The notes: generated by a model from the sequence alone, not told the origin. Shown: positions 1-64,000, numbered from the stretch's first letter. The stretch: DNA of 64,000 nucleotides from Paraspadella gotoi (GCA_051294375.1 CM119268.1:1757486-1821485); one strand, 5' to 3'. Numbers and translations are program-made.

Positions 1-334
1 TAATTTAGTACGATAGATATAAGAATATTTATTTTTAACATAAATAATTGTAAAAAGAACTAAATACAAAGAGACCCACTACCGCGCTTGACCAATTGAA
101 CAATAATCGATTTTTTTTTTTCAAAAACAATAACCATCGATATTTTTTATTTCAATCATATTATTATTAACAAATAAAAAGAATTTTTTTTTTATTCGAA
201 ACAACGAGAAGCGCCTGTGACGCGACGACTCTCCCGATTGTCATGAAATCAAAATGAAATGAAAATTGTTCGCTGAAAGTTTTTAAAAGGTTTCGTTTAT
301 TTCCAGATTTTACCAGAGCCCAAATTTGGTCGCC

Positions 335-1973
335 ATGTCAAAGCGATTGTATTTACTCGTTTTGTTTTCTTGGTAAATATCAAGAACTTCAATAAATGAC
401 TTTTATATCGATAAATTCATTAATTTTTTTTATTATTTCAGGGCGCAGTTTTCCATTGGAATTAATCAGTATTACTTTAATTGTCATGGATCGGCTGAGA
501 AACTACCCAAGTTCCCTCCTGAAGAAGGTAGTAAAAAACTATGGTTTAGCGATAATCCTTAATAACTGAAATGATTCGAATTATTTTTCAGAAACTGATC
601 TAACTAAATCTGACATGATGATATTAGCTGGAAGTCATCTATACGGTAATACCATAACTGATGCGGTTCAACACAGAGTTACGTATTTAAATTTACACAA
701 ATTTACACAACTTTTTAGGAAAGCTCACATCATTAATGTCGCAGCAAGGTAAGCATATTCTTCCGAAAAAGTGACGAGTCATCAAAAACCGTTGTTTCTT
801 GAAAAAAAATCTAATAAGTTTAGTAGTATACAATATATACGTATTATTTACAGTATAAACTGAGACTTGAAGATTTTTTTTGTTTATTTCATTGTCTTCA
901 GGATCAGGGAGCTCCTCAGATTCTGGCGGATCTTCGGGATCTGATGGAACGGCTGCGTCTTCGAAGTCCACCGAATCTCCAGCAGCTGCAGCAACTGGAG
1001 CTTCAGACGGGGAGCCTCTATCTCCCGCAACTGCAGCATCGGCAGAATCCGGAGGATCCGGAAAATCAGGAGCGTGCAAGAAGATGAAAGATAAGGCGGA
1101 TGATAACGTTGAGCGTAAGCGTTACAAAGAATTCGAATCCAGCTGCTACTTATTCTATGGAAATTCCCATCTAAAACACGATGAGAAAGATTCTAAAGCC
1201 CAAAAATACTGCGAGGTAATACGGTAATACTAATTATACTGATATTTTGTTTTGTTTTTAATTTTAATTTTTTTTATAAATAAATGTATAGTATTGTAGT
1301 ATAGTAGTATAGTAGTAGTAGTAGAAGTAGTAGTAGTAGTATAGTAGATAGTAATTGTATACTTAAACCACATTCCCACAGATTTCTTTTTCCAAATCTT
1401 ATGTTGTTTGTTGAATTTAAGTACGTACGTATTTTCTTTGCTGAGTTCGTTGCTACTATAGAGGAAAAAAATGTAGTGCACATAATGTTAATCTATAACT
1501 AATATTTAACTATATTCACATATGTGACGGATCTCTTTCACACCAAGTTCTACAACTAAATACGTACCTCATTGTACCAGTAGCAACGATAAATGTTAGA
1601 AAAGAACCCAAATATTTGCCCGTACTGGTTTTTCTCCTCCAATCAGGATCTGGACGCGAATTTGGTCGCCATAGAGACGTCGGCGGAGAACGACTTTCTG
1701 GTCCGAACCATCGACGTCACAGACGCGGACATCAAAGACAAGAATAACTACTGGGCACTTGGCGGTTGGCAGGAGGGCAAGGACGAGTCGTTGAGACGTT
1801 GGTGGATCGCCACCGGCGTCGACATCTCGTGGGCCGATTGGGCGGACGACCTGGACGAGCCCGTTGGGGACGCGAACCTCGTCATGGCCACGGAAGAGCG
1901 GAACCGAGAATGGGACATCACCAAGAAAGGGGACAAGGTCAAGAATTTCATTTGCGAAGCTGCTTTGACGTAG
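335..1973 (+). CDS. Secreted C-type lectin domain protein with Ser/Gly/Ala-rich linker (about 6 exons)
   Basis: ATG at 335 gives hydrophobic leader MSKRLYLLVLFSW. GT-AG exons at about 335-372, 442-527, 591-680, 719-748, 902-1215 and 1647-1973. CTLD motifs: CYLF..AQKYCE|DLDANLVAIETSAENDFL..YWALGG..W..W..NFICE. Confidence 0.75.
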
Positions 1974-2748
1974 GGATGGACTGGGATGGTGGATTGGGGG
2001 GAAAAAGTAGAAAAGATGTTTGGAGGGTTTACCAGGCATTTAATATTATTGTGGGGGAGAGGCTGAGACTAAACGATGAGTTTGATTTTATGTCCTTTAA
2101 TTTATAGTGAAGTACTTTTGTCAATTTCTTCTTTTTTTTTTAATTTAAATATTTCGTGAATGCGCTATACATTGTATCAAATGCTGACTAACAATAAATG
2201 CATGCAACACAGATAAAATGAATGATGACTAATAAAATGAGAAATGAGGGAAAATCGCGAGGTAGATATTTATATTTTTTCTATTTAAAAAAAATGGTAT
2301 TTTAGTATGAACAAGATTAGCTTAAAGCTTAAAGAGATCTAACAATAAAGGACGAAAAAACCAGATCATCGAGGTGAACCGGTTTCGAAAAACAAGGTGG
2401 CCCAATTACGAATTTATGACCCGAATTGAAAACATCAGCTAGCGACCTCTCCTTTCATTTTTCAGCTAACGACCCCTTTCAATTTTTATCCGTCTCTTCT
2501 ATCTCAGCTCCTTTTTTCCCGAATTTGAATTAATTCCAGGTTTTTTTTTCCCGAATCAAATATTTTTTTATTTATTTTTTAAACATTTTTTTTTCTGTTG
2601 CCTTTGGCAATTTTTTATTAATTGGTGATACGTCATTTGTTTTTGTTTTATTTCCTTATTACATTAATTTAAGCTAGAACTATTTGGTTTTTTTTGAAAG
2701 TTGAATCCTCGCCGACTCTCGGGTCGATCGCTTTTGATGAAGATCTCT

Positions 2749-2787
<39 letters not shown>

Positions 2788-3120
2788 ACTCTCTCTTTAT
2801 TTCTTTCTGTCTTTTTCTGTCACTGTCTCTCGATCTTTAGCATCGCAGCTGTCTATCTAATCTATCTTATCTTTCTATCTTTCTATCTATTTTATCTAAT
2901 CTTGTGATTTACGAAAGCTCCCCCGTTCTACTATATGTAGTAGCTCTGATGATGTAATCGACCGGTTTTCTTCTTAAAAAAAACCGGATTTTCTCTATAA
3001 TATTGGTTGTACCAATTTCATCATCCCATCTTTTCTCCCAGCTCTTTTACGTCCTTTTTGCCACGCTAAGAAAGTTCAAAAAACTTTGCACGACAACAAC
3101 AACAACAACGATCCCTCGAA

Positions 3121-6100
3121 ATGAACGACACTCGAATATTCTTCGGGGACTTTTGCGGCGATTCCCCTTTTTGGGATCCCGACGTCTCGTGGGACAATCC
3201 TTACCCAAGCCTGACCCTCTGCTTTCTCGACGTGATCCCGGCTTGGATCCCTTCCGTTTATCTCCTCTGTAGCCTGCTCCTTCGGCCCAGCCTACTGACC
3301 CTGTCCGGCGCCCCGGTCGCGTCGCCCAAAGAATCTAAAAAGTCCAAAATCTTTCGTCTCTTAAAACAGTTGGTCAACGCCGTTGCCATGGTAACGGCGA
3401 TTGCGAGAATAGCGATCGTGGCGGACGGGGCGAACGTGGAGTAAGTAACGCGTCGATTTTTCATCAGTTTCGGCGACAGGGTGGCCAGTGGTCAATGGCC
3501 ACTGGCCACGCGGCCTATTTGTTACTTTTCTGGCTTTTGAAATTAATAAACAAGAGGAGATTACGCTGTACTTGAGATTATTCTATTTGACTGTCACTTG
3601 GAAAAAAAAAAGTGAAAATTTCCGTTGCCAATCTCACGTGATTTTTGTTTTTTTATTCAGCATCTTTACTTCATTTTTCACCTCCGCCGCGCCCTTCGTC
3701 GACGGCGCCATGTCACTCGCTTGCCACGCCCTCCTCGTCCTCCTCATCAACTTGACGAGAATGAAAAAGGCCGCCGACGCCGTCGTCTTCCTTTTCTGGG
3801 CGATTCACTTCCTCTGTCAACTTCTCCCGTTTCAACATTACATCCGGGTCACGTCTGGACAAATTCCCTTTCGCTCGGAGATTCTCGAAGAGAAGTTGGC
3901 GATCGCTAGTTTCGTTACGATGACGTCGTCCACTGTGGCTCTGATGTTGAATTTCGTGGGGAACAGCGACGGGTGAGAAGTTTGGGAAAAGGCGGGAGTG
4001 GGTGGGGGAGGGAGGATGTTATGCGGGGGGGGGGGGGTTCGCATAACATTGAGGTTGTAGACTGTAGAGAGTAGTCTACAATTTTTTTTTCTCTATACAT
4101 ATGTAATTATGATTTTGGCTTGAAGCCCGAATAAACCTTAACATTTTACATTTTTCCTCCTTTAGCGTGACATCCCCTTGGGACTCTGCAAGTCAGTTTT
4201 CAAGGTTGACTTTCTTCTGGACTGTTCCCCTGTTGCGAAAGGGTTTCAACCGCCGACTCACCCTCAAAGATTTGGACGATATTCCCCTTAAATTCAAAAT
4301 AGAGAATCTCATGAAAAAATTTTATGAGAAAAGTTTTCGGAAGAACGTTGATGCTTCACCGAAAGAACAAAATTCGCGAAAAACCGAAAAAGCTTTAGAA
4401 ATGTCTGAAAGTTTTCCGTCAAACTCTAAGACCGACGGGCAACGAATTTCGATGACCCGCGCATTTTTCTCGTGTTACCTGACCGACGTTGTCATCATAT
4501 CTCTTATCCGTTTAACCTTTGTGACGATCAATCTCTTCAAACCTCTCCTGCTCGGAGTGCTGGTCGATCACGTGTCCTCAAGACCTAACGAAGAAGCGGA
4601 CGATCCAATTCGCCGACAATGGCGCTGGAAGGGGCTCCTGTACGCTTTTTTTCTTTTCTTTCTGGCTCTGGTCGAAGCGGTGGCTCACACTTTATACTGG
4701 TGGTTCAGCAACGGTTGGGGACTCAAATTGCAGAGCACCATGATCGTCTCTATTTACGAGAAGAGCCTCCGTCTCACCGCCGCCTTTAAGCAATCTTTAA
4801 CGACCGGAGAGATCGTTAACTTGATCGGCGTCGACGCTCGCCGATGCTTTCAAGGGGTTCAAATGCTCGGCGCCGCCGCTTTCGTGCCGCTGCAGATTGT
4901 CCTCGGCTGTTGGTTACTTTACGTCCAGATAGGATGGTCGTCGTTGGCCGGCGTCGCCTGTCTCGTGGCGCTCATACCTTTGATCGTGGTTTTGAGCTAT
5001 AAAGTTAGAAAATTACAGGAAGCGCACATGGAATTTAAAGATGAAAGAGTTAAGACGATGAACGAAATTATAAACAACATAAAAGTAATTAAATTTTATA
5101 CCTGGGAAAATCCTTTTGCCGATCGAGTGGCCGACATCCGTAAAAAGGAGATAACTTTGTTCAGAAAGCAGATGTTTTTTCAAGCTTTGATGTCCGGTCT
5201 GTTCAACACCTCTTCGGTCTTTGTCGGCGTCATCTGTTTAACTGTCTACGTTTCGTCTTCGTCTGAAAATATCCTCACGGCCAAAAAAGTATTCGTCACT
5301 CTCACGCTCCTCAACAACCTTCAGTACCCTCTATGGATTATTCCGGCGGCCGTGCAGACATTGATTCACACCCTGGTTTCAGCGAGACGCGTCAACAAAT
5401 TCTTCGCCAGCGAAGAAATTGAACCGCAGATCGATAACCGGGTCGCCGACGGAGTCGCCGTCCAAGTCGGAAAGGCTTCATTCTCTTGGGCGAAAGATTC
5501 CAACATTTTTCTCAAGGATCTAAACTTCCAACTGAATGCCGGAAGTATGTTCGCCGTTGTTGGGCCCGTTGGCTCGGGTAAAACCGCACTTCTCAAATGT
5601 CTTTTGGGAGAAATGCATAAGATTTCCGGAAAGGTCAGCGTCGTGGAGAGCGTAGCCTATGTATCCCAACAGCCTTGGATACAAAATGGTACCGTGAGGG
5701 ACAATATCCTCTTTGGTCAATCGTTTGATCGTGCCAAATACGAGTCGATCGTCGAGGCATGCGCCCTGGAGCCCGATCTGTCCGTCCTTCCAGCCTATGA
5801 CGACACGGAGATCGGCGAAAGAGGAATCAATTTGTCCGGCGGACAAAACTTCGAGTCTCTCTCGCCAGACCATCTACGCCGACGCGGATTTGTATCTCCT
5901 CGACGATCCGCTTTCCGCCGTCGACGTCCACGTGGGGAGGCACATATTTGAGCAGGTTTTATCTTCTCGCGGTCTCTTGGGCAGAAAGAGTCGCATCGTC
6001 GTCACCAACGTTTTGAAGTACCTCCCGCTGATGGATAGCGTGATATCGCTGGCGGAAGGAAAAATTACGGACATTGGACGCTTGCCCGATTTGAAGAGGA

Positions 6101-8259
6101 GGAAATCTCTTCCTTTGATAATCTTGGACGAGTCATCGCCTCTTGAAAACGACAAGGCGACGCAAAACGATCGATTAAACGAGAAAGAAGGAAATGGAAA
6201 ACTCCTCACCGCGGAGGAAGTGCATCATGGCAGTATTAACTTTTTAACTTATTTGAGTTACGTGAAATACATGGGCTTCCTCGTGGGCTTAGCCGCTATT
6301 TTATTTTTCATTTGCGCGCAAGGTCTTGAAATGGGAGGGAATCTTAGCTTATCCAAGCTCACCGACGAGATCCATCCGTTTGACAATACATCATCTGCGA
6401 ACACAGAGCAGTTTGTAAATTACGTCACTTTCGGTTTGTTTTCTGGCGTCAGCCAGCTTCTAGGTTGGTTTTTTTTAGTCGTAGGAGTCACGACGGCATC
6501 ACAAAGATTACACGATGAGTTAACGAGCAAAGTAATCGCGTACCCGATGTCATTCTTTGATACCACCCCTACTGGCCGAATTATGAATCGGGTCTCCTCG
6601 GATATCGACGTGATCGATATTCAAATCTTTGGAGATATCGGCCACACCTGCACTCGGCTGTCAATAGTCATCTTTTCCTTCATAACAATCGTCACCGTTC
6701 AGATTTGGTCCCTGGCCTTCATTCCGGTCGTGTTGTTGTTCTTTCTTGTCGTCCAGTTTGTCTACCTTCGAACGGGTCGTCAACTGCGGCGTCTAGAGTC
6801 TACCTCCCGATCCCCGATTTTATCCTTGTTCGGCGAGACGCTTCAAGGTATCACCAACATCCGCGCCTTTAAAACTCAACGCCGCTTCGTTGCCCACTGC
6901 CACAGACTGGTGGAAGAAAATCTCAAGGCGGCCGTTCCGATGTGGAGTTGTGAGCCGGCGGTGACGTACTTCTTGGAGGGCGCCTCCGCCTTCATGGCTC
7001 TCTTCGTCGCTCTTTACTGTGTTTTGGACGAATCAATCTCCGCCGGGCAAGCGGGCTTATCTTTGACCTACTCGATCTTCCTCATCATGGCAGCGGGCAT
7101 CACCATAACGTGGAGTTCCCGTATGGAGAACGACTTCGTGGCCGTCGAGAGAGTCTTGGAGTACACGAAGATGTCCAGGGAGGCCTCTTGGAGGAACGAA
7201 GCTTCCAAATCTATCGAACCCTCTTGGCCGACAAAGGGAGAGATAGGCGTGACCGACTTCAGTTGTCGGTACCGAGAAAACCTCGAACTCGTCTTAAAAA
7301 ATCTCAACTTTCGCATCGACGGTGGCGAAAGAGTCGGCGTCGTGGGAAAAACCGGCGCCGGGAAATCGAGTCTGACTTTGGCGCTGTTTCGAATCGTGGA
7401 GGCAGCCAGCGGCGCCGTTTCTATCGATGGGCTCAAGACCGGCGCCCTTGGGCTTCACGACTTGAGATCGAAAATCTCCATCATCCCCCAAGATCCCGTC
7501 ATATTCTCGGGATCACTTCGCTCAAATCTCGATCCCTTTGGTTTCCATGACGACGAGAAACTGTGGTCGGCGTTGAAGATGGCGCATTTGAAAGAGTTCG
7601 TGACGAGTCTGCCCGAGGGACTGGATCACGAGTGCGCAGAGGCGGGGGAGAACCTTTCCGTCGGGCAGCGGCAACTCGTCTGTTTGGCGAGGGCTCTTCT
7701 AAAGAACTCCAAGGTTAGTGTCTTTCTATTAATCAATTCATTAAACAATTTATAACAGTTGTTTTATATTTTAGATTCTCGTCATGGATGAAGCGACGGC
7801 TTCGGTTGACCTTAAGACGGATTTATTAATTCAAAAGACGGTCAGGTATGTCCAATTGTCCATCATCAAATCACTTATTTTTCATCACTAATCACGAGAA
7901 AATATAACGAGTAAACTGCTAACATCAATGGCCACATTGTCTGTTAATTAGGGAACCACTTGCACACTGAACAGTGAACAGTGAACACTGTTCCGCTCTA
8001 AGGGTTAAATTTTCTGGTCATTTGAAGAGGGATGTCCAAAAAATAATAATACCGTAATACTTTCTTAACCACTTGTAGGGAAGAGTTCGTGGGTTGCACA
8101 GTGATCACCATCGCCCACCGCCTCGACACCATCATAGACTACGACAAAGTCATTGTGCTGAGTGACGGCGAAATCGTCGAGTTCGAAGACCCAAGACTTT
8201 TGCTCCGTAATGAAGGGTCTACGTTTTATGGATTGGCGAAGGAGGCGGGCCTAGTTTAA
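3121..8259 (+). CDS. ABCC/MRP1-like ABC transporter (TMD0-TMD1-NBD1-TMD2-NBD2), frame broken in the NBD1 signature
   Basis: Exons 3121-3440, 3661-3972, 4166-7713, 7775-7845 and 8079-8259 with consistent phases. N-terminal FCGDSPFWD; Walker A GPVGSGKT and GKTGAGKS; GERGINLSGGQ; LDDPLSAVD; NLSVGQRQLVCLARAL; DEATASVD; TIAHRL. Confidence 0.9.
3382..3395. promoter_or_regulatory. RFX X-box consensus match inside ABCC exon 1
   Basis: GTTGCCATGGTAAC at 3382-3395. Confidence 0.3.
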
Positions 8260-9469
8260 CTTCCTCTTTGTGGTTAAAACGTGTTTGTATTTTCAGAATC
8301 GTAGCTTTTACTTGTTTGGGTTGGATTTTTTTTCTCCCCATAGTTTTAGTCAATTTCATATATATATATTAATATATTGTTTTTGAAAATTTTTTAATTT
8401 TTCGGTTACGATTGTTGATTTACGATTGTTAATTTTTACTTCGTATGTGAATTATCATCTTTGCTTATCCCTCCGAAATTTTGTAACGTGCCATTATTAT
8501 TATTATTAAATAAACAAAACAATCTTCCACAAAAGTCGTGCTTGCATAAATGTTTTCTCCCTATAATTTTAATTTTAATCCGTTAATTTTAATTTCAATT
8601 TTAACTAACCTTGGTCGTTTTGGCTCTGTTTTATTGATTAATTATGCCTTTATTATGGTCTTTTTGAAACTCATCTGGTTTTTTTTTTTTTTTTTTTTGG
8701 CTAACATTAACATATTTGTTTTACTTTTACCGTTGTTTTTAAACAATCAAAAAAAAACATAAATTATTTTTTTTTAGTTAACGTGGGAAGCTATTCCGTC
8801 AATCATGATTATTTTGTTATTAAAACGCCCAGTGTTTGTCGTATCTGAAAAAAAAAATTTGTATCAGTTTATGATAAGACAAACATAACATACGAGATTG
8901 TACTTATTATACATGTTAGATCAGCCATCAGAAGTTGCAAAGTCCTTACGTTATCGTCCATGACGAAGAGACTGACGAAGGACGGGCGTGTGACGTCATG
9001 AATCCTTGCAGACAGAAATCACGTGAAGAAATCACGTGAAGAAACTCGAAGATGAAAAGAAAAACGTTTGGGAACGGCGATGACGCGTGACTCGAAAAGG
9101 GAAGGACTTTTTAAAATGGAGTCCGGGGAATTAAATGTTTTCGGGATGGCGTTAGAAAATGTTAATGCGATATCGGTAGCGCAGTGTACAACAACATTAA
9201 AAATTTCTAAACCTCGACGTCATGTTTGCGGTTTTACAGAGTTTTTTTTTTTCTATCCTTCCTCTGTACATACGTCCGTATATTTGGTTCGATCGTCCTT
9301 GAAATAGCACGAGAAATTTTAACGAAATCCAGCGATGCATCCATCCACACTTTGATTTGGTATTATTTTACCTTGGCCGACTGGAATTTAACAAGTTTGT
9401 TATTTTTCTATTTGCATACGTACATCACTATGGTGGTTTGATACTGTAAGGAAAAAAATAAAGTTTGGT

Positions 9470-9550
9470 TTAAGTTAGGGGTAGTTAAAGTTAGGGGTGG
9501 TTAGATTTAAGGGTAGTTAGGGTTAAGGTTAGGTAGTTACTGGTTATGGT
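9470..9550 (+). repeat. Degenerate TTAGGG-like short repeat
   Basis: Run of gttaggg/gttaagg/gttaggt units. Confidence 0.5.
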
Positions 9551-10180
9551 AATATTCGAGGTTGAGGTAATATTCTAAAAACTATTCGTTCTTTTTTTTT
9601 GCATAAAAAAATTACCGACTCACAGTGAAAAACTGAAATATATAATTTTAACTTTTTACATTTCAGTTTTTTGTTTTTTATTTCAAAATTGATAAAATAT
9701 TTTATGGAGAAGCATGAACGCTTCAACATAAAAAAAACACCTGCTTCGACTAGACTCGGAAGCGAAAGGATTTCAAAATAAAAAAAACAGCATTGACCGA
9801 GATAAGATGAACCTGCGTGGGAAGACTTAACGAGGTGTGAGAGAGAGAATGAGTGAGGAAGCCTTTATGGCGGCGTGGCTTTTTTTTCTTTTTTTTTTTT
9901 GCGAGGAGCCAACAGCGCGCGCGCTCTTTGGGTTCGATTGGGTGACGAGAGGGCGCGCAGGTAAGGTTTTTAGATTGAAAGGTGAGTTCGGGAGAAAAAA
10001 ACGCTGATTGAGAAAAGGGATTTTACATCTTAAGGGGCTTGGGAACCTCGGCGCGATTTTTCTTTGACGTCATACTCGAATGAAATTGAAGCGGGTTAAA
10101 TACATCACTGCAACGGTTTATATTAGATAATCTTTCTTTTATTATTTCTTTGTATAGTTTCTTTCGTTGTGTTTGAAAAT

Positions 10181-10319
10181 TAGACGAGAAGGAAGGTAAA
10201 TATTAAATTTTACAAACCACGATGATGTTAAAAAAATTGTCAAAAGCGCTGATGAAGGCTTGTAAATAAAAAGCCGAAACATCATCGTAAAATTTAATAT
10301 TTACCTTACTTCTCGTCTA
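10181..10319 (+). other. Long inverted repeat enclosing a hammerhead-ribozyme-like core
   Basis: Arms 10181-10229 and 10278-10319 are reverse complements. The core reads CTGATGA-a-GGCTT-gtaaataaa-AAGCC-GAAAC at 10249-10280. Confidence 0.5.
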
Positions 10320-10657
10320 TTATTTCTTTAAAATTAAATCTGGTTTTGTAGGCGTATTTAATGGAGTTCGTCCCAGACCAAAGAATAGTCAATATATTTT
10401 TTTTCTAAAACGACCTTCAAATTGAGAACACGTTTTATTTTTGTACCGACTGGCGATAATAACAACTTGTCTTCTAACAATTAATCACCAGTTTTTACAA
10501 AAATTTTAATAAAATTGATGGGAAAAACCATGAAAAGCTCAGAACAGTATATTGCAATAGTACAAATAGTATAAGAAATTATCACTCTCTAGAAAAATAA
10601 TTTTGGTGAGAGAAAAATCGGTAGTTGAGCCAAAAGGTTTTGTCTGGCTTCGGCGAC

Positions 10658-10719
<62 letters not shown>

Positions 10720-10774
10720 CTCTCTCTTGAGGCTTCTTGACGTTCCATTTGAAACCTAAGAAATTCCCGAGAGT

Positions 10775-11737
10775 NNNNNNNNNNNNNNNNNNNNNNNNNN
10801 NNNNNNNNNNNNNNNNNNNNNNNNNNNNNNNNNNNNNNNNNNNNNNNNNNNNNNNNNNNNNNNNNNNNNNNNNNNNNNNNNNNNNNNNNNNNNNNNNNNN
10901 NNNNNNNNNNNNNNNNNNNNNNNNNNNNNNNNNNNNNNNNNNNNNNNNNNNNNNNNNNNNNNNNNNNNNNNNNNNNNNNNNNNNNNNNNNNNNNNNNNNN
11001 NNNNNNNNNNNNNNNNNNNNNNNNNNNNNNNNNNNNNNNNNNNNNNNNNNNNNNNNNNNNNNNNNNNNNNNNNNNNNNNNNNNNNNNNNNNNNNNNNNNN
11101 NNNNNNNNNNNNNNNNNNNNNNNNNNNNNNNNNNNNNNNNNNNNNNNNNNNNNNNNNNNNNNNNNNNNNNNNNNNNNNNNNNNNNNNNNNNNNNNNNNNN
11201 NNNNNNNNNNNNNNNNNNNNNNNNNNNNNNNNNNNNNNNNNNNNNNNNNNNNNNNNNNNNNNNNNNNNNNNNNNNNNNNNNNNNNNNNNNNNNNNNNNNN
11301 NNNNNNNNNNNNNNNNNNNNNNNNNNNNNNNNNNNNNNNNNNNNNNNNNNNNNNNNNNNNNNNNNNNNNNNNNNNNNNNNNNNNNNNNNNNNNNNNNNNN
11401 NNNNNNNNNNNNNNNNNNNNNNNNNNNNNNNNNNNNNNNNNNNNNNNNNNNNNNNNNNNNNNNNNNNNNNNNNNNNNNNNNNNNNNNNNNNNNNNNNNNN
11501 NNNNNNNNNNNNNNNNNNNNNNNNNNNNNNNNNNNNNNNNNNNNNNNNNNNNNNNNNNNNNNNNNNNNNGCGCGAATCGCGAATTTCTTGGACGGGGCGG
11601 AACGAAATGTGAAAGAGGACTAGAGGCAGGAAAAGTAACGAGAGGGAGAGAAAGATAAATTAGCATCGGAGACTTTACTTGAGGTTTAGCTTTTAGAGAA
11701 GATATGAAAGAGAATAAAAGAGAAAATAAAGACGAGA

Positions 11738-11808
<71 letters not shown>

Positions 11809-12551
11809 GAAGGAGAGGCGAAAGAGAGACGAGAGAGGAATTAAAATCAAGGATGAAATGGTTGGGAGGGGAGAAAGAAAGATGGGAGAGGCACTAACAT
11901 ACACGAGAGAGGATAGATTTAATAAAAAAGAGATAAAAAGAAAAAAACTGGAGAGCGTACGAGTGAGAGTGAGACAGAGCGGAGAGTGAGAGAGAGAGAG
12001 AGAGAAATAGAAAACGAAAAAAAGTTATCATCTTGCCAACTGTCTTGCACGAATGGTTTGGCTTGTAATAATTTTCGCTCAATGTCACAGCGATAGCGAA
12101 AAACGTAATACCATTCATTTTCAGTTCGTTATTGACTCTTTCTCTGTCTTCTCTCTTTCTCTCTCTTCTCTCTCTCTCTCTCTCTCTCTNNNNNNNNNNN
12201 NNNNNNNNNNNNNNNNNNNNNNNNNNNNNNNNNNNNNNNNNNNNNNNNNNNNNNNNNNNNNNNNNNNNNNNNNNNNNNNNNNNNNNNNNNNNNNNNNNNN
12301 NNNNNNNNNNNNNNNNNNNNNNNNNNNNNNNNNNNNNNNNNNNNNNNNNNNNNNNNNNNNNNNNNNNNNNNNNNNNNNNNNNNNNNNNNNNNNNNNNNNN
12401 NNNNNNNNNNNNNNNNNNNNNNNNNNNNNNNNNTTTGATGAAGCTAATTTGTAACCTAATTTAACGCCCAACTTGTACGGATTCTCGGCTTACGTTTCGG
12501 AGCCGTGAGACGGTAGAGAGAGAGAGNNNNNNNNNNNNNNNNNNNNNNNNN
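10775..12551. other. Assembly gaps (N runs 10775-11569, 12190-12433, 12527-12551) flanked by (CT)n/(GA)n microsatellites
   Basis: N characters and dinucleotide repeats seen directly. Confidence 0.95.
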
Positions 12552-12612
12552 TCTCATCTCTCTCTCTCTCCTCTCTCATCTCTCTCTCCCGTCTCTCTTT
12601 TTCGCCTCTCCT

Positions 12613-12669
<57 letters not shown>

Positions 12670-13010
12670 TTATTTTTCTCTTTTATCTCTTTCATATCTT
12701 CCCTCTTAAAAGTAACCTCAGTAACTCTGCGATTGCTATTTATCTTTCTCTCCCTCCTTTACTTTCTCCTCTTATCTCTTTCAATCGTTCCGTCCAGAAA
12801 TTCGCCGCTTCTCATCTTCTTTTTTCTCCCTTTTCTCTTCTTTTTCTCTCCTCCTCTTCTTTTCCTCCCTCCTCCATTTCTCCTTTTCTCTCACCTCCCC
12901 GCGGTCTGCCAACCAAGAGTCAAAAAAGAAAGATGCGTTCTTCCATTGACGAAGGGAGGAATCCGAGCATAAAAAGTGGGCGGGTCGAGAGATCTGGGGG
13001 ATCCTATGAG

Positions 13011-13077
<67 letters not shown>

Positions 13078-13299
13078 TTTGAGAGTTAGAAAAAAAATCC
13101 TGTATTAAAAACATAAAAAACGAATATTTCTATCTAGTTTTCTTCATTTGTCATTTGTTTTCCAATGATAAAGTATCAATATTTCCCGCTCAATCGGTAG
13201 AGGCGTGTTGGCGGACGATGTTTTAGACTTCGGCGTCTTTGGCGTCTTGGCGCCGGCGGTCGTTACTCGGTCGTGGCGCCGCTGGCGTCAATTGATCTC

Positions 13300-13632
13300 T
13301 CATCGGCCGGCGCTGTCGTCACCAGTTCTCGGCCCGCACCGACGGACGGCGTGCTCATCAGGTTGAACATCTGCAGAAACAAAAGGGATAGAAAATGTTT
13401 TTTTGAATGTTGTGTGTGTGTGTGTTGTGTGTGTTGTGTGTGTGTGTGTGTGAAAGAGGATTAAAAAAGAAAGAAAAAAAGTGGAGAGGTTTTCATTCTT
13501 TTGAAATTCGGTTAGAAAAAAAAAAATCAAGCGATGCTGACAGAAGATGATGAGGCTAGATTTAAAAAAAAAGAGATAAAAGAAAAAACTGAGAGGTACG
13601 AGTGAAAGTGAGACAGAGGGTGAGAGTGCGGA

Positions 13633-13680
<48 letters not shown>

Positions 13681-13799
13681 GATGAGAAGACGATGAGGAG
13701 AGAGAGAGAGAAAGAAAAAAAGAAGATGATGAGGAAGATTTAAAAAAAAAGAGATAAAAAGAAAAATATAGAGATCGTACGATGAGAGTGAGACAGAGG

Positions 13800-13844
<45 letters not shown>

Positions 13845-16800
13845 AGAGAGAGAGAGGAGAGAGAGAGAGAAAGAAAAAAAGAAGAGTGAGGGTAGATTTA
13901 ATAAAAAAGAGATAAAAAAGAAAAAACTGTGAGATGCGTACGAGTGAGAGTGAACAGAGCGGAGATGAGAGAGAGAGACGAGAGGAAATAGAAAAACTGA
14001 AAAAAAAGTATCATTCTTGCCAACTGTCTTGCACGAATGGTTTGGCTTGTAATAATTTTCGGTCACAATTTAGTTCACAGCTCAGATAGCGAAAAACGTA
14101 ATGACCAAAATCATTTCAATTCGTTATTGACTCTTTCTCTGTCTTCTCTCTTCTCTCTCTTTATCTCTCTCTCTCGAGAGAGAGAGTGAAAGAGAGACTA
14201 ACTTTGAATTGATTAATAAAATGAGGTGAGAAAAAAAGGTTTAAAAAAAAATTTGAAGCTAGACATAAAGTAAATAAATGCGTAACCAAAATAAAAAGAA
14301 AGAAACAACTAAAAAAAAAAAACAAACAAAAAAACAAAACGAAGAAACAAGGAAATCGAGCTGGCAAGAAAGCAACCGAGTGACAACTGACAAAAGAAAA
14401 GTCCCCCCCCACCAAGTCTCTGACCACGTTGACGAGCGTGAAGGGCTCCTTGACGAATCCTCGGGCGACGAAGTAGTTGAGGCTTTCGGAGTCGATCTTC
14501 GGGTCGACGAGGAGGATCGCCGCCCGCAGCGTCTCGTCCACGACCGTCTCGTCGCCTTCGGGAAGGACGAGGCTTCTCTCGATCTCACCGCAGTATTCTG
14601 AAGGGAGGGAGGGACGGGGGAAAGGGGAGAGGTAGGGGATTAGGGAGAGGGGAAGGAGGAAAGAGGGAGGGGAATAGAAAAAGGGTTGTTCACCGCGTCC
14701 CCTGGGATTAACTAAAGGCCAAATGTTCAAAAGGTTGTAGATTTGGCATGAGAGGAGATGACATAGAATTAATCTGTTTATGAGAAATTATGGAATAGAA
14801 TCATGAGAGGAATGACATAAATTAATCTGTTTATGAGAAATGGGAAATAGAATCATGAGAGGAATGACATAAATTAATCTGTTTATGAAGAAATCGAATA
14901 GAATCATGAGAGGAATGATGACATAAATTAATCTGTTTATTGAGAAATGGAAATAGAATCATGAGAGGAGATGACATTAAATTAATCTGTTTATGAGAAA
15001 TGGGAATAGAATCATGAGAGGAGATGACATGAAATTAATCTGTTTATGAGAATGGGAAATAGAATCATGAGAGGAGATGACATAAATTAATCTGTTTATG
15101 AGAAATGGAAATAGAATCATGAGAGGAGATGACATTAAATTAATCTGTTTTTACTAGAAATGGAAATAGAATCATGAGAGGAGATGACAAAATTAATCTG
15201 TTTATGAGAAATGGAAATAGAATCATTAGAGGAGATGACATAAATTAATCTGTTTTATGAGAAATGGAAAATAGAATCATGAGAGGAGATGACATGAAAT
15301 TAATCTGTTTATGAGAAATGGGAATAGAATCATGAGAGGAGATGACATAATTAATCTGTTTATGAGAAATGGAGAATAGAATCAGAGAGGAGGATGATGA
15401 CATAAATTAATCTGTTTATGAGAAATGGGAATAGAATCATGAGAGGAGATGACATAAAGTAATCTGTTTATGAGAAATGGAAATAGAATCATGAGAGGAA
15501 TGTACATAAATTAATCTGTTTATGAGAAAATGGAAATAGAATCATGAGAGAGAGATGACATTAAAAGTAATCTGTTCATGAAAAATGGGAAATAGAATCA
15601 TGAGAGGAGATACATAAATAATCTGTTCATGAGAAATGGGAATAGAATCATGAGAGGGATGACATAAAGTTAATCTGTTTATGAGAAATGGGAATAGAAT
15701 CATGAGAGGAGATGACATAAAATTAATCGTGTTTATGAGAAATGGACAACTAGAATCATTGAGAGGAGATGACCATAAAAGTAATTCTGTTCATGAGAAA
15801 TGGAATAGAATCATGAGAGGAGATGACATAAATTAATCGGTTTATGAGAAATGGGAATATAGTCAAGGAACCTTTGCGCTCGGCTTCGTCCTGCGCCTTA
15901 ATTTCGTTCATGAAAGGTCCCAAGTTTCCTTCGTCGTCTTCAGTGAAGAGCATCTGCAAAATAAACGTGAAAATAAATGTAATAATAATGAAAAATAATA
16001 AATAATTAATAATACAATATAATAATAAATAATTTGTAGACACATTTTTTTCCGCAACAAATGGTCATAGAAAACTTCGGAAAACCACCATTCGATTCGA
16101 AATAAAATTCTCTTTCGAATGATGTGCTATATGATTAACTTATTTAAAGATTTCGCTTGACCGCGGCGCGTCAAAGTTCCACATGCGTCAGATTCATTGA
16201 TTTACGTATATTTTGAAACGTTAAAGGGATCTTATGTGAATGTTTTAATCATTATGGATTGAAATGAATGTAAAACTCGATGTAGTTGTAGTTTATTAAA
16301 AATTAATAAAAAAGTATTAAGCAAAATATACCAGAAGTGTAATTTTAATATTTTTAAACCAATTTATCTTTTTCTCATGAAAGTGACGGCAGAAGCAAAC
16401 AATTCTTGCTTTGTTATTGTTAACTGAATCTTTAAACTTGAAGTTCATAAAGACACTTTGTTTGGCTTTGGGTGAGATGGACGATGTTCTTCAATGCCCT
16501 GAAGCATTGCTTCGTGTTGCGTTTTATTACGGGTTATTGAACCGTTGTAATCACTTGCAAATTTAACCACCCTCTCTGCAGCATCATTGAGTGGCGAAAA
16601 TCCATTTACAAGCTTGCAGAATGAGTGTGTAGTTGGCGTTATCATTCCATTCTTCCACAGGTTTCGACAAAAAAGATGGCTCAAAGTGACAAAGCTGTGT
16701 AAATAAATTATAATTGTCATTGAAATTAGATATAATTAAATATAAAATTATTGATAAAATATTGCAAATGAACCTGAAAAACAACCATGAATCAGCCGAA

Positions 16801-19800
16801 ATGTAATCTTCTAATTTGCTGTTTTCATATACGCGTGGTATTTCCGGCTTTCCATTTCTACTTGGACCTTTTCAGAGCTCAAGAAAGCTTCAGCCATCGC
16901 CATTCTAGTCAGATATTCGGTATGTAAATCCATCTTTCTTAGTGCAGCATGGACCCATATCGCGATCCCTTGATCGCCACGCCATTAGATCTTCATGAAG
17001 GGAGAATAAGGAATGGAGCATCCGCCATGAATGGACAGCAGAACCAGTAATAAGAAATGAATGTACAAGATGTAATAAGACATCACCCAAGACATCCATT
17101 TTTCTGCTGGTGACTCAAAAACGAAAAAATCACCAACGATCAGCATTTTGAGAATGTAGAGGCAGCTACCATCCAACGGGCGTGATTTATCGTGCTAAGC
17201 CTTTTTGTCATGGGAAGTTGAGCTTCTTTCAATAAGGAACTGAGAAGGAAAGAGACGAGATCAACTGACTTCATATTAATTTATTATGAGTGTGCTTTTG
17301 GCAATATAATGATAATTGATTTCTAAAATCTAAATAAATCTGCAAACTACAAAGCATTTTGTGCATAATTATTTATCTAATTTTACTCTATTCGTATTCT
17401 ACTAAAAATATGACATTGTAACCTTTTTCCTTAGTTTTTTGTCTGAAAAAGAGAAATTCTAGAGCTACGACATGAGCAGTCTCGTTTTTATCTCGTTGTT
17501 TTTAGGCTGAGTGTAAAAAAATGTCAAAGAACCGTTCCAATACTGCTGCCCCTTTTGGTGGTTTTGCCGGCGGTGGTCGAAAGTTCGCTAAGCGCTTGCA
17601 AATACCAAATTCGGGAAACAGAGGAAACTGTAGCAGAACGAGTGTTCATGATTAATGGACTGTCTGTAAAAAAAGATATTATCTAATAAATTAAACAAAG
17701 AATAACTATCTATCAGTCACCGAAATTTAATAATTAACTAAATTATATCGAAAAATGATAAATATTGTAACTGAAAAAAGAGTTCATTTGCATGTTGTGA
17801 TCTAGTTGCTTTCAACTCGCCTGGGTCAAGCGAAATATTTTTAGAAATGAATTAAATTATATACCAAACGAAAGAGAATTTTATTTCGAATCGAATGGTG
17901 GTTTTCCGAGTTTCTATGACCATTTGTTGCGGAAAAAAATGTGTCTAATAATTTGGCTTAATTCAAAATTTTAGATTTGGATGCAGAGTTTTATTATAGA
18001 TTTAAATTTAGAATTTAACTATTACGTATTAGTAATATTAGTAGTATTAATATTAGTAAAAACTATTACAAAACCTTGTAGTTGACGCCAGGGGCGGGGA
18101 TGGGCGTCGGTTCCAAACCCGACGCCGCCGCCGTAGAGACGGCGTCTTCGGCGACAACGCCGGAGCCTCCAGTCGACGGTGGCATCGGAAGGGTGGCTAG
18201 GATGAGAATCGGGATACAGTTGCAATATTATTTCTAAATTGGTCGCATGTGTATTGTGTAGCATGTGTATTAGGGTGGAGTGATGAAAAGATTGAGTGAT
18301 TGAACATTATTTTTTTGCTGCCTATGGACATATAATTAATGAATTTTAAATCCTTTTAAAAATTTTTTTAGCATAACAGTATAGCAAATTCAATTATTTA
18401 TGTAGTAATATCCTTATAAAATCGTTAAATTTCAAAATAATTTTTTTTTATTTTTAAGAACTGATTTGGATTCGCGGTAAAAAACTAAGAAACTTTTATA
18501 AAATATGTTATATGATATTTTAATGTTTAGATCACAAAAAATGACTAAAACGTTTTAACATATATAAGTTTCTACTACAGAGAATAAAAAAGTCAGGAAT
18601 TTTTACCTTTTTTCTTATTTTAAACATTGAAGATGACAGAATTTTTGATAACATGTTTTATATTTTTGATTCAACTTTTTATGAAGAATCTGAATCTTTA
18701 TTAAAAGTTTTATAAAAATTATTTTTAAAATTTACTATTTTATAAGGATATTACTACAAATATATTATATTTTGCTATTCTGTTCCCGAGATAATATGAA
18801 CGAAATATTTTTTGTACTAGTTAATCATACTATCTCACATCTAAATATCATTGTTCGATCATTCAAATAAATTTTTTGTTCTTGAGTGCTCCACTCTAAT
18901 GTGTATGTAGCATGTATATTTCGGGCATTTCTATAAGTTCACCCCGCCTATAAGCATGGGCCCTTCAGTCGTGACCCGGTGGCTCATTGAGTGGTGTCTA
19001 CCCTGGGGGAAACTTGAGGACGGCCGTAAACGGCCTTGGGGGCGTGGAAAACACTCAAGCCTGGTTCCGGGCCCAGGACCCGTTCCATGGCTGCAAGAGG
19101 GGGTTAAAGAAGTTGCGGATAGCACTCTTCAGTCCAGTGAGCCCCCTTAACCACACATGTTACTCTAGTTGAAATCAATACGAATCTGGAATCACAGAAA
19201 ATTATTAAATTGGCCTTTGGATTTTCTCTATCGTAATCCTTCCGTTTCCGCTCAAGACACAAACCTTCGCTGGTTCCGGTGGGCGGTGGCGCCGGCGCGT
19301 TGGTCGATCGATTCTGCGACACTGAAGGTTCCGAGATCGAGGACAATTCTTCGTCGATCTGTTGAACAGGGGGGGGTGTTGGATGAGATGGTAGGCGAGT
19401 CGGTGGAGAAAGACGATTCGATTTTGAAAAGACGTGATTATGAAATTGGTACAACCAATATAAAAATTATCCATTCATTTAATAAATAAGCTATCTTGCC
19501 CCTGACTTTGGACAGGCTTTGGTGGTTTAAGGCCTCCATCACTCTTACAAGATAATGACATAGCAGGTCCCTGCAAGCTTTCAATCAAGACTCTCTCACA
19601 GTCTCGTTTATTCACTCCCAGAGTACCTGGCTTCCCTATCAATGAAGTGGTATAATATTTCAAAGAATGTTTCAATTGTATGAAAAGACCACTTTATATA
19701 TTTTACTACTTTATTATATTTTACTTATTTTAATATAATAAATTTTTCGTTTTCTTTTTAAAAGGCTCATTCAAGCAGAGGAATCCGTTGAGTACTTCAT

Positions 19801-20652
19801 ACGATGAATGACCAATGAGAGACGATGTTAAAAAGATTTTAAAAAGTTGATGGGATCTTTATAATATTCTGTATATAATTTTTTTCTTTTTCTTTCTTTT
19901 CTTTTCCTGTTCGTTCTCAAGAGGTCGCCTCGATCTCGTCCGATGATGGATTCGGCGGCAAAAAGAAAAAAAAGATCATCGTTCGTCTCATTCCTCTTTT
20001 CGTCATTGACCGACGATCGTTCCTTCTCTTTTCACGATGACCTCCGCGTCACGTGATCGCTTCACGGGGAGAACGTTGCATATTAATCACGAGGCCATCA
20101 ACCTTTTCAAATTTATAATGGGTATACGACATTTGTGATAAAGATAAATATAATAATATATGATATACTAAAATTATATCCATAAACAGAAAGGAGTCAT
20201 AAAAAAACCTTTATCCCAAAACAAATTATCCTCTCCACCCCTTTTTGTTTTGTGTTGTATAGATGCTCCCTCTATGCTCTATTTCCTGAACACAACACTA
20301 ATTGAATCTAATACTTATGTGAAATATACTCAACCTTTATATTATTTTAATTTTTTTTTATAATTCAGTCTAATATAGTGAAACAATATTATAATATAAC
20401 AATTATAAATTGTATAAAATAATGCAATAAATAGTATTAAAATATCAACGCATGAAACGGATTGATCATGTAGCTAAAATTATTTTTAAAAAATTAATTA
20501 AAAATAATTTTAAAATAGTATTTGCAAAACGAAGGATTACCGACGCCCACGTGCGAAATTTCTTTTCCTTCTGATAATTCGATTTGAGATTTTATTGATT
20601 TTAAAACAACAAAAGCAATAAAAAGCTTCGACTGTGGGCGAAGTCCGCCCAC

Positions 20653-20713
<61 letters not shown>

Positions 20714-23700
20714 CTCGACCTTCGCCTTCAAAACGTCAATCCTCTCCTGCGTCTTGAAGGGAAAGAACTTCCGCAAGATGGCGACGATCTCTTCGACGGG
20801 GATGGTTCCCTCGACGCCCTCGGCCGCCGTCATTTCCGCCAACAGCGTCGTCGACGTCACGAGGAAATCGTGGTGAATCTTCTCGTCCATTTCATCCGTG
20901 ATGACGCGACGAAAGTTTTCGATCTGCGGATATCTGGATTCAATCGTAGTGAATTTAGTAAATAATCAATTATTCGAACGAATGATATATATATATATCA
21001 AACAAACAAAAAAATCATTTAAACAATCGCTTGTAAAGTAAATAAATAAATCAATCAATCGCTTAATAAATCAATCAATCAATTTGAACGAGAAAGGCTC
21101 TACTTCCCCGAATGCCTGACCTATAAAGCCTTCCCAAGGCGTCGTGGAGATTGTAGGCCCACTCGACGGACATCGTCTCGATCGGAAACTTCTCGCCGAG
21201 GTAGTCGGCGACGAATTCTCCCATTTTTGCCAGTTTCTTCTCTTGGCCGCCTGGCGTGAAGTTAATTAATAAATAAATAATTAATCAATAAAACAATCAT
21301 AATCGTTTTACTTTTGTCTCGTTTCGCAAGCTAAATTTTTATTTTGAGCGACAGTTCTCAATAACTTGATTATATAAGTCGAGGTAAAATTCAGTCATAC
21401 CCGCGAGTTTTTCCCGCCAGATGTCCTTGATAAGCAGCGCCGTATCGCGGCGCCCCAAGCGGCGATTCCGAACTTTTCCCTCGTAGCGGAGATAAAAGGG
21501 AATTTCGACCCCACGTCCTTTGCCTTCGAAATACTCGGCGGTGTCGCTAGTGTCGTTGCCTGGTGTTTGGTTTGGAATTGGCAAAAAAACATAAATAAAT
21601 ATCGTGTTTTATACTATAACTGCTATAAAAATGCTAAAAATAATTGGAACAGACCCTTTTTTAAAACAAAAGGACAAATTAATAAGTAATAAATTTCTTG
21701 TCCGCTTGACTCAACGAGCATTACAAAATTTTATCTCCTTACCTGAACAACGACTAACGACCATCTCCATAATTTGTGCACTTGTTTTAGCCCGAACCAT
21801 TTCGTGCCACTCGTCCACATTACCGGTAAACATTTCATAGCAAATGTCCCAATCAGGACGCGGAGTGGCGCTGCGACGCAATGTCTCGCATTCCTTTCAC
21901 AGAGAGAAAAAAAAAGGAGCAAGGTTGAGTTCCATATTAAAATTGCAAAATGACTTGTTTTAAATATTTTACGAAAGCATTACATGTAATTTTGATATCT
22001 AATTTTTAAAAAAATTCGTGACGGACCTGGTTAAGCTCATCCCTCTGACGACAGGCTTCGGCATGAGCTGCGACGAGCGCTTCGTGATCCTCGCGAAGCT
22101 GCTTCAAGTCGTCCGTCGTCGACTCGCTCATCTCTTGGAGGTCGTTGAACCGTTTCTCGAGGTTCTCGAAGTCTCGTCGGGGAATGACGTCCTAGGAAAC
22201 GGACATATAAATGAATAAATAAATGAATGATTGAATGAATGAATGAATGAATGAATGAATAAAACATAAATAAATATATAAGTACATAAATACCTGATAG
22301 TTGGCTTCCATCGTCTTCAGTTCCCAAGTGATTCGATCCAGATCCTCTCGGGCTTTTTTCAAGGCAATCTGGGGCGAAGAAAATCAAATGGAATAAATGT
22401 GTAACGATAATTTCGCTTTTTTAGTGTTACCTTTAGGAAGACGGGATCGCCTTCGTCTTTCTGCGACTGCGGCGTCCCGCTGAGTTGATTGAGAAGTTCC
22501 TCTTGTTGATAACGCAGATCGTTGATGTCGGAAATTAACATTTTCCGAGCGTCGCATTCCTTTCGATAGTTTTTGTATTGTTCAGAGACTTCTTCCTGAT
22601 TTTAAGGTGTAAAGTTATAAGATTGAACAGATGGCAGATTATTCGAACTTTACAATATATTTAACATCTTCCATACATGAATATCACAATTATATGAAAA
22701 TTGTGTCAAATACAAATAATAAAGCTGTTTTGTATATCTTTAAAATTATTTTTTTATATTACGTATCTTTTCCTTTCTAATTATTTTTTCTGTATTGTTT
22801 AGTGTGTTAATTGTTGCTAATGTATTTTAACGTGGGCTTATGTTTCATTAACTTAATATGAATAAAAATAAATATACAAATACACAAACCAAACAACACC
22901 GCTCATGAGAACCCTAGATTCACAAGGTAGTTGTCTTTACCTGTAACCTCTCGACGTTAGATTGCAACGATTTCTCGTCCTCTTTAAGACGCGCAATGTG
23001 TTTTTTCAACGCGCTGTTCATTTGTTTTAATTCTAAAATCTCTTGACGTTCTTCGTCCCGAAGCGCCATCACCTGAAGACGCCATGGTTTTCAGCGAAGG
23101 ATGTCAAATGTCAAAAAGCTTTTATTTAAGCATCTTTACCTTCTGATCGCATCTCTCGGATACTGTCACGAGCATTTGTTTCAGAGGTTCCAGCTCCCTG
23201 ATCTTATCTCTAAGGTGCGTCAGCATGAGATCGTACTCGTTTTTTACCGACGCCAAGAGGGGACGGTATGTCTTGAAGTCTTGGATGAGATACTCGAACA
23301 CTTCTCGATGAACCTGCAGACGTGCTTCCGACGGACCCCTATCAGGGCAGCCCAACGCCCGTAACTCATGAGCCAAATATTTTTCCAACTGATCCAAGAA
23401 CTTTGGTTTAGGGAACGAGGGAAACTCGGCGGGGGCGTGGTAGTTGTTAGATCTGCGCGGAAAGATTATTATCGACTTCATAATATAATAATAATAATAA
23501 CAATAAAACGCCATTAAAAATTAATCAACCTTCTGTCAAGACCAACAACGGGTCCTTGGACGGCTTGGTTGCTGGCGTAGGCTGGCCAAGACTCGATTTG
23601 CTCATCGCCGCTAGACGTCAAAAACGTTCTCGACGGAAGATTGAATATTTGCCGGTCCCCCTCTATCGTGCCCACCTGCGCATGTTAACAGAAAATTAAA

Positions 23701-24123
23701 ATTGATTGTATAGTCATGTGCAAAAAGAACGCGTCACTTTATATCAGCCCTTATGAATTACCCTGTGATATTTTTAAAAAACTTAAAAATAAATTAAATT
23801 TTTTTAAAAATAAAAAGTTTAATATATTTTTTGTTTAAAAATGTTCTAGCTGCTTATGAGCAGTGATTTTTTAAAATAAAATACTCTACAGCAAAGCTAA
23901 ACATGAATATATTTGATTCATTGATATTTTTTTTCCAATATTTTTTTCTTCTTTTAACAGGAAATTAATTCTAGTTGATTAAATATAAAAAAATTGTACT
24001 AAATATCTGAAGAGATAGGTGGATTAACTGGATTAACCCAAATTATTTACTCACATTATAAGAAGTAAGAGGTCCGACTTCTTCGTCTTTCTGATGAATC
24101 GATGGCAATTTGGCCGAGTTCAT
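13300..24123 (-). CDS. TSNAXIP1: Translin-associated factor X-interacting protein 1 (about 16 exons; 3' end uncertain)
   Basis: ATG at 24123 (MNSAKLP..). Exons give PKPKFLDQLEKYLAHEL..FEYLIQDFKTYRPLLASVKNEY, LISDINDLRYQQE, TPRPDW, IPFYLRYEGKVRN, FPFKTQERI, LFTEDDEGNLGPF, VDPKIDSESL and VRRCGPR, colinear with the TSNAXIP1 sequence as I recall it. Confidence 0.9.
14748..15860. repeat. Intronic minisatellite, unit about 52-54 bp, about 21 copies
   Basis: Unit aatagaatcatgagaggagatgacataaattaatctgtttatgagaaatggg repeated in tandem with small indels. Confidence 0.95.
16037..17947 (-). mobile_element. Internally deleted hAT-superfamily DNA transposon with transposase remnant
   Basis: TIRs of about 80 bp starting TAGACACATTTT. 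Perfect 8-bp TSD ATAATTTG (16029-16036 and 17948-17955). Minus-strand fragments INHARWM..CLYILKM and PLNDAAERVVKFASDYN..IEEHR with frameshifts. Confidence 0.9.
18271..18898. mobile_element. hAT-type MITE (628 bp)
   Basis: Ends TAGGGTGGAG..CTCCACTCTA. Perfect 8-bp TSD ATGTGTAT (18263-18270 and 18899-18906). Subterminal inverted repeats (tgtagtaatatccttataaaa / ttttataaggatattactaca). Confidence 0.88.
19439..19693 (-). repeat. Dispersed ~250-bp element carrying a twister-like fold (copy 1)
   Basis: Homologous end to end with 48389-48628. Its terminal 21-mer also occurs at 3001-3021 and about 35114-35134. Confidence 0.85.
19492..19554 (-). ncRNA. P5-type twister ribozyme candidate C
   Basis: Minus strand: UAUCUUGU-aag-AGU-GA-UGGA-ggccu-UAA-ACC-AC-caaag-CCUG-UCCA-AA-GU-CAGG-g-GCAAGAUA. 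Confidence 0.7.
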
Positions 24124-24267
24124 ATTATAATTTTTAACTCGAAGGTCCGATTAAAAAAAATTTCTGTTTTTTAACAACATGCTAAAACAGAATTTGCTCG
24201 ATTCTCTCCGAGAAATCCTGCCTATTGTCAATTGAGAACGAAAAAAAAACTTGAAATACACCAAACC

Positions 24268-24281
24268 GTTTCCATGACAAC
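24268..24281. promoter_or_regulatory. RFX X-box (TSNAXIP1-proximal)
   Basis: GTTTCCATGACAAC, about 145 bp from the TSNAXIP1 ATG in the divergent spacer. Confidence 0.8.
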
Positions 24282-24482
24282 CGGGAGAGAGAAAATAGGA
24301 ATCGATGTTCGTTCTTATCAAACGGTTAGAAAAGATAAATCTTAGATGTTTAAAATGAAAATAAAAGTTAACAAAACGATTTGTTCTCCCTTAAAAATTA
24401 GCAAATAACCTTTTTGTTTCGTTGTAAATATATGTTGTCCTTTTGTCTAATTTTCCTTTTCGCTCGTGCTGCGGATTTGACG

Positions 24483-24496
24483 GTTGTCATGACAAC
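24483..24496. promoter_or_regulatory. RFX X-box, perfect palindrome (WDR92-proximal)
   Basis: GTTGTCATGACAAC, about 280 bp upstream of the WDR92 ATG. Confidence 0.85.
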
Positions 24497-24775
24497 ATTA
24501 AAACCATCCTGCGCATATTATTTTTTTTTCTCATTTTAATTAAAAATTCAACTGAAAACATATTTTTGGATAATAATAATTCGTTAATAACAGGAAATTT
24601 GCGAAGCATATCTTTTGAATCGCTTTATTTTTATGAAATTGTTACCACAGATAATTTTAGAAAGACAATTCTAACTCGATTTAATTTCACTAACCATATC
24701 CGTAGTTTGAATTACACAATTTGACTGATTGGGTTTAGTTTGAGGGATTTAAGAACGAGAGGTTTTTCCATCGCC

Positions 24776-25852
24776 ATGGCCGACAACAATCCTTTAGACA
24801 AACCGCAAATCATCGGTCACGTGGAAAAGTCCGTCGCCTTCACCCTTTACGACGCCAAGTGGATTCCGTCTTCGGCGAGATTCGTCGTCGTCGGGAGTCA
24901 CCCGCGCAACACCGGCGCCCTCCAGATCTACGAAATCGACAAGGGCGACGTCAAGCTCGTCAAGGAAACGGAAAAGGGCGCGGCGTTCAAGTGCGCCACC
25001 TTCGGCGCCTCCTCTCTCGCTAATCGTCATCTGGCGACGGGCGACTTTTCGGGCAACGTCCACATCTGGGATTTGGAGCGAATTCACGTGCCCATCTTCA
25101 CCGCCAAGGGTCACGCGGAGATCATCAACGCCATCGACGGCGTCGGCGGCGGCGGTATCGGCGAAGGCGCGCCGGAGATCGTCACCGGAAGTCGAGACGG
25201 TGTCGTCAAGATCTGGGACCCGCGACAATCTTCTCCCGTGGCGAGTATCGAGCCGGCCGAGGGAGAGACCAAACGCGATTGCTGGACCGTCGGCTTTGGC
25301 AACGCCTACTCGACCGAGGAACGCGTCGTCGCCGCCGGATATGACAACGGTGACCTCAAACTCTTCGATCTTCGCACCATGAGCCTCCGATGGGAGACCA
25401 ACCTCAAGAACGGCGTCTGCGGCCTCCAGTTCGACCGCAAGGATATCGAGATGAACAAGCTCGTCGCTACGACTCTCGAATCCAAGTTCTTCGTCTACGA
25501 CATGAGGACTCAGCATCCCAAAGAAGGCTTCGCCTCGCGGTCGGAAAAGGCGCACAAGTCGACCATCTGGTCCGTGAAACATTTGCCGCAGAATCGCGAC
25601 GTCTTCATGACGCTTGGAGGAAACGGGAGCCTCAACCTGTGGAACTACGAGTATCCGGAGAAAAGGACGAAGAAAGAAGGGGATCACCTCAAGGGCGTGC
25701 CGGGCAGCGTGCATCTCCTTAACAACGTCACCATGTCCACCCAGCCCATTTCCGGCTTCGATTGGCATCCAGACAAATTAGGGTTGGCAGTGTGTACGGC
25801 TTTTGATCAGGCGTTGAGGGTTGTTATCGTTACTAAGTTAAATCGGATATAA
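24776..25852 (+). CDS. WDR92: WD40 protein WDR92/DNAAF10 (dynein assembly factor), intronless CDS
   Basis: [72 protein letters not shown]. Confidence 0.95.
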
Positions 25853-26063
25853 AAATTACCCGATAACCTCATGTTAACTCCAGCAATATTATGCGTTTTT
25901 TATAATTTTAAAAACCTAAGGCGGTGAATATTAATATTATTTTTTTAATAAAAGACCGCATGAACTAGAAATTCTGCACAGCAGACTTATTTATATTTAT
26001 ACAAAGCACTGTTTATTTTGTCAAAACCATAGCTATTTTTAGTCATTTTCCGCTAGATAAAAG

Positions 26064-29000
26064 ATGGCAGATTCTGACGTCGTGACGCTCGGTTTCATCA
26101 ACTTTTACTGTAGAGAAAAACTTTGGCACCATTTGCAAGAATCCTGCCAAAATGGACTTCGGAAGTACGGCAACGACGCCGTGCTTAAATTCTTCAACGC
26201 CTGGGGTCTCGTCAAGGAAGGCTCCATTCAAGAGGGAATGCGGGAGTTGGAGGCGCTCAAAGACAAGGCCGACGTAAATCTCTGCACCTTCATGGCGTTG
26301 ATATGGAGTCACAAGCAAGAAAAGAATGTGGACAGGGAGGCGGTGCAGGTGGTTAAATATTTATTTTGTGGTTTATAATGCTTGATTTAAATCGTATATT
26401 ATTGTTTTACAATCGCATTTCGTTTTTCCTCAGGAACTTGAATCACGTCTGAAGGAGGAACGGCGACAGGCCGGCGAAAAGGGACTCTACTTCGCCGGCC
26501 TCTTTCTTTTCCACATCGGCCGTCACGACAAGGCGCGTGAGTACGTCGAACGCGTCGTCAAGATGAATCCCCAGTCGCGCGAGGGACTCACCCTATTAGG
26601 CTGGAACGACATGAGGGCGGGTCGCGACGCGATGGCTAAAAAAGCCGGTAAATATTTGGAGGAGGCGCTCAAACTGGATTCTCCCAAGGATCCTGATCTA
26701 CTGATGGCCCGCGCGGAGTACATGACTCAGCGAGGAAAGTTGAGCGGCGCTTTGGAGGTTATCAATCACGCCGTCGTAACTTATCCCAATTTCACGCCCG
26801 CGCTTGTCGCCAAGATGCGCATTCAACTCGCTTCGCAAGACTGGGAGCAAGTCGGGGAAACCGCGGCGCGAATCTCGGGGTTGGACGCCAACAATCTTCA
26901 CAGCACCGTCTATCAAATCCTCCATTTGCTGTGTCGCGATGGAAACTGCAACGAAGCTACCAACAAGATCGGGGAACTGGTTGAAAAATTGGATAGATTC
27001 GAACCTCGTAACGGCGACTTTTATTTTCGCATGGCGCAAGTGTTTAGTCGTATCTGTGGTCGCAACAACCTTGTGTTACAACAGACGCTTGAAATGGTTC
27101 AAAGAGCGTTGTCGACGGATAAACAAAACGCCGAGTATTTCAACGAATTGGGGTTTCACTTTTTCATGGAGGGTCGCTACAAAGAATCCCAGAAAGCGTA
27201 CAAAATGGCTATGAAATTGGACGAAACCTCCGTCGCCGCTTTGACTGGTATAATAAACTGTCAACTGCAAGAAGACAAATTGGACGATGCCGAAACCCAG
27301 TTGGATTTTTTAAACGAGGTGCAGCAGAGTATCGGAAAAAGCGCGGAGCTCTGCTTTCTCACGGCCCTGTTGCACCAAAAGAAAGAACGGGAGCCCGACA
27401 AAGTTCAAAAATTGCTAAACGAAGCCGTAGAAATTCACATGGGTGCCGTTGCCGACATGTCGCCCTCCGAAGAATATTACCGTCTCCTAAATCCGGATTT
27501 TCTCTTGACGATTCTTCAGCAACTATTAGAGTACGCGCCTTCCGAACCCGCCAGCGCCGGGATGCCCGCTCCGCCGATTCTTAAGCAAGCCACGGCAGTT
27601 TTGGAACCGTTGTCGCGATGTTTACCTGGTCTTCACGAAGCAGGCTACCTGACGGCCAAAGTCTTGTTCTTGTCCGGCGAGGACGATGGCGCTCAGGCGG
27701 CGTTGGGGCGCGTAATTGAACATGATGTGACCTTCTCCGAAGCGCATCTGCTGATGGCACAGATCCATTTGCACCAGGGGAATCACCAGGCGGCGACTCA
27801 GTCCCTTGACGTTGGGTTGTCCTACAATTTTCAAGTGCGCGATCATCCCATCTATCATCTCATCAAATCCAAATGTCAAAAACTTAACGGCGAACTTGAG
27901 GGCGCCGTCAAGACTCTGACCGCGGCCATGGCGCTTCCGGGCGTGAAAAAGCCCTTGCGAGGACCCCAACCGACGAAAAAGAGGCCCGTGACTCTGAACG
28001 ACAGAGTGACAGTGTACTTGGAACTTGCCGACGCTTACTTGTCCTCGGATTCGCAGCACGAAGCCGCTAAGATTATGCAGGACGCCTTGGAGGAGTTCCA
28101 CAAGACGCCCGAGGAAAATCGCGTCGTCATTGTCAACGCGGGGTTGGCGTTGCGACGCGGGGACGTTCAAGGTGCTATCGGAACTCTTCGCGGGATAGGC
28201 CCCGGCAAGCCCTACTTTGTCATGGCTCGGGAAAAGTTGGCTGACTTGTATTTAAACCACGTGAAAGATCGGCGGCTTTACGCCGCGTGTTATCGAGAAC
28301 TGGTCGAGCAACAACCCTCGCCGCAGACTTGCATCCTTCTAGGCGACGCCTACATGGCCATCCAGGAACCGGAAAAGGCAATCGAAGTCTACGAGTCTGC
28401 TTTAAAGAAAAATCCTCGAGACAGCCAGCTGGCGTCGAAGATCGGGCGCGCCCTGGTCAAGACCCACAATTATGGCAAGGCCATAAACTATTACGAGGCC
28501 GCGTTAAAGAGCGGGAATCAAAATTTCCTGCGTTACGACCTTGCCGAGCTGCTGCTGAAGTTGCGCCAGTACGACAAGGCTGAAAAGATCATAACCCTCG
28601 CCCTTAACGACGAGAGTAAGCCGCAGGATCTCTCCGGAATGATGGACGAGACCAAGTACCTGCATTTGCTCTCGCAGGTGCACATGAAGGTGGGCCGCTT
28701 GGACGAGGGAGTGATGGCTTTGAATCGAGCCAAGGAAACACAGGGAAAGGTTTTAAAACGAGTGGCCATCGAGTCCCCTGAGGTTCTGTCGCAGCAGAAA
28801 CAATTGGCGTCTTCCATCTGCAAGGAAATTGCGTCTCACGCCGCGGGCCAAAGGGATTTCGAAAAAGCGATAAGGTATTATGATAATTTGTTTTATATTG
28901 TGAATCATTTACTATCTAGTAAAAAAGTATATCACATTTTTAGAAAAGGTTGTCTACTGGAAAAAAAATAAAATCAGAATTCAATTTTCTTTCAGTAGCT

Positions 29001-31042
29001 TCCTTCCATTTTTTCGTCTTCAAATTGTTTAGAAGGAACGGGCAAAAAGATATCGCTACTTCAAATAAGAATAATTATTTGTTTTTATTTTGAATGGAGT
29101 TCGTTATTTTTTATTTTTTATTTTGCAATGCTAAAGGCCTTTTTTGGTTAAAAAAAGGTCATTATAGCTCTCAGAAAAGAGAAAAAAAATTTTAAAAACT
29201 ATAAAATTCAGCCAATGATGATGATGATAATGATTTTTTAACTTTTTTTTAATTTTTAACCAATTTCTTGTCAAAATTTTAAAAAATTGTAGTACTAACT
29301 TTCATTTAACTTTTCAAGGAATCCGTTCTTAAAATTATCCGTAAAAAATTGTAGTACTAACTTTCATTTAACTTTTCAAGGAATCCGTTCTTAAAATTAT
29401 TTTTTTTAAATTTTTGTCATTTGTTATATATTAATAAATATTTAATAGCTTCAGTGCAACAACCCAATGAACTAATTCCAAAAGTTGCATTAAAAATCGA
29501 TTTAGTAATAGAAGGAAAAAAGAAATTTTTTTGAGAGAATTATAAGTTATAAAAAGTGTTCAATTTTGGCCCGCCTTACTGTACAGTCAAGTTTTTCCCC
29601 ATTTTATTTAAAAAATATATATTTTTGAATGACTTCACCAATAGTAATAGTAATGATTTTTCTTTACAAGCATAACTTATGTATGCTATGTATTGTTGAG
29701 ATTTTTGTTTGCTTTTTACTTTGCCGTCACTTCATTAAACAAAAGACGTTCGTGATTTTTTTTTCAATTTTCTTGAATCCAACCTCAATTTTTTTCCTTC
29801 TCTTCTTACAGCTTATACAAAGAGGCTTTGGTTCACGATCCAACCGATGAAGACGCTATGTTGGAAGTGGCCAATCTCCTGCTGACCACCAACGACCTCG
29901 ACGCCTGCCAGGCTCAATGCCTGGCTATAATGAAGACCGACTTCGAGACGGCCAACGACGCCGCCGTCATGATGCTCGCCAACATCATGTTTCAGAAGAA
30001 CGACTACGACGGCGCCACCTTCCACTTTTCCCAGCTGCTGGAGAAAAAGGCTGATCATTTCGAGGCGTTGTCTCGCCTCGTCGATTTGCTACGCCGCGCC
30101 GGCCGCGTCGATGAAATCCCGCGCTTCCTGGAATCTGCGTCGAACAAGTCCCCACGCGTGGCGCTCGAACCCGGCTTCAACTATTGCAAGGCGCTTTACG
30201 AGTGGTACGTCGGCAACGCCGAGAACGCCCTCAAGTTCTTCAACAAAGCGCGTAAAGATTCGGACTGGGGCCTCTTGGCCTCTTACAACATGGTGGAGAT
30301 CTGTCTGAATCCGGACAACGAGACCATCGGCGGAGAGGTGTTCGAAGGAGCCGAGGATCTCCACTCCACGGAGAAGAAAGATAACGAGCAAATGGCCTTG
30401 CGAACTGCGGAGAAGCTGTTGAAAGAGATCAAACCCAAGCAAGGCGATCTTAGGTTTAAACTCTTAGAAAACTTTGCTTTGATCGCCACCAAAGAAAAGG
30501 CTAAGGTGGAGAAGGCTCTCGCCGCCTTTATGGAGGTCTCAACGGCAGAGCGGGACCACGTGGGGGCCTTGTACGGGATGGCGCAAGCCTACATGGTGCT
30601 AAAGCAGACGCCCCGAGCCAGGAATCAGCTCAAGCGCGTCGTCAAGGCCAACTGGACTATGGCGGACGGGGACTACCTAGAGAAATGCTGGCTGCTCCTC
30701 AGCGACATCTACATTCAAAACGGCAAATTCGACATGGCCACCGAGCTGCTCAAGCGCTGCGTCGCCCACAACCGGTCCTGCTGCAAGGCCTACGAGTATT
30801 TGGGCTACATCATGGAGAAAGAGCAGTCGTACAAGGACGCTGCGGCGAATTACGAGGCAGCGTGGAAGACGTCCAACTCGTCCAATCCTCACATCGGATA
30901 TAAGTTGGCCTTTAATTACTTAAAGGCCAAGCGGTACGTGGACGCCATCGACGTGTGCCACTCTGTGCTGCAAATGCATCCAAACTATCCCAAAGTGCGG
31001 AAAGAAATTTTGGAAAAAGCGAGACAGAGCATTCGAATTTAA
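26064..31042 (+). CDS. TTC21B: IFT-A TPR subunit IFT139 (TTC21B/TTC21A), 3 exons
   Basis: Exons 26064-26348, 26434-28874 and 29812-31042, phase-consistent. About 1310 aa of TPR repeats; [17 protein letters not shown]; [31 protein letters not shown]. Confidence 0.95.
29281..29400. repeat. 58-bp near-tandem duplication in TTC21B intron 2
   Basis: 29281-29338 is identical to 29343-29400. Confidence 0.9.
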
Positions 31043-31439
31043 ATACATTGGGTTAATCACTGAAAAGTTAAGAGAACCCATTGTAAAGAGACGGTTAAAC
31101 AAAAGACAAAAAATTCGAAACCTAAGGAAAAGTATATTTTTCCAGTTTCTCTGATAAAAAAAAATATTTAAAAGCAATTTTTTATCAAAATCCGTTTCGT
31201 CCTAATTGACCACATCTCTTTATTTTATATTACTTATTATTTATGATATATTTATTTGATATTCACTGTAGCAGTTTAGCACTGGTCTCATGTCACTTGC
31301 ATATACAATAAGATTTTTAAAAACGACTGTCTAGTGTCTACGTTAATTTTAATGTAAAAAAGCATCTATTATTACTGACTTCGTCGTGAACGATTTTTAT
31401 TTCATCTTAGTAAAATAACAAAAATTGGCTCTCACCGCC

Positions 31440-33883
31440 ATGACCAGTGAAATAAGCCTCCGCCCCGATCCCCCCGACACTCGCCTGACTTTGGCCTCCA
31501 TCCGATGGCGGACGTTGCGCCAGAACAGCAACTTCGAAAACGAGCGGGTCTTTGAAGAGCTGTTGGACGCCATCGCCGACAACGGAGAAGTCGATCTCAT
31601 TCAGTCCCTGATTCGGCGCCTGGGGCAGCGGCTCCAGTATCTCGTCGATCTCCAAGGCCTCGACGCCTTCCAACACGCCATCATCCACCACAACGTCATC
31701 GCGATGCGTCTTTTTTTCAACAAGCATCTCTTTCAACAGCCCCATCAACCCAAATGCAATCCCTATCTCCATCTGGCTTCTCGAACGGGCTGTCTGCCGG
31801 CGATCTCACTTCTGCTGCACGAGCGCCCCAGCGAGTTTTATCAAAAGGAGCAGTTGGAGATTCCCTACTACTTGCTGCACAGGAACGACCCGGCAGACTT
31901 TTCTCTCTGTCGCGTCAAAAAGTTTGGAGATGCCCGGGAAAAAGAGGCGGAGATCGCGATGACGAACGCGAAGGGCGATTCCAATGCTCGATCTTCGAGG
32001 CCGAGTTCTTCGTCGAAGGACTCCACGAAACCGGCGTTGGCGGAAGAAAAACAAGTCTTGGACGATTCGGGATTCTCGGAAATGAAGAAGGAAGAGTTGG
32101 GAGAAGAAGCGGGGATCGAGAAAGTGAGAGGAACATCTCAAAGCAAAAATGAAAAATCAGAAACTGTGGATGAAGTCGTCGATGACAATCAAGTAAACCA
32201 AGATGGGATCGTCGAAAGCCACTTGGAAACCAAAGAAGAGGCAAGTAACGATGCGGACAACGACGACGAAGATGTCGACTGCATCGACGACATCGACAGC
32301 GACGAAAACATAGAAGCCAACGACGTTGACAGCGACGAGCCCAGACAATGCTTGGACCCCGAGACAGAGGAAAGATTAAACAACGAATTCATGCATCGCA
32401 TGTGCATGGAAGATCCGGACATTTTAGAAATGACGGAACCATTGACGCCGCTGGAGCACGCGGCCCGAGGCGGCCACCTTGAGGCTGTAGAAACTCTCCT
32501 TTCCGAATACCCGGCGCAGCGGCAGGCGACGTTGCTGGAGTCGGCCGTCATCCTGAACTGCCCCGACGCTCTTCACTTGCTGTTTTGCCGCAAAGATCCT
32601 GTTGTGGCGAAGATCGGTATCGACGCCGCCCTCAAGGAAGCCATTCGTCGCAAGCTGTCTGTCATGATCGAAGCGTTGGTGGCGCACGGGGCGGACCACG
32701 ACCAAGCTTTTAACGGACTTAATTGCTTGCACTGTATGTATACCTACACGTCCGGCTATCAGATCCACTACCGTCGAATGGAAGGGGTGCTGGAATCGAC
32801 GAAGGCTCTCTTAGACGTGGCGAGGGTGCCGGTCAACGTTGCTTCCCCATTGGGCTCTCATCCGTTGTACAGTCTGATGGAGAATCTGGCGCAGGACAGG
32901 GATCAGTTTGAGGGGATGGAGGACGAAAAGGCGGGAGCCACCCATCTCGCGGCGATGAAGGTGACGAAAATGTCGTAATTATTAAAAATATTTTTTAAAA
33001 TCTATGATTTAATTATTCGTGCATGAAAAAATGATCTTTCCTCCAGGTGTTGCTCGAGGCCGGAGCGGATCCCAACTTGGACGAAGAACACCTCCACAAT
33101 TTGGCGGGCGACGACGCCAACGTGACGTTTGGGCGCCAATTGTTTGGTTCCGCCCTCAAGGGTTTCTTCTCCGGCCTCTCTGTCTTCGAGGACAAAAACG
33201 GCGTCGTTCCCGACGCGACTCGTCTTCTCCTTCGCCATGGTGCCGTCGTCGAACCCCCCGACGCCGCCACATTTCGCCGTCCCCTCGTCAACTTCGTCCA
33301 CTACGCCTACAAGATGGAAATGTTGAGCCCGCTTCATCGCAACTCGGCTGCCACCACGCTGCTACTGTTGCTGCGGCACGGCGCCGACGTCGAGGCATTT
33401 GACTTTGACTGGGGATTCCCCATCAACCACTACTTTAACTTTCTGGCTCAAGTCCCGGACTTTGTGGGTCCCATGCCGACGACGCGGGTCCATGCCGCCG
33501 AGGTCAAGGTTCCTTTCATCCTCTTGGACCACATGGCCCCCGGTCCGCGCAGCATAGCCCTTCGTCGCATCCGCAATGCCTTTCTAGGCCGGAGGCCGGT
33601 CTTTGACGACGAATCCGACGCTGCCGTAGACGATATCGTCGACGAAGTGAAGGCAGCGGCGACGACTCCAGTCTCTTTGCAACACTTGGCCAGGTTGCGA
33701 ATATGGAAGAGCGTGGGGCGGAAGGTGGACCGATTGGAGGGACTGCCTCTGCCGGTGCATCTTGTCGATTGCATGTTCGAGCCGGAGTATTACGGGATCG
33801 AAGCCAAAGGTCCATCCACCACTCCGTCCGTCGAAGATATTGAAACGGATGCCGATGCAGAACTGAATATCGAAGAAACTTAA
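31440..33883 (+). CDS. Ankyrin-repeat and SOCS-box (ASB-like) protein with acidic insert, 2 exons
   Basis: Intron 32961-33046. Ankyrin-like TPLEHAARGGHLEAVETLL, LLEAGADPN and LLRHGADV. C-terminal SOCS box PVSLQHLARLRIWKSV..LPLPVHLVDCM. Confidence 0.8.
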
Positions 33884-34077
33884 CTACAATAACTTTTACA
33901 GAATAGCCTATGCAATTATGTTTTTATTTATACAATACTATGAGTATGACTCTCTAAGGAGTAGTTTTATTGTCATTCTAGTCACTTTGATCGTTAAGCT
34001 TGCAATAATTGTTCGCCATGTGATTTTTTTCATGTCTTGTATCAGAAAACAAAAGAACCCAAAAGGAGGAAAAAAAG

Positions 34078-35068
34078 ATGAGCGAGAAACTTCTCCCCAC
34101 CGTCATCCGTGGGGCCATCCCTCTCTCCATCGGCGCGCCTCGAACCGACTTCCGCTCCGGCTGCGCCACCGTCGACGTCTCTTTCCCCAACTCGTCCGTC
34201 GTCGACGTCGGAGAGATTCAGTTCCGCAACTACTACGTGGCCATTCTCACAGTCCGCGCCCGACTCCGCGGCGCCGACGGCAGCGACGTTTGGCGCACTC
34301 TCGTCAAAAACAAAAGGCTCATGGATGATCCTCATAGCGAACGGGGGAGTCACGATTACGTCGTGCTTACGAGGAAGAACGTCGCCGTGGAGATGGAAGT
34401 GAGAGGGCGAACCTATTTTGATTTATTTTTAGAATGAGTCTTTTCAACTTTTTCCATCCCCCCTTCCCCTTGCCTTTTTCCCTCCCCCCTTCCCCTCGTC
34501 TTTTTCCCCCTTCCCCCTTCCCCTCTTCTTTTTTTCCCTTCCCCTCTTCTTTTTCCCTTCCCCCTTCCACTCGCCTATTTCCCTCCCCCTTCCCCTCGCC
34601 TTTTTCCCTTCCCCTCGCCTTTTTCCCTTCCCCTCGCCTATTTCCTTCCCTCGCCTTTTTCCCTTCCCCCTTCCCCTCGCCTATTTCCCTTCCCTCGCCT
34701 ATTTCCCTTCCCCTTCCCTCCCCTTTTTTCGCACGAAGAACGTCTCCAGTCTTCGTTTCGTCCTCCGTCAACCTTCCCCAGTTTGGAAAGACTTTTACCT
34801 CGACGACATCAAGATCTACGCGTCCGTCGTCGAAACATCCAACCCCATCACTCTCACCGAGTTTCTCAAGCTGGAGGAAAGCGCCCAACGTCGACCGGAC
34901 AAGTCCAAGCTCGCCAACGTCGTTCTCCCGAACGTCCAAGCCGTCTCCATGGAGCTGCAGCAGCTCTGGGGACTCACAGAATTGCTCAAGGCCAATCAGT
35001 CGACCGTCGGAACGGGACGTTACGACATCGACGGCAGCTACGACATTAACCTCTTGTCGTACGCTTGA
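34078..35068 (+). CDS. NICN1: Nicolin-1 (tubulin polyglutamylase complex subunit), 2 exons
   Basis: Exons 34078-34398 and 34739-35068; EIQFRNYYVAILTVR..LMDDPHSERGSHDYV..LRFVLRQPSPVW..GRYDIDGSYDINLLSYA*. Confidence 0.9.
34455..34725. repeat. Polypyrimidine (ttcccct/cgcc) low-complexity tract in the NICN1 intron
   Basis: Almost purely C/T repeat, so G-tract rich on the minus strand. Confidence 0.85.
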
Positions 35069-35711
35069 CGGCGGGATTTAATCTTCGCGGCATTTTTTTT
35101 TTTGCAATTAGAAATGAAATTGGTACAACCAATATAAATGTTATTCGCCGATAAAAAGATATTTGCACTTTGGACCTCTCTTCAGACAGGAGGAAATACA
35201 ACCAAAAAAAAAACTCAAAAAAAAACTTCAGCAATCGAAATACAACTTACGACTTACGACTCCTGTTAATCCCTTTCATACCACCGACCAAATTTATTGC
35301 CATCACCCACAACTTTTCTTTCCCGTTTTAAAACAAATCGAAAACCGCTTTCCTCCGATGGAGAGAATCCAAGACCGATCGCTGTGTAGCTCCGCGAATT
35401 TTGTCTTACATTCCCTTCGTGCCATTCTATTATTTATCTTAACATCTAACGTTTGACATTTTCCCCGGAGTCTCGTTTTAGTCTCGATCACTTTTTTTTT
35501 CGACCTTTTTTTTTAAATTAGAGATGCCGGAGATATTTTATACCTTTCCGTTTAAATTTTCTACTCTTTTAAATGTTTTTTTAAGATGTGAGTCAGAGGA
35601 GGAGAACAATAAGAAATAAGAAAATACATTCGAAAATCGCCGCCAAACTCGCTTTGTCGTTTTATAAAAAAAAATAAAAGACAATAAATTAATATTAATT
35701 AATAAATAACG

Positions 35712-36189
35712 ATGGCGGGCGACGCGTTGACGGCCTCGACGGGCCTGTATCTGGACGACCTCAACAAGATCCGCGTCCTCGAGCCGGAGATCTCCGCCGA
35801 GACGGAAACGCTGCGCGACGAGTGCGCCGACTTCCTCAAAAAGACGGAGAACTTCAAAGCCATCGCCGACACCTTCGTGCGGCACGTCGACACCCTCCAG
35901 GGACAAGTGGAGAAGGAGAAGATGAAGGGAATCGGGTATAGAAATCTCCTCAAGAGCGTCGCCAAACAGCGGGAAGCCAAGAAGCAGCAGCTGCAGGTGG
36001 CGCGGATGGGAAATTACCGGTTGAGTCAAAAAGTCTCGGATAACTCTCAACATTTTTTTTTTTGGACCTTAGGCGCTCATCGCCGAGAAGAAAATGCAGT
36101 TGGAGAGATTGCGTCTTCAGAGCGAATCACTTCAAAAAGTCGAGGCAGAGCAGATTGACTTCATCGATCAGTACATAATGAGGAAATAA
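35712..36189 (+). CDS. IFT20: Intraflagellar transport protein 20, 2 exons
   Basis: Exons 35712-35996 and 36073-36189; [36 protein letters not shown]|[14 protein letters not shown]. Confidence 0.95.
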
Positions 36190-36392
36190 ATGGAACCAAC
36201 AAAGGAAATCTGTACTTCTTGTGACTTCTCGTGACTTCTCGTGACTTCTTAAATTATTATTATCCTTTTTACATTTAATAATGTATCATCGAAATCGAGG
36301 GCAACAGTTTTGAGATATTCTTAACGCAACGCTTGGAACGCCCGGTTCCTTTCACTCGATCAATTCCTTTTTTTTCTCTCTCTCTCTTCCCT

Positions 36393-36423
<31 letters not shown>

Positions 36424-36929
36424 TCCCTTTTTTCTCTCTCTCTCTCTCTCTCTTCCCTTTTTTTTTCTGTAATTGGCCTCGAAATGGAGGATTTTTCCCC
36501 GCGGATGGAATTTTGACAAGATTGGAATTCTCCCGGTCGCTCGAATGGCAGGCGACACTTTTTTTATCTTCTTTCGTCGCTTTGGAAACCGGCTTTTCGC
36601 CGACGGTTACTTTCACGCCTTTTCTTTCCAAGTGTTGACTTGGGTTTGTCTTTCTCTTAGCCATGCCCAACATTTTTATTTTCTTATTGCGGTTAAGGTA
36701 TTTTTTTTTCCTCTTTATATTTCGGTTTTTTTTTTTCGGTCAGAAATTGTAAGGCTTTTTTTTCTTTTAACCCTTTTCAAAGGCGAATTTCGACGATCGG
36801 GATCAAAAATTAATTCGAATTTAGCATTTTTTAAACTGCCTTATCGAAGAAAAAAGAAATTCCGAATTATATCTCGATTTTTTTTTCCTAATTTCTACAT
36901 TTGTTCGTCTAATCTTTAAACCCCGATTC

Positions 36930-36990
<61 letters not shown>

Positions 36991-37776
36991 GTTTTCCCAT
37001 TGCTTTACTTATCCCTCTTCCTCTTAGCTTCGTCTTTCTTTTCGATGCCATCATTCCATCAGCTGGCTTTTCAGACCCGGACATTCAATTTCCTTATTCT
37101 TTCATCATTCGCTTATTTCTTTCCCATTTTTCGCTTTGGTATATTTATTAAAAGAGCCTCACAGTAAGAGGTTCCGGTTAGATTTTTTTTTTCTAAGTTC
37201 ATCCAGTTTTAATTTGTCTCGCGAAACTTTTTTTTTTTATTGGACAGAACATAAAATCGTAAATATTGTTCCCGCGCCGCGAAATGAAATTTCTTCGAAC
37301 TCGTCAAAAAGATCAGTTTTGAAGTCGTCTCGGTGTGTTTGTCGTCTGAAGGAATGGCCGTGTTCGCAGACGGTAAAAACGTCGAGACGTTAAAACGAGA
37401 ATCGCGGAAAGGAAATGAAGCACCTCGCACGAGTCGACGGAAATGAGACACTGCTCGCTCATTCGCAGCCTTAAATCACATTCGCTCAACTGCAGCCGCT
37501 TCCCCTTCAAGAACGCAACCGGGATTGACACTTAACTCCAGTTTAGCGGATTTAACTCTTTGTTTAATTTACGCTGGGTATTTTCTGGGCATTTTCTCCA
37601 ACTCTTCTGGCGCCTGAGACGAAGAACCCTTTCGATCGCCGTTCATTTTCGACCGAAGGTGAGCGCTTTCGATTTGAAACAAACAAACAAACAAACAAAC
37701 CTCCCCTCCTTTCCCGCTCCCGCCGACGACTTTAAACGGCGGCTTCATCTATCCACCGGAAAATAACAGAACTGAC

Positions 37777-40700
37777 ATGAATCGGTACAACGTCGAGAAA
37801 ATTCTCGGTGATGGGACCTACGGGAGCGTCATTTTGTGCACGAACACGGAAACGGGAGAGAAAGTGGCCGTGAAAAAGTTAGTTTGAAAGTGATTTCATG
37901 TTATTATTATTTATTTATGTATAAAATAGAAATTAAAAATTGAGTCTGGCTTTAGCCATTCGATGAACTTATTAAATTAAAATCGTTCGAACTTATTTGT
38001 TTTTAAGGATGAAGAAAAAATTTTATTCTTGGGAAGAGTGCATGAATCTGAGGGAAGTAAAGGTGAGTGTTGACCCATTAAAGGTGAAATTAAATGATCT
38101 TTAAAAAAAATAATAAATTACCAAATCGTATATACGTATTTTAATAAAAATTTCGACTCGAATTATTTTTTTCCCCTTTCAAATGGTTTTTAGTCTTTGA
38201 AGAAACTGAGTCACACAAACGTGATAAAATTGAGGGAAGTGATCCGAGAAAACGACCAACTCTACTTTGTATTCGAGTACATGAAAGAAAATCTCTACCA
38301 ACTCATGAAGGACAGGGATAAGCTCTTTCCGGAAAACCACGTCAGGAACATAATGTATCAAATATGTCAGGTAATTAGTTTCTGGTTTACAAATATTATT
38401 AAAACGTCAGATTCAAAAGAAAGCTCACGGTTTTCCATTTCCCAGGGAATGGCCTTCATGCACAAGCACGGCTTTTTTCACCGAGACTTGAAGCCAGAAA
38501 ACCTTTTGTGCAGCGGGCCCGATGTGGTGAAGATCGCAGACTTTGGTCTCGCGAGGGAAATAAGATCCAGACCGCCATACACGGACTACGTTTCCACTCG
38601 ATGGTGGGCTTTAGAGAAGTTTTATTTCTAGTTAAAACTTGATCCTGATTAAAATCGAAATTAATCTAGGTATCGCGCTCCCGAGGTCTTGCTCCGGTCG
38701 ACCCATTACAGCTCGCCCATCGACATTTGGGCCATGGGCGCCATCATGGCGGAACTCTATTCTCTTCGCCCTCTTTTCCCGGGAACCTCCGAGGTCGACC
38801 AAATATGGAAGATTTGCTCAGTTTTGGGATCTCCGTCCAAAGTGCGAACGAATTTATTAAATTTATTTATCGTTTGACTCGATGCTGCACGCAGTTTATA
38901 TGTGATGACGAAACTAGTTGCCACGAACCAATATTTATATATTCCCTTACCAGGAGGATTGGCCCGAGGGACATCAGTTAGCGAGCAACATGAACTTTAA
39001 TTTTCCGAGATGCGCACCGACGCCGCTAGCAACGTTGGTTCCAAACGCCAGTCCGGACGCCATCAATCTCATTTATGATATGCTCAAGTGGGACCCAAAG
39101 AAAAGACCGACCTCAGGCCAGGTAATCATTCTTATTTAATAATTTTATTTAAAAAAATTGTTTAAACCTTGAAATTAGTGTTAGTTTAATTTTTTTCAAA
39201 GATTTGGGGGGGGGGAAACAAAATAAAATATTTTTTATTAATAAAAATGGTTATTGGTTAAATAATAATTTATATTGGTCTTTTTAATTAAATTATTTTT
39301 ATCAGCTTTTTTTTTTTCTTCCATTGATCCCTTCTTGTGGTCGTAATTCTCTTGCTTGTTTAATTCCACGCCCTAGACTTCAAGTGAAATCTTTTAATCT
39401 TTTTCTTTTCTCAGAGGCTAAACGGATGGATTTAGGAATTAAGAATAAAAGAAAGCCAGAAAGACGAAGGAGGGAGTTAGGATGACGTCACAGATGAAAT
39501 GACTTTGTTTTCCGCGTCATCGACTACTTCCGGCGTTTGGGGATAGTAACTTTCGTTCTCCCCCCTTTTTTTTTTTTAAAGTTGGATTTCTGTTCATTTA
39601 TTTCTTTGGATGACATCCGTCCCTGCCTTTAGATTCACAATAATCGTCGATGCCAAAGCGTATCACCGAGAATCACTTTGCAAAGAGGGCAGAACAGAAA
39701 TGTCGAGGGGTTGGTGGCGGGGAAATCCACAACGAGATTTTTTTTTTGCTGCAATTATTCTGAGTTTTTCCGTTAGTATCTGAATAAAAACTTTAGCAAC
39801 GATAAGATTAGGTTTTTGGAAATGAGACTATTTAGCCGGAAATAGTAAATAAAAAATGAATAACAGAAAAATTTAATAGTACAAACTTATTACTCTTAAT
39901 TTTTGGGGAAGATCCAAGGATTTGATTCATCCTTTCCCAAAAAAATTTGAGTCCGTGTTTCTGGAATTTTTCGAACAGCTGATTCATATTTTCTCTTTTT
40001 TTTAAGCGTTTGTGTCCAAAATCGGAAAATTTATCACAATATTTAATATCTACGAACCTGGTCGATTTTTTTTAATGATCGTTACATAAAATTATAATAT
40101 TGTATGGCTAGAAGATTAATTTATTAATTCATTAAAGCAGAAAAAAATAAAAGGGAAAAAAAATAGGAGAAAAAACAAGGAATGTTACGAGGTTAAGCCG
40201 CCGACTGATGGCTCGATTTTTTTTTTTTTTTTTTAGGTCTTTGTTCATTTCCTTCAGAAACATTTAAATTTATTATTCGCTTCACTTTTTCTTTTCGTAG
40301 GAGGGAAAGAGAAATTTGCTTTAAGAGTTACAAGGGATTTACCCATCTTGGTTGCTGCAGGACGGCCTAACATCATTTAGTGCAAGCTTTAAAATTCTTA
40401 TCTAAAGAAATTTTTTTAGTGCCAGAAAATTATTATCTAATCAAAAACAGACATTTATTTAAATATGCATGAAAATGATCAAAAGATGTATACCGACAAA
40501 AACAATCACTTATGTATTTGTAATTCGTAGCGTTATAATTATGTTATAGGGCGCACTCGATTAGGATTTTCATTATTTTGGAGTATTTTTTTTCCCGATA
40601 TCCCGATATGCTGCTAGGTTCTTGTGTTAGGGTCCTAACACTTGTCGAGTGTTCAATTGTGATTTACGGTCGAATTGTTTCTATAGCAGAGCCTAGAAGT

Positions 40701-43700
40701 TGAATATCGGATCCAATGATAGTATTCATAGTAATACTCAGTTACTCACCCGTGACATTTTGAATGTAGCATGTAATAATAGCTTATGTTATAAGAAATC
40801 TTTTCGGTTACCTCTGCGTGTGGGTTCGCAGTTTAATGAGGAAGTGGATGAGGAAGAATCGTCGATATAAGTCAATCGACCAACATTAAAATGTGAAACA
40901 CCTTTAAGTAAAAGAACAACTACGTATTTATATTTTTCTGGCGGTTACTCTATTCGCTTGAGTGCCTTACTTATAGGTTCAGTTGCGATGTCCTTTTCCA
41001 CATCTCTGAGAGCAATATCACTCATCCCTTTAGAAGATTTAATTTTTTTTTTAAATGACTGTTGGACTAAGATGAAATATTAACCCTTAGCTTACCATTA
41101 AGATGTTTTTCCAGTAATGACTTTCTCGTTTTTTGTAATGGAATTGAGATCGATTGTGTTGAGGCCTTGTTACACTTTCGTTTGTTTTTGTGATGAAAGA
41201 AGATTAGTAAGATGAAAAATAAAAGCAGCAATGAAAAAGCTGAAAAAGTAAAAAATAAAAGATAAAACATTAACTTTCAAAACTTTATAGCAAATTTAGT
41301 TTCTTGCCTGGAAAGACAGAAATTGCAATCGCGCTGTATTTTTGCTTCATCTTATCTTGATAATAGGTGAACATATTTGAGGGAAAATGATCGCCATATC
41401 GGCCGCCCAATTTTTTGGGACCTTTGATTATTATACGAACCTGGATGCGGTTTATTTTTTAGTAAAACTTGTATTAGGATATAAATAGTAAAGATATAGT
41501 AGGTATAATGTATATTTGGCGCTTTATTCCTTGTTTAAAATACCATTTTGTTTGTCGTTTGATTAACTCCATTTTCAGCATTGCAAACAACAATTTTTTC
41601 GTTTTCTGATTTCAAACATATTGTTAATGTAGAGCGAACAGTTTCTCGCGCATACATCGAACCAAAGAAAGCAGAAGAGAACGTCCTTGAATTTTGAATA
41701 CATTTTTTAGGGACCGGACACGGTTCTCTGAAAAAAAGTTTGTAACTGCGTTACAACAAGATGTATGAAATTTATTACAAATACACGAAAGTAATATTCA
41801 TTTAAAAAAAAGATGTTATAAGTTTAAGAGGTTTATTATTATTAACTGCGTAATAGCTCAATTTTGCCTCACCTTTTACAATTCGCTTCGTCTATAATTT
41901 GCCACGATAGTATTTGATCGGGAGTAGCTTCAGAAATACATATAAATCTTAAAATATTTCCTCCTTCTAATTCAATTGTCCTAAATTAAATATTACCCTT
42001 TTACCAGTTCATTACGTCGAAAATCTTTTAACCTACGTAAAATTTTTGGCATCATGTTGAACGCTATTGTTGACACTCAACGTTAAGGAAGAGATTCGAG
42101 GTGGTCGAATTACGATTAATTCGTGTCTAAGTCGCGCACCATTTGAAGTTTCACAAATATATTTTCCACTGTGCTTTGGCGCTACATTATCAAGATTCAT
42201 TACTCTGAATTCGAGGAAACAAAGTTAAACCCGTGGAATTGGTTTCGGTTTTTATTCAGAATACCTGTAGTTATCTTCGAATGAAATCCTATGAGACTTG
42301 GACTTGTTGGCTTGACCATGTTGTCGAAGAATGACGCCGGATGTTTCGTTAAATCTAAGAAGAGGTGAACTGTCCGGTCGTTTCCACACCACTGAGTTTG
42401 TACCGAGGTGGGTGACGTCGCACCGGAACTGAACGCGAGATCCCGGCGTCACCCGTCTGCTGATTGGTGAAGTCAAGAAGCAGGGCGTATCTTGAAAAAA
42501 TAAAGATTAACTTATTTTTTTGAGGGATTAAGTCGTTCTGGGTGATGAGAGATTTGCCGTCAGCTTTCCTAATATGGGGAAGGGGGAAATTTAATGAAAA
42601 TGTTTATTTTGTAAAGTAGATTAAATTAAATCAAATTGTATTTATTTATTGTATGTACGTATATTATTCATATGAATTATGCATGTATTACTACGCATAA
42701 TTCGAACAATCCGTAAAATCTTATCTTTTTAACTTACTAGTGACAGATTCGTTGCTTGGAGACAATGTGCACAAATTAAAAGAAGAAAACTGATGACTTT
42801 TTTTCGTTAAAAGGACGAGAATCAGAAATATATTCCTTTCAAATTCCATTATGCCTTTTCGGTGTTTGAAACTTCAAATTTACTCGAAAGAATTTCCAGA
42901 AAGTAGTTTTGAATTTTTCGGAAACCAGTTAAAAATGAAGAGGATTCATAAAAAAAAAGATATTAGAAATTAAAAACACAATGTAATTAGGTTCCATACG
43001 TTTGATATTTATTAGTAATGGGGTTTAACTTTTTAGATATGTTTTCCATCAAGCTATTCATACAGTTGAGTAGTATTTATAAAGTGAGTTTAGGAAAGCA
43101 AATTATGTTAATAGATTCATGAGAAATTTGGTTATCCATTGCATAATAAAGATGCTGGGGCTGTATAATTGTATGAATTTGTGTTTTTCGATTTAAATTA
43201 CCTTTTAAGTATGAGCAAATAGTTGTATCGAGATATCAAATAGTTTCTTATATAAAATGGAAAGTGCTTCGTTTAAAATATTTTAGTGAAATTTTCTACG
43301 GGAAACCCCCAAAGTTTTTGTGGGTGACTTCTCCCCACAAGAAGAGATTCTCGAGTTCGTCGTTAAAAAGTTATGTTTTGAGGGAAAGTCACGTGATCCT
43401 AGAGAAACTCGCCTCGTTTATTCTTCCTGGAGAGATAAAAATTTGTGTTTTATCTCCNNNNNNNNNNTCCACTCTAATATACATTATACATAGCCATAGG
43501 ATAATTATTTTAAATAAGAATATATTTAAATTTTGTTTTTGATTTTTTCAATAAACCGTCATCCCTCACATCTCAGTCCCTCCGCTACGCATACTTCCAA
43601 ACTGGTCAAAAGTTGGGTACGGCAACGGCGGCCGGCGTCGTCGCAACCGGCGGTGCCGCCAAGGGACCTTTCAACGACCTCGATCCGGAAGACGGAGGAA

Positions 43701-44321
43701 GGAAGGGCAGCTCAACCATGGAGCCGTCCTTACTGGCGGTCAGAGGTTAGCAGAATAAAAAAACTTGTAGTTTTTCAGAGAATTTATTTTGGCAAGGTTG
43801 TTAAAGAAGACATTAGTCTGCGAAATATTGTTCATTCAAATACTGAATAAACCTTTTCATTTCGAAAACCGAGTATTTTTATCGTCGCAAACGCAAAGCG
43901 ATTTTTCTGTGGTTTTTGCACATAAGTGGCGTCGTCGTCATTGTTGTCGTCGGCGTTCCAAATCATAGATCGCCTTTTTCATGATTAAATTTGGGTGTAT
44001 GAAGCTGAAAATTTATATACAGCTTCTCATCATCGAGGTCATTGAAATATGTAATTATTAAATAAGTTATTAAATATGTTTTGTTTACGTTTTATCAAAA
44101 CAAACAAATTTCCTCATTTTATTTTTAAGTCTCCTCTCTCTCTTTTCTCTTTTAATTATATCTATCTATCTATCTATCTATCTTTCTCTCTTTTCCCCAG
44201 TTCTGATTCATCGGGAAAAAAACGAGTCTGCAGCTGGCTCTGCAGGGGCTCTTTATAGCTCTGCTCCTTCTGCTGTTGTCTCAGCTGCTGCCGCTGCTGA
44301 TTCGTCCGAAAACGATTTGAC

Positions 44322-44352
<31 letters not shown>

Positions 44353-44360
44353 TCTCTCTC

Positions 44361-44413
<53 letters not shown>

Positions 44414-47400
44414 AATCGGGTTTTTTTTTATTTCGTTCTTTCCTTTCTATTTTCTTTCCTTTTCTATTCTTTCTTTCCTTTCTTCCTTTTTATTCTTTCT
44501 TTCCTTTCTATTCTTTCTTTCCTTTCTATTATTTCTTTATTTTATTCTTATCTTTCTCTTTTTATTTCTTTTCTTTCTTCTTTCTATTCTTTCTTTACCT
44601 TTTCTATTCTTTCTTTCCTTTCTATCATTCTTTCTTTCCTTTCTATTCATTCTTTCTTTCCTTTCTATTTTTTCTTTATATTTAATATTTATTCTTTTCG
44701 TCTTTTTCTTTCTGTTTATAAATTTTTTTTTTTTCTAAAATTGATTTTTTTTTTTTTTTTTTTTTTTCAATCCAGATTTTCTTATGCGATTGCGACGATC
44801 CTATTGCTTTTTAAGAATTTTTTTTTTAATTTTTTTGTTGGAGAGCTTATGAGTCGTGATTCTTTTATTTCCCCCTCGCCTTATTTTTATTGTTTCAGGG
44901 GCCGTCGATGTCAACATTGTTCCGGTAAAGAATGGCGCGGAGAAAGGTTATGGATCCTTTTCGAGAGGTCAGACTTTTATTTCACAGGATACGATGAAGA
45001 AATAAATTATTTATTCTTCATATCTGAGGCTTTCGTTTCTAGAACCCAAGACGGAACCGACCGACAAATTTCCCTGGGCACCATCGGGAGGTCTGGTGGG
45101 TGCGAAAAGCCCCCTAGTGGAAAGAAATGAAAACAATGTACGCATCAACGGCGGAAACGATTCCGCAACGAAGTCTAATCGGCAAAAGGTGAGTTGGAAG
45201 GCAATTGTCTCACTCTCCATCTAGCATCTTTATTTAACTTTTTTTCTGACTTACAGAGCGGGCGCAGAGTAGTGGGTGACTCGCTCACAACGCTCTTGGA
45301 CGAATCCGACCGAATGATCGGTAGGAGGAACGACGGCGGACAATACGCCCGCAAAGAATCCGGGCGTGGCCCTCGTCAAAACGGAAGCGACGATCGAGGA
45401 ACAACGGTGAGTCCCAAGTCCCGATTCGCGGTTCCCTATAGAAGTTAAGTTAAATCGCATTTTATTCTTTTCTTCTTTCAGGATGGGACGTCTAGTCGGG
45501 AGCCGTCGGGAACCAAAACTAATTGGCGTCGTCGCTGGGGGCAAAACGTCAAACTTTACGATTCCATTTCAGATTTAGATGGAATTGATTCCACAGGTTT
45601 GAATCGCGACTCAATCCAAACAACTGATTTAAATAATCGGACGGAATTACATTTTTTTTTTCTTTTTTTGCTGTATTTAGAATCGGCGTCGAACCGTAAC
45701 GCTAATGCTCGACGGTTATCGAACGAGGGCCGCGACGCCGGGGACCACGTCGGCCGACCGCAGCAGCAGCAGCAAACGCAGCATCAACTACCACAACACA
45801 AGCGACAACAGCACCAGAGCGTCAATTCGGGAAACGGTCGTGTCGGCGGCAGAGGGCGTTGGGCGGTCGGCTTGCACGACGACAGCTTGGAGATGGCCTT
45901 CGGCAGCATGGGCAGTGGTCAAAGCACCGGCGACAGAGGGGAACAGGTGAAAGAAAGTCATCAAAGAATTTTATTAGTCGCAGGATGGCTTAATTGTTTG
46001 TTTTTTTTTTTGGTTTTTTTTTCGTTTTTTTTTTGCGTCCAACAGGGTCGGGAAAACATTTCGAAGTTGATCTCGGGTGGAGGGCAACGTTCGGGCCTCT
46101 CCGGGAACGGAACTGCCAAACTGCATTACATGAGCACCGCCAGATACGTTCCCGGTAAATGTGATCAGATTTATTTTTACCTTTTGGTATGTATGTACTA
46201 GAACAGCGGTAATATTGCTCGCAAACTCGGGTTGGTTTTAAAGGCGTAAACCCGTTGAAAGTTTCGTCGGACAATCGATCGCGTCGAGGGTCAAAGTCTT
46301 GCCCTCGGGATGTTGCGTCTCATCTCCCGGGCACCGACCCAGTTACTCAGCGGAAATACTTTCATCCCAATTCCCTAGTTTCTCTCCCCTCCAACAATAC
46401 GAATCCGATCGCGGTCAAGATTTCGGATGGGTTGAATGTCGATCCCAGCAGTTCTAGCACGATAAGAAAGTCCAAAGAAAAGTGGCAAGGTTTTTTTCTT
46501 CCCGATACGTTTCTTTTGCCCTTGATTGTGCAATGCATTAAAAAGTATATTTTGAGTTTTAAAAGCGTTTACTGCTATTGATAAATAATCACTATGTAGA
46601 AATCGGAAACGTGGTTTAAATTTCCCACAGATCCCTGTGATCCGAGAGATCTTTTCGATTCTTTTTCGATAAGCCTTAACCAAGAATTGCAAGGTTTTTT
46701 TTTTAGTTGTCCTCGTCTCTCAATTGAAGCTTTTTTTTTTTTTTTTGCACAATTTTTATCTATTCTTTGTTACGATTTCTTTAATTGTTTTAACCCATTT
46801 TCTTTCATCACTTTTCCCTCTCGCCCTTCAATTTCAGGTTCAACTTCGAGCGGCCAATACAAGCCGCTGGGCGCCGACTCGAGAAGCAGCGGCGTCGGGT
46901 CCGGATTCGGTTCCGGTTTGGGATCCGGAATTTCCAAAGCCTCTGGAGTCGGCACCGGCTGGGGCAGTCGAAATCTGCTAGGGGCTAAGGTTGAAATTAT
47001 TAGGGGGGTGGGGAACATCAGTTTAGCCGGAGACAAGTTTATGACTAACACCACAATTTATTAATAGGAACCCGCTTTGACGGTCAAAGGCGGCGCCTCT
47101 TCTGTCTCGGCGCCGGCCGGATCCACTTCCGGATTCGGCGGCTCGTATCGCCCTTCCGTCGCCAGTGCAGCCTCCGCGTCCGGTCGGACCGATTGGGCAG
47201 CCAAGTGAGGACATTGGACCTTATTTATTTAGTCCTTTTATTAAAAAAGGATGTAAAATTAAAATTGAAGAGATAGTTTAAGTGTAATGAGTTAAAAATA
47301 GAACACTTATGGGCAGTCCCTGAGCTTCGGATCATGCTGTAACACCAAGTTAAAGGCAGGTTAAGCGCCCCGTCCCTCTTAACTGCTAGGCGGCCACCGG

Positions 47401-47541
47401 GCTAGAACTCCGCTCCTTGGGGTTAGGAAGCGAATGACTTGCCTCCTGCGCCAATGGCCGCTGATGAACGGTTGGTGAATTTCAGTCCACCATAAAACCT
47501 TATAATCTTTTGCTGTTTTCAGGTATCTTCGCCAAACATGA
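37777..47541 (+). CDS. MAK: MAK/ICK(CILK1)-family ciliary Ser/Thr kinase, multi-exon
   Basis: [13 protein letters not shown]; [10 protein letters not shown]; [27 protein letters not shown] (TDY motif); C-terminal GRTDWAAK|YLRQT*. Confidence 0.92.
40650..42849 (-). CDS. Nested antisense type-I membrane protein with two Ig domains (inside a MAK intron; 3' end approximate)
   Basis: Signal exon 42738-42849. Ig1: [29 protein letters not shown]. Ig2: [33 protein letters not shown] segment [23 protein letters not shown] followed by HHKNKRK. Splice phases are consistent. Confidence 0.8.
44320..44700. repeat. (CT)n and (TTTC/TTCT)n low-complexity tract
   Basis: Seen directly. Confidence 0.85.
47313..47386 (-). 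ncRNA. P5-type twister ribozyme candidate B
   Basis: Minus strand: GCAGU-uaag-AGG-GA-CGGG-gcgcu-UAA-CCU-GC-[P3 cuuuaac..guuacag]-c-AUGA-UCCG-AA-GC-UCAG-gg-ACUGC. Confidence 0.72.
47392..47459 (-). mobile_element. tRNA-derived (SINE-like) head directly upstream of twister B
   Basis: Minus strand: GGCCAT-TGGCGCAGGAGG (A-box-like)..GAGTTCTAGCCC (B-box-like)-GGTGGCC, with an acceptor-like stem GGCCA/TGGCC. Confidence 0.55.
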
Positions 47542-48388
47542 TGGCGACGAAGGAAGCATAAGCCGTAGCCCCAATCTCTAGTCATTCTCCATCTGAAGCA
47601 GCAGCCATATAACCGAGTTCCTTTTTTTTTTCTTTTCAATCTCTTTCTTTCAAGCTTTCTCTCTGCAGCTTTCAGCGTCCCGTTATTCATAAATAACTTA
47701 CTCGAAAGAATGTTAATCCCTTGCCTGTTAAGTTTGAAAAGATTTGAATGAAATCTAATTTCATGAAGATGATTAAAACTAGGAGGATGCTTTATTCAAA
47801 AAAATAAGTTTTAACAAAACTGTTTTGTTTTTTCCGAGTTGTTTTAAAGGGGAAACTCCCTTTATTCCTCAACCATGAATATTGTTATTTATTTTCGTAT
47901 TTACTAACCAGTTTAGCAGTTTTATTTTTTTTTTTGCCAAATTTTTTTTTGTCAAAATCTACGTTTGACTGTTTTTTATTGTAAATACACTAATAGCCTC
48001 ACCAAAAAAAAGAAAAAACAATTAAAGAACTAATCAAAGTTAGTATAGCGCAAAAGAGCTAGCCATTATACTCGTCATTTATATAAATCCCAAAATGACA
48101 TGAATTGAATGTAGTATTTATGCAATCTTTCGTTAAAGAAAAAGTATAAACTTTCTGAAAGTAAGTTTCAAACTTTTAAGTTGGGATTTGTTCCTTTGTT
48201 TTTGTTGGATAGAGAAGAAGAGAGTTCGTTCACGTCTGGAACAGAGAGAACAGTCGGAGGCGAAGATCCGAACCCGAGTCCCGAGAGAACAACCAATTTC
48301 CCGGCCAAAACAAACGTGGTTTTTTTTTCTGCATATTAATAATAATAATTAATAATTTATTATACACCAATTCTCCCCTTAAGTTGCT

Positions 48389-48628
48389 TATGAAATTGGT
48401 ACAACCAAATATAACAATTATCCAATATCCATTCATTTAAAATTAGCCAAATAAGCTATTTCCCCTGTCTTTGAACAGGCTTTGATGCTTAAGCCTCCAT
48501 AGCAGGTCCCTGCGAGATTTCAATCAAGACACACACAGTCTCGTTTATTTCACTCCCAGAGTACCTGGCTTCCCTATCAGTGAAGCGGTATGTTTCAAAG
48601 AATGTTTCAATTGTATGAAAAGACCACT
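48389..48628 (-). repeat. Dispersed ~240-bp element (copy 2), twister part disrupted
   Basis: Homologous to 19439-19693. It lacks the P5/P2' segment and has substitutions in loop L4. Confidence 0.85.
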
Positions 48629-48959
48629 CCCTAAAGTATTGTACTCCTTATATATCCTTATACTGATATATATACTTCCTTATTCTGATCACGGGTGAGG
48701 ATCAATTAAGTTGCGACCAAATTGGCCAAATCTGTTTTAGCCAATCCGGGAAAACTATTACACTTCTCAACTAGAATTTGAGAGTGAGTGAGACATGCAG
48801 TGCCGTAGGGGGGGGAGTGTAGGGTGTTGGCAATGGGAGATGGACATTTTAAAAGATGAAAGAAAAGGTAGCAAACTGATTGTCAATGAAACCGCCCTTC
48901 ACGATTATTCCAACTTTTTTCTCTGAAATAGAAAAAAAAAAGTAAATCTTTTTTGGAAA

Positions 48960-50939
48960 ATGTCTATCGAGGCGCAGGCGTCGACGAAGACTTGGGAGTT
49001 GTCCCTCTACGAACTTAATCGAACTCCTCAAGAGGCCTTGACCGACAACACGGAAATCGCCGTGTCCCCTCGCTCCCTCCACTCGGAACTCATGTGCCCC
49101 ATTTGTCTCGACATGCTCAAGCACACCATGACGACCAAGGAATGTCTCCACAGGTTCGGCGGGGGAGGGGAGGTGGCAGTCTTTTGAAAAGGCCCTTCGA
49201 TGAGAGATTTCAAATAAAACTGTTTTTTTTCCCTCAGATTCTGTCACGACTGCATCATCACTGCGCTTCGATCGGGCAACAAGGAGTGCCCGACCTGTCG
49301 CAAGAAGCTGGTCTCCAAGCGGTCGCTCCGGCCCGACCCCAACTTCGACGCTCTCATCGCCAAGATTTATCCCAGTCGGGACGAGTACGAAGCCCATCAG
49401 GAGCGAGTACTCGCCAAGCTTAACAAGCACATCGCGGGAGACGGCGTCAAGCCTCAGGTTTTTGAAAATCAAAAGGGCGCTTCACACATTTCTCTCACAA
49501 TCGTCAAATCGATAATTTTCCTCTTCCCTATGACGAACCGCAGAAGAAGAAGAACGCGCCGACGGGCGTGCCGGAAGAGCCGACGGGCGTGCCGGAAGAG
49601 CCGACGGGCGTGCCGGAAGAGCCTACGGAAGGAGAAGTTCCGGCGGAAGCGGTCGAACCGTCTTCGGTTCCGGCGAATCCCGAGGGCGCCGCCCAGACAG
49701 ACGTCGACAGTGCCTTTAGGGTGCGGCCTAGAAATATTCTATTACTTTTTTATCTCGCCAGACGGGTGAATGCCTGATTGGGCGAGATGTTAATTGGTTT
49801 CTGTCGTCGTCGTCGTCACGCTGTTTTAACATTAAAAATAGCTCAAGTGTATAACCATAGGAAGCTGAAAATTAAGATATGGCTCTTCATCAATTACTCA
49901 ATCAATCAATTATTATTATATCAATCAATTATCATTATTTCAATCAATCAATTATTATTATTTCAATCAATCAATTATTATTACATCAATCATTCAGTTT
50001 TTTTTCCGGATTTTTTCATTAATTTTCTTTGATAATAACATCTGACGAGATCACTATACCTTTAAGATTTTTTGCTCTTTATTACTATTAACTAAATTAT
50101 CGTTTTGTAGGGTTTGTCGCTGTCAGCTTCACAGCCCGGTCCTTCGGGAGCGTCGAGGGCCAAAACGAAAAGTGATTCTATGGATGTCGACGCAGATGAT
50201 TACAGGTTTAATAAAAGACCGTTGCAGAGTAGATTATCTTTCTCGTTGCTAATACTTTCTATGTATTTCATATTTATTCATTAGCTTCGATGTTTTTCGA
50301 CTATTTATTTACTTATCAACAAATTTGTTCCTTTATTTCAGTGAAGTGGGATCTCCAGAGTCGACTGTCTCGGCCGGTGAGGTCGAGCTTATCTTCCGTC
50401 CTCACCCTGATGACGTTGAGAAAGTGAAGAGAAACAGCGGCGTCGCCGTGGAGCGGGACGGCAAGGACGGCGTCGGCGCGAGACCAGAAACCGCGGATCG
50501 ATACATCAGAACCACCGGTAGGTTTATTGTTCTTAGTGCCATTTCAATTAACCCGTTAACCCCGTTTTCTCGTTGCCAGGCAACGCGACGGTGGATCATC
50601 TCTCCAAATATTTAGCGATGCGCATCGCTTTGGATCGAAAGGCGATCGAAAAGTCGGAGAACGACTCTGGAGGAGAGTCTTTCCCCGAAGTTGGAGCGGG
50701 TAGGCTGCAGATCTTAAATGGGTTGCCGATCTTTGAAGAATCTTAATGTTACTGTTTTGATTATTTTTGTGATGCTTGCGTATCTGACAGAGCCTCAAAA
50801 TTACACGATTTCCATATCCTCCCCGGAAAACTCCGCGTCGCAAACCGTTCTTAGCGGGAACTGGACTTTGGAGCAAGTTCACGAAAAGTATTGGAAGAGC
50901 AACAGACCTTTGGAAATGTTTTACAAGATCGATTCTTGA
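48960..50939 (+). CDS. RNF2: Polycomb PRC1 E3 ligase RING1/RNF2 (Sce)
   Basis: [78 protein letters not shown]; RAWUL domain [43 protein letters not shown]. Confidence 0.95.
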
Positions 50940-51196
50940 ATCTCCCTCTGCCCACTTCTTAAACGTTTTATGATTTTTTTTACACGTCTTTGTTTGACTC
51001 GTTCGCGAATTTAAATTAACCCTTGTTTGATTGACTTTTGTCATATTTTTTTTTTACCATTCATCCACCCATACTTATTTACACGTAGGTTAATGAATAT
51101 TTTTCTCTATGATGCGAGTTCACTAATACATACATGTAATGTAAACAACCCTTCTCTCGGTCCCCGTCCCCGCGTTAAAAAGTATTTCGATTTACG

Positions 51197-54722
<3,526 letters not shown>

Positions 54723-54865
54723 CGGAGTAGAATCGAACGAGCGGAGAAAGGACGAGTCGTAGTTTGACTGATAAGAACGGTTCGTCGGTTATGAATCTTT
54801 TAACGGAATTCCTTTGTTATATTTAAATACATCGTGTTATAATTTAAAAGAGAAAAAAAAAAACT

Positions 54866-57245
54866 ATGAACTGCGTCACTTATTTATTTCGACCGACTCG
54901 ATACTTGGAGAGAGAGACTCGATCTGAAAAGAAGTTAATTAACTTTTGGACTCATTTTTGGAGAGAAAAAGATCGACTTCGACGAATTCCGGCTTCGAAG
55001 ATGTCGAATTCAGAGTCTCCCCACCGTCGAAGAATGCTTCGTCCTCTTCGTCGCGGCAAAAGGAGAAGACGGGCGCGAGTAAACATTCGGGATCGATCCT
55101 CATCCCGCCTCTTGTCAAGCAAATAACCAAGAGGCGCGAGGAAGCGTCAAGGACCTTGCTCTTGGCTCCCAGTGAATGAGGGATCGGGATAGGGAAATAA
55201 TTAACGGAGTGATGTAATTATCCAAGTTTTTTTTCCTTCGAAAGGTATTAGCGAGGGGGAAAATCCTTGCCCTCGCTACATGCGCCATAAGATCGAGCGA
55301 TTGGTTGGCGGCAGCGTTCGTAATGTTTGCCTCACTTCCATTGTCTCCGCGTCCAAGACCGACATCTATGGCGCTCCCGTCGTGACCAAGGACAATACTA
55401 GAAAGAACCTCTTGGTAGAATTCGCCGATCAACAACAGATGGAGATATTTACTTCGAAGAGAGTCGGGCAATTCTCCGTCGAGAAAATTAGCTACAGGTT
55501 GACGCCTTGTTTGCTGGTGTTGTTATGAAGATTTTGACACAAATTTTGAGTCATCGAAAAAAAACCAACTTATACCTTTTAGCCGACGCTTAATCTACGT
55601 CAAGACGCGCTGGTCTCAAGCGGATCGTCCGAAAATTCCGACTCCGTTAAAGAAGCATCTCAACTCGTGTGTCGACCTTTCGTCGCAGATGAAGACGCTG
55701 ACGAGGGAGACTGAGTTGGACGACGCCGGCGTGAGGACGCGATTCTTCCTTTGCGACATCATCGAACGACTGCTGGAGGTGAGGAAATCCACGTAAAAAA
55801 TTTTGAAAGGTTGGTCGGGTGTTGGCCCAAATTACCTCATGCTTTACTTTTTTTTCAAAGGGAATTTTTCCCGGATCTCGCATCATTCCATTCGGATCCA
55901 CCATCAGCAATTTGGGACGGACCGACTCGGACATGGATGTTGTTCTTTCCTGTGACAACAAAAACGGTGGCCTGAAGGTGAAAACAATATGATTGTTTAG
56001 TATCTAGTATTGCCTATTTTCCAAATTACTAGATAAATGAAATAAAAATTAAACGAAAACTGGGATATTTCGTGATTTCAGAAACCCGAGTTTTGCTTCT
56101 TGAGCAACCGCTCCGATGATTTGGAGAGTCTCGATGAACGCAGCAAGGTGGGACGACAATTGCGGCTGATCAGTGACATCGTCCAAACCGCATTGCCAGG
56201 CGTCATCGGTATGAACCGAATACTCAATGCCCGGATACCTATCATAACATTTAAGTGAGTTTACCTAACTAAGACTCTCTTGGGTACCCTCACGTTGACC
56301 TGTTTTTGTTTTGTTTTGTTTTTATTTTTTTCAGGCATGTCTACACCAATATCTGTTGCGACATGTCCGTACAGTCTCAAGATTGCCTCATTGCCGCGGA
56401 ATTATTCCACGCTTACACGCATTTGGACCCGCGAGTTCGTCCCTTCCTTTTTACCCTTCGTCGTTGGGCCATTTCACAGGGCATTTCGAACTGGCTCACG
56501 AACTTTCCTCTTACTTGCTTGGGGTTGTTTTATCTGATGCAGCGGCGAATTGTGCCCCCGATGAGCGAGGTGTTAATTTGGGGCAATATAGGTGAGGTTT
56601 TCCGGCTTCGTCCGATGGGGATCACATTGATAATAATTGTCAAGAAATAATTCAGACGGCGCTATCGGAGTGGTCGATCGAATTCGGTGGGCAACCTCAA
56701 CGTCAGTCTCTCTTCAAGACCTTTTGACGGACTTCTTTAAATTTTACCAAAATTTCGATTTTAAAAACAAGGCCGTAAGCCCATTCACTGGTAAAACCGG
56801 GGAAAAACTCTCCATAGATGACGTGGAAGTGGAGAATCCTCTTAACAGGTAAGTTACACTGCAGTCAGGTTTAGTCGGCGAAATACAAAAAATTAGAAGT
56901 CATAAAAAATAGTTAAGTCTGTTTCTCCTTACTATTTCCAGGGAGTTAAATTGCGCCAAACTGATTTCGCAGCAGAATTCGTTCAAATGTTTTACCATGG
57001 TCATTTCCCGTTCTCACGATTGCCTCTCTCAAAATCCGACGAGACGAAGCGACGACGGCGAAGACTGGGGCTTGACGTTGTTGACCGAGAAATTCGCGGA
57101 ATTTGAAAAAGAGCGGGATTCCGATGACGCGAGCGAAATTGCAGAAAACTCCCAGCCGACGAATAACGTGGCAATGGAAAGCGTTTTGAGCAATGTCTTT
57201 ACCGAAGAATCTAAACTCGATAGTGATAATTTAATAAGACTTTGA
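54866..57245 (+). CDS. MTPAP: Mitochondrial poly(A) polymerase (5' frame uncertain)
   Basis: RREEASRTLLL; IIPFGSTISNLGRTDSDMDVVL (GS..DxD); ILNARIPIITF; LDPRVRPFLFTLRRWA; LLTDFFKFYQNFDF; VENPLNRELN; EDWGLTLL. Confidence 0.85.
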
Positions 57246-57412
57246 ACTACGTTTTTCTTTTCTTTTTTTTTTTTTTGATTTTGTTTAAAAAAAAATAGTG
57301 AATGTAAAATGTGAACTCCTGTCGGTCGTGTTTTTCATGGCCGGAAAGACCATTTCCTCGTTCCCCTCGCCTCTGCGCTTCATCAATTCCATTTCGCCCG
57401 CGAATCGGCGCC

Positions 57413-58730
57413 ATGACGCTCGTCATCGATGACGAGGAGACGTTAATCTCTCGGCGCCACGGATTTTCTCTCGCCCACTTGATTCGTCCGGCGCGCGCCC
57501 TTCGCGAGCGACTCCTACGGACGATGGTGGCGCGAAGCCGCGTGGTCCTCGGCGCCATCGCATGCTGTCTGTGCCTCTCCTTCGTTAGTTTAGCGGCGCT
57601 TCCGCCCAACCAAGATAAAGCCCCGCCTCTTTGCGATTGCCTCCTGGACTGCGGTGCGCCGAGGAATCCGGCGCTTCGCGCGAGATTATCGCCGAAATCA
57701 ACGGATTCTCACAAGCTGACGGTCATCGTTCCCTTCCGCGACCGATTCGACGAGCTGCTCGAGTTCGTGCCCTTCATGGGCGCCTTTCTGGAAGCTCAAA
57801 ATCTCGACTATGAAATTTTGGTGGTGAATCAGGTACGACTCGGGATAGGACTGAAAATCTACCGACACATACACGGAATACTATTCAATTTGCTAGTTGT
57901 ATCTTTAGGCCGATCCTCACCGGTTCAATCGCGCCGCTTTGATCAACTCCGGATTTCACTTGTCATCCGATGATTCCGACTACATCGCCATGCACGACGT
58001 CGATCTGTTGCCTCTCAATCCAAATCTAAGGCAAGCCACAACTCATCCGCCCCAAGTGACTCGTCTTTAACGAAAGAACTTTTCTCCTCCCAACATCAGT
58101 TATTCATTCCCTTCGAGGGGCCCCTTTCACGTGGCGGCGCCCGGACTGCATCCCCTCTACAACTACGACTCTTTCGTGGGCGGAATCCTCCTCGTCTCCA
58201 AGTCTCACTTCCGCCGCGTCAACGGCCTCTCCAATCTCTTCTGGGGGTGGGGTCGGGAGGACGACGATTTTTACCTCAGACTCAGGGCCGCCGGCGTTTC
58301 AGTGCTCAGGCCCAATGCGAGCGAGATGACGACAGGGAGACAGAATACCTTCCGCCACGTTCACGGCGCCAACCGGAAACGGGACCAAATTCGATACGGC
58401 CAACAGAAAACGCTGTCGCGGCAGATGGATGTTACGACAGGTAGAGAGAAAGAGAGAGAGACGTTGGATAAAAATTCTTCAAACATTAAATTACTTTATT
58501 CTTCAGGTCTCGACAGCGTCTCCTACAAAGTTGTCAAAAGCCAATCTCTTTCCGTGGACGGGTTCACGGCCCGCGTGGCCCACGTGCAACTTCACTGTGA
58601 CTATGACCGAACCCCGTGGTGCGATCATCTTCTCAGTGAGGAAGAGATCGCCACGGTCTTGGCGCGTCAAAAACGCGATCGACAAAACCGCAAGAAGCGG
58701 GCCGAGGAAAAGAAGAAGAACATGTCTTGA
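57413..58730 (+). CDS. B4GALT7: Beta-1,4-galactosyltransferase 7 (xylosylprotein GalT-I)
   Basis: TM anchor; [23 protein letters not shown]; RFNRAALIN; [13 protein letters not shown]; [18 protein letters not shown]; [11 protein letters not shown]. Confidence 0.95.
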
Positions 58731-58931
58731 GAAATCCTAACCAAAGTAAAAAGTGCCACCAGAAATTGTTACATTACGTTAATTTGTAGCTTAGACGATT
58801 TTTAATTTCTCTTGCCATCATGACCATGCGATACATTTATATTTATTCGTTATTTACAACTCTTTTATTTTTAATACCTCTAGCGTGATAGAGAGGAGAG
58901 GGAGTCTCTTTGCACCTAGAAAGGCTTCAAG

Positions 58932-60818
58932 ATGGCGGACAGAATGTGGAACATTCGACAATCGGCGATGAACAATTCTACCGACCTGCAAGAGTTTCTC
59001 AAGGACCTCAACGATTGGGAGGGCGACATCAAGCAGAAGGACGACAAACTCAAGTCAGGTCCCAAAGAAACGACGGACGATCTCCCACCGATTCGTGGCG
59101 CCTCGAGAAAGAAGAAGGGAGACGAGGCGAAGAAGGGGGGCGGGGAAGAAGTCACCGGCCAGAGCCCGCCCGTCTCTGCACCGTCGCTCGAGAACGGAGT
59201 CCCGACCAAAAAGAGAAAGCCCACTCCGCGAGACTTTCGTGCTTGGGACAAGATGGACGTCGATCGAATGCTCAAGGAACTCGACGAAGAAGACGTTAAA
59301 CTTAAAGTCGAGGCGGCCGAGTCGGACTCATCTGAGGAAGAGGAAGAGAGCGACGCCGCGGCCAAACTCCGAAAGAGGGCCGCTTTCGAAAAGGATCGCG
59401 GCAACGAGTATTTCCGAAAAGGCGACTACAACAACGCCGTCGAGTGTTACGGACGCGGAATCGGCGCCGATCCTCGAAACGCCGTCCTCTTCGCCAATCG
59501 CGCCATGGCGCTGCTCAAACAAGAAAAATACGGCGCTGCCGAGGCCGACTGCGACGTCGCATTGGACATCGACCCGGCCTACGTCAAGGCGCTTTTGCGG
59601 CGCGGCGCCGCCAGAATGTCGTTGGGAAAGTTGGACGACGCCGAGACGGATTTCGAAGACGTTTTGTTTTTGGAAGGGAACAACAAACAAGCGAAACAGG
59701 AGTTGGCCAAAGTCAAGAAGTTGATAGACAAAAGGGGATTTGAGAAAAAAGAGAAAGAAAAGTCGGCGAAACCCGAAAAGCAGGTGCGGTTCTCCGAAAA
59801 ATCGACGATCGAAAAGGATAAAGTCGATCCCAAAAAAGAAGAAAAGAAAATGGACGGCCGCGTCTATCCCATCGAGAAACCGGCGGAGAAGAGATCGAAA
59901 AATCCCCTGCGGAGAATCCCTATTCAAGAGGTGGGCCTGAGTGCGGAGGAGATGGCGAGCAAGAGCAGCGCGGAGCGAATGAGGCAGAAAAGGCTCAACC
60001 AAATGTCTGAAACCGATTTGAAGTTCTTCAAGGGTTTGGGAGAGGAGGAGGAGGAGAGGGAGATCGAATTGGAAGTGAGAGAGAAGCCGATGAAGCCCGC
60101 GATGATTCAGGTGTTGGGCAAGTCGGAGAAAAAGCCGACGAAAAAGGAGGCCAAGTTAAAGGAGGATGGAGGAAAAGCCAAGATTCAATTATTGAAAACG
60201 AAAGACGTTAAAGTAAACGGAAGCGGCGACGACGACGGCGAGGAAAATCCTCTGCAAAGCGTGAGAATAAATCGACCCACGAACAAAGAGGATTATTGGC
60301 AGTCGGTAGCCGAGGATCTCGATCCCGAGCGAAAAACTCGAAAGGGATCCAAGGCAGATTCGCCTCGCTCTACCGAAAAGACCGCGACCACCGCCGACAT
60401 TGGCGACAGCTTTTCTCGCCTTGCTATCGCCTCCGTCGACGTGCCTTCCCCACCCAAAACCGCCCTGCAGTTGCAAACCGACCTGAATCGATTGAGAAAC
60501 GCGTCGACGTCTTCCGCTTTAAAGTATCTTCTCGCCATCGCGCCGGAATCCCTGCCCGGCGTCATCGGCAACATGCTCGACACGGATCTCCTCATGTCCG
60601 TCGTGCGGATCTTCGACGACACAGTGGACGAATACGACGTCGACACGAGTTCGTATCTCTTATCTCTCTCCAAGACGAACAGATTCGACATGGCGGCCAT
60701 GTTCATGACTCAGAAGGACAAAGAGACCGTGAATCGATTGGTGCGGCGTTTGACAGAGAAAGGCTTGATCGAATCGAAAACCTCGGGTGTCGTCTCCAAG
60801 AAATATGGAATCGTTTAA
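58932..60818 (+). CDS. RPAP3: RNA polymerase II-associated protein 3 (R2TP co-chaperone), intronless
   Basis: LQEFLKDLNDWEGDIKQKD; DFRAWDKMDVDRMLKELD; TPR segment EKDRGNEYFRKGDY..NRAMALLKQ; C-terminal LSKTNRFDMAAMFMT. Confidence 0.93.
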   Translation: MADRMWNIRQSAMNNSTDLQEFLKDLNDWEGDIKQKDDKLKSGPKETTDDLPPIRGASRKKKGDEAKKGGGEEVTGQSPPVSAPSLENGVPTKKRKPTPRDFRAWDKMDVDRMLKELDEEDVKLKVEAAESDSSEEEEESDAAAKLRKRAAFEKDRGNEYFRKGDYNNAVECYGRGIGADPRNAVLFANRAMALLKQEKYGAAEADCDVALDIDPAYVKALLRRGAARMSLGKLDDAETDFEDVLFLEGNNKQAKQELAKVKKLIDKRGFEKKEKEKSAKPEKQVRFSEKSTIEKDKVDPKKEEKKMDGRVYPIEKPAEKRSKNPLRRIPIQEVGLSAEEMASKSSAERMRQKRLNQMSETDLKFFKGLGEEEEEREIELEVREKPMKPAMIQVLGKSEKKPTKKEAKLKEDGGKAKIQLLKTKDVKVNGSGDDDGEENPLQSVRINRPTNKEDYWQSVAEDLDPERKTRKGSKADSPRSTEKTATTADIGDSFSRLAIASVDVPSPPKTALQLQTDLNRLRNASTSSALKYLLAIAPESLPGVIGNMLDTDLLMSVVRIFDDTVDEYDVDTSSYLLSLSKTNRFDMAAMFMTQKDKETVNRLVRRLTEKGLIESKTSGVVSKKYGIV

Positions 60819-60961
60819 ATCTCTGTGAATCTATATCAATCCTAATGCCAAGAAATAGTTATGCCGTTGCCTTGCGAATAACGTTTTCTCTTAATTTATC
60901 GTTAGGGCGTCTTAGAAAGTTGAACCCGATTTTAGCTTTCAGAAATAAGTACATTCCCAAG

Positions 60962-63229
60962 ATGGCGTCGTCATTGCGCGGCGGTTCGGCGAGGCTCTTG
61001 TATTCGGCGCAACGTGGTCTGTGGCTGGAAAAACCGCTGGCGAGATGCTACGCCTCCAGCTCCGGTTTGTTAATTTTATTATTTATTAATTAATTTCATA
61101 AATTTTGAAAATTGTTTAATTTTACAACGTTCCAACGATAGTTCCGACTACGAAAATGTGGATTCACGGAAAGCCCGTTGATTCGCAGACGAAAGACTGG
61201 ATCGACCTGCCCGATCCCGCGACCAACAAAGTTGTCACTCGCGTTCCAAAGTGTACGCAGGCCGAAATGCAGGCGGCCGTCGACAGGTATGCTTTTCAGT
61301 TTTGAATTACTTATTTTTTACAACTTTTATCCTGTCGGCTTTGCCATTTTCTTTTCCTTGTTTCCTCCAGTTGCAAAGAAGCGTTTAAGTCTTGGTCCCA
61401 AACTTCAGTCTTAACGAGACAGCAGTGCATGTTCAAGCTGCAAGCGCTCATTCGCGCCAACATTTCCGAGGTGGCGAAGAATATCACGAAGCAACAGGGG
61501 AAGACGCTCGTGGATGCGGAGGGCGACGTCATCAGGGGATTACAGGCGAGAACGACGTCGATAATCCATAATCTTTTAACAAGGCTCTTGTCAAGGGATG
61601 TTTCTTTTTGGTTTGAAGGTTGTGGAGCACGCCTGTTCCGTTACCAACCTCCAGTTGGGAGAGACGATGAATTCCGTGTCAAAGGACATGGACACTACTA
61701 CATTTAGGGTGCCGCTGGGTGTTACCTCTGGTATGTATGTTCGTCAAATCGTATCATTTAACAGTTTGTTTGTAGTCATTATTTACTTACTCGTTTCCAG
61801 GGATAACCCCCTTCAATTTTCCCGCAATGATTCCCCTCTGGATGTTCCCCATGGCGTTGGTGACTGGAAACACAATGGTGATGAAACCTTCAGAGCGCGA
61901 CCCCGGCGCCACCATGATGTTCATGGAGATGAGCAAAGAAGCGGGGATTCCGGATGGCTGCGTCAACGTCATACACGGGAGTCACGACGCCGTCAACTTT
62001 ATCTTGCAAAATCCGGATATCAGAGCAGTTTCCTTCGTTGGCTCAGATCAGGTAAATTTTAGTGAAAAACACAAATTACGTATTAAAGACAAAATGACGT
62101 ATTACCATCGTCAACTGTTACACCAGGCCGGTCAGTACATTTACGAAGAAGGCGCCAAAAGGGGCAAGCGCGTTCAATCCAACATGGGCGCTAAAAATCA
62201 CGGGGTAATCATGCCGGACGCCAACAAAGAAAACACGCTCAACCAACTCGTCGGGGCCGCTTTCGGCGCCGCCGGTCAGCGCTGCATGGCGCTATCGACG
62301 GCTATTTTCGTGGGCAAGGCGAAAGACTGGATTCCGGAATTGGTGGAGCGGGCCCAAAAGCTCAAAGGTAATTATTAAACTTATTAAACTTCTCTACGAT
62401 GTCAGTTAAGGAACATTTTATTTTATTTTTTCAATCGTGATCGCAGTCAATGCCGGACACGAACCGGGCGCCGATTTGGGTCCCGTAATTTCCCCCGAAG
62501 CAAAGAATCGAATCTGCGATTTGATTCAGTCCGGCGCCAACGAGGGCGCCGAGGTCGTCCTCGACGGCAGGACCATCTCCGTTCCAGGGTAAAGCCGCTG
62601 CCCGTTCAAAGCATTTTCGATTCTCACTCTGAACTCGAAGATGAACACAAAAAATTTGGGTTTACAGATACGAAAGCGGAAACTTTGTGGGGCCGACCGT
62701 GTTGACGAACGTCAAGCCAAACATGGAGTGTTATCAGGAAGAAATCTTCGGGCCCGTGCTCGTCACTTTGGAGGCGGAAACGCTGGACGAGGCCGTCGAC
62801 ATCATTAATAGGTTAGTAACGCTAAGCATTTAATAAGAATGAAACATTTTCCCCAAAAAAATATTTTATTTTCAGTAACCGTTACGGCAACGGGACCGCC
62901 ATCTTCACCACCAACGGAGCCACGGCTCGCAAGTTCACCAACGACATCGACGTGGGTCAAGTGGGCATCAACGTCCCCATCCCCGTTCCGCTCCCGATGT
63001 TCTCCTTCACGGGGTCGAGGTAATTATCGAGTTGAGAGAAGAATTGATTCCTTCTTCATTTTCCTCTTTCCTCTTTCCCTCCCTCAGAGGCTCTTTCCGA
63101 GGAGACGCCAATTTTTACGGCAAGGGCGCCATCCAGTTTTACACCCAAGTCAAGACTGTGACGTCGCAGTGGAAAGAGGAGGACGTCACGCACACCAAGG
63201 CGGCCGTCAGCATGCCCGTCTTGCAGTAG
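60962..63229 (+). CDS. ALDH6A1: Methylmalonate-semialdehyde dehydrogenase
   Basis: [22 protein letters not shown]; [14 protein letters not shown]; KPSERDPGA; NMGAKNH; [12 protein letters not shown]; EEIFGPVL; [12 protein letters not shown]. Confidence 0.96.
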
Positions 63230-63594
63230 ACGGACTCGTCTTCTTCGACGAGAAAAAAAAATGTTATTTGTGTTACAAATTTCTCAAGTTTTTTTTTTTT
63301 TATAACTTCAACAATAACTTGTTCGTTAGTGATTCAAATTTATTTCGCGATATTTTACAGCCAGTCAAAACTTTTACTGACAAGTCAATTTTAGTTTAAT
63401 TTTTAGTTTCCCTCTTTATTAATAATTTAACTTAATTCGTCCGTATTGACAGCTTCTTTATACATGCCGCTTTTTTCGTTTTAAGTTCGTTATCCTTTAT
63501 GAAAAATCGTGATCCCTGGTAAGCCGAGACCCGGAAACAATCACACGACTATCCCAACTGTTGTTCACCCACAGACACCCCCCCCAAAAAAAAA

Positions 63595-64000
63595 ATGCTT
63601 AAAAAGTCGTCGGATGCGTCGGCGTCCAAATCGCGGTCTCACTCTTCACGATTTCACTCCAATGCGTCGCGACCTTCTAACGTCCGAACCAATTCTCAGT
63701 CCGCGAATCCTGTCCAAAACAAAGAAGGTTGGAAAAAAGTAATTAAATACATATATGCAAACATACATGTTATTTACATGTAATTAAAATTTATTCCGTA
63801 GTTGACATTTTTCAACTCCCTTGTCCCACAGCTTCCTCCTCCGCTCGTCGTCGTAAGGAGACGACTGGCGAGGACGTGCCTCCCTCGACGGAGGCGCCGC
63901 CCGTGCCCCCTCGCCAGCCAGTCTCCCGAGGCAAGTTGGCCGAGCACTCCTTCCTCACAGACGTTGCCGACGTTAAAGAGATGGAAACGGGGCTTTTGTC
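63595..64000 (+). CDS. CCDC28: CCDC28A/B family protein, 5' part (runs off the window)
   Basis: Exons 63595-63727 and 63832 to the window end; EHSFLTDVADVKEMETGLL matches the conserved CCDC28 motif as I recall it. Confidence 0.8.

Follow-up and report, generated by a model that had tools for sequence, protein, structure and literature searches.

An intron in a 64,000-nucleotide stretch of Paraspadella gotoi DNA (GCA_051294375.1 CM119268.1:1757486-1821485, hereafter the window) contains a repeated element with an RNA fold of the self-cleaving twister type. The locus raises the question of whether this fold is a genuine twister and, if so, how a repeat can carry a self-cleaving RNA and be copied with the ribozyme whole. 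Our main reading, to which we assign a probability of about 0.5, is that a P5-permuted twister with a palindromic P1 resides in a non-coding retroposon moved by a Penelope-type partner and cuts efficiently only when two copies pair.

A type-P5 twister fold in a TSNAXIP1 intron

We checked the fold at 19492..19554 pair by pair and found every pairing listed in an initial annotation of the window on the minus strand. The type-P5-permuted twister fold is closed by an 8-bp P5 (19554-19547 with 19499-19492), in which all eight positions pair, seven as Watson-Crick pairs and one as U.G. P4, formed by CCUG/CAGG at 19501..19516, is likewise complete (4/4) and carries the 8-nt loop L4, UCCAAAGU, which spans 19512-19505 and has the layout U, three T1 bases, AA, two T2 bases. 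As in type-P5 twisters, a G-C pair lies beside L4 in P4 and the termini lie in P5. The core comprises the conserved GA at 19540-39, which together with the T1 strand UGG occupies 19536..19540, and UAA at 19527..19529. G19540 is predicted to be the general base by analogy with the twister described in PMC5408937, and cleavage is predicted between U19529 and A19528, as placed by alignment to RF02684.

The T1 strand UGG pairs with CCA at 19511-19509. A perfect UGGA/UCCA pseudoknot had been annotated here, and all four positions are indeed complementary, but T1 proper is UGG/CCA, with three Watson-Crick pairs. Twister crystal structures, in the part of PMC5408937 covered, show four pairs in P2 and, in T1, three Watson-Crick pairs together with one A.A pair, so that the fourth UGGA/UCCA pair involves the first base of P1. 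The 2-bp pseudoknot and the short linker are present as described: the T2 strand AC and a minimal P3, C-AAA-G, occupy 19517..19523, AC pairs with GU at 19506-19505 (2/2), and the CAAAG linker is closed by a C-G pair, standing in for P3.

At gathering score, Rfam returned no match anywhere in the window. The best match for the fold was Twister-P5 (RF02684), with 25.8 bits against a cut-off of 37.6 and an E value of 0.32 for the whole window or 0.0015 for 291 nt. Folding energy was unremarkable (z -0.49), as is expected of a double pseudoknot. A strict P5-twister descriptor, composed after the three motifs were known and hence a lenient control, matched three times in the window (GA at 19540 minus, 47374 minus and 51854 plus), compared with four matches in 60 block-wise dinucleotide shuffles; none of these four had a P1 of 8 nt or less.

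Family contigs from the sequencing runs of organism A vary at 5% or more at only two sites within 19492-19554, and no insertions were listed among them in this interval. At 19499 the U.G pair of P5 is replaced by U-A in 15% of run X2, and at 19543 the unpaired A of P2 is replaced by U in 10% of the same run. The annotation had named loss of the core from the family as grounds for rejecting the fold; the family majority keeps GA, UAA, AA, T1, T2, P4 and P5. Variant sites number 2/63 in the twister and 14/187 in the rest of the element, a difference that is not significant (p 0.37). The minus strand at 19554..19492 carries a genuine twister-type fold.

The fold lies sense in its host gene, as had been stated. 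This gene, whose named homologues come almost all from animals, carries Pfam TSNAXIP1_N, and tblastn with a 781-aa relative placed exons at 20935-20717, 19361-19254, 18179-18072, 15956-15873 and 14601-14404, all on the minus strand, the same as that of the twister. The host intron, 19359..20719, is delimited by GT/AG ends, the open frame and tblastn, and its 3' splice site follows the predicted cut site at a distance of about 170 nt. The region around it (3000-63400) is gene-dense with small introns; an ABC transporter, TSNAXIP1 and WDR92 were identified by search, and further ORFs are what we take to be TTC21B, IFT20, a MAK/ICK kinase, RPAP3 and ALDH6A1. Other TSNAXIP1 introns have structures of their own. 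Inverted repeats of 95 nt (81%) bracket about 1.8 kb at 16077-17909, likely a DNA transposon, and a tandem array of about 52-53 nt units occupies 14747-15884. In the next intron lies a GC-rich structured insert (18940-19170) whose minus strand includes a hammerhead half-core, CUGAAGA; we found no GAAA partner by eye and no Rfam match for the insert at E 5.

Two further twisters and an irregular P2

The second P5 twister in the window (47312..47388, minus; P1 GGCGCU) belongs to another high-copy repeat (47313-47494), where it follows a tRNA-like head that contains an A box. Depth over this repeat reaches 1-2.5 million, compared with 125-280 in the flanks, and the family extends 3' past the window copy. 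Its T1 is CGG/CCG, and the family majority at 47353 (97% or more) mends a mismatch in P3; Rfam reported no twister at 47313-47494 even at E 10. The third P5 twister (51840..51922, plus), with an 8-nt P1, UGUCGGCA, and a regular 4-bp P2, follows a tRNA-like A/B-box head. Rfam misaligns this locus (51765-51990, plus) to twister-P1 at 21.4 bits, and covariation links its P3 to the P3 of the 47.3-kb family.

Across the three window motifs, the pairings in T1, T2, P4, P5 and P1 differ yet hold, and BLAST among the three carrier elements gave no match at E 1e-3. The twister at 19554..19492 had been taken to mark a third independent family. This applies to the carriers, which are unrelated, but the ribozymes are probably not independent, because a short palindromic P1 is common to all three and the same irregular P2 occurs in two families. 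A very high genome-wide twister density had been suggested; a high density is plausible, the second twister locus of the window also being a high-copy repeat.

In the twister at 19554..19492, the P2 5' strand GAGU (19541..19544) pairs with ACC at 19526-19524, with A19543 either bulged, leaving a G19544-C19524 pair, or in an A.C pair. P2 thus has three positions, two paired and one A.C, in agreement with the single mismatch noted before and one short of the four base pairs usual in type P5. A family consensus had been expected possibly to restore P2; it does not, the family majority being equal to the window copy. With the base most common at 47358 in the 47.3-kb family (92% in X2, 99% in X3), P2 there reads GAGG/CCC and is arranged like GAGU/ACC. 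Since this high-copy family shares the irregularity, we regard it as a trait common to two families, not as decay, and the simplest reading appears to be an A bulge backed by a G-C pair. A suggestion that altered P2 length disturbs the twister active site is on record (in the part of PMC5408937 covered).

The AC/GU pseudoknot and the short linker, previously singled out as remarkable, both turned out to occur in phage twisters. AC/GU was found in T2 of two P5-type phage loci, perfectly paired in both (2/2), and of 21 of the 44 P1-type loci that passed the helix filter (20 distinct cores), with 5-nt C...G linkers in five of these 21. The AC/GU pseudoknot itself is therefore not new. Many dispersed P1-type twisters with an AC/GU T2, a P2 mismatch and a weak, flank-derived P1 were also observed on contigs labelled GVMAG and on 3300017757 (L062-L101), resembling a twister-headed repeat in giant-virus bins or the hosts of these viruses.

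P1 is a loopless palindrome

The unusual part of the 19554..19492 twister is P1, which the initial annotation had overlooked. At 19530..19535 (minus), P1 consists of the loopless palindrome AGGCCU, which is predicted to pair with a second copy and in which a hairpin would have at most one pair, closing a 4-nt loop; the intramolecular P1 hairpin of type P5 is absent. In all three window twisters (3/3), P1 is fully self-complementary, loopless and 6-8 nt long, with self-duplex energies of -9.1, -8.3 and -9.5 kcal/mol for AGGCCU, GGCGCU and UGUCGGCA, compared with +5.6, +5.6 and +2.9 kcal/mol for the respective best hairpins. The chance of three palindromic P1s is about 0.001 given the outer pair and 0.02 given two outer pairs, an estimate that weakens if the three palindromes have one origin. 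No P1 variants were listed in the AGGCCU family (5% cut) or in the GGCGCU family (12% cut). Cofolding two copies gave -39.9 kcal/mol versus -30.0 kcal/mol for two monomers, to which we attach little weight, as swapped hairpin dimers often score better.

Among phage P5 twisters, 16 of 18 loci (some of them duplicates) could be parsed. P1 was 15-25 nt long in all of them, with 4-30 nt permitted, and formed a 6-9 bp stem in 15/16; P2 had 4 bp in 15/16 and 3/4 in the remaining one, in a sample that covers canonical twisters only, as the search patterns fixed T1 as GGG/CCC. Scanning phage sequences for twisters with a short P1 and a 3-nt P2 gave four matches, none with a paired P2 (0, 1 and 0 of 3 positions in the three that were parsed). 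In metagenomes, a family-specific pattern gave 0 matches, and a looser pattern gave 38 stretches, of which none passed the descriptor (0/38) and none matched the window by BLAST.

The carrier is a repeat with a sharp 3' end

The window copy of the carrier element spans 19438..19693 (minus) and is truncated at its 5' end by about 39 nt compared with longer family members, giving a full unit of about 295 nt or more. We compared family contigs in four of 17 runs, using the window copy as reference, which favours look-alike contigs, and obtained 27,171 (X2), 4,494 (X3), 1,507 (X9) and 3 contigs matching 19400-19740; runs X9, X12 and X14 are RNA by guess only. With thousands of contigs in the runs of organism A, the twister is part of a repeat family, as had been claimed. 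Runs of organisms B, C and D yielded one to three near-identical contigs each at low depth, representing close relatives or cross-contamination, and were excluded from the evidence. We estimate the family at several hundred loci at the least and likely thousands, summed contig depth being no copy number.

Contig depth is confined to 19436-19699. At the 3' end (minus sense), at least 731 contigs in X2, at least 212 in X3 and at least 114 in X9 pass sharply, at 19435-19443, into unrelated AT-rich flanks. At the far, 5' end of the window copy, at least 154 contigs (X2) and at least 31 (X3) continue with shared sequence. Summed depth declines from the 3' to the 5' end of the element, with no step across the predicted cut site (4.76M versus 4.75M in X2, 727k versus 767k in X3, and 128k versus 114k). 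No pile-up of contig beginnings or ends was seen at 19529/19528 among the matches listed, in contigs that show element ends unreliably and cannot show RNA ends. Six single contigs contain head-to-tail partial tandems, in which the element is followed by its own 3' end, and the thousands of contigs held two go-back joints and one strand switch besides; as tandem joints occur in single contigs only, most copies look solo.

Self-BLAST revealed a second family copy at 48385-48628 (77%). This copy, 48388..48647 on the minus strand, is decayed: a 24-nt deletion removes the P5 5' arm, the P2 5' strand and GA, and P1 is short of one base. A 36-nt stub at 3000..3035 (plus) consists of the 3' end of the element only. 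Both long copies (2/2) start directly after ATATATAA, and the family flank consensus is AT-rich, as are the introns. Neither long copy has a poly(A) or microsatellite tail, and we found no terminal inverted repeat on the element and no clear target duplication, the longest shared words being 5-6 nt and AT-rich. ARAGORN detected no tRNA in the element; an A box was absent and a B-box-like match had one mismatch, in a copy that lacks about 39 nt of the family 5' end. The Pol III A/B-box head and the A-rich or microsatellite tail of tRNA-derived SINEs are thus not seen here. No RT or GIY-YIG ORF was seen beside the copies in the window, and we attribute to chance both an open frame of 72 codons and a short YIG-like peptide at the element 3' end.

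The element as a whole folds with z -2.11 on the minus strand, compared with -0.47 on the opposite strand. Upstream of the twister, where a long hairpin instead of a tRNA head had been annotated, a long irregular hairpin was indeed found (19560..19640, minus; z -3.55; 1/200 shuffles as good). No Rfam family fits this hairpin, and its layout, judged by eye, fits neither a SECIS nor a hammerhead. A 6-bp hairpin just inside the sharp 3' end (19445..19459, minus) is present in the window copy, the 48-kb copy and the 3-kb stub; it is a candidate reverse transcriptase recognition signal. In three contigs, the 3' end of the 19438..19693 element family (48386-48389) abuts the head of the 47.3-kb element (47489/47495) or lies within 25 nt of it; co-insertion by shared machinery is one possible origin of these joints.

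Relation to known ribozymes and retroelements

The fold shares with type-P5 twisters (RF02684; PMC5408937 and PMC6154101, as far as these sources were covered) the strand order, GA and UAA in L1, a 3-bp T1, a 2-bp T2, a P4 with an 8-nt loop and the closing P5. It departs from them in that a 6-nt loopless palindrome at 19530..19535 replaces a P1 hairpin of 15-25 nt, that P2 is irregular, with three positions and an A that is bulged or mismatched, and that the carrier is an animal repeat rather than a phage, with a score under the cut-off. We therefore file it as a variant of the type-P5 twister, as it lacks the P1 hairpin, the 4-bp P2 and the Rfam score.

Minimal type I hammerheads of Penelope-like elements (PLEs) and non-LTR retrozymes, as described in the covered parts of PMC6765202, PMC7761336 and bioRxiv 10.64898/2026.07.22.740005, likewise lie inside a short repeat unit, have one helix shortened to a palindromic stem whose loop is very short, and occur in many solo copies. 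For these, dimer cleavage in tandem transcripts has been proposed, as we propose it for the 19554..19492 twister; in Penelope hammerheads it is stem III that is palindromic, with a very short loop, and they are thought to cleave as dimers (PMC6765202, PMC7761336, in part). Here, in contrast, a twister takes the place of the hammerhead, P1 is the palindromic helix, and most copies look dispersed and not tandemly arranged. Naiad PLEs (Craig et al. 2021, part of PMC8557442) resemble the element in 5' truncation, very high invertebrate copy number and the lack of a canonical hammerhead, and possibly also in partial tandems and a TA-rich insertion context. Our element, however, has no attached ORF that could carry the protein features by which Naiads are defined, the likeness being one of anatomy. 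The covered part of the Naiad paper reports no ribozyme beyond hammerhead cores.

Retroelement twisters with a weak or variable P1 are also found among the Perere-3 T-variants of Schistosoma mansoni (PMC8501958, in part) and the truncated twisters at RTE 5' ends (in the covered part of PMC7761336). According to these sources, such twisters are of type P1, lie at the 5' end and define the insertion start, whereas ours belongs to type P5 and lies within the element, 90 nt short of its 3' end, and depth is even across 19529/19528, with no sign of copies starting at the cut site among the matches listed. Within the sources covered, a literature search found no dimeric or palindromic-P1 twister described, although the type-P5 alignments of Roth et al. 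might hold short-P1 members, and no twister described in PLEs. In two recent preprints, twisters are not a topic of the main text (term counts 0, and 1 in the reference list).

Proposed copy-dependent cleavage and its alternatives

We think it likely that the element spreads by retrotransposition, and its anatomy alone tilts us towards a Penelope-type partner as its mover. Whether cleavage of the 19554..19492 twister is enhanced by dimerization we consider an even bet. Where units follow one another in a transcript, an ordinary open-P1 twister with a 6-bp P1 would assemble from the 3' half of the first and the 5' half of its successor, cutting the RNA into unit lengths. A lone unit could not form the 6-bp P1 helix and, linear or re-ligated, would remain mostly uncut, which would also account for the tolerance of a solo sense copy in the TSNAXIP1 intron. 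Copying of the uncut unit would then begin at a fixed point, about 90 nt beyond the cut site on the 3' side, and copies would for this reason carry the whole ribozyme.

Several features of the element are consistent with this sequence of events. The element shows 5' truncation with a fixed 3' end, a Penelope-like trait, and the falling depth and the 3'-only stub match what such truncation predicts. In the anole PLE, reverse transcription starts internally, mainly on uncut RNA, and no reads end at the hammerhead site (in the covered part of PMC11167929), behaviour that fits an element whose ribozyme is intact and whose 3' end is fixed 90 nt beyond it. Both sister twisters are preceded by Pol III-like heads of the kind seen in SINEs, a point against the Penelope link.

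The twister might instead be active as a monomer, only slower, through an A-U pair closing a GGCC loop or through an unpaired tether, with the palindrome being incidental and the repeat spreading via RNAs left uncut or closed again into circles by ligation. A single unit tethered by 6 nt may indeed be enough for cleavage, given that P1 is dispensable in vitro at near wild-type rate (PMC5408937 and also PMC6154101, each in part) and that P1 imperfections brought no drop in cleavage among about 1,950 type-P1 twisters, in which P2 imperfections were also well tolerated (in the covered part of PMC11662667). Our fold shows no defect in either pseudoknot, the G, AA or the last P4 pair, and the compact rod fold of the element (z -2.11) is like that of circular retrozyme RNAs. 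We nevertheless hold the monomer to be rather unlikely as the full account: it leaves unexplained both the complete self-complementarity of three different P1 sequences (3/3) and the even depth across the cut site, and we would expect rapid monomer cleavage to carry a cost where the intron is sense and a splice site is 170 nt away.

An Rfam score under the cut-off, a short P2, the missing P1 hairpin, copies that are not cut at the predicted site and a core without significant excess conservation (p 0.37) would all suit a catalytically dead or protein-dependent twister relic, retained as a binding or packaging signal for a partner retroelement protein or through inheritance in a young family. 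The anole PLE hammerhead offers a precedent, as it cuts only with protein and is unneeded for insertion in vitro (PMC11167929, in part). Such a relic is nonetheless improbable in our estimate, since compensatory changes preserve the catalytic positions and both pseudoknots in all three carriers, unrelated as these are, a pattern that speaks for selection on the active fold. Lastly, the carrier could be an ordinary LINE-dependent SINE or a non-retro element, for example a rolling-circle DNA element, with a twister unrelated to PLEs: no PLE ORF was seen in the window, the sister twisters follow Pol III-like heads, and a hairpin near the 3' end also suits rolling-circle elements. The element, however, shows no A box, poly(A) or microsatellite tail, terminal inverted repeat or clear target duplication, and known LINE twisters, as described in part of PMC8501958, sit 5' and have copies starting at the cut site, unlike our element, making this origin very unlikely.

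Implications

Returning to the palindromic-P1 twister that cuts when two copies pair, we tentatively suggest, at somewhat less than even odds, that animal genomes hold a class of dimer-dependent, P5-permuted twisters that sense tandem copies and would have, for Naiad-type Penelope elements and their non-coding parasites, the role that palindromic hammerheads have for other Penelope elements. Its members would have a loopless palindromic P1, often with a bulged 3-bp P2, and would cut only in tandem copies. The 19438..19693 family would then be a 'twister retrozyme' with thousands of copies, missed by the Rfam cut-off, and many animal twisters would score under that cut-off. A second ribozyme class would have converged on the copy-counting trick of minimal hammerheads. 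This would fill a gap at PLEs reported without hammerheads and provide a handle on the open question of the role of ribozymes in PLEs, and a 63-nt RNA that needs two copies to pair could act as a proximity switch. Should the monomer cut by itself, the family would still spread many self-cleaving sites into introns.
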